From the NCBI GenBank assembly GCA_963717365.1, contig OY970327.1:991752-1055751 (forward strand): a stretch of DNA of 64,000 bases, written 5' to 3'. Below are positions 1 through 64,000 of the stretch, one piece after another. The position numbers and the translations under genes were made by a program. The number at the start of each line of letters is the position of its first letter. Within the stretch, counting starts at the first letter, position 1. The DNA is from Candidatus Saccharimonadia bacterium. GTDB taxonomy: Bacteria; Patescibacteriota; Saccharimonadia; Saccharimonadales; 2-12-FULL-41-12. The notes under the pieces are model-generated. The model saw nothing but the letters and a program-made list of their open reading frames with translations. It did no database searches and had not been told where the DNA came from.

Positions 1-1502
1 TGGCAAATAAAGACAGCATCCGGGTTCAGATCTTCGATCAACTTAACTAGAAATAGATTAGTCGGATTGTCATTAATGGTAGAAACAATCAGTTTTGACT
101 TATCAATACCGGCTTCTTGCAATAATTCCAAATCAGTAGCGTCTCCATATAAGTAATCTATTTTTTGGTGATCCAGCGCATCGATAACCTCCGGGTCGTA
201 GTCAATGACCAAGAAGCGTTTATGCATTTCCTGGAAGGTCCGGATAAACTCGTGGCCGCCGTGGTGATAGCCAAATAAGACCAGTTGGTAAGGTGTTTGG
301 CTGCGCTTCTCACGAAAGACGGCTTCCTTCTCGAACATATGCAGTTTAATGCGGTTAAAACGTTTAAATAAGGCTTCATCATAATGTGTTAGGTAGGTAG
401 ATACAGTAATAGTGATAATTGCTACTAAAGTAATAATGCCAGCAATTTCCGGCCTGACCATCCTCTCGCTGACAGCCAGTACCACAAGAATAATTGAGAA
501 CTCACTAATTTGGGTGAGATTAATACCAGTCTTAAAACTGACTCGCTTAGTATAGCCGAGCAACCCCATAATAGTGGTGACAATAAACGGTTTGGCAATG
601 ATTACAATGGCCGAGAGTATGAGTGCCGGGATAATACTGGACGAAATATTGCTGACGTCCATATTCTGCCCGAGGGTAATAAAAAACAGCACAATAAAGA
701 AGTCCCGCAGCGGCCGGAGACGAGCGGCAATCTCCTGAACATACGGAGATGAGGCCAAAGCAACACCGCCGAATAGTGCCCCTACCTCAATTGAGAATCC
801 GGCTAATTCAAATAAGGTAGCAATGCCAAAACCCCAGGCGATCGCCGCTAAGAACAATAATTCCTGAGTTTTTGCCATATATTTGGAAACACGCGGCAGA
901 ATTTGGGTACTGCATAAAATCAGAAAACCAATCAGAACGCTGCCTTTAGCAAGCAGTATTGCCATCTGTTGTACATCCAGGGAACCGTCCTTGCCGGCCA
1001 CAATAAACAACAGTGCTAAGGTAGCGATAATATCTTCAACCAGAATAATGCCAATTGCTATCTGGCCGTGCAGCCGGTTTTGTTCTTTCTTGTCAGACAG
1101 TACCTTGATGATGATAATCGTACTGCTGAAAAAGAGCGCCAAGCCGATAATAAAGGCCTCGCTGGTGGTAAATCCAAGTGCTGCGCCGCTGGCAAATCCC
1201 AGCAAAGTCAGGCCAAACAAGGACGTGAATGCAATAATTAGGGCAGTTTTACCCATTTTCCTGAGCTCACCGACGTTCATGCCAAGCCCAATGATGAACA
1301 ACAACAACGTGATTCCAATACTGGAGAAAGCTTCGAATAATTCGGTGGAATGGATCAAATTTAGGAGAGAAGGCCCGGCAATCAGGCCGGCCAGAATATA
1401 ACCTAAAATGAGCGGCTGACGGATTATTTTCATCAGAATCGAAACAGCAGCCGTCACTACAATGACTAAACTGAGTTCGCTAAAAATTGATTCGCCGTGC
1501 AT
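1..1502 (-). CDS. Cation:proton antiporter (CPA2/Kef-type) with C-terminal RCK/TrkA-N domain; partial, 3' end runs off the left edge
   Basis: Absent from the ORF track because no stop lies inside the window. Hand translation of the minus strand from ATG 1502..1500 gives MHGESIFSELSLVIVVTAAVSILMKIIRQPLILGYILAGLIAGPSLLNL..., a Na+/H+-exchanger-type TM core. The same frame near 380..1 reads LVLFGYHHGGHEFIRTFQEMHKRFLVIDYDPEVIDALD...GDATDLELLQEAGIDKSKL, a Rossmann-type RCK domain. Confidence 0.8.
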   Translation of the reverse strand, partial: MHGESIFSELSLVIVVTAAVSILMKIIRQPLILGYILAGLIAGPSLLNLIHSTELFEAFSSIGITLLLFIIGLGMNVGELRKMGKTALIIAFTSLFGLTLLGFASGAALGFTTSEAFIIGLALFFSSTIIIIKVLSDKKEQNRLHGQIAIGIILVEDIIATLALLFIVAGKDGSLDVQQMAILLAKGSVLIGFLILCSTQILPRVSKYMAKTQELLFLAAIAWGFGIATLFELAGFSIEVGALFGGVALASSPYVQEIAARLRPLRDFFIVLFFITLGQNMDVSNISSSIIPALILSAIVIIAKPFIVTTIMGLLGYTKRVSFKTGINLTQISEFSIILVVLAVSERMVRPEIAGIITLVAIITITVSTYLTHYDEALFKRFNRIKLHMFEKEAVFREKRSQTPYQLVLFGYHHGGHEFIRTFQEMHKRFLVIDYDPEVIDALDHQKIDYLYGDATDLELLQEAGIDKSKLIVSTINDNPTNLFLVKLIEDLNPDAVFIC

Positions 1503-1541
1503 TTTACTTTATTTTTACTGTTTTTATGGTTAGGTTTGTGA

Positions 1542-2603
1542 ATGAATTATAGCATAAACATAGGCTTTATGGAGTACTATATTAAACATATGCTTGTATT
1601 GTTAGCTTGCGCCGCTCTGGCATTATTATCCTTGCTGGCTGCTTCTCTCCGGCCAATTTATGGCACCGTACCGCTTAAGGAGTTAAAGCGCCAGTCACAT
1701 AAAGGCGACCAGGTAGCCGCTGCCCTGTATCAGGTTTCTCGGCACGGGCTGACGGCTGACCTGTTGCTGCTGGCAATTTCTGTGGCAGCCAGTGCCGGTT
1801 TTTTTGTAATAATTACCAACGCTTTGCCGTCCGGTTTGGCCTTGCTGTTAATTGCCGTGTTTCTTCCTCTAGTTTTTATTGTGTTGCCAAAACGAAGCAG
1901 TAAATCAGCCCGCAAGATCGCCCTTAAAATCAGTCCCTTCCTGGCTAAATTGCTCATAAAAATTCGGCCTGTTTCAAATTGGGTAGCCAGCCATATTAGG
2001 CGCCGCCGGCCAATTACCATCCATACCGGTCTTTATGAAAAAGACGATCTGCTTGATCTTTTGGAGCGCCAAAAGGTAGTACCGCAAAACCGTATTGAGG
2101 CGACTGAACTTGACCTGGCGTTCCATGCCCTGACTTTTGGGGATAAAAAAGTTGGTGACCATATGGTCCCGCGCCGCGCTGCTCATTTTGTTTACAGCGA
2201 AGATCCTATCGGACCAATTTTACTGAGCGAACTATACGAGACCGGCTTTTCGCGTTTCCCGGCCCGGAATCATGAAGATAAGGTTGTCGGTACCTTATTT
2301 TTGAAAGATCTGGTAGATAAGCGCAGCGGCGGTATCGTTAGTAATGTCATGAGTCCGGCGGTCTTTTACGTTAATCACGACGCCCCCTTGGAGCAGGTGC
2401 TCGCCGCCTTCATAAAGACCAAACACCATCTGTTCATTGTCGTGAATTCATTTGAGGAAGTTGTCGGCATAATTACTATAGAGGATGTTCTGGAGCAGAT
2501 GATCGGCCGTAAAATCGTTGACGAGTTCGACCGCTTTGATGACATGCGCGCCGTAGCGGCCCGCCAAGCTGCCAAAGACGAAAAAGAGCACATCAAGCCC
2601 TAA
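1542..2603 (+). CDS. DUF21/CNNM transmembrane + CBS-pair protein (TlyC/CorC-like hemolysin family)
   Basis: 353 aa. The N-terminal half has several hydrophobic helices. The C-terminal half has tandem CBS-like units (GDHMVPR, VVGTLFLKDL, VVGIITIEDVLEQMIG). No CorC_HlyC tail is present. The start could also be ATG 1569 or 1590. Confidence 0.75.
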   Translation: MNYSINIGFMEYYIKHMLVLLACAALALLSLLAASLRPIYGTVPLKELKRQSHKGDQVAAALYQVSRHGLTADLLLLAISVAASAGFFVIITNALPSGLALLLIAVFLPLVFIVLPKRSSKSARKIALKISPFLAKLLIKIRPVSNWVASHIRRRRPITIHTGLYEKDDLLDLLERQKVVPQNRIEATELDLAFHALTFGDKKVGDHMVPRRAAHFVYSEDPIGPILLSELYETGFSRFPARNHEDKVVGTLFLKDLVDKRSGGIVSNVMSPAVFYVNHDAPLEQVLAAFIKTKHHLFIVVNSFEEVVGIITIEDVLEQMIGRKIVDEFDRFDDMRAVAARQAAKDEKEHIKP

Positions 2604-2622
2604 GGTGTTATAATTCTGTTAA

Positions 2623-4032
2623 ATGAAGAGAAATATGCGAACCCTTAGTTCACAGTTGAAAGATATGGTTGGCGAAACAGTTACCGTTAAGGGCTGGGTG
2701 CACGTTCGGCGCGACCATGGCAAGTTAATTTTTATTGACCTGCGCGATATGGCCGGTATTGTCCAGGTAGTTTTTTGGGGCGGCGGTAATGCCGAATTAT
2801 TCTCCCAGGCCGAGCAGCTGCGCTCCGAGTACGTCGTAAGTATTACCGGCAAAGTCCAGAAGCGCGGCGAAAAACAAATTAACCCGGACATTCCATCTGG
2901 CACGGTTGAATTGGCCGCCGAAACACTAGAAGTAATATCAGAGGCCGAGACTCCGCCATTTCCGATAGATTCTGAACGCGATGAAGTTGGGGAAAGTACG
3001 CGTTTGCAGTACCGGTACCTTGATTTACGCAGTGAACGTATGCAGAAAAACATTCGCATGCGACACAAATTTATCCGCGAGACCCGTAATTTCTTAGACG
3101 ACGAGGGTTTCGTTGAAATTGAAACGCCTATTCTTGCAAAGTCTAGCCCGGAAGGCGCTCGTGACTTTTTAGTGCCTTCCCGATTGCAACCCGGTAATTT
3201 TTACGCCTTACCACAAGCACCGCAGCAGTTTAAGCAGATTGCCATGATTGCTGGTTTTGAGAAATATTACCAGATCGCGCACTGCTTCCGAGACGAAGAT
3301 TTACGCGGCGACCGGCAACCTGAGTTTACCCAGCTTGATATGGAGATGAGCTTTGTTGACCAAGAAGATATTCTTGAAGTAAATGAGCGCATGTTTAAAC
3401 AGGTTGTTGCCAAGCTATTTCCCCATAAGCGGATGCCAGAAACATTCCCGCGCATGACATATGACGAAGTAATGGAAAAATATAACAGCGATAAGCCTGA
3501 TATTCGCGACAATAAGGAAGATAATGACGAACTAGCTTTCCTATGGGTGACGGATTTTCCAGTCTTTGAAAAAGGTGATGACGGCACGCTTACTTTTGCG
3601 CATAACCCATTTGCGATGCCAAAAGACGAAGACCTTGAAAAACTGTATGCCAAAGACGAAGCCACGTTGTTATCTATGCGTGCCAAGTGTTACGACCTTG
3701 TCTTGAACGGTTACGAACTGTCCAGCGGTTCAATCCGTATCCACGACCAGAAAATTCAGAAACGTATTTTTGAAATGATGGGGCTCAGCGAAGAGCAGGT
3801 TCAGGAACGGTTCGGCAGGTTCCTGGAAGCGTTTAAATATGGTACTCCTCCGCATGGCGGCATGGCACCTGGTCTGGATCGAGTGCTGATGGTTCTTATG
3901 GAAGAGCCAACTATCCGAGAAGTGATCGCTTTTCCAAAAAACGGTGAAATGCGCGACCTTATGTTCGACGGACCAAGCAGCGCTAGTCCGCGGCAGCTTA
4001 AAGAACTCGGTATTTTAGTTACTAAAAGTTAG
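2623..4032 (+). CDS. aspS: Aspartate--tRNA ligase, bacterial type but lacking the GAD insertion domain
   Basis: 469 aa. OB-fold N-terminus (VTVKGWVHVRRDHGKLIFIDLRD), motif 2 FRDEDLRGDRQPEFTQLDMEMSF and motif 3 region GTPPHGGMAPGLDRVLMVL. The stretch YNSDKPDIRDNKEDNDELAFLWVTDFPVFE joins directly where bacterial AspRS carries an insertion of roughly 130 aa. Confidence 0.9.
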   Translation: MKRNMRTLSSQLKDMVGETVTVKGWVHVRRDHGKLIFIDLRDMAGIVQVVFWGGGNAELFSQAEQLRSEYVVSITGKVQKRGEKQINPDIPSGTVELAAETLEVISEAETPPFPIDSERDEVGESTRLQYRYLDLRSERMQKNIRMRHKFIRETRNFLDDEGFVEIETPILAKSSPEGARDFLVPSRLQPGNFYALPQAPQQFKQIAMIAGFEKYYQIAHCFRDEDLRGDRQPEFTQLDMEMSFVDQEDILEVNERMFKQVVAKLFPHKRMPETFPRMTYDEVMEKYNSDKPDIRDNKEDNDELAFLWVTDFPVFEKGDDGTLTFAHNPFAMPKDEDLEKLYAKDEATLLSMRAKCYDLVLNGYELSSGSIRIHDQKIQKRIFEMMGLSEEQVQERFGRFLEAFKYGTPPHGGMAPGLDRVLMVLMEEPTIREVIAFPKNGEMRDLMFDGPSSASPRQLKELGILVTKS

Positions 4033-4071
4033 GCGTATAATGCCTGCAGATTGTAACGGAGGAGACTTAGG

Positions 4072-4650
4072 GTGAAGAAAATAATACCATTGATTATTGT
4101 ATTGGTTGTAGCTGCTGGCACCTTTTTGTTATTTAGCATGGACAACAGTAAAGATAGCAGTACGTCAGGCACCGAAAGCCAGGAAACAAGTAATGCGGGC
4201 AAGTCATTTAACCCACCGGCTGCCTGTGATGTATTTACGCTTGAAGAGGCTAAAAAAGTATTAGGTGAAACAGCTGAAGTACCGGATACGGTGGTCCCTC
4301 CAACTGCTTCCAGCGACGATATTTCAGTTTCACAGTGTATTTATCAGACTCCGGCTGACACACTTGCAGCTATCAGGGCTCAGAAACAGGCAAGTGTATT
4401 GGTACGCGGCGCTAAAACCGAGACTGGCGCAGACAGCAACAAAGATTACTTTAGCGGTTCTACTCGTCCAGCCGAAGCTGAGGATGTAAGCGGATATGGT
4501 GACGCCGCAACCTGGAACGCTCAATTTGGGCAACTTAATATTTTGAAAAACAATAATTGGTATATTCTTCAAACAGGTAGCTCAACTCCAGCCGAGCGTA
4601 CACTTGAACAAGCTAAGTCAATGGCTGACGCCATTATTAGTAAGCTTTAG
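4072..4650 (+). CDS. Hypothetical secreted or membrane-anchored protein
   Basis: 192 aa. N-terminal hydrophobic anchor (IIPLIIVLVVAAGTFLLF) followed by a Ser/Thr-rich linker. GTG start preceded by GGAGGAG (4058-4064). TATAAT at 4036-4041. Confidence 0.5.
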   Translation: MKKIIPLIIVLVVAAGTFLLFSMDNSKDSSTSGTESQETSNAGKSFNPPAACDVFTLEEAKKVLGETAEVPDTVVPPTASSDDISVSQCIYQTPADTLAAIRAQKQASVLVRGAKTETGADSNKDYFSGSTRPAEAEDVSGYGDAATWNAQFGQLNILKNNNWYILQTGSSTPAERTLEQAKSMADAIISKL

Positions 4651-4720
4651 TTGACTACGTTGCCGCTATATTCAGAGTCTTGTTTCTGATATGCTTATGC
4701 TAAAGGAAACCAGATAAAAA

Positions 4721-6874
4721 ATGGCAGCTAAACCAAAAGAATCAAAAGAACATGAAACATCTGATCCATACCTAGAATCTACAAAAGATCCGGAGATTGA
4801 GAAAAAAGTTGATGCCATGATGAGTATGGATTCGCCAAAAGAGCCAAAACCTGGCGGACCACCGGTCTTACCTACAAAAAAACGCTCAATTGCCGTGAAA
4901 GATGAGAGCAAGGCTGAGACGGAAGAAACGCCCGAGACAATAACTGAAACAAGTACCGAAAGCGACGCTGACGCCGAGACACCATTGGTACCCGATGACC
5001 TACTCGCCAAAACACTCGGTACAGCACTGGAATCAGATGATGTAAATGACCCGTCAGATGAGCCGGAATCGGACGAAACAATAGCAGAGTCCGAGCCTGA
5101 AAAGCCCTCCGACTCAGATGAGGAAACTGTGCCTGCCGCCGAGCCGACTAAAGATGAGCTTGGTCTGGAAGATATAGGTACTAGTAAGGCGGTTGATGAA
5201 ATCATTGCTTCTGAGGCCGATGAATTACTGGCAGCTCGTGACCACGACCCAGCTACGCTAACCGACGAAGATGAAAAAAGTAACTCCAAGGGCAAGAAGA
5301 AAAGTAGTCTGCTTAGTCGCTGGTGGCACTCAAAACGGGCTCGCAACACTACGCTAGTCCTCATGCTGATTGCAATTATCGTAGCCGGGATCGTGCCTGC
5401 TTCGCGTTATTTTGTACTAAATAATGCCGGCGTCCGGTCTGCCGCATCTATCAACGTGCTTGACGAAACTACTGGCCAACCGTTAAAAAATGTAGAATTT
5501 TCCCTTGGCGGAACCTCTGGCAAGACAGACAAAGAAGGTACCGTTAAGCTTACTGGCTTACGGCTTGGCACACAGACTATGAGTGTTAAGAAAGCTGCTT
5601 TCGCCGAAGTTTCGCAGCCAGTCACGCTTGGTTGGGGCAGTAATCCCTTGGGCGAGTTCAGGTTAAAACCAGTCGGTACACAGTATCGTATTACCGTAAA
5701 TGATTTTGTTTCTAAAAAACCGATTGCAAAAATCGAAGCCAGTAGCGGCCAGGCAAACGCGCGGGCAAATGAAGCAGGCGAAATTGTCATAACCATACCG
5801 GTTGCTGACATAGACCAGGAAAAGATCGAAATTGAGCTTACAGGTGAAGGTTTGCGCACAGAAAAAATAGCAATGCCGCTTGGCAAACAAGATGTCCAGC
5901 TTGTGCAAATGGTTCCCGCTAGGAAGCAAGTTTTTATTTCTAAGCGGTCTGGTACGTTTGATGTCTATAAAGTTGATGTTGATGGTAAGAATGAAGAGAA
6001 AGTTCTGAGCGGCAGCGGCAGCGAACGCCCTGAAGCAATTGCTTTATCAATTCATCCTACTAAGAATATAGCGGCACTTGTCTCTGCCCGGGACAACTCA
6101 AAAAACAAAGACGGTTATACGCTCAGCAATCTCACCATAATTGATCTGAATGATAACGCTGCAACCACAGCCGCGCAGTCTGAGCGCATACAAATGGTAG
6201 GCTGGATTGATAACAAGCTGACGTATGTAAAAATTGCTTCAGGAGCCAGTGCCGCCAGTGCCGACCGCCACCGTCTGATCAGTTATGACTTGGATAGCCG
6301 CACTGAAAAAGAACTTGCTAGCACCAATTATTTTAATGACATCTTAATGGTTGATAAATCAATTTACTACACGCCTGCTTCGTACAACGTCAATGGTTCG
6401 GTTGGGCTGTTTAAAACTAACGCTGACGGCAGCAATAAAAAGACAATTTACGACAAAGAAGTCTGGAATTTATTCCGAACTTCATACGACAAGTTGAGTG
6501 TATCTATGGGGCTCGAGTGGTTTGATCTTGCTATTGGTACGGATGTCCTGACGCGTGCCAGTAGCGCACCGCCTATTTTAAAGAGCCGGGTATATGTTAA
6601 TAATACCGACGACAGCGTTAGCTTGTGGGTTGATGAACGGGACGGCAAGGGCGTTTTACTAAGCTACGACACGGCTACGAAGGCCGATAAAATCTTGCAG
6701 TCGCAGAGTGGGCTGAAAAATCCAGTCCGGTGGCTGACCAACAAACACATAATTTATCGGGTAAACAATAACCAGGAAACGGCCGATTATATTCTGAACA
6801 CCGATGGCGGGCAGCCGCAAAAAATTCGTGACGTAACCGATACTGCTGGCATTGACCGCTGGTACTATTACTAA
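4721..6874 (+). CDS. Large membrane-anchored protein: acidic low-complexity N-terminus, one TM helix, CarboxypepD_reg-like segment and TolB/PD40-like beta-propeller region
   Basis: 717 aa. D/E/S/T-rich first ~200 aa, TM helix TTLVLMLIAIIVAGIVPA, INVLDETTGQPLKNVEFSLGGTSGKTDKEGTVKL (beta-sandwich type), and FDVYKVDVDGKNEEKVLSGSG plus later repeats (propeller type). Confidence 0.6.
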   Translation: MAAKPKESKEHETSDPYLESTKDPEIEKKVDAMMSMDSPKEPKPGGPPVLPTKKRSIAVKDESKAETEETPETITETSTESDADAETPLVPDDLLAKTLGTALESDDVNDPSDEPESDETIAESEPEKPSDSDEETVPAAEPTKDELGLEDIGTSKAVDEIIASEADELLAARDHDPATLTDEDEKSNSKGKKKSSLLSRWWHSKRARNTTLVLMLIAIIVAGIVPASRYFVLNNAGVRSAASINVLDETTGQPLKNVEFSLGGTSGKTDKEGTVKLTGLRLGTQTMSVKKAAFAEVSQPVTLGWGSNPLGEFRLKPVGTQYRITVNDFVSKKPIAKIEASSGQANARANEAGEIVITIPVADIDQEKIEIELTGEGLRTEKIAMPLGKQDVQLVQMVPARKQVFISKRSGTFDVYKVDVDGKNEEKVLSGSGSERPEAIALSIHPTKNIAALVSARDNSKNKDGYTLSNLTIIDLNDNAATTAAQSERIQMVGWIDNKLTYVKIASGASAASADRHRLISYDLDSRTEKELASTNYFNDILMVDKSIYYTPASYNVNGSVGLFKTNADGSNKKTIYDKEVWNLFRTSYDKLSVSMGLEWFDLAIGTDVLTRASSAPPILKSRVYVNNTDDSVSLWVDERDGKGVLLSYDTATKADKILQSQSGLKNPVRWLTNKHIIYRVNNNQETADYILNTDGGQPQKIRDVTDTAGIDRWYYY

Positions 6875-6939
6875 AAACGGTAATCCTAATTTGCGAAGAC
6901 AGCACACGTTAACCCGCTCATGCTATAATGAGTTTAATA

Positions 6940-7557
6940 ATGAAACGACTCACTTTAGCAGTGTTATTGCTTGGATTAGGATTGGTAATAGGCGCTGTTC
7001 TGCCATCACAGACTAGAGCTCAAAATGCTCCGGTAACTTCAACGCAGGCAGTGCCTACTGACTCCAAGACCGAACTAAACGCCAGGCTGGAAGAACGTAA
7101 GGCAAAACAGACAGCCAAGCCTAGTGCTGCGGAGTCTACTCGCCTTGCGGCTCGCTGCCAGGCAGCTCAGCAAAAAATTGACGCTCTTTCTAAGAAGGCT
7201 TCGGCTGGCCAACAGCCATTCAAGGAAAAATACGAAGGCCAGCAGGCCCGGCTGCAATCTGTTCAGCAACAGCTAAAGACACTCGGTGCCGATACAACCA
7301 AACTGGACGCAGCAATAAACGAAGTTAATCAAAAGTACCAGGCGTGGGTTGATGCAACAACTGCCTATAATCTCAGTATCAGTGACCTTAAAGCTGTAGA
7401 CTGCAAAGCTGATCCGGTTGCGTTTAAAGCAACACTGCAGTCAGCTCGTGGGGAAACAAAAGCCCTGCATGATCTCCGCGTTGCGCTTCATGCATATATC
7501 AAAGGTCCACTGCACGATGCCCTTAAAGAAGCCAAAGCTTCACTACAAACTAATTAG
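6940..7557 (+). CDS. Secreted coiled-coil protein, unknown function
   Basis: Signal-like MKRLTLAVLLLGLGLVIGAVLP followed by a Q/A/K-rich helical sequence. The track start 6928 overlaps an extended -10 (tgcTATAAT, 6921-6929), so ATG 6940 is more likely. Confidence 0.5.
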   Translation: MKRLTLAVLLLGLGLVIGAVLPSQTRAQNAPVTSTQAVPTDSKTELNARLEERKAKQTAKPSAAESTRLAARCQAAQQKIDALSKKASAGQQPFKEKYEGQQARLQSVQQQLKTLGADTTKLDAAINEVNQKYQAWVDATTAYNLSISDLKAVDCKADPVAFKATLQSARGETKALHDLRVALHAYIKGPLHDALKEAKASLQTN

Positions 7558-7569
7558 GAGCTATCTTCC

Positions 7570-8061
7570 GTGCAAAACGATATTGTCAGACAACAGCCAA
7601 AACAAGCCGAAGAACCTGTAGCTAAGCCAATTGATGATATCAGGCCGCCCGCTCAGCCTACTGTGGCAACTAACGATACCGAAATCACTTTGGCCATTCC
7701 AGGCAGTAACCATGACGAAAATTCTAAGGATGCAAAGTTACAATCTGAAGAAAAGCCCTCCGGGCTAGATAAAAACCCAGCAGCGCCACATCAAAAATCC
7801 ACAAAGCCGGTCGCGGTTATTGCTGCGGCGGTTATCGTTTGCGCTTTACTCATCGGCGGTACTGTATATGGCACACTAGCTCAAAAGGATGAAGTTGCAA
7901 CGCCTTCAGGAAAATCAAGCACCCAAGCAACTAACGCAAAAACTAATACTACTGGCACTGTGGCCCAGGAACTGGACGTCTCAATTAACGACGCTGCTAA
8001 TTTTACTGATGATAGCACCGATACAACCTCGGAATTGTCTGACGAATCTCTAGGACTTTAG
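7570..8061 (+). CDS. Hypothetical single-pass membrane protein
   Basis: 163 aa. GTG start with AGGAG about 9 nt upstream. One TM helix (VAVIAAAVIVCALLIGGTVYG) and low-complexity flanks. Confidence 0.45.
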   Translation: MQNDIVRQQPKQAEEPVAKPIDDIRPPAQPTVATNDTEITLAIPGSNHDENSKDAKLQSEEKPSGLDKNPAAPHQKSTKPVAVIAAAVIVCALLIGGTVYGTLAQKDEVATPSGKSSTQATNAKTNTTGTVAQELDVSINDAANFTDDSTDTTSELSDESLGL

Positions 8062-8966
8062 CTTTTAGCTTTTTTCGGTTTGGCTGCTTTTTCAGCTTGA
8101 TGGACAGTAATTTGTGCGGTTGGTAACTGGATATCTGATTTACGCAAATCAACCACCAGACGTTTATAAAACTCACCACGTACTTCCCATGAATCATTAG
8201 GAGTGGTGGTACCAAGAATTTTAACTTTTATACCATCAGGCGTGAAGCCGACAATTCGTTCAAAACGAGGTGGTTCAAGCACTTTTTTAGTAAAATCAGG
8301 ATCAAGCGCCAAATTTCTGCCCACACGGTCGATAACCATAGCTAATTTAGAAATGTCTGTGTCGTGGCCAAATACAATATCTTCCTCGATGCCACCATAA
8401 CTCATGGTTAGGTTAGCGGTGGTTTTGATGCTGCCATTTGGCACGTGGTACAGAGTACCGCTCAAGCCGCGCAGAACTGTTGTACGAATAGTTATCGCCT
8501 CAACCCGGCCGGCAATATCGTCAAGTTTCACAATATCGCCAACGCGGTATTGGTTGTCGATAATAATAAAAATACCGCTGGTTAAGTCTTTGATCAGGCT
8601 TTGGGCACCGAAACCGAGGGCAATTCCGATAATACCAGCACTCGCAACAATTGGAGTGGTATCGACGCCCAGTTCGCTGACAATCATAATGCTGGCAATA
8701 ATCACTACGCCAACTTTCAGGATGGCGTTGGTGATGCTATCAATTGTTTCCAGCCGTTTGGTACGGTCGCTTTTTGTCGGATACAGATCAGCTCGGATGG
8801 TACGGTGAAAGATCCGGCTTAAAAACTGTCCGCCAAACTCTTTTACCAGATAAGCAGTAATAATGATGACCGCAACTTCAAAACCATGGTCGCTCAGCCA
8901 GTGGCCAATATTTGACCAAAGTCGCTCATATAACCTGCTGACATACTCAAAGATTACCTGATCCAT
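8058..8966 (-). CDS. Mechanosensitive ion channel (MscS family)
   Basis: 302 aa. TM helices followed by the MscS beta-domain signature IIIDNQYRVGDIVKLDDIAGRVEAITIRTTVLRGLSGTLYHVPNGSI. Confidence 0.85.
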   Translation of the reverse strand: MDQVIFEYVSRLYERLWSNIGHWLSDHGFEVAVIIITAYLVKEFGGQFLSRIFHRTIRADLYPTKSDRTKRLETIDSITNAILKVGVVIIASIMIVSELGVDTTPIVASAGIIGIALGFGAQSLIKDLTSGIFIIIDNQYRVGDIVKLDDIAGRVEAITIRTTVLRGLSGTLYHVPNGSIKTTANLTMSYGGIEEDIVFGHDTDISKLAMVIDRVGRNLALDPDFTKKVLEPPRFERIVGFTPDGIKVKILGTTTPNDSWEVRGEFYKRLVVDLRKSDIQLPTAQITVHQAEKAAKPKKAKS

Positions 8967-9021
8967 ATATACTTAGAAGTATACGGCGGCTAAGCATAAA
9001 CAGTAAAGGATAATTACTACC

Positions 9022-9354
9022 ATGAATTTTGACGAATACCAGAAAAGCGCTCAACAGAGTGTCATCACCCATAAAGACCCGCTCATGAACAAAACTATCT
9101 GGGTGCTTGGTATCAGCGGCGAAGCCAGCGAAATAGCTGAAAAATGGAAAAAAATTGTCGCCTATCATGACGGCGAAATTACGGCTGGGGGTAAAGCAGA
9201 ACTTGCCAAAGAAATGGGCGACGTACTGTGGTACCTGGCTGCCTTCGCCGAGAGCTTGGATTTGTCGCTCCAAGATATTGCTGAAAACAATATTGAAAAA
9301 GTCTTAAGTCGCAAAGCCCGCGGCGTAACTAAGGGAAAGGGGGACAACCGATGA
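9022..9354 (+). CDS. MazG-like nucleotide pyrophosphohydrolase (small all-alpha NTP-PPase)
   Basis: 110 aa. ISGEASEIAEKWKK...ELAKEMGDVLWYLAAFAESLDLSLQDI has the EExxE/D MazG-type pattern. GATAAT at 9009-9014 lies 7 nt before the ATG. Confidence 0.75.
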   Translation: MNFDEYQKSAQQSVITHKDPLMNKTIWVLGISGEASEIAEKWKKIVAYHDGEITAGGKAELAKEMGDVLWYLAAFAESLDLSLQDIAENNIEKVLSRKARGVTKGKGDNR

Positions 9355-9788
9355 CTTACGATACCGCAACGCCGCGGGTGGCGAGCTACCTGGTAGTACG
9401 AAAAGAGGGCAAAATAGCGTTTGTTCTCCGTAGTGGTACAAACTGGATGAATGACTATTATGGTTTACCGTCAGGCAAAGTTGAAAAAGAAGAAAGTTTC
9501 TCAGCCGGGGCACAACGGGAAGGCCTAGAAGAAGTAGGCATAACAATCGCTAGAGATAAGCTTCACTTTATCCATACGATGCATAGAATGGAAGGCGACG
9601 ACTGGGTAGATGTTTACTTCGAAGTATCCGACTATGAAGGGGATATTTATAACGCCGAACCGCACATGCACTCTGAATTAGCTTGGCTTGATCCTAAAAA
9701 TCTGCCGAAGAACGTTATCCCGTCAGTTCGTTACGCAATTGAGCAAATAGAAGCCGGTAACATGTACAGCGAATATGGCTGGGCCTAG
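9351..9788 (+). CDS. NUDIX hydrolase
   Basis: 145 aa. Nudix box GLPSGKVEKEESFSAGAQREGLEEVGI. ATGA overlap with the upstream MazG-like gene (9351-9354). Confidence 0.8.
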   Translation: MTYDTATPRVASYLVVRKEGKIAFVLRSGTNWMNDYYGLPSGKVEKEESFSAGAQREGLEEVGITIARDKLHFIHTMHRMEGDDWVDVYFEVSDYEGDIYNAEPHMHSELAWLDPKNLPKNVIPSVRYAIEQIEAGNMYSEYGWA

Positions 9789-9822
9789 GGTTTTTATATC
9801 TTACAATCTTGCAGTAGCAGTT

Positions 9823-11118
9823 TCAAGTGACAAACTCCTTTCTGAGCCATTCATCAAGGCCGCCACCGCCGCCGCCTGACATACAAATTACCAGATCACC
9901 GCGATCTATATGTTTTTGAATCTGCACTTTAAGGTCGGGGTTCAACCCGGACGGTTCGGCGATTTCCGGGTTATCCATCTTCATAATTAATTCGGCGGGC
10001 GTAAGAACTGTCTGGGCAGAATCTTCGCGGGCCAGGTAGCTGGGAACCCAGTAGAGCTTCTTAACACCTTCAAATAATGTCGCGTATTCATCCTGGATAT
10101 AGTGTTGTCGACGGTCAGTCAGCGGTTCGTATACCACCACTATATTGTCTGATAACTCCCGGGCAGTTTGCAGGCAGCCTCGGATCTTGGGGATAGTGTG
10201 GGCATAGTCGGTGTACAGGTTATCAGCCAGCTTTTCAAAACGCCGACTCAGGCCGGGAAATGCATTTATTTTTTCAATCAGTAACTCTATTGGGTGGTTA
10301 GTTAACGCGTGTACGCCTTGGATAACCTGCCAAGCGTTGCGCCGGTTAACCTCGCCAATAAGAGTAACTTGACTCATAGAAGGGTCACTGTCGTCCAAAA
10401 TGGAGTAGTTTGGGGCGGTTTTCAGGTGGTTGCCCTCTACATCACTCTTCCATACTATATTCCACTCAGATTGGCTTAGAAATTGCTTAAATGCCGAACG
10501 GTAGTCATCACGCGTTGGAAATATCTCCTGGTGGTCGTAGTCTATACCGGTAACTAGGTTCATGTAGGGGTAAAATGCTAAGAAATTACGATCAAATTCA
10601 TCACACTCAAGTACAAAATACTCGCTGTGAGCGTCAAAATTACCCATTTCACCAAATGGTATTTTGGCACCGACTGAATAGCTGAGAGGCATAGCCAGCT
10701 GCTTAAACAGCCATATGGCCATAGCGGTAGTAGTTGTCTTGCCGTGCGTACCGGCAATTGCTACCAGTTTTTTATTGGTATCCTCGATAATTTTGTTAAG
10801 CAGCTCGTCGCGTTTGCTTTGTCTAATATTATTTGCCTGTGCAAAGACTAGCTCTGGGTGTTCCGGATTTTCAATAGCGACTGCCGAGGAATACACCAGC
10901 CAGTCAATCGACGCACGACCGTGCACTTCTTGGATTTGCTGCGTAGTCTGACCAATGCTTATTTCCTGGATGCCGTGCTTACGTAAATAATCGATGTACT
11001 GTGACTCTTGCTTATCAGACCCTGAGACAGTAAAGCCCGCCTGGTGGGCGATCATTGCCAGCGGTCCGATAGCGGTGCCGCCAATACCTGAAAAGAAGAT
11101 ATGCATAGGCTTAAGCAT
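9823..11118 (-). CDS. Mur ligase family protein (MurC/Mpl-like)
   Basis: 431 aa. N-terminal Rossmann FFSGIGGTAIGPLAMIAHQAGFTVSGSD and P-loop AIAGTHGKTTTTAMAIW. Unusual C-terminal MSGGGGGGLDEW. It is not in a dcw cluster in this window, so the substrate is unassigned. Confidence 0.7.
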   Translation of the reverse strand: MLKPMHIFFSGIGGTAIGPLAMIAHQAGFTVSGSDKQESQYIDYLRKHGIQEISIGQTTQQIQEVHGRASIDWLVYSSAVAIENPEHPELVFAQANNIRQSKRDELLNKIIEDTNKKLVAIAGTHGKTTTTAMAIWLFKQLAMPLSYSVGAKIPFGEMGNFDAHSEYFVLECDEFDRNFLAFYPYMNLVTGIDYDHQEIFPTRDDYRSAFKQFLSQSEWNIVWKSDVEGNHLKTAPNYSILDDSDPSMSQVTLIGEVNRRNAWQVIQGVHALTNHPIELLIEKINAFPGLSRRFEKLADNLYTDYAHTIPKIRGCLQTARELSDNIVVVYEPLTDRRQHYIQDEYATLFEGVKKLYWVPSYLAREDSAQTVLTPAELIMKMDNPEIAEPSGLNPDLKVQIQKHIDRGDLVICMSGGGGGGLDEWLRKEFVT

Positions 11119-11173
11119 ACCTAAAAGAAGTGCTATACTGCAATTACGCTAAGGCAAACAAAAAACTAATACT

Positions 11174-12382
11174 ATGCTTCAAAAATTCTTCAGACGATTT
11201 GTCCAGCCGCGCCATTATTGGCGTGACGTTAATTTTGACGAGTTAACCGAACTGTATACCAGTATGATGTTCCGCAGTCTGGCTATCGGACTGGTGGGTA
11301 TTTTTATACCAATTTATTTGTACCAGAATGGCAGTCCTGTCTGGCAGATTTTATTCTTTTACATGATTCTGTTTACGACACACATGTTTGCCAGTATTAT
11401 GGCGGCATTTGTCATTGCCAGAATTGGTCCTAAACACACCATATTAGTCAGTTATGTATTTCAAGCAATCAGTATGATAGGGCTGATATCGCTTTATGAG
11501 CAAAACATACCCATATACTTGATTGCCGTTACTACCGGTATTGCCAACGTACTGTTCTTTGTTGCTTTCCATACCGGGTTTTCTAAGGTTAAACACAGCG
11601 AGCATGGCGGCAAAGAGGTGGGCTGGATGTATATTATGAACAAAATAGGCCTGACCCTCGGCCCAATTATAGGGGGTGTTGTGGCATACTACTTTGGCTC
11701 GCAATACATCTTTATGGTAGCCCTAGGCATGCTTTGCATTGGGGTACTGCCCCTATTCTTCACCGGCGAAGCGGTAAAAATTAAACAAAAACTGGACTTT
11801 AGGCACTTAAAAGTCTCTGACATTAAGTATGATTTGATTTCACATAGCGCCTTAGCTTTGGAACTCAGTATTTCTTTAATGGTCTGGCCACTATTCCTAG
11901 GGGTAATGGTATTCCAGGAAAACCCTTACCTTCAACTTGGAAGCGTTGCTTCACTCTCTATCATTGCTTCATTGCTGACGGCTCACGCAATAGGTCGGTT
12001 AATCGATAAGAAAAAAGGAAGAAGCTTACTCCGGTACGGGCTTGTCTTAAATGCAATTCTACATTTGTTTAGGCCGTTTACTAATAGTTATAGTTCTGTA
12101 CTTGCCACGAACCTTGTGAATGAAGGAGTAACCATCGCTTATACAATGCCTTTCACGAAAGGAATGTATGATGCTGCGGATCAGCTGTCTGGCCATCGGA
12201 TTGTCTACTTCTGCACCCTGGAATCAGCAGGGTCGTTTGTCAGATTGATATTCTTCGGTTGTGCTAGCATGATAGCTTTCTCTCATGGCAACTCCCGCCT
12301 GTTCTTCCTGGGTTTATTCGCTGTAGGTTCCATCGCTTCGTTAGTTATTATGAAAGAGCGTTTCCGGGCGTTGAATCCATAG
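11174..12382 (+). CDS. MFS-type transporter
   Basis: 402 aa with roughly 12 hydrophobic segments in two halves separated by a charged loop (KIKQKLDFRHLK). Confidence 0.65.
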   Translation: MLQKFFRRFVQPRHYWRDVNFDELTELYTSMMFRSLAIGLVGIFIPIYLYQNGSPVWQILFFYMILFTTHMFASIMAAFVIARIGPKHTILVSYVFQAISMIGLISLYEQNIPIYLIAVTTGIANVLFFVAFHTGFSKVKHSEHGGKEVGWMYIMNKIGLTLGPIIGGVVAYYFGSQYIFMVALGMLCIGVLPLFFTGEAVKIKQKLDFRHLKVSDIKYDLISHSALALELSISLMVWPLFLGVMVFQENPYLQLGSVASLSIIASLLTAHAIGRLIDKKKGRSLLRYGLVLNAILHLFRPFTNSYSSVLATNLVNEGVTIAYTMPFTKGMYDAADQLSGHRIVYFCTLESAGSFVRLIFFGCASMIAFSHGNSRLFFLGLFAVGSIASLVIMKERFRALNP

Positions 12383-12385
12383 ATT

Positions 12386-12991
12386 ATGCATATTCGTAAA
12401 CTGTATTATTATCACCATAAAGCTGCCATTCTGAAAGCTTGGTACTTCTTGGTCCCAACTATAATTTTTGCTTTTTTGGCTGTCCAAGGGCTGCGCAGTA
12501 ACTATGCGACCATGGTCAATCTTCGCGAAGCAGTTTATGTTGCTGACCAGCAGAATGGTGACACCGAAGCCGCACTAGCGCGCTTGCGCGCTCATGTTCA
12601 TGGCCACATGAATACTAATCTCGCCAGTGGCAGCAATGCAATTAAACCTCCAATTCAGCTAAAAGCTCGATACGAACGTCTGATGGCAACAGAAGCTGAA
12701 CGAATTAAAGCAACCAACCTTCAGGTAGCCGCAACAGGGGAACAGGTGTGTGGCCAACAGTTCCCAGGTGCGGGGTTTAACGCGCCGCGCGTAGCCTGTG
12801 TCCAGAGTTATGTATCTACTCACGCCGTCACAGAGAGTAAAATCCCTGAACAGCTATACAAGTTTGACTTCGTATCACCTAAATGGTCATTCGACCAAGC
12901 GGGCATTAGCATACTGCTAAGTATTGTCTTCTTCCTCCTGTTTCTTTCACGGTTGGTGCTCGAGTATTTTATGCGTCGCCGAATTAGATAA
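12386..12991 (+). CDS. Hypothetical membrane protein (TM helices at both termini)
   Basis: 201 aa. N-terminal helix WYFLVPTIIFAFLAVQGL and C-terminal helix ISILLSIVFFLLFLSRLVL. No family recognised. Confidence 0.45.
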   Translation: MHIRKLYYYHHKAAILKAWYFLVPTIIFAFLAVQGLRSNYATMVNLREAVYVADQQNGDTEAALARLRAHVHGHMNTNLASGSNAIKPPIQLKARYERLMATEAERIKATNLQVAATGEQVCGQQFPGAGFNAPRVACVQSYVSTHAVTESKIPEQLYKFDFVSPKWSFDQAGISILLSIVFFLLFLSRLVLEYFMRRRIR

Positions 12992-13018
12992 TAACAATCG
13001 TAATTTATTAGAATTTAA

Positions 13019-13048
13019 GAAGCCCCGTTTTTCCGGGGCTTCTATTCT
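13019..13048. terminator. Bidirectional rho-independent terminator between convergent genes
   Basis: GAAGCCCCG-tttttc-CGGGGCTTC, a 9-bp GC-rich stem (13019-13042) followed by tattctt. An A-rich run sits on the other side. Confidence 0.7.
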
Positions 13049-13067
13049 TACGATTTGGACGAAGGAT

Positions 13068-13757
13068 TTATCGTGTTTTGGTGGTAGCAGGCGTAGTTGC
13101 TGCAGGAGTTTTGGTGGTAGCAGGCGTAGTTGCTGCAGGTGTCGTACTTTCGGTGTTAGTAGCACCATTTTGTTGGTTACAATCCTGGCCATTTGGATTA
13201 GCCTTAACGTACTCATCAACTGCTTTGGCTACTTGTCCATCGGTCTTTAGGTTTTCCCAGAAGATAACTTGATCTCGGTATATAACCATTGAATCTTCAG
13301 GACCATGGAGCTCACAACCCAGTTTTACTAATGATATATCGTTAGCTGCGTTGGCAGAATTTGCTTGATCTGGTTGAACTTGTTGATTCACCCGTAAGTA
13401 ATAGATGTTGTTCATATTCAAATAGCGTGAATTGATGTCGTTGATTTTACCAAAGTAAACCTGTCCGCCATTCAAGAAAACTGCCTGGAACTGGTTGCCT
13501 TTTACGGCGTCTAGTTCACTTGAAGCAACGTTTTTAGTAGAGCTCATTAACAATACTACTGCGATAAGCAATACGGTAACTACGCCTAGGAACCCGACAA
13601 AAAAGATTCTAGTCATTTTATCGTTACCATTATATTTTGAGGATTTTGGCCCGGAATTTTTCCCAGCAGCGACATGCGTATTAACCACACCGTCCTCTTG
13701 TGTTTGAGTTTGTGTATTTTGTTGAACTGGGCGTCCGCCTCGATTCATAAAATCCAT
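13068..13757 (-). CDS. Hypothetical membrane-anchored protein with Thr/Pro/Ala-rich repeat tail
   Basis: 229 aa. TM helix IFFVGFLGVVTVLLIAVVLLM. The C-terminus ends TTPAATTPATTKTPAATTPATTKTR. Confidence 0.5.
   Translation of the reverse strand: MDFMNRGGRPVQQNTQTQTQEDGVVNTHVAAGKNSGPKSSKYNGNDKMTRIFFVGFLGVVTVLLIAVVLLMSSTKNVASSELDAVKGNQFQAVFLNGGQVYFGKINDINSRYLNMNNIYYLRVNQQVQPDQANSANAANDISLVKLGCELHGPEDSMVIYRDQVIFWENLKTDGQVAKAVDEYVKANPNGQDCNQQNGATNTESTTPAATTPATTKTPAATTPATTKTR
13077..13139 (-). repeat. Perfect 30-nt unit repeated at 33-bp period inside the 3' end of CDS 13068..13757
   Basis: tttggtggtagcaggcgtagttgctgcagg occurs at 13077-13106 and again at 13110-13139. It is in frame, one 11-aa unit per copy. 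Confidence 0.85.
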
Positions 13758-13852
13758 TTATGTTTCCACCTTCGTTATTTTAGATACTGGATATCAGTGT
13801 AGCATAACCGTAATGATGTGCAAATATGAATGCCTAAAAATCATGACAGGGG

Positions 13853-13882
13853 TTGACAACTAAAAACGCTTGAGAGTATGGT
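13853..13882 (+). promoter_or_regulatory. Sigma70-like promoter for the small ORF at 13924
   Basis: TTGACA (13853-13858), an 18-nt spacer, then TATGGT (13877-13882). Confidence 0.45.
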
Positions 13883-13923
13883 AGGGGTACCATCAGTTAA
13901 CAACAGAGGGAGATGTAAACATA

Positions 13924-14127
13924 ATGGCAACATACAAGCACACTAACAGTAAAGGTGTAACGTACTACCTAAATTCGAAGAACGTTATACTTCGCGGCGG
14001 TAAAGAACAGACTATCTATTACTTCAGCAAAGATGATCGCAAAGACACCGGCGTTGATCTGCCATCAGGTAAAGTAGTCAACGAAAATCCACGCAACGGA
14101 TTTTTGACACTTAAAACCAAAGTTTAG
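13924..14127 (+). CDS. Small hypothetical protein (67 aa)
   Basis: It has its own promoter-like element upstream, GAGGGAG before the ATG, and a strong terminator downstream. Confidence 0.55.
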   Translation: MATYKHTNSKGVTYYLNSKNVILRGGKEQTIYYFSKDDRKDTGVDLPSGKVVNENPRNGFLTLKTKV

Positions 14128-14147
14128 AATTTCACTACATAATTTAT

Positions 14148-14186
14148 GCGCCCTAGGTATACTACCTGCGGGCGCTTAATTATTTT
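14148..14186 (+). terminator. Rho-independent terminator
   Basis: GCGCCCtAGGTAtacTACCTgcGGGCGC hairpin (14148-14175) followed by ttaattatttt. Confidence 0.65.
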
Positions 14187-14342
14187 ATAATTAAAAACAG
14201 TCACTATACACCTGAATCTTTGAATCCTCCAAAACTTTTGATAGATAGATCTGATTAACAATTAATGAAGATTGGCTAGCAAGTAAAGCGGGCTGTATTC
14301 AGGTGGGTTCAAGACTCAGGGGTTAAGAGGTAGAGGGTAGTA

Positions 14343-15140
14343 ATGGATAAGACTAAAGTAAAGGCATTCAAAAACAGAATGGCACAGCAGCCGATCGTTG
14401 AAGTCGTTGGTCTTACTAAGCAATATGGATCTAAAAAAGTAGTTAAAGATATCAGTTTTTCAGTTGAAGAAGGTGAGATTTTTGGTATTTTAGGGCCTAA
14501 TGGTGCTGGGAAAACTACAACACTTGAAATGATCGAAGCGTTGCGGCCAATTGACGGCGGCACCGCCATACTGGCCGGCTATGACGTGGCAACCTACCCT
14601 AATGAAGTAAAAGCCCTGATTGGGGTTCAGCCTCAAACACCGTCATTCGAAGAAAAAACTAAACTGACCGAGCTAATTGAATTTTTTTCATCCACCTATG
14701 GTGAAAAAGTTGACCCAAAGAAGTTTTTGGCCGAGGTACAACTCTTGGATAAAGCCGACAGCTACCCCGAACAATTATCGGGCGGCCAACGGCAACGATT
14801 TAGTATTGCTGCCGCGCTAGTACATGGGCCGAAGGTGTTCTTTCTTGACGAACCAACCACTGGACTTGACCCGCAAGCCAGGCGCAATTTATGGGACTTA
14901 ATTCGGGATGTCCGCGACAGGGGCGTAACAGTAATTATGACAACGCACTACATGGATGAGGCCGAGCTGCTCTGCGACCGGGTGGCAGTAATGGACAATG
15001 GCAGAATTATCGCGCTCGATACGCCAAAGAACCTGATTACGGCACTGCTTAAAAAAGGCTTTAAAAAAGACACTACCGTCCAGCAGGCTGACTTGGAAGA
15101 TGTGTTTATCGATTTAACCGGTAAAGAGCTAAGGGACTAG
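14343..15140 (+). CDS. ABC transporter ATP-binding protein (ABC-2/DrrA-like exporter)
   Basis: Walker A GPNGAGKTT, signature LSGGQRQR and Walker B VFFLDEPTTGLD. Confidence 0.9.
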   Translation: MDKTKVKAFKNRMAQQPIVEVVGLTKQYGSKKVVKDISFSVEEGEIFGILGPNGAGKTTTLEMIEALRPIDGGTAILAGYDVATYPNEVKALIGVQPQTPSFEEKTKLTELIEFFSSTYGEKVDPKKFLAEVQLLDKADSYPEQLSGGQRQRFSIAAALVHGPKVFFLDEPTTGLDPQARRNLWDLIRDVRDRGVTVIMTTHYMDEAELLCDRVAVMDNGRIIALDTPKNLITALLKKGFKKDTTVQQADLEDVFIDLTGKELRD

Positions 15141-15142
15141 CT

Positions 15143-16258
15143 ATGGGTAAGATCCGAAAACAGTTATTACCAGTATTTACCTTCGCGAAGATTGATATTC
15201 GCCGCCTGTTCCGAGATAAAGTGGGTATTTTCTTTGTCTTCGCATTTCCCTTGATATTCCTGTTTATCTTCGGCGGTTTATTTGGCAGCGATAATGATAT
15301 TTCTTTTAAAGTTGGCGTGCTAAACCAGTCGGAAACCCAATTCTCTAAAGATTTTAGCGGCCAACTGCAGCAAAATAAGGTATTTGAAATTGATAAAGAA
15401 GTTACTAGCCTTGATAAAGCCCGCGAAAAAATGAACCGTAGCGAGATAGACGCGACAATTATATTGCCGCCCGACTTTGGAGAAACAAAGGACAAGCCAT
15501 ATCCAAACGGAGAAGCAAAGGTGTTATACGACCAAAATAACGAGCAGGCTGGGCAAACACTTGCTTCCATATTAGAAGGAGTATTTAAAGAAATAAACGG
15601 CGGGCTGGTGCCAAGCGAAACGCCATTTGTCGTTGCTACGGAGTCTACGGCTACAGCCGGGTTAACTCCTTTTGATTACACCTTTTCTGGCTTGCTTGGC
15701 TTTGCAGTGTTGTCTCTGGGTATTTTTGGTCCGGCCAACGTTTTTCCTCGTCTTAAGTCCCGCGGCGTACTGCGCCGTTATCACACGACCACGCTCAAAG
15801 TCTGGCAATATTTCCTGGGCAATGTATTATCAACCGCGACAGCCGGTCTACTGTCGATTGGGCTGATGTTTATCGTGGCTCTCACTGTCTTTGATCTAAA
15901 CATGAAAGGCGATTACCTCAGTTTCACACTGCTCATTGTGCTAGGAACGGTCGTATTATTTGGTATCGGCTTAGCTGTCGGCGGCTGGGCAAAAAACGAG
16001 AACCAGGCAGCACCACTGGCAAACTTAATATCATTTCCGATGATGTTTTTGAGCGGTACCTTCTTCCCTCGGTTCTTAATGCCCGACTGGTTACAGAATG
16101 TATCTGCATTGCTTCCACTAACGCCGGTAGTAGATGGCGCTCGCCTGATTGCTACCGAAGGCAGAACAATCTTTGAAATTGGTCCGCAAGTAGGACTTTT
16201 GGTCGCGTGGGCTGTTATTATTTACGCGATTGCGTTCCGTGTGTTTAGATGGGAGTAA
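15143..16258 (+). CDS. ABC-2 type transporter permease
   Basis: 371 aa. N-terminal TM helix, a large extracytoplasmic loop, then 5 C-terminal TM helices. Starts 3 nt after the ATPase stop. Confidence 0.8.
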   Translation: MGKIRKQLLPVFTFAKIDIRRLFRDKVGIFFVFAFPLIFLFIFGGLFGSDNDISFKVGVLNQSETQFSKDFSGQLQQNKVFEIDKEVTSLDKAREKMNRSEIDATIILPPDFGETKDKPYPNGEAKVLYDQNNEQAGQTLASILEGVFKEINGGLVPSETPFVVATESTATAGLTPFDYTFSGLLGFAVLSLGIFGPANVFPRLKSRGVLRRYHTTTLKVWQYFLGNVLSTATAGLLSIGLMFIVALTVFDLNMKGDYLSFTLLIVLGTVVLFGIGLAVGGWAKNENQAAPLANLISFPMMFLSGTFFPRFLMPDWLQNVSALLPLTPVVDGARLIATEGRTIFEIGPQVGLLVAWAVIIYAIAFRVFRWE

Positions 16259-16261
16259 GCT

Positions 16262-16660
16262 ATGGAAGATTCAGTTTTTACCAAAATTATTAAGGGCGAG
16301 ATCCCGGTTCACAAGCTTTACGAAGATGAGCAGACGCTGGCGTTTCTTGATATCCATCCTGTGCAGCCAGGCCATACCTTGGTTATCCCAAAAACACAGA
16401 TTGAGTTTATCTGGGATCTGCCTGATGATTTGTACCAGGCAGTCATGATGACTTCAAAAAAAGTAGCCTTACACATCAGAGAAGTATTCGGCGTGCGGTA
16501 TGTGCATGAACGAATTGTAGGGGTTGATGTGCCTCATGCTCACGTTCAACTTATTCCTTTCAATAATTCTTCTGAATTAAAATATGAGCCCGATAAGAGT
16601 GCTCCTGCCGACCATGATGCCTTAGCCGTAATTGCTAAGAAATTACGGCTTTTCGATTAA
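16262..16660 (+). CDS. HIT family (histidine triad) protein, HxHxQ variant
   Basis: 132 aa. FTKIIKGEIPVHKLYEDEQTLAFLDIHPVQPGHTLVIPK and VPHAHVQLIP. The third histidine of the triad reads Gln (caa). Confidence 0.8.
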   Translation: MEDSVFTKIIKGEIPVHKLYEDEQTLAFLDIHPVQPGHTLVIPKTQIEFIWDLPDDLYQAVMMTSKKVALHIREVFGVRYVHERIVGVDVPHAHVQLIPFNNSSELKYEPDKSAPADHDALAVIAKKLRLFD

Positions 16661-18157
16661 TGTTAATCTTTGACTATCTTTATTGCCGATAAGACGCTTA
16701 TAAACAAGTTGGGCACTGATAAGACACATCGGTAGACCAATGCCCGGCGCTGTGCCTGCACCGACGTAATAGAGATTGCTAACTTTCTTTGACTGGTTTG
16801 AGGGACGGAAAGCAGCGGTTTGCCGTAAGGTGTGGGCAAAACCCAGTGCCGAGCCACAATAGCTGTTGAATTGCTGTTGAAAGTCTTTGCAACAAACAAT
16901 TTTTTTGTAAACAATGGCATCTCTTAAACCGTCCAGATGCATGACGCGTTCCATAGTGGCCAATATCCAGCTAGTATAATTTTCTAGATCTTTGTCACTG
17001 TAACTGGTGCTGGCCGGAAGTGGTACTAGCACAAACAGATTTTCATGTTTCTTAGGTGCAACCGTTTTATCAGTTTTATTAGGGTTGCAGACATAAAAAG
17101 ATGGGTCGGCCGGCCATTTTTTAGTTTTGAAAATAGCGTTGAAATTAGCACTCCAATCCTGGCTAAACACGAGATTATGGTGCCGGAGATTTGGGTATTC
17201 TTTTTCTACGCCCAGATATAGCAGCAAGGCTCCCGGAGCCATAACTCGTTTGCTAAAATAGCGATCAGAGTAGCTGCGATCCTGGCTCTTCAAAAGTTTT
17301 TGCTCGGTATGGACAATGTCGGCGTTGCTAATAACGATGTCGGCGGCAATACTTGCGCCGTCTTCAAGTCTTACTCCTTTCGCCTGGCCGTTTTTAACGG
17401 TAATCGTATCTACTGGGGCATTATAGACTATGGTAGTTCCACGGTCTTTGGCTAAGTCCACCAGCGTTTCCACAAGTCGATAGATACCACCTTCTGGGTA
17501 GGAGACGCCTTGATTAAAATCGATATGACTCATAAGGCTGTACAGCGCCGGTGCTTTACTAGGACTGGCACCTAAAAACACCAGTGGATATTGCATTATT
17601 TTTTGGACTTCAACACTTGAGAAGTGTTTTGATACGTATTTTTGCATAGTACTAAAAATATTCATGCGCAGACCTTGTAGTAACATGTGCGGGGTAAGGA
17701 AATCAGTTACAGAGTCGTAGTTTTTATAAAGAAATTGGTCAAGCGCTAAGTTGTATTGATAGGTTGATTTTTCTAGGTAATTTCGTAGTTTATTGCGGGC
17801 TCCTGGTTCAAGTGCCTCGAGTGTATCACCGTCGCGGGTAGTGTCACCAACAATATCGACAGCACCAAATAACTTATCTTTAAAAAATACTCGGTAACTA
17901 GGATCAAGGCGGCTAAGTTTTAATAATTTACTAACATCTTCACCTAAGAGTTCAAAGAAATGTTCAAAAACATCCGGCATTAAATACCAGCTAGGCCCAG
18001 TATCAAAGGTAAAGCCTTCGTCAGTAAATTTACCCGCCCTGCCCCCAGGCTGTCCATTTTTTTCATAAATAGTTACGTTGTAACCGGCTTGTCCCAAAAT
18101 ACACGCAGTTGCCAGACCACCCACCCCGGCGCCAATAATAACTACTTTTTTAGACAT
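16643..18157 (-). CDS. Phytoene desaturase (CrtI)-family FAD-dependent oxidoreductase
   Basis: 504 aa. Dinucleotide fold VVIIGAGVGGLATACILGQAGYNVTIYEKNGQPGGRAG and C-terminal YYVGAGTAPGIGLPMCLISAQ. Confidence 0.75.
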   Translation of the reverse strand: MSKKVVIIGAGVGGLATACILGQAGYNVTIYEKNGQPGGRAGKFTDEGFTFDTGPSWYLMPDVFEHFFELLGEDVSKLLKLSRLDPSYRVFFKDKLFGAVDIVGDTTRDGDTLEALEPGARNKLRNYLEKSTYQYNLALDQFLYKNYDSVTDFLTPHMLLQGLRMNIFSTMQKYVSKHFSSVEVQKIMQYPLVFLGASPSKAPALYSLMSHIDFNQGVSYPEGGIYRLVETLVDLAKDRGTTIVYNAPVDTITVKNGQAKGVRLEDGASIAADIVISNADIVHTEQKLLKSQDRSYSDRYFSKRVMAPGALLLYLGVEKEYPNLRHHNLVFSQDWSANFNAIFKTKKWPADPSFYVCNPNKTDKTVAPKKHENLFVLVPLPASTSYSDKDLENYTSWILATMERVMHLDGLRDAIVYKKIVCCKDFQQQFNSYCGSALGFAHTLRQTAAFRPSNQSKKVSNLYYVGAGTAPGIGLPMCLISAQLVYKRLIGNKDSQRLTLIEKP

Positions 18158-18225
18158 TGTAGACGTATAGTAACAGAGACAGGGGGTTTTTAGATAGCAT
18201 TTATTTGTGTCATAATACTCTACTT

Positions 18226-19179
18226 ATGAATTACCTCAATTTACCGCGCCCTATTTTGATTCTAGCGCCAATGGAAGACGTTACCGACACTGTTTTTCGA
18301 CGAATAATTCAACGTGTCTCGCCGTTTGACCTCTACATGACAGAGTTTACTAATGTGGACGGCCTGCAATCACCCGGCCGCCCCTCGGTAAGCAAGCGTC
18401 TGCAGTTTACTTCTGAAGAACAGCCGCTGATCGCACAGATATGGGGCTCAAAACCAGAAAACTACCACAAAACAGCACTTGAGCTCATTGATATGGGTTT
18501 CGTGGGTATTGATATCAATATGGGCTGTCCAGTTAAAGCGGCAGTCAAAAGCGGCTGTGGCGCCGGTATGATTGAACGCCCTGACCTTGCAGTTGAAGTT
18601 ATCCAAACCGTTCAGTCGGCTGCCGGGGATCGGGTTCCAGTAAGTGTAAAAACTCGTATTGGCACGCGGGAATTTACGCCGAAATGGATTGAAACGCTGC
18701 TCAAACAGAACCTGGCAATGCTCACCATACACCTACGCACTACTAAGGAGCAGTCATTAGTGCCAGCTCATTGGGAGCTGATGCCGCAAATTAAGCAGCT
18801 ACGAGATTTAATTGCGCCCAATACACTTTTAATTGGTAATGGTGATGTGGAAAATCGGACTCAAGCAGAGGAGCTCGCTTCGCAGTACGGTATTGACGGC
18901 GTTATGATTGGCCGCGGCGTATTTCATGACCCGTATGCTTCAGCGGCTGTAAGCCCTTGGGCAGCTACTTCTAAGAATGAAAAGCTTGATCTATACCGTC
19001 AGCATGTAGAGTTGTTTAAAGATACTTGGGGAGATGACGGCCGACCGGTTGCTCCCCTTAATAAATTCTGTAAAACCTATGTCAGTGGCTTTGATGGTGC
19101 CAAAGAGATTCGGGAAACACTGATGCACTGTGGGAATCTCGCTGAACTACACGCCGCAATCATAGCTGCACAAAAGTAA
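18226..19179 (+). CDS. dus: tRNA-dihydrouridine synthase
   Basis: LAPMEDVTDTVFRRI, GIDINMGCPVKAAVKSGCGAGM and HLRT motifs. The track start 18205 is TTG. ATG 18226 follows tgtCATAAT (18208-18216). Confidence 0.85.
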   Translation: MNYLNLPRPILILAPMEDVTDTVFRRIIQRVSPFDLYMTEFTNVDGLQSPGRPSVSKRLQFTSEEQPLIAQIWGSKPENYHKTALELIDMGFVGIDINMGCPVKAAVKSGCGAGMIERPDLAVEVIQTVQSAAGDRVPVSVKTRIGTREFTPKWIETLLKQNLAMLTIHLRTTKEQSLVPAHWELMPQIKQLRDLIAPNTLLIGNGDVENRTQAEELASQYGIDGVMIGRGVFHDPYASAAVSPWAATSKNEKLDLYRQHVELFKDTWGDDGRPVAPLNKFCKTYVSGFDGAKEIRETLMHCGNLAELHAAIIAAQK

Positions 19180-19279
19180 TACTGTTAAATAACAAACAGC
19201 AATTCAGATCAAACTATTGTTTACTAAGCTGTATTGACATAGTCAGTATATGGTACAACATAATCAAAGGAGATTACAC

Positions 19280-19693
19280 ATGGTTGAAAAAGTACGTGAA
19301 GTAGAAGAAACAGTAGTTAGAGACGAAGCGCCAGTAGCAGGTGCCACTAGAAGAGTAAGAACTACAACTACCAATGACGACGACGTGGCTGTAGTCGCAA
19401 CTGGACAAAGTACCACCGAACGAGTCGTATATTTTATTACCGGCATATTGTTAACAATTTTAGCTTTTCGTTTTGTATTATCGTTACTTGGCGCTAACCG
19501 CGAGAATGGCTTTGCAGATTTTATTTATAGTTTTAGTTACCCGTTTGTGGCACCATTTTTTGGGTTGTTTGGGTATGACGTTCAGTATGGCATTTCCCGA
19601 TTTGAAATAGAGACTTTAGTAGCTATGGCGGTTTATGCTCTCATTGCCTACGGTATAGTCAGAATGATCAGAATTGGGCGTAAGGAAACTTAG
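19280..19693 (+). CDS. YggT-like membrane protein (tentative)
   Basis: AFRFVLSLLGANRENGFADFIYSFSYPFVAPFFGLFG resembles the YggT repeat. AAAGGAG lies 7-8 nt upstream of ATG 19280, whereas the track start 19250 lacks an SD. Confidence 0.5.
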   Translation: MVEKVREVEETVVRDEAPVAGATRRVRTTTTNDDDVAVVATGQSTTERVVYFITGILLTILAFRFVLSLLGANRENGFADFIYSFSYPFVAPFFGLFGYDVQYGISRFEIETLVAMAVYALIAYGIVRMIRIGRKET

Positions 19694-19782
19694 AAGCAAT
19701 TTGGTTAGCTAACCTAGAGACATTATGAAGGTGATGCTACGAAGTTTCATCTATATAAAACATTATAAACAATTTGTTAATT

Positions 19783-20178
19783 TTAAGAATTATCAACGTC
19801 TGTTACATGTAGCTCGCTGACTGTTTCCGGCGGAGTGACAATTTTTTCAACTATGCTATATCCAGACTCTTTACAAATGACATTTTCAACTTCAGTTACC
19901 TCATGCCCCGGAATTACCGTAAAGTGGTCGCGCTGCTTGTGAATCCGAGTATATTCATAATGATTGATTAAAAGGCGCTCTGCACAGTTTTCATCTGAAC
20001 ATTCGCAGTAAAAATAAAGCGGCGGATCTTCTGGTTTAGGTGTAATTATATATTGCGGCTGGTTATCCTCGGTGGCTACTTGATTAGTTTCATCAATGCC
20101 TTTTTGCAGTTGTTCGTTCAGTTGCCGAAAGACAACCTCATTCTCTGCCAAGCGCCGCTCTGATGGCTTTTGTGTCAT
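19783..20178 (-). CDS. Hypothetical protein with CxC...C cluster
   Basis: 131 aa. YFYCECSDENCAERL. No family recognised. Confidence 0.45.
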   Translation of the reverse strand: MTQKPSERRLAENEVVFRQLNEQLQKGIDETNQVATEDNQPQYIITPKPEDPPLYFYCECSDENCAERLLINHYEYTRIHKQRDHFTVIPGHEVTEVENVICKESGYSIVEKIVTPPETVSELHVTDVDNS

Positions 20179-20239
20179 GGCTATATAGTAGCATTATTAC
20201 AAGTTCACTGGCTCTCCTGTGACTCAAGGACTAGAAAAT

Positions 20240-21349
20240 TCACCTGGCAATTTGCAGAAGGGCAGAAAGGGCAGCCCCGTCTAAGCAGGCATTTGGACTG
20301 TAATCTTTAGTCATGAGCAGACGCGACTTTTGTCCTAAGGTATGTTCTAGTATCTGTTGGATTCTTTCCCCGTATTCTGGAAACTTAAAGGCGCCGCCGT
20401 GGCCAACTACAACTGTCGCCCGAGATTTCAAATCAAAGTTAAATGAATTGGCAACGCCCTGCGCAGTGTGTGCTACTAGTACAGCCGAATCGTTGTATAG
20501 GTGCGTCACTCGATCGTCGCCCGTTTTGTACAGGTCTTCAAGTTGCTTTCCTGTAAGTGCTTCGCCGGTATTACGTAACCATATATCTTCAATCCCGGCT
20601 TTACTCCCAGCAATATTCTCGATACAGGTATACTCATTACCTAAAAATCCACAGACTTTCTGCTGCTCTTCAGGATTGAGCTTAGGAATTACCGCTATAT
20701 GACCTGGTTCGGCGGCATACAGTTCATTACCATATCCAGCAAGAGCAGCCCCGCCTAGTCCGCTACCGTTAATAATATAGATCACATTGGTAGTTCGCGG
20801 TTCTTCTCTTTTTGCCTGGATCGTGCCGCTGATCAATCCTGATACGGCATCATTTCTGACAACTGCAAGAGTTGGAAATAAATTAGCAAAGTCATTATCG
20901 TAAATAGCATTAAGTTCGGACAAAAAGATTTGTACATTTTGGCCAGCCACAGGAGATGAGTCTACGATCGGCCCGGCATAAGAAATACCTACCGGGAAGC
21001 CGTGCCCAGTTGCGTAGTGAGAGATTTCCTCAAGCATAGACAAATAGCCTACCCCGTCTGTACTTTTTAGTTCATTTTTTTCTTGCTCATCAAAAACTAG
21101 TCTATCGCCAGATAGCCAGGCAAGCCCGGAAACTACTGTATCTCCACCAATATCCACACAAACTATCGGTTCTTCCTGCAGTTTTTTAAGTGCTAACATC
21201 ACGAGGGCTTCTTCTGGATCAAAATTCATGACAGGTGTCGCTCGTATGCTTTCCATCGTAAACTTGGCTAGTTGCGCGGAATATAAAGGCGGCACATCAA
21301 ATCGTGTAAGGGGAATAATTAACTCGGGTTCACGCTCGTAACTATGCAT
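20240..21349 (-). CDS. ROK-family / glucokinase-like sugar kinase (ASKHA fold)
   Basis: VCVDIGGDTVVSG, RNDAVSG, INGSGLGGAAL and EPGHIAV...VCGFLGNEYTCIEN (ROK Zn-motif-like). Confidence 0.6.
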   Translation of the reverse strand: MHSYEREPELIIPLTRFDVPPLYSAQLAKFTMESIRATPVMNFDPEEALVMLALKKLQEEPIVCVDIGGDTVVSGLAWLSGDRLVFDEQEKNELKSTDGVGYLSMLEEISHYATGHGFPVGISYAGPIVDSSPVAGQNVQIFLSELNAIYDNDFANLFPTLAVVRNDAVSGLISGTIQAKREEPRTTNVIYIINGSGLGGAALAGYGNELYAAEPGHIAVIPKLNPEEQQKVCGFLGNEYTCIENIAGSKAGIEDIWLRNTGEALTGKQLEDLYKTGDDRVTHLYNDSAVLVAHTAQGVANSFNFDLKSRATVVVGHGGAFKFPEYGERIQQILEHTLGQKSRLLMTKDYSPNACLDGAALSALLQIAR

Positions 21350-21445
21350 GCTATTAATTACAGATCAAGGTGGACAAAAAGTCAAATCGTCGGTAGAAAC
21401 GGTTAAACAAATATATTGATGCACAAGTAAGCTATACTACAAACA

Positions 21446-22360
21446 ATGATTAAGGCCGAACACCTCAAGAAACAATATAAGAAAAAAGTAGCTGTCGACA
21501 ATATTTCATTTGAAGTTGCCACCGGTAAAGTAACTGGCTTTCTGGGACCTAACGGCGCCGGTAAATCTACTACCATGCGACTGATGCTAGGCTTAGATAA
21601 CGGCAGCGGTAACACAACTTTTGACGGCAAACCGCTGCATGACTATGCCCGGCTGTCTGGGGTAGTCGGCATTCTACTTGAAGCAAAAGCATTTCATCCA
21701 ACTCGTTCGGCCCGCAATCACTTGCGTATTTTAGCGGCGGCTGGCGGCGTACCAAATTCTCGGGTAGACGAAGTACTTAGCATCGTTGGCCTGTCAGAGG
21801 TTGCCAAGAAAAAACCTGGGAAATTCTCATTGGGGATGAGCCAGCGACTAGGGATAGCAGCTGCCATACTGGGACAGCCAAAATATTTGATCCTAGATGA
21901 ACCAGCCAATGGGCTTGATCCTGAAGGTATAGCCTGGCTCAGGCAATTCCTTGAGCATTATGCCGACCAAGGCAATACGGTATTCGTATCAAGTCACTTA
22001 CTGAGTGAAATGGCATTGATGGCTGATAACGTGGTGGTAATAGGCAAGGGCAAACTCATAGCTGATACCTCTATAAGCGCTCTGGTATCGGGCAGTGCGC
22101 ATTCTGGTGTTTTTGTGCGCAGCGGCAAATTATCCCAATTGGAACGACTTATTAAGCAGCATGACCTGGTGTATCAAAAAGTAAACGACGGCCTAAAAAT
22201 AAGTGGTGCTAGTACCGACAAAGTTGGTAAATGGGCCTTCGAAAGTGGTATTCCAATTCTTGAACTAACTAATCAAAGTGCCTCACTGGAAGATGTTTTC
22301 TTAGAAATCACCGAAGGTGAAGAAGAATACCGTGCTCAAACTACAAAAGGAAAGAAATAA
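21446..22360 (+). CDS. ABC transporter ATP-binding protein
   Basis: GPNGAGKST, FSLGMSQRL and LILDEPANGLD. TATACT at 21433-21438 lies 7 nt before the ATG. Confidence 0.9.
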   Translation: MIKAEHLKKQYKKKVAVDNISFEVATGKVTGFLGPNGAGKSTTMRLMLGLDNGSGNTTFDGKPLHDYARLSGVVGILLEAKAFHPTRSARNHLRILAAAGGVPNSRVDEVLSIVGLSEVAKKKPGKFSLGMSQRLGIAAAILGQPKYLILDEPANGLDPEGIAWLRQFLEHYADQGNTVFVSSHLLSEMALMADNVVVIGKGKLIADTSISALVSGSAHSGVFVRSGKLSQLERLIKQHDLVYQKVNDGLKISGASTDKVGKWAFESGIPILELTNQSASLEDVFLEITEGEEEYRAQTTKGKK

Positions 22361-22362
22361 TC

Positions 22363-23115
22363 ATGGGCGCCACTATTAAAGCTGAATTCCTCAAACTTTT
22401 CACCATCCGTTCAACCTATATCATGATTATTTTATCGATTATTTTAATCACCGTATTCGCGTTTTACTTTGAAGGCTACAAAGGCAATACCGGCTCGCCT
22501 GCTTCGACACTAGCCCCAGAGGCGTTGCAAGAAATAGTTTCAAATTCTGCCGGACTAACGGTAACATTCGCCAGTATTATATCCATATTATTCATGGCTC
22601 ACGAGTATCGTTATAACACCATTATGTATACCTTAACTTCCAATGTCAGACGGGGTAGGGTGTTGTTTGCTAAAGTTGCTACCATCATTCTTTTTAGCAT
22701 CGGCTACGGACTGCTGGCTGTAGGACTAGCAATCGGCTGTTATATGGCCGGCTTATCATTACGTGATGCCACCTTGCCACCTCAGAGTTTTGAAGTGTTG
22801 GAGCATGTTGGAAAAGTAGTCTTTTACTTCATGGGTTACGCCTTGATTGGCTTGCTGCTAGCAATGCTGACCCGAAGCGTGGTAATGGCAATTGGAACGC
22901 TGTTAATCTTTCCAATTACCTTCGAGCCACTACTCAGCATAATCCTTAAAGAAGATGCTAAATACTTGCCGTTTACTGCGCTGGATAGCACCGTAGGGGC
23001 GTCAATGATGCCCAATGTACTACCGCCAGGCGATGCCATAACGGTTACTTGCGCCTACCTGGCGGCAATCATGTTAGTTACTTGGCTGCTTTTTGTCCGC
23101 CGCGACGCAAACTAA
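22363..23115 (+). CDS. ABC-2 family permease
   Basis: 250 aa with 6 hydrophobic segments. Starts 3 nt after the ATPase stop. Confidence 0.7.
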   Translation: MGATIKAEFLKLFTIRSTYIMIILSIILITVFAFYFEGYKGNTGSPASTLAPEALQEIVSNSAGLTVTFASIISILFMAHEYRYNTIMYTLTSNVRRGRVLFAKVATIILFSIGYGLLAVGLAIGCYMAGLSLRDATLPPQSFEVLEHVGKVVFYFMGYALIGLLLAMLTRSVVMAIGTLLIFPITFEPLLSIILKEDAKYLPFTALDSTVGASMMPNVLPPGDAITVTCAYLAAIMLVTWLLFVRRDAN

Positions 23116-23162
23116 AATTTATTACGCATTAAATACATAACTCATATGCTTAAATAATAGGC

Positions 23163-23669
23163 ATGGCAAATTATCGTGGGCATATCGTAGGAGGACTAGC
23201 TGCCGGTGCTGTCTATGCCACGCTGCTGGCTAAAGTGCCGATTGAGCGTTTCGCGGAAAGCGCCGGCTTGCTGGAAGACTGGCAGCCATTGGCCGCATTG
23301 TTTGTACTTAGCATGTTGTTCGCGCTGTTTCCCGATGTTGATACCAACAGCAAAGGTCAGGATATATTCATCGGTTTGGCTTTCACGGTTGATGTGCTGC
23401 TAATTGTCGGCGGCAGTTATCAGGCCGCTGCCTATTTGGGGCTTATCGCTATGCTGCCAATTATCACCCATCACCGCGGCTGGACCCACAGTAAATTCGC
23501 CATGATTCTAGTGCCACTACCACTGTTACTGATACCTTATACTCATAATGACAAAGTACTGCCAATATCGATTGTCTTGTACGGCGCGGCGGTCGCCGGC
23601 TACTTTAGCCATTTACTGTTGGATGGGCTGATCTGGAAGCGGATCCGTGTGAAGGGCGGCCGCAGATAG
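23163..23669 (+). CDS. Membrane-bound metal-dependent hydrolase (YdjM/DUF457-like)
   Basis: MANYRGH..., LFPDVDT and HHRGWTHS motifs in a polytopic membrane protein. Confidence 0.65.
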   Translation: MANYRGHIVGGLAAGAVYATLLAKVPIERFAESAGLLEDWQPLAALFVLSMLFALFPDVDTNSKGQDIFIGLAFTVDVLLIVGGSYQAAAYLGLIAMLPIITHHRGWTHSKFAMILVPLPLLLIPYTHNDKVLPISIVLYGAAVAGYFSHLLLDGLIWKRIRVKGGRR

Positions 23670-23683
23670 GCCTACTGCCAACT

Positions 23684-24649
23684 TTAGCGGTGAAGTATTT
23701 CGTTAACCGTCGCTGCAACACGGTACGGGTTGAACTGCTCGTCGTTGTGAGTGGCATGAGGTTTGGCGGAACTAGGATCGAAACGCTGCCCATTCTTCTG
23801 CTTAATAGGGATCTCCCAAGATGCACCCGCTTGAGTTACCTTATTTACGGTTGATTCGAGAACTTTGTCGCTATAAAGCTTATCCTCGGCGTAACTTACA
23901 ATAGCTAAGCTAGCAATTTTACTTTTTAGCAAGCGCTTATAATCAACTTGGTTTTTAGCCAGGTGGCGAACTTCACGCAGTGTTCGTGGGATATTGGCAG
24001 TAAAGTTCTTGACGCCTGCCTTTAACATTTCAGGTGAATCAGGGAAATCTTTCGGATTGTCTTTTCCTTCGGATTTAGCGACAGCCAAGAAGCGTTTGCC
24101 AATAGTACGAATTTTTTCTTTACTAAATCCGGCTGGAGCTAGCATTATAACGTTGGCATCGTCAAAATAGGTCTTACCTTGATCGGCGGCAATCTCCTGC
24201 ATTTTATCAAAAATAAGGCTGCCATAACTGTGGGTAACGATGTCTACGTTTTCTATGCCCTCGGCTTCTATAACAGCGAGGTAATTCATAGCCTGCGAAT
24301 ATGTCGCATCCTTTTTATTCGTGCTATCTTTGAGAATTTTTTTACGATTCTGGTCAGGCATAATTACATCGTTGCCCAACCCAGCGAGTTCTGCCGCAAA
24401 TGGTGCTTTTGAAACAATTCCTTCGGTAAAACCAGGGATATACAAAACTGGCTTTTCGCCGGCGCCTTCATTCAGGCGTACGTAAGGCAGTTGCTCTCCT
24501 GATGAATCGGGGATTTCAGCGTATCGCCAGTTGTGGGCTATTTCATCAGCGATTATATCGCCATGACGATCACGAAGCTGAGTTTCATATTCAGCACTAA
24601 TAAAAGTGGGTTCTTGTTGGTGAGTTAATTGTTCTTTTGTTTTTGACAT
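23684..24649 (-). CDS. Alpha/beta-hydrolase-like protein (module copy 1)
   Basis: PVLYIPGFTEG... and nucleophile elbow VTHSYGS. The track start 24688 overlaps a consensus promoter, so ATG 24649 (MSKTKEQL) is preferred. Confidence 0.6.
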   Translation of the reverse strand: MSKTKEQLTHQQEPTFISAEYETQLRDRHGDIIADEIAHNWRYAEIPDSSGEQLPYVRLNEGAGEKPVLYIPGFTEGIVSKAPFAAELAGLGNDVIMPDQNRKKILKDSTNKKDATYSQAMNYLAVIEAEGIENVDIVTHSYGSLIFDKMQEIAADQGKTYFDDANVIMLAPAGFSKEKIRTIGKRFLAVAKSEGKDNPKDFPDSPEMLKAGVKNFTANIPRTLREVRHLAKNQVDYKRLLKSKIASLAIVSYAEDKLYSDKVLESTVNKVTQAGASWEIPIKQKNGQRFDPSSAKPHATHNDEQFNPYRVAATVNEILHR

Positions 24650-24659
24650 TTCAGTACAC

Positions 24660-24688
24660 ATATTATCATGTATATGATAAAAAGTCAA
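24660..24688 (-). promoter_or_regulatory. Sigma70-like promoter for the hydrolase gene
   Basis: On the minus strand: TTGACT (24688-24683), a 17-nt spacer, then TAATAT (24665-24660). The ATG lies 10 nt downstream. Confidence 0.5.
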
Positions 24689-24812
24689 GTATATTGATTT
24701 AAATCTATAAACTATTACACGGTCAAGGTAGTGCCCATACTTGTGTATTGTTGATAAATAATGTATTATGTCATCAAATTATTTATATGCAACTCACGTT
24801 GTAGGAGTATAC

Positions 24813-25577
24813 GTGTTACAACCGGTTATTCGGATTGAAAATGAGCGACTTGAAACGCCTTTGGTTGAGTTCCATAACCCTTTAACAGGGAGCAATATTG
24901 GAGTGGTGGGCATGATTCACGTGGCAAAACGACCCTACTATAAGTTTATTAGTGACTATACTGCTATTCAGCAAGAGCGGGGGGCTACCGTACATTTCGA
25001 AAGAGTCCGTTTATCTAACGCTGAGGAGCTAGGGTTAGTAGAGCCTGAAATCTCCCAAAGTGTTAGACGGTTTCGCGCCGCCATTACCCGAGTACCTGAA
25101 GTTATGGCAGTATCGTTAAATTTAACGAGTCAACGTGAAGGCATAGATTATCAACCAGAATGGCAAAATCATGACAGTAGTGACTTGGAACTAGTCAGTA
25201 TGCTAGGCCATTCAGCAGTTAACCGCGTCGCTGCAATTAACCGTGTTGTAAGTATGCTAGATTGTGTCGTCCCGCTGCAATACAAGCGCCGGGCGCTTAA
25301 CCTTGGGTTTCAACTATTGTCACAGATTGATCTAGAACAGGCAAAAAAGACCAAAGCTAAACAACATTTTGACTCTGTAGTGATTGATCATAGAAATAAT
25401 ATTGCGCTTGCCGCGGTGGAGAAACTGTTAACAGACCAGCCTGATAGTAATATTGTTATGCTGTGGGGCTCGGCGCATCTCCCCGGTATTGGGGCGGGTT
25501 TACAGAAACTGGGTTACGCGGCTACCCGCAGATTTTGGCTGCCGGCATTTTCTACTGCTAATGTAATTAAAAGCTAA
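24813..25577 (+). CDS. TIKI/TraB/GumN-superfamily-like protein (module copy 1)
   Basis: Two GxxH motifs (VVGMIHV, WGSAHLPGIG) plus DHRNN. Clear paralog of 27228..27986. GTG 24813 has AGGAG 6 nt upstream and matches the paralog's N-terminus; the track start is ATG 24768. Confidence 0.5.
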   Translation: MLQPVIRIENERLETPLVEFHNPLTGSNIGVVGMIHVAKRPYYKFISDYTAIQQERGATVHFERVRLSNAEELGLVEPEISQSVRRFRAAITRVPEVMAVSLNLTSQREGIDYQPEWQNHDSSDLELVSMLGHSAVNRVAAINRVVSMLDCVVPLQYKRRALNLGFQLLSQIDLEQAKKTKAKQHFDSVVIDHRNNIALAAVEKLLTDQPDSNIVMLWGSAHLPGIGAGLQKLGYAATRRFWLPAFSTANVIKS

Positions 25578-25817
25578 CAGTTAAGAAATAATATTCAAAC
25601 TATCTATTGCTTTATTAGCAAATTAATTATAATATATGACTAATCGTTGAGATAAGATGATTCTTAACTCCGAGGTACTTTGACAAGCAAACACAAGGTG
25701 AGGGTTAAGGGCATACGTAATTATGCTTTTGTTCTTCATCTTGTGTGACTCCAATGAGAAACATAGCCAAGCCATGCTTGGGCGACATTAGTCTAGTCGC
25801 GTGGAGGGAAAGCAGTC

Positions 25818-26132
25818 ATGTTCTCACGTATTCGTTCGAAGGTCGCCGATGAGTCGGGTTTTCTGCTGGTCGGTGGCTTCCTGGGCCTGGTGCTCTACGT
25901 CGTGGTCTTCCTGGTGTTCATCAACAACTGGGCGGCAAGTCCTGTGCCGGGCGGCAACGACAACTTCATCTACGGGCTACTCCAGGGCATCTTCGCCGCA
26001 CCTGCCTTCATCGTCAGTCTCTTTGACCCCAAGATCGCGATCTACCAAGTCGGCAACATCGGCGGCTGGTACGACTTCGGCTTCCTCGTCGGCATCGGCG
26101 CGATCTTCGGCGGCGCAAGCAACGCAAGCTGA
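25818..26132 (+). CDS. Small polytopic membrane protein encoded by anomalously GC-rich DNA
   Basis: 104 aa with 3 hydrophobic segments. GGAGGG (25803-25808) lies 9 nt upstream. About four of five codons end in G/C by hand count. Overlapping alternative frames are judged artefacts of the GC content. Confidence 0.65.
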   Translation: MFSRIRSKVADESGFLLVGGFLGLVLYVVVFLVFINNWAASPVPGGNDNFIYGLLQGIFAAPAFIVSLFDPKIAIYQVGNIGGWYDFGFLVGIGAIFGGASNAS

Positions 26133-26367
26133 GCGGCGCAAGCCACGGCCTGAATTAGCAGAGTGAAAAGTGATAAGTGGATTGCCAGCCAAATAGATGG
26201 TAACTACGTGTTACTGCTCTACCCCCTATTTCTCTTGTAGCCTGCTTGTCATTTTTCACTTCATAAATGCGTGTTTATGCTGATGAGTCCAAAAGGACGA
26301 AAGTGGAACAGTCAGTTTCTCCTTTTTATGCATAAAATATGCTGTGCCAAGAAACTGCAATTTAGAA

Positions 26368-27105
26368 CTACACATTGTCGTACAACCAGGCTTTGCCGAC
26401 GGTTGCGTAGTGGCCGAGTCTAGTATATCTAATGGTAGGATTGATATCGGCTGCGCGGGTGACGTCTACGAGTTCTCTTTGGTATCGTGACGGGATTAGC
26501 TCATCTGTCAATGACGCAATCATAGTAACTTCTTTTCCAACGAGCGCATCTAGATGATTTATTGGAGCCATATCATACCAAGCAGCTTCGACATCGGCTA
26601 AATCATAACCTTTTTGCTCGATACCGGTTCTAATATGTTGGGTTCTTGACCCATGCCACATGCTTTTAGCAAGACTACTGCCTGAAACAAATATGGTAGC
26701 ACTATCAAAGTCTGTAAATCTGCCGCTTACAGCCGCGAAGGCGGCGTTCCCCAGACTAGTTGCGATAAGGTTTATTCTTAAGTAGTCATTAGACTTCCTA
26801 ATGGTCTCAAGGTCATCTGCGATAGTTTCTTTGGCGTAGGCATAAGACTCTGCCACCAGATCGACATCAGGTTTGAGTATTTCATCATGGAAATAGTAGG
26901 CGAGTACAGCATTTCCTTTATTGGTCAGTCTCTTTATTAATTTTTCATATGGAACGCCACCCCCATGCCACGGTGGGAACAATACGGATAAATTTTGTCC
27001 CTCGGAATTTACCAACTTACGATCGGTGATGGCTTGGTCTGGAGTATATTCCTGAGAGAAAATATCTCCCTGTAGTCTATTTCTGACCATAAATTTGTCG
27101 AGCAT
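26368..27105 (-). CDS. Alpha/beta-hydrolase-like protein (module copy 2)
   Basis: 245 aa. LFPPWHGGG, nucleophile-elbow-like IATSLGN, and a late LGHY. Confidence 0.5.
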   Translation of the reverse strand: MLDKFMVRNRLQGDIFSQEYTPDQAITDRKLVNSEGQNLSVLFPPWHGGGVPYEKLIKRLTNKGNAVLAYYFHDEILKPDVDLVAESYAYAKETIADDLETIRKSNDYLRINLIATSLGNAAFAAVSGRFTDFDSATIFVSGSSLAKSMWHGSRTQHIRTGIEQKGYDLADVEAAWYDMAPINHLDALVGKEVTMIASLTDELIPSRYQRELVDVTRAADINPTIRYTRLGHYATVGKAWLYDNV

Positions 27106-27227
27106 AAGTAAAGGAAATTATATCATATTATCTTATATAATGCTAGTAACGTCAATTGCGGTACTTACTCTGGTCGTATCATTTTGTATATTTTGTAACA
27201 GCGTCAAATATCTGCTATATTAACAAA

Positions 27228-27986
27228 ATGAGAAATACAATTAATCGTGTGGTTGACGGGGTATTTCAGACGCCGTTATGTGAATTTGATCATCCGGCAA
27301 CAGGCAGTAGTATTGGTTTTGCGGGGATGGTTCACATCGGTGATCCACAATATTTTGATGTAGTTGAGGATTATGTAACACGAAGAGAAGTAGCCGGATC
27401 TTTAGTGCATTATGAAAGAATGATGCCGCCTACGGCTGAAGAGTTAGTAGAATCAGGTTTAGATCCAGCACTGGTCGAACGTTTTGGGACGGGGGTTGAG
27501 GGGACTTTTAACTTCTTGGGAAAAAGACTTGGATTACGTTTTCAGCTTGACAGTATGCAATACGGTGAAGCTTGGGAAAATCATGATATTCCAAGATTAG
27601 AGTTGATGCGACTCCTCGGCGCTAAAGGTGTAGAACGGTTTACCGAAAAAGGCGAAAAACTCGTAGACCTAGAAGATAAGATCGGCTCTGATCTGACTCT
27701 AAAGATTATGTCAGGTACTTTACGCCATATATCTCTTGTAAGTATGTTGAGCAAACTATCTCCTAAAAATCGGCGTGAAGATCGGATAGTAACCGACCGA
27801 CGTAACGAGGTCGCCCTTTTGGCTATTGATGAAGCCCTGCGACGAGAGCCAGAACGTGACATCACATTACTATGGGGCGCAATGCATCTTCCGGGCATTG
27901 GCAAAGGCCTACGTCAACGGGGTTACAAACTGAATAGTACTCAGTGGCTAAATGCCTTTACCCTGCCTGCTAAGGTTCGTAAGTAA
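27228..27986 (+). CDS. TIKI/TraB/GumN-superfamily-like protein (module copy 2)
   Basis: FAGMVHIG, TDRRNE and LWGAMHLPGIG. The track start 27156 is TTG; ATG 27228 aligns with the paralog. Confidence 0.5.
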   Translation: MRNTINRVVDGVFQTPLCEFDHPATGSSIGFAGMVHIGDPQYFDVVEDYVTRREVAGSLVHYERMMPPTAEELVESGLDPALVERFGTGVEGTFNFLGKRLGLRFQLDSMQYGEAWENHDIPRLELMRLLGAKGVERFTEKGEKLVDLEDKIGSDLTLKIMSGTLRHISLVSMLSKLSPKNRREDRIVTDRRNEVALLAIDEALRREPERDITLLWGAMHLPGIGKGLRQRGYKLNSTQWLNAFTLPAKVRK

Positions 27987-28182
27987 CTAAGCTGTTGAGG
28001 ATTTTGGAGTTATGTAAATAGTAACGTATGAAATCCAGAATTGTAGGAGCAAGTTTGATGGAGTGGAATCGCATCAAGGCTGAATTTATAGGTATCTGGG
28101 AGATTTTCAGAGAGATAAGCACCGCGTCTGGCGTACAGCTAGGTGAGTTGCATTGAACCGTGGGTTATAATTCTCTTTGATC

Positions 28183-28752
28183 ATGGCAAAAGCTAACTTA
28201 AGAGATTTTGATTACCAAAAAGTAGGCAAGCTAGATGCTGACATGTGGCGAGCCTATTACAACCACAAGTTTCTTAGTCTATTCAAGCTATTATTTTTGC
28301 TGATAAAGCAGCAACTAGGTCTGAATTGGTTGACTACGCTCCGGCTAGCTTATTATTCGGCATGGGCAGCTGCCGATTATCGCATCAACAGAAAAAATGT
28401 TAATCGTACTCGGGTGCTCAAAAACATAACAAAATTTTATAAATTGATTTCTGACAATGCTACCGAAGCGTTTAATTTCAACAAAACTGCTGAACTGGAA
28501 TTGGAGTGGTGGGATATACATCGGGGTTCTAAAGAAAATAACGAAGAACTTGAACTGTCTATTGCTGCTGCGGCAGCTGTAATATACAATCTAAACCCGG
28601 CCCTTCTCAAGGAATATGCAAATTATCGAGCTGAAGCAATGATTCTGCCAAGGCATCAAGCCAACAGTGACCATAATAGAACCGACTGGGTAAAAATCCA
28701 AGAAATGACAATTAAGTCATGGGGTGCCTTACACGCGGCTGTACAGAAATAG
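28183..28752 (+). CDS. Hypothetical helical protein
   Basis: 189 aa from ATG 28183 (the track start 28177 is TTG). No family recognised. Confidence 0.5.
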   Translation: MAKANLRDFDYQKVGKLDADMWRAYYNHKFLSLFKLLFLLIKQQLGLNWLTTLRLAYYSAWAAADYRINRKNVNRTRVLKNITKFYKLISDNATEAFNFNKTAELELEWWDIHRGSKENNEELELSIAAAAAVIYNLNPALLKEYANYRAEAMILPRHQANSDHNRTDWVKIQEMTIKSWGALHAAVQK

Positions 28753-28991
28753 AAACGGTTCTAAAGAATTCAATGCGGTTAAGTTATTGGTGGACTTGAG
28801 TGGAATGTTTTGGAACCAAGTTTACGGCACACTATCCGAATGGTATAAACTCTTTGGTAATTCAATGTCAGAACGGGCGATAGAAGTACCACAATAAGTT
28901 AGAACCAACAATTTTATTTAACAATAGCGGTAGCTATTATCTTACAGTTAGAGGATACTGAGATTAAATAATTGTTAATAGGAGAAAATCA

Positions 28992-29567
28992 ATGCTAGGA
29001 ACCTTAGTAACTTGGTTTAAAGCTCTTTCAATTGCAGGTAAAACAGGCGTAGTTGCTGCTACTACAGTAGTCGGGGGAACTGGGCTTGCCGCTGTAAGTC
29101 CTGAACCCCCAGCCCAAAGTACTCAGAGTGCCCAATGTAGTTCTGCTACAAGTCAAACAGAGGAGATTAAAGTAGTTGATTATCCAATTAACGAATTCGA
29201 GGATTCGAAGTTAGACAAAGGTAAATCTGAAATTCGTACAGCTGGAGTAAGTGGCGAGAACAAACTTACATATACTGTAACTGAGTACACCCCTACAAAC
29301 TGCCAGCCGAACACTAAGTTATTAGACAAAGAGGAAGTTATTAAAAAGACTACAACTCAAGTAACCGCCATCGGTACATATGTCGCTCCGCCACCCCCAC
29401 CTGCTCCAAAACCTATTACTAATTGTGCTCCTGGATATAGTCCATGCGTACCTAATGTATCTTATGATTTAAATTGTCCAGATATTGGATTCTCGGTAAC
29501 AGTTACAGGCTCTGACCCCCACGGTTTCGATAGGGACGGCGATGGATACGGGTGTGAATCTTACTAA
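28992..29567 (+). CDS. Secreted G5-domain protein with C-terminal Excalibur-like Ca-binding motif
   Basis: N-terminal anchor; G5-like segment KGKSEIRTAGVSGENKLTYTVTEY...TQVTAIGT; PPPPPAP linker; C-terminal DPHGFDRDGDGYGCE. Confidence 0.65.
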   Translation: MLGTLVTWFKALSIAGKTGVVAATTVVGGTGLAAVSPEPPAQSTQSAQCSSATSQTEEIKVVDYPINEFEDSKLDKGKSEIRTAGVSGENKLTYTVTEYTPTNCQPNTKLLDKEEVIKKTTTQVTAIGTYVAPPPPPAPKPITNCAPGYSPCVPNVSYDLNCPDIGFSVTVTGSDPHGFDRDGDGYGCESY

Positions 29568-29722
29568 ATAGCATAAGCGTTTTCACTTAATATGAAAGGT
29601 TGTTATTATATGTATATGGCGATGAAAATATTTACAGGTACAGCTCCAACTCAAAAGCCTATTACTGTAAAAACAAATATAAATAAAATTAAAAACGCAA
29701 TTAAATCAGGCAAGACTAAGTC

Positions 29723-30724
29723 TTAGTCCATAACATCTGCGAACGATAAACCATGCTTATCCTTAAGCTGCTGGTAGTTTACTGCCGCAAAACCAATTGA
29801 ATAAGTTGTAGTAAGAGGTACAATCACAGCCGCAGGTCGTTCTAATGGGTCTTGCGAGGGTAAGGTCATAGGCAAAGTACCTATCGGATAAGTACGGTAC
29901 CCGTGCACCATCCCTATTACAAGTCCACTTTCGATGTCAAAAATTGGCCCACCGCTATTACCAGGGTTAAATGCCATAGTAAATTCATACTGAAAAACAT
30001 CTGTATGATGCCGTGTATTAACAACTCCATAATCGCCACGTAAATAAATTTGTGAGACTGTGGGGGTGCCATCGGGCATTATCACTAACCCTTGAAGGGG
30101 ATATCCGAGTACTCCTGCTTTTGAACCTATGTCTAGGGGTATCGCCTTAAATGATAGATGTTGTGCGGGATTCATAATCCAATCGCCGTTATGCTTGTAA
30201 AAACCATCTGGTAGATAGAAAATTGCACCGTCAATATTAGGAAATGTAAATAAATTTTCATTTATTTTAGGTTCTAAGTAAGCAGTATGGCAGTAACCAT
30301 TCTCATCTCGATTTACAAATAAATATACGTCTCCATCTTGATGATGAGCTCCTGGATTATCCGGAGTTTGAGTGTTAAATATGCAATGCGAGCAAGTCAT
30401 CATACGGTTTTTACCTATTAGATAACCGGTTCCCAGTGGATATTGTTCTATATTATTTGCACCGGCCTGTCTAATGCGAGTTATATGGTATACGCAAGAT
30501 TTCGCATAGGATACCACTTCTTTAAATGATAAAAATGAATCAGGTTTAGGCACCACAGGAGGAAGTGGGCTCTTCTTTAGCTCCTTAGTTACAGACGGCG
30601 TTGCACGGTTTGTGACACTTTTTTTAGATAATTTCTTAGACTTTTGAGCTTTCCGTATTCCTGCTTTTTGTTTCCGCGCTTTTCTGTCTTTCTTCTGTAC
30701 CATATGTTTATAATTATAGTCCAT
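29723..30724 (-). CDS. Trypsin-like (S1) serine protease with ~60-aa Lys/Arg-rich N-terminal tail
   Basis: TCSHCIF (His), GNSGGPIF (Ser). N-terminus KKDRKARKQKAGIRKAQKSKKLSKK. No signal peptide or TM helix seen. Confidence 0.75.
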   Translation of the reverse strand: MDYNYKHMVQKKDRKARKQKAGIRKAQKSKKLSKKSVTNRATPSVTKELKKSPLPPVVPKPDSFLSFKEVVSYAKSCVYHITRIRQAGANNIEQYPLGTGYLIGKNRMMTCSHCIFNTQTPDNPGAHHQDGDVYLFVNRDENGYCHTAYLEPKINENLFTFPNIDGAIFYLPDGFYKHNGDWIMNPAQHLSFKAIPLDIGSKAGVLGYPLQGLVIMPDGTPTVSQIYLRGDYGVVNTRHHTDVFQYEFTMAFNPGNSGGPIFDIESGLVIGMVHGYRTYPIGTLPMTLPSQDPLERPAAVIVPLTTTYSIGFAAVNYQQLKDKHGLSFADVMD

Positions 30725-30798
30725 CCACTAAATTCGATATGTTGTAAAAGATAAATTATAAAAATATAGTTGAGCGGTATAAATTTTTGGATTAATAA

Positions 30799-32037
30799 TT
30801 ATAACTCCCTAATACTCCCAAAAGCCACGCGTTTCAGGATAATATCCTGCATATTTGCCATAGAAGCCGGTACCAGGGTAAATTCGCCGTATCTATCATT
30901 TATGTTATCGGCGGCGTAAGCCAGGGAGCGCGTATCAAGCCTAGTATCGTCGAATAGGCCTAATTGCCGCGGAGTAGCCGGCTGTAGGTAGTATACCGTG
31001 ACTCCTATATTGGTAACTCTAGCTGGTGGCGTAACCTGGTTCATAAGCTTTTGGGCGTGGATGTATATGTCTTGCGTGGAATAAATTGGGGACTTAGTTT
31101 TTTTGCCCTGCGACCAATACTGCCGATTTTCAAAACTTAACCATAAATGAATGCCCCACGCCGTGGAATCATGCTTCCTAAGCCTGCGTCCTGTTTTTTC
31201 GCATAACTTCATAAGTAGCCTGGAAAGCTTCTCTGGGTCGCTGGTTTTATCCCCTAATGCGTACTGTTGCCCGAAACTCTTTCGTCCAAAGTCTACGGCG
31301 TCTATTTCGTGGCCCCGCAGGCGCAAATACCAATAGTAGCCAACAATACTTTTAAAAACCTGTTTTCGGAGTACGTCCACATTAGCATCTAAAAACTGGA
31401 GGGGCGTATATATCCCCGCCATGTTTAGCCTAGCTTTATATCTGACATTTATACCTGGCAAATCAAGCAAGGTAAGGCTCTCATAAGTTTCCCGGATTGT
31501 TTTGCCGGTAATTATGTCCAAGCCATCCGGCTTATTAAGGCCAGCGGCTACTTTTGCTAGGAACCGGTTAGGGGCGATACCTATATTAACCGTAACGTAA
31601 TCACCTAACGCATTTTTTACATCTTGTTTTATCTCTTTTGCCACTTCCAATAGACTTTTACCCCGCTTAATTGCTAGAGAGTGGCTGAAGTCGATAACGA
31701 ATTCGTCTACTGATTTAGGTGTTACGGTATCCGTGTAGTTAAGAAGGAGTTTTTTAAATCGCCTGTGGGCATCAAAGTACTTTTCTGGGTCGGGAACCAT
31801 AATAATAGCTTCCCTGGAGAGCAGCCGGGCCTCTCTGACGTTTACACCTAATTTAATGCCCAATGCCTTGGCTTCATAAGAAGACGCGATTACCATGCCT
31901 CTAGGACTGTCATACGCGGCAATCGCTACCGGTTTATTGCGTATAAGCGGATTCGCCTGCTGTTCGATAATGGCAAAACAGCTGTTGAGGTCAATATGCA
32001 GTATCAAGGGGTCATTATAGTTAAGTGGCAAGTCCAT
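30799..32037 (-). CDS. Y-family DNA polymerase (DinB/UmuC-like)
   Basis: ILHIDLNSCFAIIEQQANPLIRNKPVAIAA...MVIASSYEAKALGIKLG, and later the little-finger region. Confidence 0.85.
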   Translation of the reverse strand: MDLPLNYNDPLILHIDLNSCFAIIEQQANPLIRNKPVAIAAYDSPRGMVIASSYEAKALGIKLGVNVREARLLSREAIIMVPDPEKYFDAHRRFKKLLLNYTDTVTPKSVDEFVIDFSHSLAIKRGKSLLEVAKEIKQDVKNALGDYVTVNIGIAPNRFLAKVAAGLNKPDGLDIITGKTIRETYESLTLLDLPGINVRYKARLNMAGIYTPLQFLDANVDVLRKQVFKSIVGYYWYLRLRGHEIDAVDFGRKSFGQQYALGDKTSDPEKLSRLLMKLCEKTGRRLRKHDSTAWGIHLWLSFENRQYWSQGKKTKSPIYSTQDIYIHAQKLMNQVTPPARVTNIGVTVYYLQPATPRQLGLFDDTRLDTRSLAYAADNINDRYGEFTLVPASMANMQDIILKRVAFGSIREL

Positions 32038-32287
32038 CGCTTACTGCCTCCAATGTCCAATGTAGATTACTGGTATTGAGGTTTAAACGAAACCATATAG
32101 TATTCTCCTTATCTACTAATTCATAAATATGGTGCAATACCCGCCCCTCATTAACTGTGTGATGATAGCCAATTTTACCTACGGTATAATCTTTATTTTG
32201 CCAGTATATTAGATGAGGTAGTGCTTTCCGTTTTTTCACTGAGTAGTACATTACTACTGATACTTCTTCGTTAATTTTCTCTCTCAT
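32021..32287 (-). CDS. Small protein translationally coupled to the Y-family polymerase (candidate accessory subunit)
   Basis: 88 aa from ATG 32287 (MREKINEE; AAGGGG 8 nt upstream), or 102 aa from 32329. Its 3' end overlaps the polymerase start by 17 nt. Confidence 0.45.
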   Translation of the reverse strand: MREKINEEVSVVMYYSVKKRKALPHLIYWQNKDYTVGKIGYHHTVNEGRVLHHIYELVDKENTIWFRLNLNTSNLHWTLEAVSDGLAT

Positions 32288-32312
32288 AGGAAGACCCCTT
32301 ATAATTATTAAT

Positions 32313-33005
32313 ATGTGCGGCAGATACACCCTCCATAAAAAGGCTGATAATATAGCAAAACGTTATAAGGTTGCTTCAATCCCTAAGGATATACATGAGA
32401 ATTACAACGTAGCGCCCGGACAGCGAATGCCGGTGATTACCGAAGACGAAGACGGGAAGCGAAAAATTGAAGTTATGAAATGGGGCTTAATCCCTGTATG
32501 GGCAAAGGACCCGAAAATAGGCTACAAACTCATTAACGCCCGGGATGACACCATCTTCGAAAAACCAATGTGGCGCAGTGTAATACTTAAAAAGCGGTGC
32601 CTTATTCCCGCTGATGGCTTTTTCGAATGGAAGAAGCTACCAGGAGGTACAAAAGTGCGAAAACAGCCGTTTTATATTCGCCCCAAACAACAAGACTTAT
32701 TTAGCTTTGCAGGCGTCTGGGAAACCTGGAAAGATGCTGAGGGCTTAGAATGGAAGACATATTCAATTATTACCACTGACCCCAATAAAGAAATGAAGCA
32801 GGTGCATAACCGCATGCCCGTAATTTTGCACCAAGATGATGAGTCCTCTTGGCTTTCGCCTTCTCATAATAATGACCGAGGTGCCATAGAGGCCCTACTG
32901 CGTCCCTGGGAAGACAATGGACTTGAACTTTTCGAGGTAAGCAGTGACGTGAACGCTTCCCGGAATAATGAGGCAAAGCTCATCTATCCGATTAACTCTC
33001 AGTGA
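32313..33005 (+). CDS. SOS-response-associated peptidase (SRAP/YedK-like abasic-site sensor)
   Basis: Begins MCGRYTL (Cys2), then NVAPGQ, MKWGLIP, INARDDT and NRMPVIL. TATAAT at 32300-32305 lies 7 nt before the ATG. Confidence 0.9.
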   Translation: MCGRYTLHKKADNIAKRYKVASIPKDIHENYNVAPGQRMPVITEDEDGKRKIEVMKWGLIPVWAKDPKIGYKLINARDDTIFEKPMWRSVILKKRCLIPADGFFEWKKLPGGTKVRKQPFYIRPKQQDLFSFAGVWETWKDAEGLEWKTYSIITTDPNKEMKQVHNRMPVILHQDDESSWLSPSHNNDRGAIEALLRPWEDNGLELFEVSSDVNASRNNEAKLIYPINSQ

Positions 33006-33330
33006 GTATGCTGTACGATGTAAATAAGCCTGTACGGAGGAAGGTATAACCAGCCCATACATTGCTGGGTCTGATTATAGGACTATGTGTTCAAGTAAAC
33101 AATTGCGTGTAATAGTTACTTACTCACCTAACCCACTTACAGCAGTACACTTAACTAGCCACATATTATTATTTTACCCCTGTAAACTATGTTAAGTAAG
33201 TGCCACTAAGAATCGCGTAAGGTGGCAGTCCTTCCTTCCCGTGCGATATACAGAGGTAGCGGAGAATTATACAGCGGGTACTCCCCAGCTTTTAACGAAT
33301 ACCTACTTACCACCAGACCGAAGGTTGTCA

Positions 33331-33858
33331 CTAGCACTCACGGGCGTAGCAAGTATCCGGCCGGTTTTCAGTTAAAGGGTCTGATGGCATAAACATGACG
33401 TAAATAAAAATAAAAATTAATATTAGTACAAGTAAACCTCCTGCAAAAGACTTAACACCCTGTACGGTAAGTGGTGAGGACGTGTTCGTAGCCTCTCTGT
33501 AGCTTCTTCCTAGCCCCGATACAGGATAACTATCATCTTTAATGTGTTGAATTGCTATTTGGATATACTCCCTAGCCTTTAACGGGTCATCTTCGGCAAA
33601 TGCTATAACGCCTTTAAGTTCGAATATCCGCGCCCTAAATAAGCTAACTTTCTGTGATTCCTGAAAGCTTAGAGCGGTTGCACGTTGCGAGGAATAATCT
33701 AAATAATTCTCCTTATGTCGAACATGCACCAAATCCTGCTCATAATGACGGACTAATTGTTTAAATGTCGTAATATCTTTCTTTCTTAAGTTTGCTGAGT
33801 CGTACTGCCGCTCTAGTAATTGGATACTAGAAGTAATTTTATCCAGTTTTTCGTCCAT
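33331..33858 (-). CDS. Hypothetical protein, helical N-domain + C-terminal TM helix
   Basis: 175 aa. C-terminal GGLLVLILIFIFIYVMFM. No family recognised. Confidence 0.45.
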   Translation of the reverse strand: MDEKLDKITSSIQLLERQYDSANLRKKDITTFKQLVRHYEQDLVHVRHKENYLDYSSQRATALSFQESQKVSLFRARIFELKGVIAFAEDDPLKAREYIQIAIQHIKDDSYPVSGLGRSYREATNTSSPLTVQGVKSFAGGLLVLILIFIFIYVMFMPSDPLTENRPDTCYAREC

Positions 33859-33944
33859 AAATACTCCATTTAAGTAAGCGGGTAATTAAAAAGCCCGCCG
33901 CTGGGCGATAGCCGGAGCTACCAATAACCGTTTCCAGTTACTAC

Positions 33945-33988
33945 AATCGCGAAAAAGTACCCGAACGACGAGCTGTTCTTTCGCGATT
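33945..33988. repeat. Perfect 10-bp inverted repeat in the recombinase upstream region
   Basis: AATCGCGAAA (33945-33954), 24 nt, then TTTCGCGATT (33979-33988). Confidence 0.8.
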
Positions 33989-34271
33989 GATTTGTTGACC
34001 ATGCCAATGCTTTCACAATGGTTTAGGCCTGAGCTGTTTAACAGCTTGGTTTGAATTATAAAGCACTTGAATTAAAATAAGGTAATACGGAGAAACGTAA
34101 AGACACTCTACTCGGGGAGAACAACTGTTTAGTAGCGGTTAAAGTACCCTAGCCATAGGAGAAAGGCTTAATCTCCCAAACGGAAGAACAGGCAATGCGT
34201 TTAGCACCTAAAGTATCCAACTAATCGCAAAAAGTTGTAGTTTAGGTACTTTTTGTTTTCCGGGGGCTTAG

Positions 34272-34472
34272 GTGTATACGAAATCACCCATTTCAGTTAA
34301 AGAGGCAAGACGGATTCTTGGAATCACTGGTAAGGGGTTATCAGACGATGCAATTAGGCAACTCATAGCACATATTGATGTATTAACAGATGTAGTAATT
34401 ACTCAATATAATGATTCCAAAAACCAGAGTTCTATTGATATTTTAAATGACGAAGCTCATACTAAAGAATAA
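34272..34472 (+). CDS. Small HTH-like protein (possible excisionase/RDF or regulator)
   Basis: 66 aa with a GTG start. SVKEARRILGITGKGLSDDAIRQLI resembles a helix-turn-helix. The stop lies 1 nt before the recombinase ATG. Confidence 0.4.
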   Translation: MYTKSPISVKEARRILGITGKGLSDDAIRQLIAHIDVLTDVVITQYNDSKNQSSIDILNDEAHTKE

Positions 34473-34473
34473 T

Positions 34474-36018
34474 ATGTTTAAAGCTGTAATATATACCCGC
34501 GTATCTACTGACGAACAAGCTAGGAATGGTCTAAGTCTAAAGGGTCAAGAGGACGCCACACGGGATTATTGTCTACGTGAAGGTATAGAGGTTGCTATGG
34601 TATTTTGTGATGCTGGAGAATCTGCAAAGACTGCTAATAGGCCACAATTAATAGCCTCAATGGCGTACTGTACCGAACATTACAAGGAAATTGACTTCTA
34701 TTTGGTGTGGAAGATGGATAGACTCGCTCGTATGGCCTACGACACAGCAGTAATTGATGCTAATTTACAAAAGCTTGGGATTCAGCTTCGTTCAGCTACG
34801 GAGCCAATTACAGATTCTCCTATCGGTTCTCTAACTAAAACCATGTTGGCAGGTTTCGCCCAGTTTGATAATGATGTACGCGCAGAACGTAGTAGTAGTG
34901 GGGTAAAACGGAGAATTGAAGAGGGTGGATGGCCTCATATGGCTCCGTTAGGCTACAGTAATTATACGGATAGTCTTAAGCGGCCAACACTTGTGCAGTC
35001 TAGCCAGGCACCACTTATTACAAGGTGGCTAAAGGAATACTTAAAAGGCGGCTATACGCAAAAGGCTTCAAATCAACTAGCTTGGGATATGGGGATACGC
35101 TCCAAACAGGGCACTCGATTGTCTAATCAGCAAACAATTAATATGCTTCGTAACCCAGTTTATGCAGGTCTGGTAAAATCTAAAATGATTGAATTTCCGG
35201 TTACAGGCCTACACACAGGGTTAATTAGTTACAAAGAACATGAAGCAATAATTAACAAATTGAATAAAAGAAAAAAACAGTTAACTGGGGTCAGTTCTTC
35301 GCAAGATTGGCCATTACGAGGAGGGTTTATAAAATGTGCGGAATGTAAAGAAAATATTACGGGAAGTTCGCCAAAGGGCCGAACAAAACACTACTCTATG
35401 TACCATTGCCCTAAATGCCGCACTAAAACGGTAGGCCATCGCGTGAGCGTATCAAAAGCAACCTTACATAACGAATTTGAAGCTTTATTAGCCTCTGTTA
35501 CGCCATCTGAGGCTGCATTAAAGCTATTTAAATCGCAAGTAATAAAGAAATGGCAGCTTTTAAATAGCGAGAAAAGATTACAGCAGCAGCAAATGCAACT
35601 TACGCTCGAAAAATTAAACCTTAGGAAACAAAAAGTAATTACACTTTTTGTTGATGGTAGCTTATCTTCGGAAGAAAAGGTGGAGCAATCAAATATTATC
35701 CAGTCAGAAATACTTAGAACCGAATTAAAATTAAATGAGGCAAAAGAAGCTGTAATAAGTTCAGATATTCTAATTGACTTCGGTATTAACATGATTCAAA
35801 ACGCTTCAAAACTATGGCGTATATCTAATGCATTAGAACGACAACGCCTACAATTAGCTATTTTTCCCGATGGACTTACATATAACTTTGTATCTGGGTT
35901 TGGAACCATTAAAACTAGTGAAATATATCAGTTAATTAGTCAATCGATATCAATAGATAATCAAAATTCAAGTATGGTGGGGGTGGCTGGAGTTGAACCA
36001 GCTACCAAGTGGTTATGA
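34474..36018 (+). CDS. Large serine recombinase (integrase type)
   Basis: AVIYTRVSTDEQARNGLSLKGQ (catalytic Ser), recombinase domain, Zn ribbon CAECKEN...YHCPKC and a coiled-coil tail. The last 44 nt overlap the tRNA-Met gene. Confidence 0.9.
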   Translation: MFKAVIYTRVSTDEQARNGLSLKGQEDATRDYCLREGIEVAMVFCDAGESAKTANRPQLIASMAYCTEHYKEIDFYLVWKMDRLARMAYDTAVIDANLQKLGIQLRSATEPITDSPIGSLTKTMLAGFAQFDNDVRAERSSSGVKRRIEEGGWPHMAPLGYSNYTDSLKRPTLVQSSQAPLITRWLKEYLKGGYTQKASNQLAWDMGIRSKQGTRLSNQQTINMLRNPVYAGLVKSKMIEFPVTGLHTGLISYKEHEAIINKLNKRKKQLTGVSSSQDWPLRGGFIKCAECKENITGSSPKGRTKHYSMYHCPKCRTKTVGHRVSVSKATLHNEFEALLASVTPSEAALKLFKSQVIKKWQLLNSEKRLQQQQMQLTLEKLNLRKQKVITLFVDGSLSSEEKVEQSNIIQSEILRTELKLNEAKEAVISSDILIDFGINMIQNASKLWRISNALERQRLQLAIFPDGLTYNFVSGFGTIKTSEIYQLISQSISIDNQNSSMVGVAGVEPATKWL

Positions 36019-36050
36019 GCCACCTGCTCTGACCGATGAGCTACACCCCC
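35975..36050 (-). tRNA. tRNA-Met (anticodon CAT; elongator Met versus Ile2 not distinguishable here), CCA encoded
   Basis: Hand-folded cloverleaf: acceptor GGGGGTG/CACCCCC, D arm GCTC-ATCGGTCA-GAGC, anticodon arm GGTGG-CTCATAA-CCACT, variable loop TGGTA, T arm GCTGG-TTCAACT-CCAGC, then A-CCA. Confidence 0.9.
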
Positions 36051-36126
36051 GCGGGCTATGGGTTAACAGATTGAGTATATCAGAAATCACGACACAGTTG
36101 GTATACTAGTGAGTGAGTATTCTGTT

Positions 36127-36558
36127 ATGTTACAAAATAAAAAAATTATTGTTGAAAAAATACGCCTATTTACTGATACGAGAGTATTAAGTTTACTGGC
36201 GTTTGGCGTGGTGGCACTGCTGGTGACCTGGAGCAGTATAGAGGTGGTCCAAACAAATTATGAACTAGAGAAAAAGATTTCGGTTGCACGCCAGGAAAAC
36301 GCCATCGCCCAACTTGAAAATGAGAATCTGAAGCTGAGGAATAAATATTATGAAAGCGCGCAGTACCTAGAGTTGACGACGCGGCGGCAGTTTGGCAAAG
36401 CCGGACCTGGCGAGAAGCTTTACACAGTTCCAGAGAGTGTAGCATTGGCAAAAACTATACCAAGCCAAGCTACTGAACAGGAGGCCGTAGAACAGGCAAA
36501 TACGCAGCCAAAGTATCAGCAGAACTTTGATGAATGGATGGACTTTCTATTTCAGTAA
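36127..36558 (+). CDS. Septum formation initiator (FtsB/DivIC-like)
   Basis: TM helix VLSLLAFGVVALLV followed by the coiled coil NAIAQLENENLKLRNKYYESAQYLELTTRRQFG. The track start is GTG 36109, which lies 1 nt after tggTATACT (36099-36107). Confidence 0.65.
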   Translation: MLQNKKIIVEKIRLFTDTRVLSLLAFGVVALLVTWSSIEVVQTNYELEKKISVARQENAIAQLENENLKLRNKYYESAQYLELTTRRQFGKAGPGEKLYTVPESVALAKTIPSQATEQEAVEQANTQPKYQQNFDEWMDFLFQ

Positions 36559-36597
36559 ATCGCCCGTTTAATAAATTCATAATATTTGATAGGTACA

Positions 36598-37329
36598 ATG
36601 AGTGTTATGAGTATGCGTAAACGACGGCTTGCTATTCTGCTAATTATGGCACTTATTGCTGCCGGGGGAGCATTATATGAAGACTTTCAATCCCGGCAAT
36701 TGGGCAGAAACCCAGTAATTCTACCAGCCATTGAAGTAGGTCAGGGCAGTGTTATCAGTTCTCCGGCAATTGATGTCCTAGCAGCGCTGCCAATAAAGGG
36801 CAAAGCGCCCAAAACTGGTTATACACGGGCCCAGTTTTCGGACGGTTGGGGCAATGCCGGCGGCTGTGACGTGCGCAATTTTATATTAAAGCGTGACATG
36901 ACGGAGGTAATCACCCAGTCGGGAACAGACTGTACGGTGGTGCAGGGGACATTATATGATCCATATACCAACAAAACAATTAGCTTTGTGCGTGGAACCG
37001 ATAGCAGTGACGACGTACAGATTGATCATGTGGTAGCTCTGTCAGATGCTTGGCAAACGGGAGCGCAGCAAATTTCATCAGAACAACGATATCTACTGGC
37101 GAATGACCAGCTTAATTTATTGGCGGTTGACGGGCCAACCAACCAAAAAAAGAGTGACGCTGATGCGGCTAGCTGGTTGCCCCCGGTCAAAGATTATCGT
37201 TGCCAGTATATTGCCCGGCGTCTGGCTGTAAAACAAAAATACCAACTATGGGTTACACAAGCCGAATTTGATGCCATGAAACGAGTACTATCAAATTGCC
37301 CGGACCAGGTTTTACCAATCGTTAATTAA
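36598..37329 (+). CDS. Secreted or anchored HNH-type nuclease (DUF1524 family)
   Basis: Signal/anchor LAILLIMALIAAGGALY; GYTRAQFSDGWGNAGGCDVRN; VQIDHVVALSDAWQTGA...GPTNQKKSDADAASWLP. Confidence 0.7.
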   Translation: MSVMSMRKRRLAILLIMALIAAGGALYEDFQSRQLGRNPVILPAIEVGQGSVISSPAIDVLAALPIKGKAPKTGYTRAQFSDGWGNAGGCDVRNFILKRDMTEVITQSGTDCTVVQGTLYDPYTNKTISFVRGTDSSDDVQIDHVVALSDAWQTGAQQISSEQRYLLANDQLNLLAVDGPTNQKKSDADAASWLPPVKDYRCQYIARRLAVKQKYQLWVTQAEFDAMKRVLSNCPDQVLPIVN

Positions 37330-37365
37330 TATATAGATAATCTATCGTCTGTATAGTCGGTCGGC

Positions 37366-38811
37366 ATGAAGGTGCATATCTCTTGGCTGATTGGCTGGGG
37401 CTGCTTGGGTTTTTTGGGCGGAGTAGGTCTGTGCGCCCTGATTAATGCATCATCATTTACAAACCCTATCTGGCTTATCGGCTCAATTATATTCATTGCC
37501 CTGACCATGGTATTTAGGTATCGCTGGTTAATTATACTGGTAGTCTCCGCCGGATGTGTGGCTGGCCTGTGGCGCGGCAGCATACTGCAGTCCGATCTTA
37601 GCGCCTACCAGCCATATTATGGAGCAGTTGTTAAGTTGAGTGGCCGGGTAGCACAAGACGCTTCGCTGGGCTCACAGGGCGATCTCCGGGTGAGTCTTAA
37701 GAATGTATCCATAGCCGGCTCGCCGCTAAAAGGACAAGCCTGGGTAAGTCTGCCAAAGGTAGATGTTAAACGCGGCGACATAATTACCGTTTCTGGCAAG
37801 CTTGGAGAAGGTTTTGGCAGTACCTCGGCTACTATCTACCGAGCAGAGATTATTGAAATTGTGCGTCCAAACCCAGGCGATGTTGCTCGCCGGGTCCGAG
37901 ACTGGTTTGGGGCTGGAGTACGGGCTACGGTGCCGGATCCGCAGGCTAGTTTAGGCCTAGGTTACTTGGTGGGTCAGAAAACTGCCTTGCCAAAGGATTT
38001 AGAAGAAGATATTAAAGCGGTGGGGCTGACACATGTGGTCGTTGCCAGTGGCTACAACCTAACGATACTGGTAGTCTTTTGTCGCCGGCTATTTTTAATG
38101 ATATCTAAGTATATCGCCACAGTTATGAGTACCTTGATGGTATTAGCGTTTATGTTGGTGACAGGCTTTAGCCCATCAATGTCTCGCGCCGGGCTGGTAG
38201 CACTGCTAGGCTTGTTGGTTTGGTACTACGGCCGAACGATACATCCGTTTGTTCTATTGTCATTCGCGGCCGCCCTGACAGTTGGTCTACAGCCATCCTA
38301 TATCTGGGGCGACCTTGGCTGGTATCTCTCATTCACGGCTTTTATTGGAGTTATTGTGTTATCACCGCTAATTCACCACTATTTTTGGGGTACCGCTAAG
38401 CGTCCTGGCATGCTCCGAGAGTTATTCATTAGTACGCTGGCCGCTCAAATTGTGACCACACCGCTAATATTAATGTCCTTTGGCCTATTTTCGGTCTATG
38501 CGCTGTTGGCTAATATCTTAGTTTTGCCACTCGTACCATTAGCCATGCTCTGTACATTTTTTGCCGGAATAGCCGGTCTCATCGCGCCGGGCTTTATTGG
38601 ATTTCTGGCATTTCCGGCTACAGTAATCCTGACTTATTCCACAACAGTCATTCAGTACGTTGCAAATCTGCCGAACGCACAAACCGAGCTCATATTTAAT
38701 CCTCCGTTAATGATCGCCAGTTACATTGGGTTAGGCGTAGCAATTACATATTTAAAAAGGAGAACCAACCATGACTTTCGCGACCCTAATTCTACAAATG
38801 AGACGTACTAG
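37366..38811 (+). CDS. comEC: ComEC/Rec2 DNA-uptake channel, no C-terminal metallo-beta-lactamase domain
   Basis: 481 aa. DUF4131-like N-terminus (VVKLSGRVAQD...GDIITVSGKL) and competence domain (LGLGYLVGQKTALPKDLEEDIKAVGLTHVVVASGYNL). The protein ends after the last TM helices. Confidence 0.85.
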   Translation: MKVHISWLIGWGCLGFLGGVGLCALINASSFTNPIWLIGSIIFIALTMVFRYRWLIILVVSAGCVAGLWRGSILQSDLSAYQPYYGAVVKLSGRVAQDASLGSQGDLRVSLKNVSIAGSPLKGQAWVSLPKVDVKRGDIITVSGKLGEGFGSTSATIYRAEIIEIVRPNPGDVARRVRDWFGAGVRATVPDPQASLGLGYLVGQKTALPKDLEEDIKAVGLTHVVVASGYNLTILVVFCRRLFLMISKYIATVMSTLMVLAFMLVTGFSPSMSRAGLVALLGLLVWYYGRTIHPFVLLSFAAALTVGLQPSYIWGDLGWYLSFTAFIGVIVLSPLIHHYFWGTAKRPGMLRELFISTLAAQIVTTPLILMSFGLFSVYALLANILVLPLVPLAMLCTFFAGIAGLIAPGFIGFLAFPATVILTYSTTVIQYVANLPNAQTELIFNPPLMIASYIGLGVAITYLKRRTNHDFRDPNSTNETY

Positions 38812-40318
38812 TTTAGTAATACTCGCAAGTCTATTACTAATGCCGGGGTCCAGCCAAGCCCTATCAGCGCTAGGTGATACTCTTTCTGCTGCCGTAGTTA
38901 TATACCAGATGCAAACTGGTGCTCCTGCGTCAGCATCTCAGGAATATATAGCCCTTTACAACAATACCGATGCTCCAGTTGATATAACCAACTGGTGTGT
39001 AGTCTATGCTAGCTCCAGTGATATTACCCAGACTCAGCTTAGCTGCGCGAAGCCGTCATCTGATCCGGCCGCACGGATATTCTTAAAACCATACAGTGCG
39101 TGGCTGCTGGCTACGTCGGAGTTTGCCTTGACCCATCCGGCATTTACGCCAGACAGTACGTTTAATGGTGGGTTGGCATCGACGTCAGGGCACATTAAGC
39201 TGCTCGATGCCGGTCAAAAACTTGTTGATTCAGTTGGCTGGGGTTCGGCCATACACCCAGAAGGTTCAGTCGCTATTGCTCCGGCCAGTGGCAAGTTACT
39301 GCAACGGCACGGGCAAATCCCAGAAACGCTCCAGGATTTAAACAATAACGCCGTCGATTTTTATCAAACTGAATTAGTGTTTCCAGTTGGCGGGAATACC
39401 TACGAAGAGATACTATTGCCAGAAACGTGTTCCGCAAATGATAGTACTTGTGCGAGCAATTTGAATTCAAGATTAGTACTGTCAGAACTCCTGCCAGATG
39501 CAACCGGTGCGGATGCTGGCCAGGAGTTCATTGAGCTCTATAACCCCACTGATTCAGCAGTATCGTCGTCAGGTTATTCGCTGCAATTGGGTCCTAGTTT
39601 TGCAAAAAACTATCCTCTACCAGATAGTCTAATTGAAGCTAAGAGCTACCGAGCATTTAGTGATGTTGAAACTGGTCTGACGCTCCCAAATACCAGCGCA
39701 TCTCTCAGACTGGTGGCTCCGGACGGCATTACGTCGAGCGAGACTACCTATAGCGAACTTGAGGAAGCCACCAGCATTGCATACGTTAATGGCAGCTGGC
39801 AGCAAACCTATCAACCAACGCCAGGTACTGAAAATACTTTGGTTGCCGTAAAACCATGTCCAGAAAATCAGACTCGTAATCCAGACAGTGGTCAATGTAA
39901 ACAGAATACCCTCACAGCTAGTCTAGCCGCGTGTAATGAAGGTCAGGTTCGTAATATTGAAACGGGTCGCTGTCGCAATATCGTAAGTACTGTTGCCGCC
40001 ACAGCATGCAAAGCAGGTCAGCAAAAGAACCCGGCCACGAATCGATGCATCAATATTCCGACCGTCGCGGAGACAAAAGCCTGTCCAGCCGGGCAAGAAC
40101 GCAACCCAGAAACTGGCCGCTGCAAAAAGATTTCGGCTATTACCGCATCAGGCAGTAACAGCGTTAAAGATGTCCCCGGTTCACTTATTGGCAGTAGCAA
40201 AACTTGGCTATTGGTTGGCGTAGCAGCGGCAGGAACCATTGGCTACGCGCTATATGAATGGCGTCAGGAGATATTTGGTTTTACGATCTCTCTAAAAAAC
40301 AAACTGGTTCCTAGCTAA
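38771..40318 (+). CDS. Surface protein with two lamin-tail domains, four Cys-loop repeats and a C-terminal TM anchor
   Basis: LTD signatures QEYIALYNNTDAPVDITNW and QEFIELYNPTDSAVSSSGY. The C-terminal helix is WLLVGVAAAGTIGYALY. Overlaps comEC by 41 nt. Confidence 0.75.
   Translation: MTFATLILQMRRTSLVILASLLLMPGSSQALSALGDTLSAAVVIYQMQTGAPASASQEYIALYNNTDAPVDITNWCVVYASSSDITQTQLSCAKPSSDPAARIFLKPYSAWLLATSEFALTHPAFTPDSTFNGGLASTSGHIKLLDAGQKLVDSVGWGSAIHPEGSVAIAPASGKLLQRHGQIPETLQDLNNNAVDFYQTELVFPVGGNTYEEILLPETCSANDSTCASNLNSRLVLSELLPDATGADAGQEFIELYNPTDSAVSSSGYSLQLGPSFAKNYPLPDSLIEAKSYRAFSDVETGLTLPNTSASLRLVAPDGITSSETTYSELEEATSIAYVNGSWQQTYQPTPGTENTLVAVKPCPENQTRNPDSGQCKQNTLTASLAACNEGQVRNIETGRCRNIVSTVAATACKAGQQKNPATNRCINIPTVAETKACPAGQERNPETGRCKKISAITASGSNSVKDVPGSLIGSSKTWLLVGVAAAGTIGYALYEWRQEIFGFTISLKNKLVPS
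39857..40126 (+). repeat. Four tandem 25-aa coding repeats (15-aa Cys loop + 10-aa linker)
   Basis: CPENQTRNPDSGQCK, CNEGQVRNIETGRCR, CKAGQQKNPATNRCI and CPAGQERNPETGRCK, each followed by a linker of about 10 aa. Confidence 0.85.
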
Positions 40319-40333
40319 TTGGTTCTTAATGCT

Positions 40334-40363
40334 TTAGACATATATTTTGCTAACGGTTATAAT
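40334..40363 (+). promoter_or_regulatory. Sigma70-like promoter, leaderless-type spacing to ATG 40373
   Basis: TTAGAC (40334-40339), an 18-nt spacer, then TATAAT (40358-40363). The ATG lies 9 nt downstream. Confidence 0.45.
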
Positions 40364-40372
40364 ATAAACGAA

Positions 40373-40744
40373 ATGAGAAAGGGAAAACAAACAGCTCAAA
40401 TGGATGCCGCACCCCCGGATACTGCTCCGGTCACTGAATCGTATGATGGCGCAGAAGGCATCCGCCAACAACAAGTTGAAAGAGCAGCAGAAGGCATAGC
40501 CGCAATATCACTATTTGCACGTCACGGAGATACGGTTGTGAATATGAGAGGAGTAAGCGGCAAGTTGAAAGATATAGCCAAGTTTTGCCCTAGGGATCTG
40601 AGTGAGGAGCCACCAGAAAAAGTACATAACTGGACCGTAAATATTTTAACGGAATCAGGACACGAATTAAGTGAGGAAGAAAAAATTTTTACTGCACAGC
40701 CAAAGCCTATGGATAATTCCGAAAACGACGAAAAAAAAAATTAG
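40373..40744 (+). CDS. Hypothetical protein; upstream segment of a probable frameshift-joined gene
   Basis: 123 aa from ATG 40373 (the track start 40319 is TTG and overlaps the promoter). It ends ENDEKKN* immediately after the A10 run at 40731-40740. Confidence 0.45.
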   Translation: MRKGKQTAQMDAAPPDTAPVTESYDGAEGIRQQQVERAAEGIAAISLFARHGDTVVNMRGVSGKLKDIAKFCPRDLSEEPPEKVHNWTVNILTESGHELSEEEKIFTAQPKPMDNSENDEKKN

Positions 40745-40917
40745 AAAAACCACCAGAAACTCAAAATTTACAGCAATCTAAAAAACCTGCAAAGACTGAA
40801 ACCAAAGCTTTAATCGCAGAAAAAGCAGCCCAGACTTCTAAAGAAAATCGCTCTAAGCCAATTGCCATAAATCAAGATAGATTAAAACAGGAGCAGCCAC
40901 CTAAGCCCATCAAAGAA

Positions 40918-41838
40918 TTGCGTCATGTTGAGCCAGCAGCCTACTTTGTAAAAGAACAGGCTAAATCGTCGCTGTCTAAAAATACAATAGTGTCAAAAAA
41001 AGAGACTCCGAAAGAAATTAAAAAAAGTCCTGGCTTAGTTATCGAGTACAAGCAAACAGTTGTTCTTAAACCGTACATGACCAATATTCATGAGAATACA
41101 CTACACAGTACCTCAGCTAATTTGATCGCAGAGCCTGTGATAATCGAGTTACCACGCGCGCAGGAGACAACAATAGTGACAGTTCTAAACACACCGGCGA
41201 TAGAAGTAGAACAATCCGAGCGTGAACCTACGATCCCAGAGGATGAAATTATTACTGAAGCCACTGAGACTGATATTCGAACGATGATCCATACAGTACA
41301 AGATAAAATTGCAGAGCTTGATCCGATAGCAACAGAATTAATAGAGCGATTGATAGAAGAGATAGCGACGATATTAGCAGGATATGATGCAACTAATCTA
41401 CTTGCTGAAACTGACAAAAATGATGTAGATACTGTGGAGAACGAAATAGTAACTATAAATGAGCTTGCCAAAGAAGTAGGCGTTATCGCCCCAAAAGATC
41501 CAATAGAAGTATTGGTAGGAGTCCTAATAATGCATACGACTACCGCTGAAGATTTAGAAGAACTCGGATCAAGTGATACGGAACAGAAATTAATAGTAGC
41601 CATCACCCAGATAGCTGAATTGTTAGATATGAAGATAGACTCGCCACAGATAAGAAGGCTGGCGTCCAAATTGATTGAGTCCAAAGAAGTCCGGGGTATG
41701 CTTATTCAAGAATCTCAAGAAGATCGTGGCACGCATGAGGTACTGCAGCATTTTGGCACTGTCCTGAGGGGCGTAGAGGATATTTTAGAGCCCGTGCACG
41801 CGTTATTAGGCCGAATAGTTTTAGCCACGCACATGTAA
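40918..41838 (+). CDS. Acidic hypothetical protein; downstream segment (frame open from 40717, no convincing own start)
   Basis: The track start is TTG 40918 without an SD. The same frame is open back to 40717 and overlaps the A10 run, so a -1 shift from the upstream ORF would read through. Confidence 0.45.
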   Translation: MRHVEPAAYFVKEQAKSSLSKNTIVSKKETPKEIKKSPGLVIEYKQTVVLKPYMTNIHENTLHSTSANLIAEPVIIELPRAQETTIVTVLNTPAIEVEQSEREPTIPEDEIITEATETDIRTMIHTVQDKIAELDPIATELIERLIEEIATILAGYDATNLLAETDKNDVDTVENEIVTINELAKEVGVIAPKDPIEVLVGVLIMHTTTAEDLEELGSSDTEQKLIVAITQIAELLDMKIDSPQIRRLASKLIESKEVRGMLIQESQEDRGTHEVLQHFGTVLRGVEDILEPVHALLGRIVLATHM

Positions 41839-41867
41839 CAGTCGTCGCTTCCAAGAGCGGCGTAGGG

Positions 41868-42242
41868 CTATTCCTTTGTTTTTAGTAATTCCTTGACGGC
41901 TTTTACTAGTTGGGCGGGAGCAGCACCGGCTTTGAGCATGTATTTGCTAGCGCCCAGCTTTTTAATTCGATCACGGGTTTTTGCGTCGGATAAATTACTC
42001 AGTACCAACACTTTCACGTTCGGATAATTTTTCTTCATATCAACAGTCTCTAGGAATTCAATACCTCCCATAACTGGCATAAGTACATCTAATAGAATTA
42101 GGTCTGGCTTAATGACACCCAACTGTTTAATAGCTGCTTTGCCGTTAGCAGCTTGATAGACGGTAAATTTCTCTAGAGTGAACAGCATAACATATACATC
42201 CCGCAGGGCTGTTTCATCTTCAACAATTAATATTTTTTTCAT
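41868..42242 (-). CDS. Single-domain response regulator (CheY-like receiver only)
   Basis: 124 aa. KILIVEDE, phospho-acceptor context DLILLDVLMPVMGG, and a late K in KYMLKAG. No output domain. Confidence 0.85.
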   Translation of the reverse strand: MKKILIVEDETALRDVYVMLFTLEKFTVYQAANGKAAIKQLGVIKPDLILLDVLMPVMGGIEFLETVDMKKNYPNVKVLVLSNLSDAKTRDRIKKLGASKYMLKAGAAPAQLVKAVKELLKTKE

Positions 42243-42259
42243 AACAGGTAATTATTCCC

Positions 42260-43384
42260 TTATGGATTGTTCATAGGGATTGTAACAGTAAATGTGGTGC
42301 CCTTGTTTAATTTTGAGCTAATTGTAATAGTGCCACCATGTAAATCTAGTAGTTTTTTTGCCCAGTATAAACCCAAGCCAGTACCACTGGCGGAAGATTG
42401 CGGGTTATGGATACGCGAAAACTTTTGGAATAAACGGGGAATATCCCGCTCGGCAATACCAATTCCCTGATCTGCAACGGTGATAATTAAATGATCAGTA
42501 GCGCCGCTTACAGAGACAGTTACTTTACTCTTGTCTGGACTATACTTAAGAGCATTGCTGAGTAAGTTCTCAAAGACCATGCGCATGTGCAACGGATCAA
42601 CTGTACAGAGCACCGAAGACTCCTCTGAATTACATGAAAGTGTTAAGCCCCGCTCTTTATATTTTGCTGTATGACTAGCAACAATATCACTGAGAAGTTC
42701 TACGAAATCAATTTCTTTGCGGACCGCGATAATTTTATTGGCATCGGCTTGGGCTACCTTGAGTAGATCATTAATAATATGTAATTGCGTGTCGTTATAG
42801 GTGTAGGCTTTCTGTAGCATTTCAGACTGCTCTTTAGTTAATCTTCCAACATAGCCTTCTATTAGCATGCCCATATACTGTTTAACGACTGTAGCTGGTG
42901 TACGCAACTGATGGGACGCGATTGAAATAAATTCGTCCTTAGCATTTTCTAGCTCAACTTCTTTGGTAATATCACGGAAGACCTCAATAGTACCGAAGGG
43001 CTCACCGTTAAGAATTAAGGGGGAAACAGTCAACGCTACTGGAATTCTATCGCCGTCTTTTTTTCGGTAATAAAGTCGTTCAAATACTGGCTTACCACTC
43101 AGAATTGCCTCGGTAATAGGTCGGTCAATATTTGATATTACACGGCCAGTTTCATCCTCTGCCACAATAGTTTCCGGATACCATTTTCCGACTACCTCTT
43201 TTGCCTTAAAGCCGAGGATGTCGAGTGCAACCGTGTTGATTCGGGCTATATTACCTCGTTCGTCGGTTGTTATAGCACCCTCACCGATGCTAAAAAAAAG
43301 TGCGTCTGCCTCAGCATTTCTAAGTCTTAATGATTGAGAGTCAACATCAGCCGGCAATTTCTGTGAAGTTCTTGCCCGGGCCAT
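42260..43384 (-). CDS. Soluble PAS-domain sensor histidine kinase
   Basis: PAS (FFSIGEGAITTDERGNI...), H-box FISIASHQLRTP, N-box NALKYS, G-boxes DQGIGI and GTGLGL. No TM segment. Confidence 0.85.
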   Translation of the reverse strand: MARARTSQKLPADVDSQSLRLRNAEADALFFSIGEGAITTDERGNIARINTVALDILGFKAKEVVGKWYPETIVAEDETGRVISNIDRPITEAILSGKPVFERLYYRKKDGDRIPVALTVSPLILNGEPFGTIEVFRDITKEVELENAKDEFISIASHQLRTPATVVKQYMGMLIEGYVGRLTKEQSEMLQKAYTYNDTQLHIINDLLKVAQADANKIIAVRKEIDFVELLSDIVASHTAKYKERGLTLSCNSEESSVLCTVDPLHMRMVFENLLSNALKYSPDKSKVTVSVSGATDHLIITVADQGIGIAERDIPRLFQKFSRIHNPQSSASGTGLGLYWAKKLLDLHGGTITISSKLNKGTTFTVTIPMNNP

Positions 43385-43387
43385 GAG

Positions 43388-43651
43388 TTACTTAATCTTT
43401 GTGGATGATAATGATAGTAAATCATTCGTAAAAGCTTCAACGTCCCGTGAATCACTAGTGAGCATAGCAAACGCCAAACTTGACCAGTTGACTAGTTTGG
43501 GTAGGTTGCTTTTGGTCAGGGATTCAGGATCAATTCCAAGATGCATTGTAATTTGCCGCCGCATGAAACGCTCTCCTGCCGGGCCCAGATAATCTTCGCA
43601 TACTCGCACGGCTTCGTCATAGAAAGTAGCAGGCTTAATCTGAGCGGACAT
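43388..43651 (-). CDS. Small hypothetical protein within the two-component operon
   Basis: 87 aa from ATG 43651 (MSAQIKPATFYDEAV), which starts 5 nt after the upstream stop. The track start 43708 would overlap the upstream gene. Confidence 0.45.
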   Translation of the reverse strand: MSAQIKPATFYDEAVRVCEDYLGPAGERFMRRQITMHLGIDPESLTKSNLPKLVNWSSLAFAMLTSDSRDVEAFTNDLLSLSSTKIK

Positions 43652-43655
43652 CCGA

Positions 43656-44639
43656 CTAAGCCTCTTCAATCTGTTTAAGTTTTTTCGCGCCACGAGCGAC
43701 CAGACCATAGCCTAAAGCAAACAGTGCGACTAAGAGGTACAGAATCAGCAAGAGTGGTCCCAGGTCGAGCCGGTTAAGCTGGGCAGATAGTGTAGTAATG
43801 AGCTGCACGAGAATGGACAAACCTATAATGACGCAAATGCCCTTTGCTAAATAATCGATTGCTCGTTTGTAGAGCAATCCCTTAACGGTACCTTTATACA
43901 TATTAAGCTTATAGGCAGCCTGGATTCCTCGACACCAGATATAAACGTAAGGGACAGCCAGTGTTAGAATAACGAGCCAATTTGGTAAATGGTAGCTTAT
44001 TTGGGAAGCTGTTTCATGCGGCTGTGACGTAATAAGCCAAGTGAATACACTTGCTAAGATAATTGGTCCCAATAAGCTGAGTATTGGCCGGTGGAACACT
44101 GATTGCCGTTTGAGTGTATCTACCAAGCCCTGCGCACCAAGCGATATGTAGGTAAACGCTATTAAGGGAAACAGCAGGCTAATGTAACTGCGGAAGATGC
44201 TAGCAGTGGACATCCATTGACTTTGATCAAATTGAATATAGTTCGTCAGAGAACCTATTATTGAGCTAATTGGTAAACCAAATGCCAATACTGCCAGGCC
44301 GATTGAGAGCTGTTTTAAGGGCCGTCCTTCTTTGCTATCTTCTACGCTTTTAGCATACGTTCGAAATCTCAAGAATCCATAGAGGGCGGTAAAGTAAACA
44401 ACTACAATCGGAGCAATAATGGTTAGGTTAAGTAGCCTTGCCTGATTTTGGGATATTTCATAGCGCTTTAATATTTCTGGATCGCTTGGCAGGCCAAATG
44501 CTAGCCCAATATAAATCACTATTAGTGACGTGAATGCCCAAAAGTATCTGTTTTTCATATCCTGCCTTTTACTGTTAGTTCTGAGGAATTTATATTTAAA
44601 ATTATATACTTCTTTTACTGCGGGCCAAATGCTGAGCAT
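43656..44639 (-). CDS. Polytopic membrane protein (about 8 TM helices), first gene of the two-component operon
   Basis: 327 aa with repeated hydrophobic segments. No family recognised. Alternative start at ATG 44558. Confidence 0.55.
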   Translation of the reverse strand: MLSIWPAVKEVYNFKYKFLRTNSKRQDMKNRYFWAFTSLIVIYIGLAFGLPSDPEILKRYEISQNQARLLNLTIIAPIVVVYFTALYGFLRFRTYAKSVEDSKEGRPLKQLSIGLAVLAFGLPISSIIGSLTNYIQFDQSQWMSTASIFRSYISLLFPLIAFTYISLGAQGLVDTLKRQSVFHRPILSLLGPIILASVFTWLITSQPHETASQISYHLPNWLVILTLAVPYVYIWCRGIQAAYKLNMYKGTVKGLLYKRAIDYLAKGICVIIGLSILVQLITTLSAQLNRLDLGPLLLILYLLVALFALGYGLVARGAKKLKQIEEA

Positions 44640-44780
44640 TGTTATATTTTTAACAGATATAAATAATGTCGAAAGTGAAATTTAATACAGAGTATTTTCA
44701 AAAATTCTTATTGCAAACATTAATATTAAAACTTACAACAAAATAAACAGATTAATAATTCTAGATTCTGTGGCATATAC

Positions 44781-44808
44781 TTGACATATTTATTGAGTTT
44801 AGTATGAT
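44781..44808 (+). promoter_or_regulatory. Sigma70-like promoter upstream of the rpf-like gene
   Basis: TTGACA (44781-44786), a 16-nt spacer, then TATGAT (44803-44808). This leaves a leader of about 130 nt containing the hairpin TTGTGTTT/AAACACAA (44815-44848). Confidence 0.5.
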
Positions 44809-44943
44809 TAAAGCTTGTGTTTTTTCTATGTGAGGTGGAGAAACACAAATAAACCCAGCATTTGTATCCAAAAACAATTCAGAAATTTAATCCCAGTTTA
44901 ATTATTGGAGGATACTGTTATTGCTTGGGGTAGGAGGTACTAA

Positions 44944-45564
44944 ATGCGGTTACACGCACTCATAGCGGCGCTTTCAGTCGTGACAATTTTTGTTGCACTT
45001 GATAGTCAGTCAGCGCACGCGCAAACACAAAATGAAACACCAAAACCCGCCACAATGGTGGCGGTGAATCCAGGCGACAGCCTAACTAAAATTGCGGCGG
45101 CTCACGGCACGACGTATGTACGTCTGTACGATGCTAACGTGCAAATTGAGCATCCGGATATTATTCATCCGGGGACTAATCTGCGCGTACCAACCGCCGA
45201 GGAAGTTCTGCCGAGTAGGCCGTTGCCATCCCCGCCTGTTGCTGCACAACCAGCCCAGCGTAACGCAACTGCTCAACCAAAGGCTCAGCGTCAGGCAGCA
45301 GCTCCAACATCAACCGGAAGCGTAGATGGCGGAGTTTGGGATCGGCTCGCCCAGTGTGAGTCTGGGGGGAACTGGTCTATCAATACTGGTAATGGCTACT
45401 CGGGCGGATTACAGTTTTCTCAATCTAGTTGGCGTGGAGTTGGCGGCAGCGGCTTAGCTAGTCAGGCTAGTAAAGCTGAGCAAATTGCTCGTGCTGAAAT
45501 GCTCAAAGCCCGACAAGGCTGGGGTGCATGGCCAGCTTGTACGGCCAAACTTGGGATTCGCTAA
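44944..45564 (+). CDS. rpf: Secreted LysM + resuscitation-promoting-factor (Rpf) transglycosylase-like protein
   Basis: Signal peptide ending AHAQ. LysM VAVNPGDSLTKIAAAHGTTYVRLYDAN...GTNLRVP. Rpf core WDRLAQCESGGNWSINTGNGYSGGLQFSQSSW...GWGAWPAC. Confidence 0.85.
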   Translation: MRLHALIAALSVVTIFVALDSQSAHAQTQNETPKPATMVAVNPGDSLTKIAAAHGTTYVRLYDANVQIEHPDIIHPGTNLRVPTAEEVLPSRPLPSPPVAAQPAQRNATAQPKAQRQAAAPTSTGSVDGGVWDRLAQCESGGNWSINTGNGYSGGLQFSQSSWRGVGGSGLASQASKAEQIARAEMLKARQGWGAWPACTAKLGIR

Positions 45565-45587
45565 CAGCAAGGGTAATTGCCAAAAAT

Positions 45588-45621
45588 GGGGTCCAGTTTA
45601 AAGCTGCTGGCCCCGTTGTTT
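45588..45621 (+). terminator. Probable terminator after rpf
   Basis: GGGG(t)CCAG-tttaaagctg-CTGGCCCC followed by gttgttt. Confidence 0.45.
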
Positions 45622-45657
45622 GGCCTGTGACCCCTTAATTATGTTAATATTATACCT

Positions 45658-46314
45658 ATGGCAAGAGTCGCAGTAGCAGAGACACATCCAGATTTTGACT
45701 GGTCAGAAGAAGGTTTATCTATCTCTAGGAAAGTCGTGAGTGAAGACCTGGATGTTATTTTTGGCCGCCTAGCTCTTCTAAGTGCAGGCGCGGAAGGTAT
45801 TGTCTTACCGATCAACCCGCTTAGAGAAGTGTCGCCGGTGACTAATTTAGTTAAGACTAAAGAAATCCAGGCACATAACTCTCTTCTCCGGATTAACAAA
45901 CATAACATTGATATGATCCGCGCGGAGCTCGTTGAGGAATTACCAGCACTGAATATTCCCAGAACTGCCTTAATCAAGAATTTTGACATCCATAGAGAAA
46001 GTAAAACCGGAACGCACTACCTCGCGTTTATTTTTAGCGAAGATAGCGGTTTTGAACTGAGTGAGGAACGTGCCGACGTGTGGGATGTATTGCAAGATAT
46101 GCGAGTGAAGGGCAGAAAAACTTTAGATAGACGAGCGTATTGCCCCGATATCCGGGTTGCTCGGATCAGTCCCAATGTATCGGCCGTTGCGGTGGGTCAC
46201 ATCGGCAGTTTTATCGTCAAGAAGCTTAAAAAGCGGCCACTAGAAGTCACTCTTGCGTCAGTTCTTGAGTCTTCTCCATCATTAGCTTTGCAGTCTCAGC
46301 ACATTGCGGCCTAA
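45658..46314 (+). CDS. Hypothetical protein
   Basis: 218 aa, no family recognised. TAATAT at 45645-45650 lies 7 nt before the ATG. Confidence 0.5.
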   Translation: MARVAVAETHPDFDWSEEGLSISRKVVSEDLDVIFGRLALLSAGAEGIVLPINPLREVSPVTNLVKTKEIQAHNSLLRINKHNIDMIRAELVEELPALNIPRTALIKNFDIHRESKTGTHYLAFIFSEDSGFELSEERADVWDVLQDMRVKGRKTLDRRAYCPDIRVARISPNVSAVAVGHIGSFIVKKLKKRPLEVTLASVLESSPSLALQSQHIAA

Positions 46315-46402
46315 CTCTAGTTGCCAACCGTAGTATTACGGCGTATATTGTTAATTACATAAGCGTTATGCTTAGTAAAGTAAACAACATAAAGGAGACA
46401 AT

Positions 46403-46795
46403 ATGTTAACAAAAGCTGCATTAGCCTTTGGAGTCGTATTAACAATCATTGGTTTAGGTGGTTTTATACCAGCCCTCGCCCCTGAAAATAGCGCGGGTGT
46501 ACCGTTATTGCTTGGTATTTTTGCGGTTAGCGCACTGCATAATATTATTCACCTTGCTTCAGGCGTAGCAGCGCTTATAGCGAGTAAAAGTAATGAGTAT
46601 GCTCGTCTGTACTTCCAGGTATTTGGCGTGGTCTACGCGATAGTAACGGTGGTTGGATTTATTCAGGGAGACAAAGTTCTTGTTGATCAAATTCCAGTCA
46701 ACTTAGCCGACAATCTCTTGCACATTGCAATTGCTGGCGTTTCATTGACGCTTGGTTTTGGCCCTTACGGCAAAGCTACAACAAAAACTGTCTAA
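46403..46795 (+). CDS. DUF4383-like small membrane protein
   Basis: 130 aa with 4 TM helices. LLLGIFAVSALHNIIHLASGVAALIA pattern. AAAGGAGA SD. Confidence 0.6.
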   Translation: MLTKAALAFGVVLTIIGLGGFIPALAPENSAGVPLLLGIFAVSALHNIIHLASGVAALIASKSNEYARLYFQVFGVVYAIVTVVGFIQGDKVLVDQIPVNLADNLLHIAIAGVSLTLGFGPYGKATTKTV

Positions 46796-46814
46796 GTACA
46801 GTTCCGAAAATATT

Positions 46815-46842
46815 AAAAGAGACTCCACCGCGAGTCTCTTTT
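46815..46842. terminator. Bidirectional rho-independent terminator
   Basis: AAAAGAGACTC-caccgc-GAGTCTCTTTT, a perfect 11-bp stem that includes the A and T tracts. Confidence 0.75.
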
Positions 46843-46863
46843 AATATTTATAAAATGCCGGTT

Positions 46864-47019
46864 TTAATGAGAAGAAGTATTGGGGTGCCCGTGATGCTGG
46901 CTTTGCCCGTGGTGACCTTGGCCAGTAAGCGGTAAGTATACCCCGGAGTACAGCGTCATAATTGCTACGATGGCAAGCAAAGTATAAAAGGCGTAATCCT
47001 GCTTAGTTTTATGTTTCAT
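46864..47019 (-). CDS. Candidate 51-aa membrane peptide with His-rich tail (below ORF-track cutoff)
   Basis: Hand translation gives MKHKTKQDYAFYTLLAIVAIMTLYSGVYLPLTGQGHHGQSQHHGHPNTSSH*. It lies between the GNAT stop and the terminator. No clear SD. Confidence 0.3.
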   Translation of the reverse strand: MKHKTKQDYAFYTLLAIVAIMTLYSGVYLPLTGQGHHGQSQHHGHPNTSSH

Positions 47020-47070
47020 AGTCTATATTATAAACAAGTTTTAACGTAATAGGTATAAGTGCAGGAGTAT

Positions 47071-47613
47071 TTAGGCAGCCTGGTTTGCCGCGGAGTCGTG
47101 GTGTAGATATATTGAGTGACCCGCTTTTTGTCGTGACAAGGAAGATGACAATTCAAAGCCGAGGTTTTCAAACATATTACAGCTAGCCACATTTTTAGAA
47201 AGTACGTCGGCGACAATTGTCTCGTAGCCCAATGTTACGTGACCATATTTCATGATGGCGTTAATTGCTAAGCTGGCGTAACCATGACGTTGCAGCTTAG
47301 GAGCAATTTGGCAGCCAACTTCCGCTGCACGTTCGTCATTAAGGTTGTACGGCTTCAGGGTGACATAGCCGGCAAAGAGATGAGTTCGTGCTCGTCGCTC
47401 ATCCCAGATACCCATATTTAGCTGGTCTTCGTCTGTTCTGTCCCATTGTTTTTTCAGATTTTGAAGAGCAAAGTAATCCGGAGCACCCTTTTGACATGGC
47501 TGCAATGGGTGGCCAAAACCACGATTTATTAATAGCCAAGCATTATGTTCATGATCAGTAACGCTGCTTAAGATGATACCTCTTCGGCTGGTCGGAATTT
47601 GTATGGTGGCCAT
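47071..47613 (-). CDS. GNAT family N-acetyltransferase
   Basis: QRHGYASLAINAIMKYGH... and NVASCNMFENLGFEL, an acetyl-CoA-binding core pattern. Confidence 0.75.
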   Translation of the reverse strand: MATIQIPTSRRGIILSSVTDHEHNAWLLINRGFGHPLQPCQKGAPDYFALQNLKKQWDRTDEDQLNMGIWDERRARTHLFAGYVTLKPYNLNDERAAEVGCQIAPKLQRHGYASLAINAIMKYGHVTLGYETIVADVLSKNVASCNMFENLGFELSSSLSRQKAGHSIYLHHDSAANQAA

Positions 47614-47655
47614 TGAGTATATAGTACAATAAAAAACTTAATACGCAACCACTTC

Positions 47656-48156
47656 TTATATTGAATCGTCAGCTACTGGATGTTCTCGCAATATCTTTTT
47701 ATTACCTGTCTTGAGTTCAGCTAATAGATCGGATACATCAATATTTTGTTTCTTGGATATTCTCTCAAGAATACTAATAACAATGGCTATTTCGGCGCTT
47801 GATTGCAGATCGGTAATATAGTCTAATTCAGCCTGAATTTCTGATTGCTTAGATTGTCGATTTTGAGTTATTAGGACAAATACTGCTAATATAATAGCTT
47901 CAAGGGAGACGGCCATAGTGAGCAGGCCAAATGGGTAGGCGTCAAAAACTAATTTTTCGCCGAACTGCCCTGTATTAACTAATATCCAGCCGATAAAAAT
48001 AATACTATTTAGTACCAGGAATGGAGTTGATCCAGCCGCAGATGTGACTTTTGCCGATAGACTATCACCGAGTGCACTCAGTGTGTGAAGTAGTTCGTTT
48101 TGACGCAGCGCTTTAAAGTTTTCAGATACGTTGGTTATGTTGGTTTTGTCAGACAT
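47656..48156 (-). CDS. DUF1003 membrane protein
   Basis: GSTPFLVLNSIIFIGWILVN...YPFGLLTMAVSLEAIILAVFVLITQNRQ. Confidence 0.7.
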   Translation of the reverse strand: MSDKTNITNVSENFKALRQNELLHTLSALGDSLSAKVTSAAGSTPFLVLNSIIFIGWILVNTGQFGEKLVFDAYPFGLLTMAVSLEAIILAVFVLITQNRQSKQSEIQAELDYITDLQSSAEIAIVISILERISKKQNIDVSDLLAELKTGNKKILREHPVADDSI

Positions 48157-48187
48157 CGTAAGCTGATTATACCAGAAACAGTAATGG

Positions 48188-48847
48188 TTAACTTGTAGAG
48201 AATTTTTTTACTACACGCTCTTTTAGCATATTTTGCATAACATCAATTTCTGCCTGTTGACTGTCAACAATTGATTGGGCCAGCTGACGGACGGATTCAT
48301 CTTTTGCAAGACTTAACGCTGATTCGGCCATAGTAATGCCACCCTCATGATGTTTAATCATAAGTTCCAAATACAGTACCTCGGCATCGTTGTCTGACAG
48401 TTGTTGTAAACGGTCTATGTCTTCTCGACTGGCCATACCTGGCATTTTTCCAGTTGATGAATTGGGATGTTCCTCGGCATGTTCAGTGTTGTGTACGGCC
48501 CATTCCATAGCCGGACGTGAGCTGGTTTGCGGTAGCCCCCACTGATGTAGCCAGCCACTCATCATACCCATTTGCACTGACTGCGTGTTAATAATGTCAA
48601 AAGCAAACTGACGAATAGCTGTACTATCTGTTTTGTCGCGCACTATAAACGACAGGTCAACTGCCTGATTGTGGTGAACTGTCATATCCCGGGAAAAACC
48701 AGCATCTGCTGACGTGTCAGAAGGTATGTATTGTCTATTTGTAGAGAATAAAGTACCGGCTAGAAACGCGATTCCCATAAGTAACACACCACACAGAATA
48801 CCTGTCTGAATTTTGCTGAGCCCACCGAAAAATAATGCACGCTTCAT
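48188..48847 (-). CDS. DUF305 protein (four-helix, His-rich; metal-homeostasis associated)
   Basis: Duplicated motif DMTVHHNQAVDL and LMIKHHEGGITMAE; AQSIVDSQQAEIDVMQNML; N-terminal anchor. Confidence 0.75.
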   Translation of the reverse strand: MKRALFFGGLSKIQTGILCGVLLMGIAFLAGTLFSTNRQYIPSDTSADAGFSRDMTVHHNQAVDLSFIVRDKTDSTAIRQFAFDIINTQSVQMGMMSGWLHQWGLPQTSSRPAMEWAVHNTEHAEEHPNSSTGKMPGMASREDIDRLQQLSDNDAEVLYLELMIKHHEGGITMAESALSLAKDESVRQLAQSIVDSQQAEIDVMQNMLKERVVKKFSTS

Positions 48848-48865
48848 AAAATCAAAATGTAATTG

Positions 48866-49423
48866 CTACATGCCAATGTCTGGGGCGGTACAAGTTGCTC
48901 CTGGTTCGGGGACACCGCCGCTTTTACGGTATTTCACTAGGAATTGGTCAATCCGTGAGTCATCGGCTGAAGTTACCTCTAATTGAACTCCCCAGGCGCT
49001 GAGTGTAATAGGCGAAGGCTGATCTGGATATGGGCTCATAAATGTAGCCGCCGAGGTTTTGACTTTGCCGCTTAATTTTTCTATAGCGCTTGGGTCTACA
49101 TCGGACTTGTAGGTAATCCATACTCCGCCATGCTCAAGCGAATGGACAGCTTTCTCGTTTTGTAGGGGTTGAGTATAAACTTGTTGATCACATCCTGCCC
49201 AAATGGCATTATGTTGGCCACCAACTGGAGGGGTAGTAGGGTAGTTTACGGTTCCTTCTACATGGTCACGTTCTTTAATTTCATACTCTTTAACGCCTTC
49301 AATAGTTGTACTGCGCGGTGAAGGTGGTGCTTTAGCGCTTTTATAAATTATAAGCCCTCCAAATCCAGCTAGTAAAAGGGTTAGAAGAACGACAAACGGT
49401 AAGTTATTTCTGATAGTTTCCAT
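48866..49423 (-). CDS. DUF3105 protein
   Basis: N-terminal anchor; YPTTPPVGGQHNAIWAGC and HSLEHGGVWITY. Confidence 0.7.
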   Translation of the reverse strand: METIRNNLPFVVLLTLLLAGFGGLIIYKSAKAPPSPRSTTIEGVKEYEIKERDHVEGTVNYPTTPPVGGQHNAIWAGCDQQVYTQPLQNEKAVHSLEHGGVWITYKSDVDPSAIEKLSGKVKTSAATFMSPYPDQPSPITLSAWGVQLEVTSADDSRIDQFLVKYRKSGGVPEPGATCTAPDIGM

Positions 49424-49479
49424 GAACGATATTATACTACGGTCTTTAACTACTTGTCGTATTCTTAAAAATAAAAAAG

Positions 49480-49728
49480 TTAGCGGACTTTAAGCATCAA
49501 GCGTAAGTTGGAAAGGTAATGCTTAGGGTCAACTTGTGGGTGGCGGCGCAGGTAACTAACATGACTTTCTATAAAAGGCACGCTGCCATCTGGGTAAGCG
49601 GCTGTATCGATGCTATAGCCGGGAATTGTATGGTAAGAGCCGTCTTTGGTCAGTGCCTGAAGTTCTTCAATGATCTCAGCTTCCGGCATATAGCTTTTCA
49701 TTTTGGACTTTATGTAAGCGGATGGCAT
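49480..49728 (-). CDS. Hypothetical protein (82 aa)
   Basis: AAGGAG SD immediately upstream. Preceded by an 18-aa basic mini-ORF (49731..49787). Confidence 0.45.
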   Translation of the reverse strand: MPSAYIKSKMKSYMPEAEIIEELQALTKDGSYHTIPGYSIDTAAYPDGSVPFIESHVSYLRRHPQVDPKHYLSNLRLMLKVR

Positions 49729-49849
49729 AGTTACTCCTTAGCTTTCTTAGGCTTTTTAACTTCTTTGCGCCCTCTGTCTTTTGACATAAAATCTTCTTTC
49801 TTAGGTATTATTATACTCTAATTTACCCAGGAAAGCCAGGGTCAGTTTG

Positions 49850-50560
49850 TTAACGGTATTCTGGATTTTCAAAATCAAACCGACTACCGGCGTCCCACAG
49901 GCTGCGTTGGTTGCCATGAGCTGGGATCCCACCTTGTTGTTTAAGAATTTTAGCTATATGCATCAGGTTCCAAGTCATAAAGGTAGTATTACGGTTAGTA
50001 AAGTCGTTTTCAGGACCGCCAGAGCCTTTATCTAAGTAACTTGGACCCGGGCCCGCCTCGCCGATCCAGCCGGCATCAGCTTGCGGGGGGATGGTATAGC
50101 CAAGGTGCTGCAAACTATAGAGTACATTCATTGCACAGTGCTTAATACCATCCTCGTTGCCAGTAATAATACAGCCGCCAACTTTACCGTAAAAAGCATA
50201 CTGTCCTCTATGATTCAGGATACTAGAGCAGGCATAGAGTCGTTCGATAACCTTTTTCATTTGGGAACTGTTATCACCGAGCCAAATAGGTCCACAGAGC
50301 ACTAAAATATCGGCTTCCACCACCTTTTTATACAACTCAGGCCATTTATCGGTTTTCCAACCTTGTTCAGTCATATCTGGATAAACTCCAGTAGCAATAT
50401 CGTGATCAATGGCCCTGATAAGCTCGGTCTGTACGCCATGTTTTTCCATTATTTTCTTACTAACGCCGATTAATCCGTCTGTGTTGCTGACTTCGGGTGA
50501 TTTTTTAAGAGTATTATTAAAGAAAAGCGCTTTCAAATTATTAAAGTTATTGTCCTGCAT
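49850..50560 (-). CDS. Flavodoxin-like fold NAD(P)H-dependent FMN reductase family protein
   Basis: KALFFNNTLKKSPEVSNT...ADILVLCGPIWLGDNSSQMKKVIERL. Confidence 0.7.
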   Translation of the reverse strand: MQDNNFNNLKALFFNNTLKKSPEVSNTDGLIGVSKKIMEKHGVQTELIRAIDHDIATGVYPDMTEQGWKTDKWPELYKKVVEADILVLCGPIWLGDNSSQMKKVIERLYACSSILNHRGQYAFYGKVGGCIITGNEDGIKHCAMNVLYSLQHLGYTIPPQADAGWIGEAGPGPSYLDKGSGGPENDFTNRNTTFMTWNLMHIAKILKQQGGIPAHGNQRSLWDAGSRFDFENPEYR

Positions 50561-50626
50561 TGCTATCCTCCGTATATTTAAGTCCGTCCAGTCATCATAT
50601 CAAAAAGCCAGTGTATAATAAGGGGT

Positions 50627-51103
50627 ATGAACAAACGTACACTTATTATCATTGTCGTAATAGTAATCGCCATAGCGGGCGGAGTCATATATTTGCTTGC
50701 TCGCCCCGAACGCCAGGCGTCACTAGAAACCACAAGCGACAGTGCTGCACCGCTGGCTAGTAAATCTTCTGACTCGGCTACTGCCCAGTCTGGTAAAGGC
50801 GTCTATATTGACTATGAAGAAGATATTGTTGCTAAAACCGCTGGTACCAAACTGTTATTTTTCCACGCGCCGTGGTGTCCACAGTGCCGCGATCTGGAAA
50901 CTGATATAAAAAAACAAGGCGTCCCAGACGGAGTGGCAATTATTAAAGTTGATTATGATACGAATCAAGCTTTACGAAAAAAATATGGTGTCACGCTACA
51001 AACGACATTTGTAAAAGTTAATGACAACGGAGATTTAGAGAAAAAATTTGTAGCTTACGATGATCCTGTATTCCGTTCAGTTTCACAAAATCTCTTACAA
51101 TAA
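50627..51103 (+). CDS. Membrane-anchored thioredoxin-family protein
   Basis: N-terminal helix LIIIVVIVIAIAGGVIYLL and redox motif FHAPWCPQCR. TATAAT at 50614-50619 lies 7 nt before the ATG. Confidence 0.75.
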   Translation: MNKRTLIIIVVIVIAIAGGVIYLLARPERQASLETTSDSAAPLASKSSDSATAQSGKGVYIDYEEDIVAKTAGTKLLFFHAPWCPQCRDLETDIKKQGVPDGVAIIKVDYDTNQALRKKYGVTLQTTFVKVNDNGDLEKKFVAYDDPVFRSVSQNLLQ

Positions 51104-51843
51104 TGACGCTCTTAATTTTATCGTTTATTGCAGGTGTCCTAACGGTAGCGGCTCCATGTATTTTGCCGTTGTTGCCGGTCATTATCGGCGGCTCTCTTAT
51201 TGGAAACGAAAAAGAAAAACAGGATTCACAGGGCCTTAGGCCATTGATAATAGTAGGAAGCTTGGTTGTTTCGATAGTTATTTTCACCCTACTTATCAAG
51301 GCATCAACTGCTTTGCTGGGAGTACCACAAACTGTCTGGCAAGTTATTTCAGGCGGCATTGTGGTATTGCTTGGCTTGCATTTTGTATTTCTGGGTTTTT
51401 GGGAAAAACTTTCTGTTAAATCTGGTCTTTTTACAAACTCTAATTTATTACTAGGCAAAGCATATAAACAATCAGGGACATGGGGCGCAGTACTTATTGG
51501 CGCCGCCCTTGGACCAGTATTTAGTAGTTGCAGCCCAACATACGCGCTGATTGTTGCCACTGTCTTGCCGGCTTCGTTCGCATATGGATTTCTATATCTG
51601 ATGGCTTACGCCATTGGTATGGGTGCTACGCTTTTGCTGGTGGCATATTTTGGACAAGTAGTCCTGGCCCGATTACGTTGGTTAAGTAATCCAAACGGAT
51701 GGTTTAAGCGTATTGTTGGAGTTCTATTTATAATCGTTGGTTTTATGGTGATCATTGGACTAGATAAAAAATTGCAGGCGTATGTGTTAGAGCAAGGCTT
51801 ATATGATCCTGTTAGCAATCTAGAAAATCGTCTTAAACGGTAA
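51103..51843 (+). CDS. ccdA: CcdA/DsbD-type thiol:disulfide electron-transfer membrane protein
   Basis: Cys-containing helices AAPCILPLLPVIIG and FSSCSPTYALI. The start overlaps the thioredoxin stop (TAATG). Confidence 0.8.
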   Translation: MTLLILSFIAGVLTVAAPCILPLLPVIIGGSLIGNEKEKQDSQGLRPLIIVGSLVVSIVIFTLLIKASTALLGVPQTVWQVISGGIVVLLGLHFVFLGFWEKLSVKSGLFTNSNLLLGKAYKQSGTWGAVLIGAALGPVFSSCSPTYALIVATVLPASFAYGFLYLMAYAIGMGATLLLVAYFGQVVLARLRWLSNPNGWFKRIVGVLFIIVGFMVIIGLDKKLQAYVLEQGLYDPVSNLENRLKR

Positions 51844-51882
51844 TATCCAGGAAAGTTTTGATACTGGAGCTACCCTAAACTA

Positions 51883-53235
51883 TTAATTCGTAAGGTTTTC
51901 TATGTAATTTTTGTCGGCAATATTCTGACGGCATTGAAGTGGATGAATAGAACCGGGCGCAATAGCGTCATGAATTTTCTGCCGGGCATCCCAAGGACTA
52001 TCCCCCAGCGCAGATAGTCCAAGTGTTCGTGACGATCCAATGCTGCGGTAGTAGTTTTTGCTAATTTTCTCTGCTGCGGCAAAACGGGTACGGCAACCGT
52101 ACGTGCTGGCTACTTTAGGATCAAAATTAAAGGCATATGCCGGGCCTTCCCGGTAACCGTAATCCGGTGATACAAAATAGATCATTGCCGAAGCCATTTT
52201 TTGATAGCGCACACTATCCGCCGATAACTCCCCTTGGGCAATTCTCGTTAAAACGTCCGCAAAATCTACGCCGTCTTCAATTAGATCCATAATGTTTATA
52301 AGTTCCGGATCACCGCCACGGGCATTTATTTCTACAATTTTAAGGCCTTGCGGGGTTTTGAAGAAAGTCGGGTACAGAATACCTTTGTAATCCAATTCTC
52401 TTTCTTTTAGCTTGACTAGTATTTTGTCCATAAGGTCCACAGCCTCGTCATAATCAACTTCGTTTATAAAAGGGAGTTGCTCCCCAGCCGGCATTGTAAA
52501 AGCCCCCATGCCGCCGGTGCCAGGACCGGTATCACCATCTTCACGGTAGGGGTAGTCATAGGTAGCTGGTGGTTTCACCAAGGTTTTGCCGTCAGTAAAC
52601 AACTGCAGCGTAAATTCATGACCCTCAAGTTTTTCTTGGATTTCGATGCCCGATTGAACAGGGTTGTCCAACACTTGCAAGGCGTAGTTACGGGCTTCAT
52701 CAAAACTGTCAAAATGCTTTCCCATGACCTTAACGCCTTTACCTCCGGATAAATTTCGTGGCTTTAAAACGAGTTCTTTGTTATCTGCTTCAAAAGAATC
52801 GATAGCTTTATTAGCCGCTTCAGCTGTTTTTACCATAAAGTTAAGTGGATTATAGTCAGCGTTGATTTCATCTACTAATTCTCTGAGAAAAAATTTATCC
52901 CATTCTATCCTTGCCGCCGCTTTGTCAGGACAAGGAATTAGTAGGTCTGGCATTTGTTTTTCGTTTACACGTTGTTTGATTACATTTACTACACCAGCTG
53001 CCAGCGAGTCGTCAAAATTCGTAAAGAACATATCAGGCTCAACAGCCTGCACAATATCGGCGACCAAATTAACGTTTGTTATGCTGCCTACCGTATGGAA
53101 CTGGCCGCCACTAGCCGCCGCTTTTTCGGCTAAACCGGGATTTTGCCACTGACCAAGAATATGTAGGGTATGACCCTCAAGCCGTTCAGCAACAGCTTCG
53201 TCCCGACCCATGTGTCCGAGGAGTGCTACCTTCAG
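51883..53235 (-). CDS. purD: Phosphoribosylamine--glycine ligase (ATP-grasp); probable non-AUG (CTG) start
   Basis: DYPYREDGDTGPGTGGMGAFT, ELVLKPRNLSGGKGV and EINARGGDPE. The first ATG (53211) omits a conserved N-terminus. The upstream in-frame sequence LKVALLGHMGRDEA aligns with canonical MKVLVIGSGGREHA. Confidence 0.8.
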   Translation of the reverse strand: MKVALLGHMGRDEAVAERLEGHTLHILGQWQNPGLAEKAAASGGQFHTVGSITNVNLVADIVQAVEPDMFFTNFDDSLAAGVVNVIKQRVNEKQMPDLLIPCPDKAAARIEWDKFFLRELVDEINADYNPLNFMVKTAEAANKAIDSFEADNKELVLKPRNLSGGKGVKVMGKHFDSFDEARNYALQVLDNPVQSGIEIQEKLEGHEFTLQLFTDGKTLVKPPATYDYPYREDGDTGPGTGGMGAFTMPAGEQLPFINEVDYDEAVDLMDKILVKLKERELDYKGILYPTFFKTPQGLKIVEINARGGDPELINIMDLIEDGVDFADVLTRIAQGELSADSVRYQKMASAMIYFVSPDYGYREGPAYAFNFDPKVASTYGCRTRFAAAEKISKNYYRSIGSSRTLGLSALGDSPWDARQKIHDAIAPGSIHPLQCRQNIADKNYIENLTN

Positions 53236-53236
53236 C

Positions 53237-53656
53237 TTATACGCCGATCAGGCCAATAATCAAACCCATTAACATTATTGTGACGAATTCATTGCCAATA
53301 TTGATAGCAGTTAATTTAACTGGCCGGCCTTCAAACGCATCATGCGTGATAAAGCGGGCAGCAGTGAAACCGAGCCACATCCAGAAAGCTGTGGTCAAAG
53401 CATCTTGTAAGAAGCTGTTACCAAAGAATTGATTTGAAAGAAACGCGGTATGCGCCAATACGTATGCTGTAATCAGGCTAACTATCATGGTAGCAATGAT
53501 AGGTTTAGCCACGCTGCCGCGATCTTTAGACATATCTACTTTGGCTAGCTTAGCCCATACATTACCAAACACCGGTCGTGCATACCAAGTACTGCCGACT
53601 ACCATTGAGCTTGCCATAGCCAATAGTACGGCCAGAAAGTTTACATCTACATCCAT
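53237..53656 (-). CDS. DUF1761 membrane protein
   Basis: 139 aa. FLAVLLAMASSMVVGSTWYARPVFGNVWAKL pattern and 4 TM helices. Confidence 0.6.
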   Translation of the reverse strand: MDVDVNFLAVLLAMASSMVVGSTWYARPVFGNVWAKLAKVDMSKDRGSVAKPIIATMIVSLITAYVLAHTAFLSNQFFGNSFLQDALTTAFWMWLGFTAARFITHDAFEGRPVKLTAINIGNEFVTIMLMGLIIGLIGV

Positions 53657-53749
53657 AGTCTCGAAACTCCTTTATTGTTGCTTGAATTGTACTCCAAGCA
53701 ATTTATACAACACAAGGCTTTTATTGTTGCTATACTCGTCAATACAGTT

Positions 53750-54217
53750 ATGAAGTTCATATTTAAATTTTATTCTTGGCTTGGACGAGTAGCTTATATA
53801 ACACTTTTGCCGCTTATACGCATCTTTGTTAAGCGCTCGCATCGTGCCTACGTCATAGTAGTATGCGAAGGTGAAATATTATTGATTAAAAACTGGCTAG
53901 GAAGACAATACTGGGGACTACCTGGCGGGGGAATTCAAAAAAAAGAAGAACCAATTCAAGCAGTAGCCCGAGAAGTCAAAGAAGAGACAGGTTTGGATAT
54001 TAGAGAACCGCTAGAGTTAGTGGCGCAAGATCGGTGGAAAGCCGACAAGCTTGGTTACGAGTATTATATTTTTATAACTAGTTTGCTCAGTAAGGCTACG
54101 CTACATCCGCGTCAATATGAAATTATTGCTGCGGAATGGGTTCCGCTGAACCGACTTAAGAATTATCGAATATCACCGGATTTACGAAAAATAATTTCAG
54201 ATCATTTTGAGCTATAA
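53750..54217 (+). CDS. NUDIX hydrolase
   Basis: Nudix box GLPGGGIQKKEEPIQAVAREVKEETGL. ATG 53750 follows tgcTATACT (53728-53736). The track start 53675 is TTG. Confidence 0.75.
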   Translation: MKFIFKFYSWLGRVAYITLLPLIRIFVKRSHRAYVIVVCEGEILLIKNWLGRQYWGLPGGGIQKKEEPIQAVAREVKEETGLDIREPLELVAQDRWKADKLGYEYYIFITSLLSKATLHPRQYEIIAAEWVPLNRLKNYRISPDLRKIISDHFEL

Positions 54218-55383
54218 AGAAAATCTCGTGTTAATGGCAGATCGTTGTTTAGTCCTTTTGTAAAAACAATTTGAGAAAGGCTTAGGTCCCAGTACTCAAA
54301 ACTAGAGATTGAATTAGAAAGATATAGTCTCCACATTCTATAAAAACGCTCATCATACATTTTTATTACTGCGTCTTTGTTTGTTTCAAACCGCCGTAAC
54401 CACTCACGTAGTGTCAGCACATAATGCATACGTAGATTTTCGTAATCAACTAAACGGAAATTATACGCTGGGAAGTCTTTAATTATTTCACGGTATGAAG
54501 GTGCGTAACCGCCAGGAAAGATGTACTTATCAATCCATGGATCAACTCGAATTTCCCGTTCTTGAGTGATGGTATGAAGTACCGACACGCCGCCCGGCAC
54601 AAGCAACTTCTTGATAACCTTGTAATAGGTATGCAAGTTATTGCGGCCAACAGCCTCAAACATTCCGACGCTTACTATTCGATCAAACCTCATATCGCGT
54701 TTTAATAAGTCCTGATAATTACAATATTCAAAAGTAACCTTATCAGATACCTGCGCTTTTTGCGCCGCTGTTACAGAAAAATCATACTGTTCTTTACTTA
54801 ACGTTACGCCATGTCCAATCGCACCATAATCTTTAGCAGCTTTTATGAGTAAACCTCCCCAGCCAGAACCAATATCTAAAAGCGTGTGGCCTTTTGAGAG
54901 CTGTAATTTTTGCAGTACATGATCAATTTTTTGGGTTTGTGCATTTTCTAAGCTATCCGTCTTCGCATGATAGTAGCCGCACGTATACGTCATAGACTTG
55001 TCGAGCCATAACTTATAGAAATCGTTACCAATATCGTAGTGGCGTTCAATTTGACTTGCCTGCTTGGTGCGGGTATTGCGCTCAGCAAGCTGGGTGACAT
55101 TAGTTAATCCAAATTTACTAAACAAATGACTGTTTTGCGCCATGAGTTTGACGATTCCTGTGAGTGGGCCTTCGATTTCTATCAGACCATCCATATAGGC
55201 TTCGCCAAAACCCAGGCTCATATTACGAAGCATCGCTCGTAACGCTTTGGGTGTTTTAATCGTTATCCGGTTACATGGTTGTCCGCTACCATAAATTTCG
55301 GTCTGCCCGTCCCAGTAGGTAACTTGTAGGGCACCATGCTCAATGTTACTAAGTATCTTATGAAAGATTTGTTTAGTAACCAT
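54202..55383 (-). CDS. Cyclopropane-fatty-acyl-phospholipid synthase family SAM methyltransferase
   Basis: 393 aa. YDIGNDFYKLWLDKSMTYTCGYY, LLDIGSGWGG and MFEAVG motifs. Confidence 0.8.
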   Translation of the reverse strand: MVTKQIFHKILSNIEHGALQVTYWDGQTEIYGSGQPCNRITIKTPKALRAMLRNMSLGFGEAYMDGLIEIEGPLTGIVKLMAQNSHLFSKFGLTNVTQLAERNTRTKQASQIERHYDIGNDFYKLWLDKSMTYTCGYYHAKTDSLENAQTQKIDHVLQKLQLSKGHTLLDIGSGWGGLLIKAAKDYGAIGHGVTLSKEQYDFSVTAAQKAQVSDKVTFEYCNYQDLLKRDMRFDRIVSVGMFEAVGRNNLHTYYKVIKKLLVPGGVSVLHTITQEREIRVDPWIDKYIFPGGYAPSYREIIKDFPAYNFRLVDYENLRMHYVLTLREWLRRFETNKDAVIKMYDERFYRMWRLYLSNSISSFEYWDLSLSQIVFTKGLNNDLPLTRDFLYSSK

Positions 55384-55386
55384 TTA

Positions 55387-56082
55387 TTAAGGACACTCAA
55401 CTTCCATCAACTGCCGATTAGCACCCATAATAGTACGCCTTCTTGGAGCAGGACGTCTGCGTGCAATCAAGCTATCGCAGGAAGAAAACTGAAAGGTACC
55501 GTCCTGACTGCATCCAAAAATCCCTTTTCGGCTAGCTTGGTCAATAACTTCCCATCCATCTTCTTTGTAGATACGGAACAGCTCATTTGGCGAAAAAAGA
55601 GTCCGATGCGGCACTAAAGCTTGCTGATCAGCTGAAGCTACATACGACTCAATAATATTTAGACCATTTGGCTTAACACTGTTCTTGATTCCTGCCACAG
55701 TTCTTAAGCTCGCTGATCTGGCAATCATGTGCAGCGAGCTAGTTGCGATAGTCGCGTCAAAATTATTAAAGCCACTTACAAGTTCGGCCATATTCCCCTG
55801 TATAAATGAGTTTCGGAGTCCAGCAGCGCCTAGACTTGCGGCGATTCTTTGGCCTGTTTCAATGTATTCAGACTCAAGTTCAACTGACGTAACAGTATGC
55901 CCTTCTTGGGCTAAATAAAATCCATTGCGACCGTTATAAGCACCCAGGTCTAGGACTTGGGAGCAACGGGGAAGTAACGTCTCGGCAGTAATAACCAACG
56001 GCGTTGGCCGGATAAGCTCCGCTACAGCGGCGTATGGCGGACTTTCCCGCTCAAATGTTACCTCTTGACTGTCAATGCTCAT
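55387..56082 (-). CDS. Class I SAM-dependent methyltransferase
   Basis: VLDLGAYNGRNGFYLAQEGHTVTSVE (motif I) and ATIATSSLHM. Ends 3 nt upstream of the CFA-synthase-like start. Confidence 0.7.
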   Translation of the reverse strand: MSIDSQEVTFERESPPYAAVAELIRPTPLVITAETLLPRCSQVLDLGAYNGRNGFYLAQEGHTVTSVELESEYIETGQRIAASLGAAGLRNSFIQGNMAELVSGFNNFDATIATSSLHMIARSASLRTVAGIKNSVKPNGLNIIESYVASADQQALVPHRTLFSPNELFRIYKEDGWEVIDQASRKGIFGCSQDGTFQFSSCDSLIARRRPAPRRRTIMGANRQLMEVECP

Positions 56083-56178
56083 AGCTAAATTATTATACCG
56101 ACTATGTTTTTATGCAACAGACGACACCCTTTCCAGTATGAGTAAATTAAACAATAAATAATATTTTATATCAACTTG

Positions 56179-56187
56179 TGCCATAAT
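56179..56187 (+). promoter_or_regulatory. Extended -10 element (TGcCATAAT)
   Basis: tg-c-cataat at 56179-56187. No good -35. It would place a TSS about 30 nt upstream of the leader ORF. Confidence 0.4.
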
Positions 56188-56224
56188 GAACAATATAAAT
56201 CATGTAACGAAGGAGGATACAGCA

Positions 56225-56284
56225 ATGTTACATAATAAACGCGTTTGCACTTGGTCCGGCTTCGTTCAGCCGTTCTCAATCTAG
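56225..56284 (+). CDS. 19-aa leader ORF (MLHNKRVCTWSGFVQPFSI)
   Basis: Strong SD GAAGGAGGA (56209-56217) 7 nt upstream of the ATG. The stop abuts the terminator hairpin. Below the ORF-track cutoff. Confidence 0.4.
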   Translation: MLHNKRVCTWSGFVQPFSI

Positions 56285-56338
56285 CACCTGACACCAGATA
56301 GCTCGTAATGCTTTCTTGTTTGTCTCAGGTGTTTTTTT
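56285..56338 (+). terminator. Intrinsic-terminator-like hairpin + U7 between the leader ORF and the operon (candidate attenuator)
   Basis: CACCTGA (56285-56291) pairs with TCAGGTG (56325-56331), with extra flanking pairs, and is followed by TTTTTTT (56332-56338). Confidence 0.6.
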
Positions 56339-56372
56339 ATGTTCCAAAAAAACTTGATTGAGGAGAAAAGAC

Positions 56373-56981
56373 ATGACAATTGAAGAAAAATATACCCCGG
56401 ACATAACGTCGAGGGAATGCTTAGTAACCGTGCAAAAAGAGGGTGCTTTGCTGCTCAGGGAATTTGTTTCGGAAACCGAGCAGGTAAAGTTAACAACTGA
56501 AGTTCTGTCGCATCAACTAACACCTGTTGATCGGTCAAATCACACGATACCGGAACAATTCGAAGATATTGGTTGGGAGTTTCCTGACTGTCCACCCAGG
56601 GTACTAGCGCTTGGTAAACGAATAAGTTGTCTGGTCTGCCCAGAACTGCCGTTATGGGAAGCAAATCATGTGCGGGCGCAGTTATATTCCCCGGGAGAAG
56701 TAGGGATTGACTGGCACCGCGATTATAAGCGGGATTTAAGGCTGGTTGCCGTTGCATCATTCATCGGTGCTGCCCAGTTTGATATTGAACTGCGACAAGG
56801 TGAAGTGTCGTGGCAACTGAATCCGGGTGACTTAGTGTTGATGCGCGGAGCATTACTTACGGGTAAAAAAGACGACCGGCCACGGCACCGGGTATTTGCG
56901 CCGGAACAAGGTCAGCGACTTTCGGTTGCATACCGTCACGTAACAAGCGAAGTACCAGAATTGGAGCCCCAACATGGATAA
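56373..56981 (+). CDS. AlkB-like Fe(II)/2-oxoglutarate dioxygenase
   Basis: HxD in IDWHRDY, distal His in RPRHRV, and RLSVAYR resembling the RxSxTxR 2OG-binding motif. GAGGAG SD before ATG 56373 (the track start 56358 is TTG). Confidence 0.65.
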   Translation: MTIEEKYTPDITSRECLVTVQKEGALLLREFVSETEQVKLTTEVLSHQLTPVDRSNHTIPEQFEDIGWEFPDCPPRVLALGKRISCLVCPELPLWEANHVRAQLYSPGEVGIDWHRDYKRDLRLVAVASFIGAAQFDIELRQGEVSWQLNPGDLVLMRGALLTGKKDDRPRHRVFAPEQGQRLSVAYRHVTSEVPELEPQHG

Positions 56982-57519
56982 GATTAAAAAAAACGTTGCT
57001 GCGATTTTGTCTGGAATCGATCCAGAGCCAACCCGGGAAGGCTTACAAAGAACTCCGGAACGGTATGCCCAATTCCTGAAAGATTTTACGTCACCACCCG
57101 AATTTTCACCGACGCTGTTTGCAGGCGAAGGCTACGACGAAATGGTGGTACAGGACAATATAACGTTTTACAGTTTGTGCGAACACCATCTATTGCCATT
57201 TTTTGGTACCGGCACAATTGCATATATTCCAGACCAAGAGATTATTGGTCTGTCAAAACTTGCCCGGATGTTGGAGCATTTTAGCCGCCGTCTGCAGAAC
57301 CAAGAACGTATTACTTCCCAAGTAGCTGATTGTTTGAACGAAGTTGCTTCTCCAAAAGGTGTCGGCGTAATTTTAACGGCCCGGCATCTATGCATGGAAA
57401 TGCGCGGTGTAACTAAGCCGGGCGCATGCACGACAACTTCAACGGTGCGCGGCATATTTAAAACCAACCCCCAAACCCGGGGCGAATTTCTAAATCTTAC
57501 ACAAGGGAGATCAAGATGA
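56974..57519 (+). CDS. folE: GTP cyclohydrolase I (type 1)
   Basis: LQRTPERYAQ, YSLCEHHLLPFFG, IGLSKLARMLEHFSRRLQNQERIT and HLCMEMRGV. Overlaps the upstream gene by 8 nt. Confidence 0.9.
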   Translation: MDKIKKNVAAILSGIDPEPTREGLQRTPERYAQFLKDFTSPPEFSPTLFAGEGYDEMVVQDNITFYSLCEHHLLPFFGTGTIAYIPDQEIIGLSKLARMLEHFSRRLQNQERITSQVADCLNEVASPKGVGVILTARHLCMEMRGVTKPGACTTTSTVRGIFKTNPQTRGEFLNLTQGRSR

Positions 57520-58271
57520 CAAAACTAGTCGGCATTCTCAATATCACGCCGGATAGTTTTTCCGATGGCGGTGACTGGAATAATCCAGAACAGGCTGCAG
57601 CTCGGGTTGATCAGTTGTTCTTAGAAGGCGCCGATATAGTAGATATTGGCGCCGAATCAACTCGCCCAGGCGCCCAGGAAGTTTCTATAGAGGATGAATG
57701 GGCAAGACTTAATCCATTACTGAAGAAGCTTAGAAAGACACATGATCCAGCTCGTTTTTCAATTGATACCCGGCACGGCGAAATTGCTCAGCGCGTTGTA
57801 CATACCTGGTCATCTAATATTTTGATTAATGATGTTACGGGGCTCAGTGATCGGCGCATGATAGAGGTCGTGTCACTAAACGGTCTCCGAGTTGTGCTTA
57901 GTCATTTGCCGTTTGTCGCAAGTGGTAGCCTGGCTCGGGCGCACCAAGAAAAAATGACAAGCCAGGAAGCAGTCTATAACGAACTAATGTTGCAGTACGA
58001 GAAATTGCATAAATGGGGAGTTGATCAAGATAAACTCATTCTGGACCCCGGTATCGGTTTTGGAAAGTCGCCAGAACTTAATCAAGAGTTAATACATTTT
58101 GGCTCCATGACTGAATTGCCAGTAATGATTGGCTATTCTAGAAAACGATTTTTAGGCGAGCGCCGGTTTGATCCGGATTTTAATGTTAGCCTTGGACGGC
58201 TAGCTATAGCTTCTGGAGCTAGTTATTTACGAGTACATGACGTGGCAGCGCATCATGAATTACTTAATTGA
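57516..58271 (+). CDS. folP: Dihydropteroate synthase
   Basis: GILNITPDSFSDGG, DIGAESTRPG, SIDT, INDV, DPGIGFGK and RVHDV. ATGA overlap with folE. Confidence 0.9.
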   Translation: MTKLVGILNITPDSFSDGGDWNNPEQAAARVDQLFLEGADIVDIGAESTRPGAQEVSIEDEWARLNPLLKKLRKTHDPARFSIDTRHGEIAQRVVHTWSSNILINDVTGLSDRRMIEVVSLNGLRVVLSHLPFVASGSLARAHQEKMTSQEAVYNELMLQYEKLHKWGVDQDKLILDPGIGFGKSPELNQELIHFGSMTELPVMIGYSRKRFLGERRFDPDFNVSLGRLAIASGASYLRVHDVAAHHELLN

Positions 58272-58311
58272 ATAATGTATTAAAGCGCCGCCACATATTG
58301 GATTACCTGTA

Positions 58312-58707
58312 ATGAACAATTACGAAAATTTATTTATCGTACAAACCTCAACAATACCGGATGCAGGAGTCGGTTGTTTCGCCATGTCTCATATTGATGA
58401 TAGTGTAAGACTGAATAGCCAACCAGCCGAAGGCACCACCAGGGTACTGGCTGAAGAGGAAATTCCTGATGCCTACCTCAAATACTGCCCACTGCTCGAA
58501 TCGGGTCTCTATCTAGCTCCTGCAAATTTTACGGTGATGGCAGTATTTTGGTATATTAATCATGCCAAGCGTCCCAATACCAAAGTCATAGAAGGAAAAA
58601 TTTACGCGGCGCGCGACCTAGAGCCTGAAGAAGAACTCACTATGTACTACCCAGATTTGTTAACACATCCAAAAAATAAACTGTGGCTTCGGCCGGAACA
58701 TGTATAG
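58312..58707 (+). CDS. SET-domain protein (putative lysine methyltransferase)
   Basis: 131 aa. IPDAGVGCFA (GxG-FA), YINHAKRPN (NHSxxPN-like) and EEELTMYY (ELxxDY-like). Confidence 0.65.
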   Translation: MNNYENLFIVQTSTIPDAGVGCFAMSHIDDSVRLNSQPAEGTTRVLAEEEIPDAYLKYCPLLESGLYLAPANFTVMAVFWYINHAKRPNTKVIEGKIYAARDLEPEEELTMYYPDLLTHPKNKLWLRPEHV

Positions 58708-58731
58708 ACGGTGCTATTGTAGCCGATGAGC

Positions 58732-59508
58732 TTATTCAGCACGTTGGAAAACGTCATAGGTCCAACTGCCCTCAACCGGAATAACTCGCAGTACAAAGTC
58801 GGCACTTTCAATAGCCGGGATCGTATACGGGATATGCTGTCTATGTTGTCTAAAATTGAAACTGCCGGTTATTTTCTCTGGATCGTCCCCACCCCTCAGT
58901 TCAAGGTCGCGGCTTATACGATTTTGCAGGCGCACAACATCCGGTACATGAAGATAAATGACTAAATCCGGTGCTTCTACTGGGTGAAAGTCTCCTTCAA
59001 CAAATAAGACATTAACTTTGCCTACTTTATGCGTGTAGTTTTCCTTACCAGCATCAATTGCCAGCCCAGTTGTCTGGTCATAAGTTGGAACTACTACGGG
59101 TTTATCACTTATATTTTGTTTAATTAATTCAATATTGCGGTTCAGGAGGTCAAAGTCATACTTACCAATAGGATCTTCTGGATCATCGCCTTCAAAATGC
59201 TCCCACCGCCAGGCGCGGTCACCGCGGTTGTAATCATCTGTACCAATTGAATCGGCAGCAATGCCGGCTTTTGCTAATTCTCCAATAACTGAACGTGTAA
59301 AGGTAGATTTTCCGCTAGCCGCGCCACCAATTAATGAAATAACCTTCACTGTTTCCGCAGGTAATTCTTCAATCCTTTTTGCGAGAAATGTAATAACCTG
59401 TGTGTCTGAGAATTTGTTTTGCTTAATTTCAAAATTGTCAGCTAAGACTGATTCTACAAATGCTTCACTATCCTGAGTCGTGTCACTAGGCTCGTGATTA
59501 GCTGTCAT
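58732..59508 (-). CDS. Uridine kinase/phosphoribulokinase-family P-loop kinase
   Basis: P-loop LIGGAASGKST, IGTDDYNRGDR, VLFVEGDF and RISRDLELRG. Confidence 0.65.
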   Translation of the reverse strand: MTANHEPSDTTQDSEAFVESVLADNFEIKQNKFSDTQVITFLAKRIEELPAETVKVISLIGGAASGKSTFTRSVIGELAKAGIAADSIGTDDYNRGDRAWRWEHFEGDDPEDPIGKYDFDLLNRNIELIKQNISDKPVVVPTYDQTTGLAIDAGKENYTHKVGKVNVLFVEGDFHPVEAPDLVIYLHVPDVVRLQNRISRDLELRGGDDPEKITGSFNFRQHRQHIPYTIPAIESADFVLRVIPVEGSWTYDVFQRAE

Positions 59509-59537
59509 CGCTATATCATAGCAGACAGTTTAGGGCA

Positions 59538-60314
59538 TCAATCATCGTACGTTAAAGTTTTTCGATTATCGACACCGTTGCTCATCAAGTGCATATCCAT
59601 GAAAGCACGTGCTGTGGCACTGTCGAAACCAAATTGATCAAGTGCGTAATCTCCTAAAGCGACTACCAGGGCGCTGATTACTTCGACGCGCTCACTTTCT
59701 TCGCACCATCTGTCCCACGCTAAGTCCGCAAGTTTACTGATAAAGAATGCGCTGTTTGTATCATCATTTTGCATTCTGTATGATGGCGTTACCAAAGGAT
59801 CAACATCTGTTAGAAGGGCTATCGGCTCACTATTACGTTGCACAACTAGAAACATGTCTTCTCTGATCATTTCTGGTGCTGGGATATAGTCTCCACTCGT
59901 AGTAAGAAGTCTGCCCAAGCTATTTGCTACTGCTTTTTTAGTGTCGGTAGGTGCTGTCGCAAATGGTTGCCCATCTTCCAGATATTCGCTAACTATAATA
60001 AAGGGGTATTCGCCATCTGCTTCCACTAAACCGCTTGGGACAATATCGAGTGCAACATCTGAAAATGCACGATGCATTCCTTCCCATGCTGTTCTGAAAC
60101 CTATGCCATAGCAGAACCTTATGTCATCAATAGCTAAAGATGTAAAATTTCTGGTGACAAATCGCTCACCATCTGATGACTCAACAATCTGTAGCAACTT
60201 ATCATTATGCGTACTCAGCACTTCAATAGGACTTGCAGCAGCAGCACGTTCATATAGTAGTTGATTCATATTGCTAGCAAGTGATTCGTATTGTTCAAAA
60301 CTCGGCGTGTTCAT
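59538..60314 (-). CDS. Hypothetical protein, possibly protein-kinase-like/phosphotransferase fold
   Basis: 258 aa. FIIVSEYLEDG is hinge-like and LLTDVDPL is Asp-rich loop-like. The fold assignment is weak and motif-only. Confidence 0.35.
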   Translation of the reverse strand: MNTPSFEQYESLASNMNQLLYERAAAASPIEVLSTHNDKLLQIVESSDGERFVTRNFTSLAIDDIRFCYGIGFRTAWEGMHRAFSDVALDIVPSGLVEADGEYPFIIVSEYLEDGQPFATAPTDTKKAVANSLGRLLTTSGDYIPAPEMIREDMFLVVQRNSEPIALLTDVDPLVTPSYRMQNDDTNSAFFISKLADLAWDRWCEESERVEVISALVVALGDYALDQFGFDSATARAFMDMHLMSNGVDNRKTLTYDD

Positions 60315-60364
60315 CTATATAGCAATATTACTATATTTTTATCAAATCGCAAGCACTAGCAAAA

Positions 60365-60835
60365 TCAACTAGCTGTATCGGTCTCAGGAACCGGCGGGGG
60401 TACCTCACCAGTAACAACTTCAAGCAGACGTTCATGAAAATTGCTGCGCTCAATAACTGATATGACACTCTCTGGTATTGCCAAAACTTCAGCTAGGGTT
60501 AGCGGTGGCCGAGGTTGTCTTACGAAATAGACCAAACCCTCAACCAGAGCATCTTCTCCCATAGGAGTAATGCATCCATAATAAGGAGTTTGGCCACGGT
60601 GTGTGGCTTTTGTTAAACGATCATACTCTAAGTACTGCAGGGCTGCCAAGCCACCCATTCTTCTGGTTAGTCCATTCCTGTCGAAGGGTTTTGGCGATAG
60701 TGGGCTTACTTCCATAGCAGTAATCAGTTCACGAGTGGTGAACCAAGGATCATCTGTAGTTGATCGGTAAAGTCCATAACCGAGAATAACGGCTTCCATT
60801 GGGACAAGCTTACCGGGTACTTCTTTTGAGGGCAT
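60365..60835 (-). CDS. Hypothetical protein (possibly winged-helix-like)
   Basis: 156 aa, first gene of a three-gene minus-strand cluster. No motif recognised with confidence. Confidence 0.4.
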   Translation of the reverse strand: MPSKEVPGKLVPMEAVILGYGLYRSTTDDPWFTTRELITAMEVSPLSPKPFDRNGLTRRMGGLAALQYLEYDRLTKATHRGQTPYYGCITPMGEDALVEGLVYFVRQPRPPLTLAEVLAIPESVISVIERSNFHERLLEVVTGEVPPPVPETDTAS

Positions 60836-60932
60836 ACTTATATTGTATCATAAAATACATATTTATGCAAGTAATTACAAAAGAATGGGGGGAGTAATTA
60901 TTTCGTTTATTTAGGGCTCAAACAACAGTTTA

Positions 60933-61937
60933 CTAAGGGGTTGTAGCGAGTTGGTCGTGGCTCTTGTTGCCTGCTTTTAAGATAATCTGAGCATCTTTGG
61001 CAGCAATCTTAAGACTTTCGGCACCAAGTACGACGGCAATTGATAATTCTTCACTACCGCTCTCAGATTTTCTAATATTCGCTACCATAAAGCATTTGCC
61101 AGCCTCATCAGTATCGCCTACCTTAATGCCAACAACGCCTTCTTCATTCATAAAAGCATTATAATTTTTTATCTTTCCAGTAAAGGGAAGCGTTGCATCC
61201 GGCTGGTAAGCTATTTCGCGTAACACAGGGTTTTGCATATATATGTAACCGAGTTTTGCCATGTTTTCCGCCGTGCTGAACGTCTTTGGCGAGTAGCCAC
61301 TAGCATCTGCAACGATTGTGTTATCTAAGCCTAAATTTTTTAGCATCTGGTTAGCGTAGACAACGTATGCTTCCATAGATCCAAAGATTTGTATGACTAA
61401 GCTGTCGGACATGTTGTTCGCAGAAACCATAAGTATTGCCTGTAAAGCTTGGTACTGACTAATTTGCTCACCCACCTCTATAGGAATTACGGTTCCATTT
61501 TTACGTACATAGTCGGTGTATATTGCAATATCTTGCTCTTTTAGCGTAATCATTGGTCCCTGTTCACCCGATTTTAGGGGTTGTTTTTGTAGTATCGCCA
61601 AGGCAGTTATTACTTTTGCTAAACTTGCCACGGGAACCGTTTGCGCATTGGTGTCTGAAGTCGCAAAAAGGCCATCCTTAGGTACAAAATACGCAGAGTG
61701 CCCATAGCCTGGCCAAGGTATAGCAGTAGTGAAACGGGGCTGGGCTGCGGCAGCAGGTGGTTGCGAAACTTGATTAAGGGCAGGTTTATTTTCTTCAATA
61801 GTCTGTGCTTTTGCTGGATTAAGAATAAATGAATAAGCGCCAAAGGCAAGTGCGCTGAGGGATAACGTAGCAATTATAAAACGCCGGAACGGATGGGTTC
61901 TGCTAATGCCGGTATCAATATAGTAATGCTTAATCAC
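60933..61937 (-). CDS. D-alanyl-D-alanine carboxypeptidase (S11/PBP5-like)
   Basis: SxxK in VASLAKVITAL, SxN in VSANNMSD, KTG-like IKVGDT. N-terminal anchor. Confidence 0.75.
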   Translation of the reverse strand: MIKHYYIDTGISRTHPFRRFIIATLSLSALAFGAYSFILNPAKAQTIEENKPALNQVSQPPAAAAQPRFTTAIPWPGYGHSAYFVPKDGLFATSDTNAQTVPVASLAKVITALAILQKQPLKSGEQGPMITLKEQDIAIYTDYVRKNGTVIPIEVGEQISQYQALQAILMVSANNMSDSLVIQIFGSMEAYVVYANQMLKNLGLDNTIVADASGYSPKTFSTAENMAKLGYIYMQNPVLREIAYQPDATLPFTGKIKNYNAFMNEEGVVGIKVGDTDEAGKCFMVANIRKSESGSEELSIAVVLGAESLKIAAKDAQIILKAGNKSHDQLATTP

Positions 61938-62006
61938 AAGTTATTAATTATAACCCTAAATTTTAATTTTGTAGAGATGCCCGTCGCCTGACATAGAGGG
62001 CGTTAT

Positions 62007-62618
62007 TTATAAATATTGCTTGCTTCGTTTGCAAAAAGCAAAGGTCAGGCCCATTGCAAACACAACCAGTACGGTTGCGACTTGGTTATACGCTAAGTAC
62101 TGACTAGCTTGTTCGGAGTACTGCAGGAAGTAAAGAAGCCCAGATAAAGCCACAAACATAAACGTAATAACGTGCTTTAGCGTAGTGCTCTTTAATTCTT
62201 TATGTAGCATTGAAAAATTTGAAGACGAATACAAGATTAGGCCACCAAGCGCCACAATAATTGCTGAGATCCGTAAAAAATTATCGTGTGTAACGGCGCC
62301 TAAAACAAGCGGCGTTGCAATAATTAACAGATAAAGTCCTAAAAATTCAAATATGTTATTGGCGTAAATTAAATATTTCTTAACATTGCCGACATGGTCT
62401 AGAGTTATTTCTTCGCTGGCATTGCTATAAATAGATGCGGCAAATATATAACTGAAAGTTGAAATAATTAAGAACAACAAGGGAACGCGTATTGTGTCAT
62501 CGAAGGAGTTGTATTGAGCAATTAGAATACCGGTAAAAAATAATGCAATCGCGGCCATAAGCGAAGCAAACGTAACTCCAACCGAAACCTCCCAGTTATA
62601 ACTGCTTCTGTCTTTCAT
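62007..62618 (-). CDS. Hypothetical polytopic membrane protein
   Basis: 203 aa with about 6 hydrophobic segments. Confidence 0.5.
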   Translation of the reverse strand: MKDRSSYNWEVSVGVTFASLMAAIALFFTGILIAQYNSFDDTIRVPLLFLIISTFSYIFAASIYSNASEEITLDHVGNVKKYLIYANNIFEFLGLYLLIIATPLVLGAVTHDNFLRISAIIVALGGLILYSSSNFSMLHKELKSTTLKHVITFMFVALSGLLYFLQYSEQASQYLAYNQVATVLVVFAMGLTFAFCKRSKQYL

Positions 62619-62693
62619 TTACTTAGAGTATACGACAAAATTTTTATTGTTCCCAAATATAACTTATTTTGAGCTGTTGAGCAAAAGATGGAA

Positions 62694-63341
62694 CTATATT
62701 CTTAGTAACAGTTTTTCGTTGCGCTCTAAGAACTCTTTGGCGTCTTGAATCATAGTAGTATCATCGTTAAAATCTTTGGCATCGGCTGACTGCGAGATAT
62801 ATAAATTATTATTAAATAATTCAAAATTATACGCTCGGCAGAAATCTACAAAATACGCCATATCTGCCGGGTCAAACAGCTGTAGTAACTCCAACTCATG
62901 GTCTTTAGTGCAATACATTGTTATGTGTTTAGAATAATTACCCTCAAGAGTTACGCGTGTTAAGTCCTTTCGTCCTTTGAGCTTGTCCAGACCTAGTATG
63001 TTTCCGCTCTTATCGCCAACAGCTACGACGTGTAAAGTTACCGGCTGGTTTAATAATATTAATACCATCGCTTTGCCGTAGGAGTTATTGCTAAGCAAAT
63101 ACGTATAGCCCGCGATTTGGGCAGCTTGACTAATGGCAATAGGTGAATCTGACAGTTCTGCACTAGATAAAACCGGCCCATCATTTCGAGTGGTCGTTAT
63201 TCGTCTGACTAATAATGTAAGCGGGTAAAATATTCGAAGCGGGCTCATAATTGTGTCATGGAGTACTGCGGTTACCATAATCCAAAACATTATGGCAATA
63301 GTTCCCATCCCAATCAGGACAATAAGTAAGTCAGGCGTCAT
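62694..63341 (-). CDS. Hypothetical membrane-anchored protein
   Basis: 215 aa. N-terminal helices LLIVLIGMGTIAIMFWIMVTAVL followed by a soluble domain. Confidence 0.5.
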   Translation of the reverse strand: MTPDLLIVLIGMGTIAIMFWIMVTAVLHDTIMSPLRIFYPLTLLVRRITTTRNDGPVLSSAELSDSPIAISQAAQIAGYTYLLSNNSYGKAMVLILLNQPVTLHVVAVGDKSGNILGLDKLKGRKDLTRVTLEGNYSKHITMYCTKDHELELLQLFDPADMAYFVDFCRAYNFELFNNNLYISQSADAKDFNDDTTMIQDAKEFLERNEKLLLRI

Positions 63342-63385
63342 TTAACTTAAGCATAACAAATTAAGAGTCTACTGCGATCTCTTAT

Positions 63386-63763
63386 CTAAGATTTGAGCCG
63401 GGATTTTACAGTCCTTGCAGCCCGGCGTTGAGCCAGGAAAGTTCTTAAGCCGGAAAGAGGTGTATCTGTTGTAACTGTTTTACTGTACACGGCGTTTTCA
63501 CCCACAAAACCTTTTACGGCATTGCATTGAGAATATTCTCCGGTAGGCTTCCCGCTAAACTCTCCAAGCCAAAGCACTCGGGTCGTTTTTGTAGAGACAA
63601 AACCCACTGGTGTCCGCAAGCCGTCACTGATGGGCATTGCATTAACGGCAAATACTTTTAAGGCCGCTTCATCATGATAAATAACAATTGGCTTGTCTAA
63701 GATTTCTGGACTGAAAGATCCGAGTGGATGCGTAAAGGGTGCTGCTAATGTTTCGTTGGTCAT
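63386..63763 (-). CDS. Hypothetical protein
   Basis: 125 aa, no family recognised. Confidence 0.45.
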   Translation of the reverse strand: MTNETLAAPFTHPLGSFSPEILDKPIVIYHDEAALKVFAVNAMPISDGLRTPVGFVSTKTTRVLWLGEFSGKPTGEYSQCNAVKGFVGENAVYSKTVTTDTPLSGLRTFLAQRRAARTVKSRLKS

Positions 63764-63835
63764 ATTGTATTCTTTCTATACATTATTAGTTGATGCGAAT
63801 TACTCGTAATAAAATACTTACTTTGTTATGTCTCT

Positions 63836-64000
63836 TTACATTCTGGAACCGATATCTTCAAACGTAATACTTTCCGGTAAGTAGGCAACCGGGCTAAGCT
63901 CTAAGTGAAAACCTCTTCTAGGGCCGGGAACACCACTTAATAGTTTTGCTTTATAGAGAGCGTTCAGGATATCAGCTGGTGTTATTGGTCTATGTAGACC
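63836..64000 (-). CDS. Hypothetical protein, partial (5' end beyond the right edge)
   Basis: Absent from the ORF track. The minus-strand frame reads ...GLHRPITPADILNALYKAKLLSGVPGPRRGFHLELSPVAYLPESITFEDIGSRM* with stop TAA at 63838..63836. Confidence 0.4.
   Translation of the reverse strand, partial: GLHRPITPADILNALYKAKLLSGVPGPRRGFHLELSPVAYLPESITFEDIGSRM

Follow-up and report, generated by a model that had tools for sequence, protein, structure and literature searches.

Two adjacent open reading frames (ORFs) in the genome of a Candidatus Saccharimonadia bacterium meet at a run of ten A's, and comparison of related sequences indicates that they very probably form a single gene expressed through programmed recoding of some kind. 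The DNA analyzed here (the window) is a 64,000-nucleotide stretch of contig OY970327.1 in assembly GCA_963717365.1. We favor, with reasonable but limited confidence, a recoding that is mainly transcriptional, in which RNA polymerase slippage would add one non-templated A. From this arrangement we infer the existence of a short and a long protein isoform, and a ratio between them.

The A10 homopolymer occupies positions 40731-40740 of the plus strand and lies precisely at the frame junction of the two ORFs, as the original prediction had it. The upstream ORF (40373-40744, plus strand) reads GAA AAA AAA AAT TAG through the tract and ends at a TAG (40742-40744) one codon past it; its product, the putative short isoform, has 123 aa and ends in NDEKKN. 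The -1 frame is closed by a TAA at 40714-40716 and then stays open from 40717 to 41838, reading FRKRRKKKLEKPPETQNLQQSKKPAKTE... and running into the called 306-aa ORF, which starts at TTG 40918. Since the TAA closes the -1 frame, the shift must fall between 40717 and 40744. Beyond the tract, the -1 frame continues for 365 codons plus a stop (40741-41838), a stretch that includes the called 306-aa ORF (40918-41838). Its first part (40741-40917) lies outside any called ORF and encodes the start of a K/P/E/Q-rich linker (LEKPPETQNLQQSKKPAK...). With A11 (or A8) instead of A10, the two frames fuse into one protein of 488 aa, in good agreement with the roughly 490 aa foreseen for one extra A or a -1 slip. 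The predicted junction peptide would read ...NDEKKKLEKPPETQ... / ...NDEKKKLEKPPETQNLQQSK. The end of the upstream ORF, the limits of the open -1 frame and its continuity with the TTG-initiated ORF had likewise been described correctly.

The tract is the sole homopolymer of at least 9 bases in the window, followed in length by three A8 runs. In dinucleotide shuffles, A9 matches occur 4.3 times per window on average, and a first-order Markov model predicts 2.7 runs of at least 9 bases. The presence of the tract alone is not beyond chance; its position and conservation are. To score coding potential we used codon-usage log-likelihoods, with 44 long window ORFs as the training set; the gene mean is 0.249 per codon (sd 0.05). 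The zero-frame ORF scores 0.304 per codon, and positions 40717-40917 score 0.229 in the -1 frame versus -0.398 in the zero frame. By this measure, the coding signal changes frame exactly at the tract.

Homologues of the two halves are rare, are found only in Saccharimonadales-type contigs, and are annotated throughout as "hypothetical protein" of Candidatus Saccharimonadales or Patescibacteria. A word-indexed protein search with the fused protein matched the window's own 306-aa ORF alone, and a related-locus search with it gave no match in genome, metagenome or viral contigs. We also ran the fused protein with phmmer, exhaustively, against 1.84 billion representatives and recovered 12 relatives, none of which spans both halves. 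Relatives of the N domain are small ORFs of 87-137 aa that end in KKK or KKN followed by 0-7 residues, except for the weakest match, P0012, which has no tract. Relatives of the C domain are likewise encoded on their own, in ORFs 118-534 aa long. Two profile searches extended the set by seven C-type ORFs and by two N-type ORFs that end in KKKF and KKKLS. The seven C-type ORFs lack the N domain, and the starts called for them fall at positions that are not homologous. Searching with a degenerate DNA pattern for RGTHE[IV]L...LEPxHxxLGR gave one genome match, in a Candidatus Saccharimonadales MAG (L014), and no match in JGI metagenome contigs.

One C-domain relative, the 534-aa protein P0006 (L011), lacks the tract and carries a KMCP motif near its N terminus. 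We considered it as an in-frame natural fusion and rejected it as such, as its similarity to the N-terminal ORFs is not significant (BLASTP E = 0.93; HMM and shuffle tests). A partial ORF lies 5' of P0006 in the same frame (L011 1-1828), with a single TGA between the two. P0006 may or may not be an in-frame variant of the gene.

We compared the junction DNA in 15 sequences representing 10 lineages, drawn from 11 SRA runs, four NCBI assemblies and the window's genome. In all 10 lineages the N-terminal ORF ends in A9, A10 or A11. The tract is A10 in the window (GAA AAA AAA AAT TAG), in L001 (CAA AAA AAA AAT TAG), in L002 (GAA AAA AAA AAT TAG) and in L014 (CCA AAA AAA AAA CTG AAC TGA), and A11 in L015 (CAA AAA AAA AAA TAA). 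It is A9 in five further lineages (L003/L004, L005/6/7, L008/9/10, L013 and L016), which read NCT AAA AAA AAA. Although tract length and codon phase vary among lineages, the needed shift stays -1: in each of the 10, a long ORF lies in frame +2 (equivalent to -1) and this frame becomes open at the tract or slightly 5' of it. The -1 frame has a stop immediately 5' of the tract, or at most two bases away, in seven lineages, which places the shift within the tract itself. A zero-frame stop follows 0-2 codons past the tract in nine lineages and six codons past it in the remaining one. With an off-frame stop density of 7.7% per codon, this proximity has a chance probability of about 5e-4 when the lineages are collapsed to seven groups; the lineages are partly non-independent, with TTAG after the tract common to three and TTCTAG to two. 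All three Lys codons at the site are AAA in all 10 lineages, against 69% of Lys codons in the window, and none of the four KKK triplets of other genes reads AAA AAA AAA. The proposed ortholog comparison thus found the tract and its -1 relation kept in every lineage, and the outcome that would have spoken against a fusion, an independent gene pair with its own starts and no tract, was not seen: there are two called ORFs, always with a tract.

In the model that we favor, the mRNA would start at or next to ATG 40373, from a promoter-like site at 40335-40363. Standard decoding would yield the 123-aa N-domain protein, stopping at TAG 40742-40744. RNA polymerase would slip on A10 and incorporate one non-templated A in part of the transcripts, and ribosomes on these A11 transcripts would pass KKK-LEKPPETQ... 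into the -1 frame. The resulting long product would comprise 488 aa, with the N domain joined through a disordered K/P/E-rich linker to a helical C domain, and the tract would set the ratio of short to long isoform.

Two sets of observations favor transcription over translation as the slipping step. All 10 tracts are at least 9 nt long, which is 2-4 A's beyond the ribosomal heptamer in every lineage; because seven are enough for a ribosome, this length argues for transcription. Elements that stimulate ribosomal frameshifting are also missing. As originally predicted, no stimulatory hairpin lies downstream of the window tract (z = +0.78). Across the 10 lineages we found no downstream structure at a consistent distance and no SD-like motif at a stimulatory upstream distance (L015 has one AGGA about 21 nt upstream). 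The lack of both kinds of element again favors transcription over ribosomal frameshifting.

The distribution of A runs elsewhere points in the same direction. The sense strands of 45 window ORFs contain 44 A6 runs, 14 A7 runs and none of A8 or longer. Six in-phase A_AAA_AAA heptamers occur in ordinary window ORFs (for example, 40994-41001), two of them in the histidine kinase gene (42260-43384) and one of them inside the downstream ORF itself. Since six heptamers are tolerated and A8 or longer runs are absent, the bare heptamer seems harmless and longer runs seem to be avoided. Outside the junctions, where 5.4 runs of at least 9 are expected, we observed one, an A9 in the L002 linker (P = 0.03, by an analytic estimate over a small sample of about 113 kb of non-redundant DNA). 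Long A runs are also selected against through replication slippage, so this length-threshold argument is not specific to RNA polymerase. Overall, the junction shares three properties with slippage sites: a homopolymer (A9-A11) able to span the RNA-DNA hybrid, for which about 9 nt suffice in many bacteria, conservation of the tract and of the frame relation with coding constraint in the shifted frame, and avoidance of long runs elsewhere in coding sequence, the last in a small sample.

Programmed -1 ribosomal frameshifting on an mRNA with uniform A10, by a slip of P- and A-site AAA AAA on A_AAA_AAA (40732-40738), is an unlikely explanation but one that deserves serious weight. This sequence is a documented slippery heptamer (PMC3711429). 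As the original prediction pointed out for the window, the heptamer is present, and it lies in zero-frame phase there and in all 10 lineages; the needed shift is always -1, and a zero-frame stop always follows within 0-6 codons. Given the in-phase heptamer in every lineage, ribosomal frameshifting fits the frame relation just as well, and a transcriptional +A and a -1 ribosomal slip yield one and the same protein (...DEKKKLEKPPE...). What such a site typically has besides an in-phase X_XXY_YYZ heptamer, namely a hairpin or pseudoknot 5-9 nt downstream or an SD-like element upstream, is missing here: no such structure is conserved, and no lineage has the SD-like element at a stimulatory distance. 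Moreover, the surplus of 2-4 A's, kept everywhere, is needless for a ribosomal slip, and the six in-phase heptamers in ordinary genes show that a bare heptamer is evidently tolerated. Transcriptional slippage and ribosomal frameshifting may also both contribute.

A very improbable explanation is that the locus holds two separate genes, a small Lys-tailed protein and a downstream protein made through its own initiation or through termination-reinitiation. Gene callers and deposited annotations all divide the locus in this way, but in the -1 frame both the coding signal and the conserved peptide start at the tract, 177 nt 5' of the called TTG. The called downstream starts lie at non-homologous positions and use differing codons (TTG, ATG or GTG) by lineage. 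Nor is there a consistent start codon past the tract, where the first -1-frame codon is TTA, ATT, ATA, ACT or AGA. The exclusive use of AAA for the tract's Lys codons, set against the mixed usage in other genes, likewise speaks against two genes.

A sign of selection on the shifted frame comes from L002, in which the gene order is as in the window (LTD protein, N-terminal ORF, long ORF, response regulator, histidine kinase). In a DNA alignment of the two, near-identity is confined to islands, one a 31-nt promoter block and the other the tract plus about 35 nt 3' of it; the body of the N-terminal ORF between them shows near-random identity. The first eight -1-frame codons (24 nt) encode LEKPPETQ in both. 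Within these 24 nt the two sequences differ at five positions, all third positions of -1-frame codons. Read in the -1 frame, each of the five is synonymous; read in either other frame, each is non-synonymous. A loose motif, L-[E/D]-x-x-(P)-E, recurs just 3' of the tract in most lineages.

The body of this gene's N-terminal ORF, by sequence, is hypervariable. Window positions 40373-40730 and L002 positions 2107-2422 are barely alignable (z = 4.8), and we detected no homology of the N-terminal ORFs of L014 (5088-5383) or L015 (352-709) to the window's N domain. L002 has a second A9 (2508-2516), in phase and inside the linker part of its -1 frame (EVKKKEA); slippage may occur there too in this lineage.

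The 5' end of the gene bears on how its translation might start. A promoter-like site (TAGACA-17 nt-TATAAT, 40335-40363, plus strand) matches consensus at 11 of 12 positions, its function being inferred, and only 9 nt separate the end of its TATAAT from ATG 40373. A -10 box this close implies a leaderless or near-leaderless mRNA, and a leaderless start at ATG 40373 is accordingly what the sequence would predict. The 31-nt block over this site is identical in the syntenic L002, and a TATAAT box also lies 7-9 nt 5' of the start codon in L001, L002 and L015. The gene caller's start, TTG 40319 (giving a 141-aa ORF), appears less likely than ATG 40373; the homologues P0003, P0005, P0011 and P0013-P0016 align with the N-terminal ORF from M1. 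TATAAT-like boxes lie 6-10 nt 5' of the start codon in many of the 44 long ORFs, a layout suggesting that many mRNAs of this genome are leaderless. An SD-like motif precedes only 8 of these 44 ORFs. The earlier observation that no SD-preceded start exists downstream of the tract is true, but because SD-like motifs are so rare in this genome, it is weak evidence and says little against a separate downstream gene.

Phase variation, in which replication slippage would toggle the long protein ON (A11/A8) or OFF (A10) in populations, is also highly doubtful. Poly-A tracts are mutable at replication (PMC1088944, PMC3711429), and tract length does differ among lineages, at 9, 10 or 11. However, none of the 15 assembled consensus sequences carries an in-frame ON allele, and the length changes come with codon-phase changes that leave a -1 shift still needed. 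Within each of four lineages, moreover, tract length is the same in two or three independent samples. Lastly, an error of sequencing or assembly in the homopolymer, or a pseudogene produced by a recent inactivating mutation, is scarcely credible: homopolymers are error-prone on some platforms and the window genome is a single 1.19-Mb contig possibly built from long reads, but the independent ERR12037361 assembly has the identical 141-aa/306-aa split with the same 174-nt gap, the -1 state recurs in all ten lineages and more than 12 runs or assemblies, the stop so close behind the tract would be unselected if the frames were truly continuous, and both halves have normal coding statistics. Among the four readings that the original prediction had kept open, programmed frameshifting is the one we choose; a pseudogene and a sequencing error are rejected, and phase variation is disfavored. 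Its preference for slippage over hairpin-stimulated ribosomal frameshifting holds up, while the tract-length variation and sequencing error that it had grouped with slippage are not supported.

Several known systems resemble this arrangement. Insertion sequences of the IS3, IS1 and other families produce OrfA and OrfAB through -1 programmed ribosomal frameshifting at A_AAA_AAG/A or through A-run slippage. Like them, the present locus has a small N-terminal ORF, an A-rich slippery site, a long startless -1 ORF, and short and fused products. It differs from them in that the fused protein has no transposase domain (DDE or other) in Pfam, NCBIfam or PHROGs, the chromosomal locus is syntenic, and no multi-copy distribution was seen. 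We rejected an OrfA/OrfAB identity on the missing transposase family, the syntenic locus and a Foldseek search against the PDB that gave no fold match (best E = 1.3). Escherichia coli dnaX uses -1 programmed ribosomal frameshifting at A_AAA_AAG, stimulated by an SD-like element 5' of the site and a hairpin 3' of it. It resembles the present gene in its Lys-codon slippery heptamer, its -1 direction and its two products, but here both stimulators are absent and 9-11 A's take the place of a heptamer ending in G.

A close parallel is found in tssM genes, where Citrobacter rodentium tssM1 and Yersinia pseudotuberculosis tssM carry an A11 before a premature stop and produce two length variants by transcriptional slippage (Gueguen et al, 2014; PMC4256274). 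In C. rodentium tssM1, stimulators of programmed ribosomal frameshifting are absent, transcripts contain 10-15 A's, and both length variants are required (PMC4256274). As in tssM1, a long poly-A run lies right before the zero-frame stop with no SD-like or structural stimulator nearby, and added A's would append a C-terminal domain, so that one gene would yield both a short and a long form. The proteins are unrelated, however, and slippage has been shown experimentally for tssM1 and is deduced from sequence here. Moreover, the tssM tract is sporadic in an otherwise uninterrupted family, whereas here all members with DNA have it, bar one doubtful case.

In bacteria, the homopolymer length prone to slippage is often nine nucleotides, and transcriptional slippage occurs at T9 in Shigella flexneri mxiE and at A9 in Thermus thermophilus dnaX (Baranov et al, 2005; PMC1088944). 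Our argument from tracts of at least 9 nt and the avoidance of long runs elsewhere follows the same reasoning as that work (PMC1088944). Both mxiE and T. thermophilus dnaX share with the present gene a homopolymer of at least 9 nt. In mxiE, as proposed here, the slip is needed for the longer product and joins two overlapping ORFs; in T. thermophilus dnaX, again as proposed here, there are two products and the stop is close to the run, but slipping gives the shorter product. Neither gene is related to the present one. In reporters, frameshifting climbs with A-run length, from 10% at A7 to 40% at A9 and 63% at A11 (PMC3711429), which makes a substantial long-isoform fraction plausible.

None of 14 members of the protein family matched a family in Pfam, NCBIfam or PHROGs. 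The N domain has a conserved core at residues ~45-110 (40505-40702, plus strand; motif GVTG...CPxDL...WT..IL...G), supported by an alignment, in which G60, C72, P73 and G96 are invariant, and by an AlphaFold model. We modeled the long isoform on a 14-sequence alignment, with a mean pLDDT of 56.5; the N-domain core and parts of the C domain are the only confident regions. The N domain is modeled as a beta-hairpin plus helices over residues ~45-110, with pLDDT of 88-95 over residues 51-100 and of 68 and 83 at the edges of the core. Residues ~118-297, the linker, are disordered in the model. The C-terminal domain, conserved in alignments (residues ~298-488 of the fusion; 41263-41835, plus strand; motifs ELEP, RGTHEVL and LEPxHxLLGRIVL) is modeled as helical, with pLDDT of 83-90 over residues 401-440 and lower values elsewhere in the domain.

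The gene has a fixed syntenic position in the chromosome, between the LTD-protein gene and the response regulator gene. Its upstream neighbors are ComEC and the LTD protein in the window, L002 and L014. The upstream neighbor in L015 has an LTD-type C terminus, the only part of that gene in the sequence, and more distant lineages have DivIC in place of ComEC and LTD. Downstream lies the response regulator and histidine kinase pair.

If the recoding is as we propose, all public records present one gene as two "hypothetical proteins" whose starts are arbitrary, and 177 nt of coding sequence lack annotation; the corrected products would probably be a short protein and a long fused one. Mechanistically this is already well known, and what would be new is the gene family and the bacterial group, an extension with no new principle. 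A cellular, non-mobile gene family would be added to it, one in which the slippery tract is kept in essentially all members found. We found no relevant case of slippage or programmed frameshifting in Saccharibacteria or Patescibacteria in the literature searched, and as far as that literature shows, this would be the first in Patescibacteria (CPR). To our knowledge, gene expression in this group is almost unstudied experimentally. The tolerance of A7 set against the absence of A8 and longer runs, together with the leaderless-like layout, offers a handle on RNA polymerase fidelity and translation initiation in Saccharibacteria. Saccharimonadales are epibiotic bacteria, and we can offer one speculative proposal, to which we give low credence: the tract would be the hinge of a modular system peculiar to Saccharimonadales, with a fast-evolving N module that is both free and linker-tethered to a conserved helical C domain in a ratio governed by RNA polymerase slippage, an organization that would suit a role in host interaction or self/non-self discrimination, beside ComEC and LTD genes that hint at a locus for DNA uptake. 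If this is true, the isoform ratio could respond to transcription conditions such as nucleotide supply.

Three further features lie upstream in the window. As listed, the ComEC-like ORF (37366-38811) shares its last 41 nt (38771-38811) with the LTD-domain ORF (38771-40318), and the true LTD start may lie further downstream than listed. A 523-aa ORF in the region 34447-36050 is placed where the corresponding gene of the ERR12037361 assembly has Resolvase/Recombinase (large serine recombinase) Pfam matches. At its 3' end this ORF overlaps a tRNA-Met gene encoded on the other strand (35975-36050), and the region may represent an element integrated at the tRNA. On the minus strand, positions 33907-34029 match the full LOOT RNA model (Rfam RF03000) with 77.8 bits, against a gathering score of 46.4.

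Follow-up and report, generated by a model that had tools for sequence, protein, structure and literature searches.

A short conserved leader peptide upstream of folate genes in Saccharimonadia as a candidate arrest-type regulator of one-carbon metabolism

A 19-codon open reading frame (ORF) located upstream of an AlkB-like/folE/folP operon of a Candidatus Saccharimonadia bacterium probably encodes a translated regulatory leader peptide of a new arrest type, which reports one-carbon status and in which codons 1-14 act as the sensor. The ORF was identified in a 64,000-nucleotide stretch of contig OY970327.1 (assembly GCA_963717365.1), designated here as the window. The conservation of the peptide, its association with particular genes and the RNA complementarities around it, including their positions, were established by computation. 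To our knowledge, no bacterial vitamin or cofactor pathway has been reported to be under leader-peptide or arrest-peptide control, and no such case was found in the literature searched.

The leader ORF and its expression signals

The leader ORF (MLHNKRVCTWSGFVQPFSI) comprises 19 codons, from the ATG at 56225 to the TAG at 56282-56284. The following signals and segments were read from the sequence:

56179..56187, plus strand: candidate extended -10 promoter element TGcCATAAT, putatively serving the leader transcript
56209..56217, plus strand: Shine-Dalgarno (SD) sequence of the leader ORF, GAAGGAGGA, with a 7-nt spacer to ATG 56225
56225..56266, plus strand: conserved, putative sensor part of the ORF, codons 1-14, MLHNKRVCTWSGFV, corresponding to the family motif of 51 distinct sequences
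56267..56284, plus strand: variable tail QPFSI and stop codon TAG (tails across the family have 0-13 codons and are unconserved)

The extended -10 element was not picked up by a two-hexamer promoter scan; sequence comparison of orthologous loci revealed AT-rich -10-like boxes at similar distances from the leader. Initiation signals were surveyed in 53 family members, 25 of which carry an SD at the place equivalent to that of the window, while a further 20 show instead a TAnnnT box, placed 5-10 nt ahead of the start codon, and appear to be leaderless. Two local pairings were considered and dropped. The small hairpin CGGCT/AGCCG (56257-56272) is present and arises from the Gly12 and Pro16 codons; it is absent in relatives with Ser12 and is not conserved. 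Pairing of the leader SD with codons 12-14, predicted in the MFE fold, occurs in the window and in locus L004, and not in L005, L006 or L009. All the signals described in the sequence-only reading that preceded this work (-10 element, SD, 19-residue ORF, hairpin, U7 tract, GAGGAG, ATG 56373 and internal hairpin) were found where it had placed them.

A conserved peptide family in Patescibacteria

The leader belongs to a set of 51 distinct sequences with the motif M-x-[HQ]-N-K-[HR]-x-x-T-W-S-[GS]-F-[VIT] and, behind it, a tail that varies. In 10 further Saccharibacteria loci the orthologous AlkB-like/folE/folP operon is likewise headed by this leader, and about 55 more metagenome loci with the small ORF were collected by a pattern scan. 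Since a codon-degenerate pattern was used, the metagenome set is biased towards the motif and only 11 leaders, located via the AlkB-like protein alone, are independent of the peptide pattern. In these 11 operon-derived leaders, nucleotide differences amount to 149, 67 and 311 at codon positions 1, 2 and 3, respectively; in the 51 distinct sequences the entropy at positions not constrained by the pattern is 1.50, 0.61 and 1.69 bits in the same order. Leu and Arg are encoded from switched codon families across leaders, position 12 alternates solely between Gly (GGN) and Ser (AGY), and the start codon lies invariably two codons ahead of [HQ]3. Ten of the 14 residues are near-invariant across two lineages of the Candidate Phyla Radiation (CPR) and five RNA output designs, with tails that drift freely. 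In a sister clade the ORF ends with a stop at codon 15, yet the peptide is retained under purifying selection. That the leader is more than a chance ORF follows mainly from its conservation in other genomes.

On the evidence of these comparisons, the small ORF encodes a genuine leader peptide that is conserved and selected at the amino-acid level. The comparison of peptide and RNA conservation upstream of orthologous operons, which the sequence-only reading had proposed, thus favored the peptide, with variation concentrated at third positions. Selection of the amino-acid rather than the nucleotide sequence, evident from this variation and from the codon-family switches, is a property shared with arrest peptides, although the leader is not a member by sequence of any described arrest-peptide family. 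An arrest-type peptide instead of a codon-run attenuator, one of the options raised in that reading, fits well with the strong conservation of the first 14 residues.

These leader peptides appear to form a previously undescribed family in Patescibacteria (CPR). Five members gave no Pfam or NCBIfam match at E <= 10, and searches with the peptide strings returned only chance matches in the literature searched, with no paper describing the family. The known range includes Saccharimonadales and at least one Magasanikbacteria locus. Within Saccharimonadales, some homologues of the regulated genes (L086, L088) are devoid of the leader, and upstream of the FolC2-like genes of three large contigs only one divergent copy (L087) was found.

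Genes associated with the leader

The genes surrounding the leader in the window are as follows:

55387-56082, minus strand: TehB-like methyltransferase, divergent from the leader
56373-56981, plus strand: AlkB-like 2OG-Fe(II) oxygenase (weak Pfam match)
56974-57519, plus strand: FolE (NCBIfam equivalog, 190.8 bits)
57516-58271, plus strand: dihydropteroate synthase DHPS/FolP (NCBIfam equivalog, 213.7 bits)
58312..58707, plus strand: SET-domain protein (weak Pfam SET match), possibly the last gene of the operon

The operon assignment made earlier (AlkB-like/folE/folP/SET) holds, with equivalog-level support for FolE and DHPS and weak matches for the oxygenase and the SET protein. Overlapping stop and start codons suggest translational coupling of the AlkB-like, folE and folP genes, which in relatives, too, stand behind the leader or behind a SAM-I riboswitch. 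The SET gene was not found after folP in related loci and its membership in the operon is therefore uncertain. A phage origin of the region was discarded, as no megablast match was obtained.

In all 59 loci with sufficient sequence, an ORF on the same strand starts within 200 nt of the leader. The genes placed behind leaders are mostly related to folate and pterin metabolism and encode the AlkB-like oxygenase, which is the commonest, FolE, DHPS, FolB, FolC or FolC2-like proteins, a DHFR-family protein, a "putative folate metabolism gamma-glutamate ligase" and the Vut_1 transporter.

Replacement by a SAM-I riboswitch in relatives

A folate-type riboswitch, the alternative raised in the sequence-only reading, was rejected together with other riboswitches on the basis of Rfam searches and of the codon-periodic conservation. 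At the gathering score, a cmscan of the whole window reported only LOOT and tRNA; a search of the 371-nt leader region at E <= 10 gave three weak, unrelated matches at chance level and none to THF, including the THF-I (RF01831) and THF-II (folE motif) covariance models; and 20 related leaders had no Rfam match. The leader does share with THF riboswitches the position 5' of folate genes (FolE and DHPS lie downstream), a trait common to many types of regulators and not defining for this class.

In L008, L010 and L084 the orthologous AlkB-like/folE/folP operon is headed by a SAM-I riboswitch (RF00162) and a terminator, the riboswitch scoring 48.7, 47.6 and 48.7 bits, respectively, at the site equivalent to that of the leader (threshold 44.4 bits); the window itself has no SAM-I match. 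The leader is retained in the more distant orthologues L081 and L082.

Terminator and anti-SD element in the window

Downstream of codon 14 the following elements, all on the plus strand, were recognized:

56273..56281, plus strand: anti-SD TTCTCAATC in the ORF tail, 9-17 nt downstream of the first nucleotide of codon 14, pairing with 56356-56364
56284..56338, plus strand: predicted intrinsic terminator, stem 56284-56291/56325-56332 with an irregular upper part, U7 tract at 56332-56338
56346..56352, plus strand: A7 run, in read-through RNA a potential partner of the U7 tract, with which it forms a predicted small hairpin within the anti-SD/SD helix
56356..56365, plus strand: SD region of the first operon gene, GATTGAGGAG, partner of the anti-SD (GAGGAG at 56360-56365, ATG 56373)

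The terminator was read from the inverted repeat CACCTGA...TCAGGTG (56285-56331) and the T7 run at 56332-56338, and it has the stable GC-containing hairpin abutting a U-tract that is expected of intrinsic terminators. The hairpin 56283-56333 has a folding energy of -16.9 kcal/mol (z = -3.14), and none of 200 dinucleotide shuffles folds as well; a consensus terminator scan missed it solely through its 3-8 nt loop limit. A hairpin with a T-run at a matching distance from codon 14 (+18 to +24) occurs in all 10 other loci of the operon type, with stems that differ in sequence between loci and with compensatory changes in 4 of 5 aligned pairs. That the hairpin could be the terminator of an unrelated upstream transcript, which had been named as a finding that would overturn the attenuation proposal, was discarded: the upstream gene of the window is on the minus strand, and in relatives rpoC ends at its own terminator before the leader promoter.

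The anti-SD forms a duplex of -11.4 kcal/mol with 56352-56365. Across 8 non-redundant loci with covarying sequences, anti-SD/SD pairing averages -11.3 kcal/mol for cognate and -7.7 kcal/mol for non-cognate combinations (permutation p = 0.00015). Both the MFE and the centroid fold of 56264-56378 contain this helix, with the terminator nested inside, and in loci of the window subtype complementarity begins 5-8 nt downstream of the first nucleotide of codon 14. In the window, the first 6 of the 9 anti-SD nucleotides fall within the footprint of a ribosome with codon 14 in the P site, assuming a footprint edge near +14. The distance from the U-tract to the next start codon is just 34 nt, AT-rich -10-like hexamers (e.g., TATGTT at 56338-43) occur between terminator and first gene, and most orthologous loci have an A5-A7 run ahead of the SD.

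The terminator 5' arm begins 19 nt after codon 14, so that an arrested ribosome would not mask it and termination would not be relieved by arrest. In the window subtype the terminator looks like a damper, affected only when the ribosome is on codons 17-19 or on the stop codon. Two other pairings were rejected: extended duplexes of the leader 5' region with the terminator were inconsistent and over-fitted, and pairing of the conserved ACNTGG codons with the terminator 3' arm was found in only 7 of 11 loci and its product would still be terminator-like.

RNA output designs across the family

In all the architectures found, the approximately 15 nt that follow codon 14 hold an element whose masking would turn the genes on, namely a terminator 5' arm, an anti-antiterminator or an anti-SD. 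As in arrest peptides, a control element is located within or adjoining the ribosome footprint at the proposed arrest codon; in architectures based on an anti-SD or a terminator arm, this actuator begins 3-8 nt downstream of the first nucleotide of codon 14, and its placement tracks codon 14 and not the stop codon. As the sister clade has a stop at codon 15 and keeps the peptide, the relevant state would be a ribosome at codon 14.

Many members share a trp-like design with full 1:2, 2:3 and 3:4 arrangements. In these loci the ORF tail is complementary to its own terminator (-19.3 vs. -13.6 kcal/mol, p < 5e-5). In 12 of 22 such loci, a simulated ribosome abolishes the terminator from P-site codons 12-16 and from no others, the MFE-based masking thus giving the expected profile in about half of the loci only. 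Where codons 15-17 constitute the terminator 5' arm, the terminator disappears once the simulated ribosome has reached codon 12-14 and stays absent beyond it (7 of 9 loci). Many other members have an anti-SD only, without any terminator. The Vut_1 loci carry an anti-SD 3-21 nt after codon 14, although its cognate advantage was not significant (p = 0.125).

Proposed mechanism

Amino-acid conservation and geometry suggest an arrest of the following kind, its sign and effector being equally putative. With its first 13-14 residues in the exit tunnel, the nascent peptide would hold the ribosome, its P site occupied by codon 13-15, in a situation connected with one-carbon (folate/SAM) status. The held ribosome would cover about 15 nt downstream and with them the leading 6 of the 9 anti-SD nucleotides (56273-56281). 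Left unmasked, the anti-SD would enclose the terminator hairpin by pairing with 56356-56364 in the SD region of the AlkB-like gene. Arrest would then release this SD and switch on translation of AlkB-like/folE/folP; without arrest, the ribosome would terminate at the UAG codon and leave, and the SD would be sequestered. The hairpin and U7 tract would represent a genuine intrinsic terminator nested in the anti-SD/SD helix. In other family members, a ribosome in the identical position would mask the terminator 5' arm, region 1 of the trp-like four-segment design or the anti-SD of the transporter gene.

If arrest switches the genes on, it must occur at low folate or SAM, and we know of no small-molecule arrest peptide that arrests on lack of a product. 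A further point against the proposed mechanism is that the well-conserved terminator of the window lies inside an "on" state. The opposite sign, with a ribosome at the stop codon masking the terminator (on) and arrest keeping the genes off, was rejected since it conflicts with the codon-15-stop clade and with the opposite behavior of all other architectures. The translation-coupled transcription attenuation proposed initially is thus retained as regards a cis-acting regulatory leader with a translated small ORF, whereas blocking of the terminator by a ribosome at the stop codon is insufficient.

As to the effector, it is tentatively considered that the 14-residue nascent peptide might sense one-carbon status directly in the ribosome, through a folate- or SAM-related metabolite in the tunnel or through formylation of its own N-terminal Met. 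A formyl-Met readout (10-formyl-THF) would fit because the N-terminus lies at an invariant distance from the T-W-S-G-F block. Queuosine-dependent decoding of His/Asn codons was discarded, as positions 3 and 6 vary to Gln and Arg.

Alternative explanations

A classical supply-sensing attenuator, in which ribosomes slow down at codons whose charged or modified tRNA becomes limiting under one-carbon scarcity and nothing is sensed in the exit tunnel, is rather unlikely. Its candidates would be Ser/Gly supply via serine hydroxymethyltransferase or the SAM-dependent ms2i6A37 modification of tRNAs reading the UNN codons UGG, UCN and UUY. The trp-like four-segment design of many members is that of amino-acid attenuators, as is a translated ORF overlapping alternative hairpins that include a terminator (in the window the end of the ORF abuts the terminator arm). 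The block C/R8-T-W-S-G/S-F is rich in UNN codons and includes the Gly/Ser toggle at position 12, and a stall upon deficiency has a sensible sign, turning genes on at low one-carbon levels and matching the SAM-I off-switch of relatives. However, the leader lacks a run of a single regulatory codon, no residue being repeated more than twice, and classical attenuator leader peptides show no conservation beyond their regulatory codons, while residues 2-8, well ahead of the codons that would be hungry, are equally conserved at the amino-acid level. In addition, a ribosome stalled at P-site codon 10-11, with Ser11 or Gly12 next in the A site, would not reach the actuators. Translational coupling, in which constitutive translation of the leader merely opens the anti-SD helix or the terminator and the peptide is kept for fast, efficient translation or for incidental reasons, is improbable. 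With an anti-SD in the tail and a terminator arm at the stop codon it would work with any translated ORF, but the near-invariance of 10 of the 14 residues and the position of the actuators relative to codon 14 would be left without explanation.

It is just as improbable that the ORF represents a separate small-protein gene, equipped with an SD and a terminator of its own, whose 14-mer acts in trans as does the leader peptide peTrpL, for instance by regulating folate enzymes or associating with them, the operon being expressed by read-through or from its own promoter. The strong SD, the good terminator directly after the ORF, the -10-like hexamers ahead of the first gene and the conservation at the amino-acid level, down to the minimal 14-mer kept by the codon-15-stop clade, would agree with such a gene. 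Against it, the leader is seen only directly 5' of a co-oriented gene (59/59 loci), its partners are mostly folate-related and differ by locus although a trans-acting product needs no copy per unit, tails covary with downstream terminators or SD regions, and terminators are missing from the many anti-SD-only members; besides, a riboswitch occupies the identical position in relatives and the start codon follows the U-tract so closely. Finally, an element acting solely as RNA, whether as a riboswitch (with THF or some other ligand) or as a leader bound by a protein, the ORF being incidental, is highly improbable. Folate genes are riboswitch-controlled in other phyla (THF-I, THF-II), and the genomic position is typical of riboswitches and is taken by SAM-I in relatives. 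Besides the lack of Rfam matches in the window and 20 other members, the fold of the entire leader is no more stable than those of shuffled sequences (z = -1.33), and the conserved 42 nt are periodic in steps of three bases, with a start codon that never varies, an SD or leaderless promoter and no conserved helix.

Relation to known regulatory leaders

Translational attenuation of erm and cat genes (ErmCL, ErmBL, CatA86) likewise involves a short 5' leader ORF, a nascent-chain stall after about 5-14 residues, masking of a segment and release of the SD, and some erm genes combine a terminator with SD sequestration as does the window. Those leaders sense ribosome-bound antibiotics, control resistance and operate through a segment 1-2-3-4 relay, whereas the folate leader is unrelated in sequence, is associated with folate/pterin metabolism and would have its anti-SD masked directly. 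TnaC (tna) and SpeFL (speF) are also conserved peptides in which the sequence and not the codon content matters, their arrest, at a stop codon (compare the codon-15-stop clade) or during elongation, activating downstream metabolic genes. They differ in length (24-34 vs. 14 residues), in sensing Trp or ornithine and in blocking Rho, in contrast to the intrinsic terminators or anti-SD elements found here; no sequence similarity exists, and if arrest means on, the folate leader would respond to lack of a product and not to a substrate.

Many folate-leader members share with the trp, his and phe attenuators a region 1, an antiterminator over the ORF end and a terminator with a U-run; they differ in the lack of a regulatory-codon run, in being conserved as a peptide and in a cofactor-pathway regulon. 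THF-I and THF-II riboswitches have the same type of regulon (folE, folP, folC, folate transporter) and 5' position but no detectable similarity, the conserved part of the leader being coding. The SAM-I element, found at the identical site in L008, L010 and L084 with a terminator that also contains the SD, is an RNA aptamer switched off by SAM binding and is absent from the window.

In plants, the CGS1 MTO1 nascent peptide undergoes SAM-induced arrest at ...AAKWS94, with Trp-Ser at the arrest point. The folate leader resembles it in the invariant T-W-S and in its exchange with a SAM riboswitch, a lead and not a test. CGS1 is eukaryotic, its motif is internal to a long protein and its arrest represses, while conservation of the folate leader extends 2-3 residues past W-S.

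Significance

One short peptide recurs in reduced-genome CPR bacteria before nearly every step of folate synthesis and salvage, coupled to several RNA outputs and exchangeable with a SAM riboswitch. If direct sensing were true, this would be the first arrest peptide of a cofactor pathway, functionally interchangeable with SAM-I and connected in CPR to five or more RNA output modules. If confirmed, the leader would represent a compact, portable sensor of one-carbon status, would bring to the ribosomal exit tunnel a ligand class or a sensing principle that is new, and would provide a regulon-based handle on gene function in CPR bacteria, for instance that of the AlkB-like oxygenase.

Organization of the leader region

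The genes downstream of the leader ORF encode a weakly AlkB-like 2OG-Fe(II) oxygenase, FolE, DHPS and a weak SET-domain protein; FolE and DHPS each exceed the NCBIfam equivalog cut-offs. Direct reading of the window recovered every element that the sequence-only reading had named:

56179-56187, forward strand: candidate extended -10, TGcCATAAT
56209-56217, forward strand: Shine-Dalgarno sequence (SD) of the leader ORF, GAAGGAGGA
56225-56284, forward strand: leader ORF, MLHNKRVCTWSGFVQPFSI, from ATG 56225 to TAG 56282-56284
56285-56331, forward strand: inverted repeat CACCTGA/TCAGGTG
56332-56338, forward strand: T7 tract
56360-56365, forward strand: GAGGAG, SD of the first operon gene (ATG 56373)

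With a folding energy of -16.9 kcal/mol (z = -3.14), matched by 0 of 200 shuffles, the hairpin is both stable and non-random; it was missed by a terminator pattern scan solely because of the loop limit of the scan. The upstream gene is divergent, which rules out the hairpin as its terminator. The U7 (56332-56338) and an A7 run (56346-56352) form an inverted repeat; a similar A5-A7 run occurs shortly 5' of the SD in most orthologous loci. In read-through RNA, the prediction is that the A-run pairs with the U-tract of the terminator.

A conserved leader peptide

The first operon gene belongs to a small family whose members all come from Candidatus Saccharibacteria MAGs. Eight of the ten genome loci retrieved via the AlkB-like protein carry a small ORF at the equivalent position with the motif M-[LIV]-[HQ]-[NS]-K-[RH]-x-x-T-W-S-[SG]-F-[VI], as do, at the same position, the more distant orthologues L081 and L082 (49-50% identity). 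Among 11 leaders collected independently of any pattern, pairwise nucleotide differences at codon positions 1, 2 and 3 were 149, 67 and 311. Scanning of metagenome contigs with a codon-degenerate pattern returned 70 loci, about 55 of them with the same ORF, 14-26 codons in total length and starting exactly two codons 5' of [HQ]3; entropy at pattern-free positions was 1.50, 0.61 and 1.69 bits for codon positions 1, 2 and 3. A hydrophobic residue, encoded by 14 different codons, invariably occupies position 2, Arg8 is specified by CGN as well as AGR, and the tails beyond residue 14 are unrelated between leaders. No Pfam or NCBIfam model matched the peptide, and the literature searched mentions neither this nor any folate leader peptide.

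An RNA-only element, including the folate-type riboswitch that had been considered from the sequence, is contradicted by this codon periodicity and by the Rfam results. Over the entire window, Rfam 15 matched only a LOOT RNA and a tRNA; a permissive search of 56050-56420 gave three unrelated chance-level matches, THF, SAM, preQ1 and ZTP models being absent, and 20 related leaders gave no Rfam match. The whole window leader folds no better than its shuffles (z = -1.33). The LOOT RNA (RF03000; 33907-34029, reverse strand; 77.8 bits) has a second, truncated copy in a related Saccharimonadia MAG (L008:1-94, 49.8 bits), so the motif occurs in Saccharibacteria genomes. A tRNA gene (35978-36050, reverse strand) and the 3' end of a putative 523-codon ORF of the mechanical ORF list (34447-36018, forward strand) overlap.

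An SD precedes 25 leaders; 20 others have instead a TAnnnT box 5-10 nt 5' of the ATG, in three cases preceded at 17-18 nt by a perfect TTGACA, which points to leaderless mRNAs starting at the ORF. Such SD-less loci (e.g., L022, L026, L029, L041, L056, L072) make up about 40% of leaders, and in Saccharimonadales a leaderless mRNA would begin with a regulatory ORF.

Genes behind the leader

All 59 loci that extend 300 nt or more past the leader have a same-strand ORF beginning within 200 nt.

Partner genes of the leader
AlkB-like oxygenase: 22 loci; in the window's subtype, FolE and DHPS come next
CofE-like ligase: named at source "dihydrofolate synthase/folylpolyglutamate synthase" or "putative folate metabolism gamma-glutamate ligase"
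RibD_C/DHFR-family protein
Vut_1 transporter
FolC; FolB; FolE alone
A few unknown proteins

According to named cluster members, leader loci are assigned to Candidatus Saccharimonadales and the FolC locus to Candidatus Magasanikbacteria. A divergent leader copy (MLLNKHTTTWSGFV...) precedes Vut_1 and ligase genes in L087, and some homologues of partner genes have no leader. On the Magasanikbacteria-like contig L015 (1635-3514), a 16S rRNA gene, a tRNA gene ending at 3443 and, 14 nt further, the leader ATG (3458) follow one another, so that the leader-FolC unit is either part of an rRNA operon or directly follows one.

The AlkB-like oxygenase (56373-56981 and 22 related loci), with an invariant HxD...H triad, is the commonest gene behind the leader and at times the sole one. 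It heads folE-folP operons that contain neither folB nor folK, and may perform a missing or alternative pterin/folate step. A nucleoside 2-deoxyribosyltransferase-like protein is encoded directly behind the leader in L036 (1209-1763; assigned by eye, zero NCBIfam matches) and beside a SAM-controlled operon in L084 (5755-6057; weak Pfam PF15891), which hints at deoxynucleoside salvage in the same one-carbon regulon.

Replacement by a SAM-I riboswitch

Three related AlkB-like/folE/folP operons of Saccharibacteria are directly preceded by a SAM-I riboswitch (RF00162, 47.6-48.7 bits) whose terminator contains the SD in its 3' arm:

L008:3819-3928
L010:2976-3086
L084:2843-2952

At 58-61% identity, the AlkB-like proteins of these loci are nearer to that of the window than are those of L081 and L082, both of which carry the leader; leader and riboswitch have therefore been exchanged for one another in a single operon lineage, which ties the leader to one-carbon status and marks the site as a regulatory slot. 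It is itself unusual for GTP cyclohydrolase I and DHPS to be under SAM control.

RNA outputs of the leader subtypes

Sorted by the sequence beyond codon 14, the last of the conserved part, leaders fall into five groups. Trp-like loci have, about 25 nt past the stop, a canonical terminator (frequently CTGCCTC-loop-GAGGCAG-T6) whose loop and inner arms are complementary to the ORF end in pairs that differ per locus (CTCCGGGA/TCCCGGAG, TTTCGAGAG/CTCTCGAAG, CAGAGAG/CTCTCTG, CCTCGG/CCGAGG). Tails pair better with their own terminator than with others' (-19.3 vs -13.6 kcal/mol, p < 5e-5), and when a ribosome footprint was simulated, 12 of 22 loci lost the terminator at P-site codons 12-16 and at no others. 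In the second AlkB-like group, codons 15-17 form the terminator 5' arm and the 3' arm lies past the stop; simulated ribosomes from P-site codon 12-14 onward abolished the terminator in seven of nine loci. Vut_1 loci lack a terminator, and the tail 3-21 nt past codon 14 is complementary to the transporter SD, the cognate advantage not being significant (p = 0.125) because these SDs are generic.

Further arrangements were observed. In L032, L039, L060 and L070 the terminator 5' arm sequence recurs right 3' of the T-run (e.g., GGCGCTACTCCAC), overlapping a CTCCA able to pair with the downstream SD, which suggests that the unused terminator 3' arm sequesters this anti-SD as a second layer. The orthologue L009 (3911-4000) retains the leader without U-run terminator or folE/folP, and a perfect 10-bp AT hairpin (TATATTTTGT/ACAAAATATA) spans its leader stop codon just 5' of the AlkB-like gene's SD. 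In L001-L003 and L082, the U-run of the terminator also serves another, local hairpin.

The window's subtype (window, L001-L003, L007, L034, L081, L082) has ORFs of 19-20 codons, the stop being directly followed by the 5' arm of a long terminator hairpin, which starts 18-24 nt past codon 14. The layout of the sister clade L004-L006 is identical except that codon 15, Gln in the others, is a stop, which shows translation past residue 14 to be dispensable; its peptide is still under purifying selection. Footprint simulation indicates that the terminator of the window's subtype is maskable only at P-site codons 17-19 and not at codon 14. In all ten loci analysed from the subtype and sister clade (L034, a near-duplicate of L002, was left out), a stretch of 9-12 nt following codon 15, which a ribosome at codon 14 would cover at least in part, shows complementarity to the AlkB-like gene's SD region beyond the terminator.

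Anti-SD/SD pairs
Window: TTCTCAATC/GATTGAGGA
L002: TTGCTCTCT/GGAGAGCAA
L005: GTTTCTCTTTT/AAAAGGAGAAAC
L006: TTCTTTCAT/ATGAAGGAG
L007: CCTGTC/GACAGG
L081: CGTCTC/GAGACG

The partner sequences covary (cognate mean -11.3 vs non-cognate -7.7 kcal/mol, permutation p = 0.00015). In the window, the helix 56273-56281 with 56356-56364 occurs in both MFE and centroid structures of 56264-56378 and, in the predicted fold, encloses the terminator hairpin and the U-run/A-run hairpin.

Proposed mechanism and alternatives

The conserved peptide, its association with folate genes and the covarying complementarities with their positions are shown by the sequence comparisons, and the attenuator or arrest-peptide reading is upheld and extended; that the ribosome arrests, that it does so in response to a signal, and what this signal would be are inferred. 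The conserved 14 residues, inside the exit tunnel, would hold the ribosome at codon 13-15; in the window the held ribosome would hide the anti-SD and leave the AlkB-like gene's SD available, with FolE and FolP then expressed by translational coupling, as stop and start codons overlap. Without arrest, the ribosome would terminate at UAG and depart, and the SD would be sequestered. Whatever the architecture, a stall near codon 14 would switch the genes on. The conserved terminator inside the anti-SD/SD helix, unmasked under arrest, may be a constitutive damper or, in the 19-codon form, may respond to ribosomes advancing to codons 17-19.

Codon-supply attenuation would fit the architecture and sign of control and is at odds with conservation across the whole peptide, which constitutive coupling likewise leaves unexplained. 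A small peptide acting in trans would account for an SD plus terminator and for the minimal 14-mer; it does not fit with leaders lying strictly 5' of, and on the same strand as, diverse folate genes, with the covariation of the tails or with the riboswitch swap.

With arrest as the apparent on state and SAM as an off-switch in relatives, arrest should prevail when one-carbon units are scarce. It could be intrinsic and relieved by a product (folate or SAM), depend on an inducer that builds up on shortage, or read out the translation machinery, e.g., an unformylated N-terminus or hypomodified tRNA. The leader peptide is a previously undescribed, widespread CPR family dedicated to folate/pterin genes.
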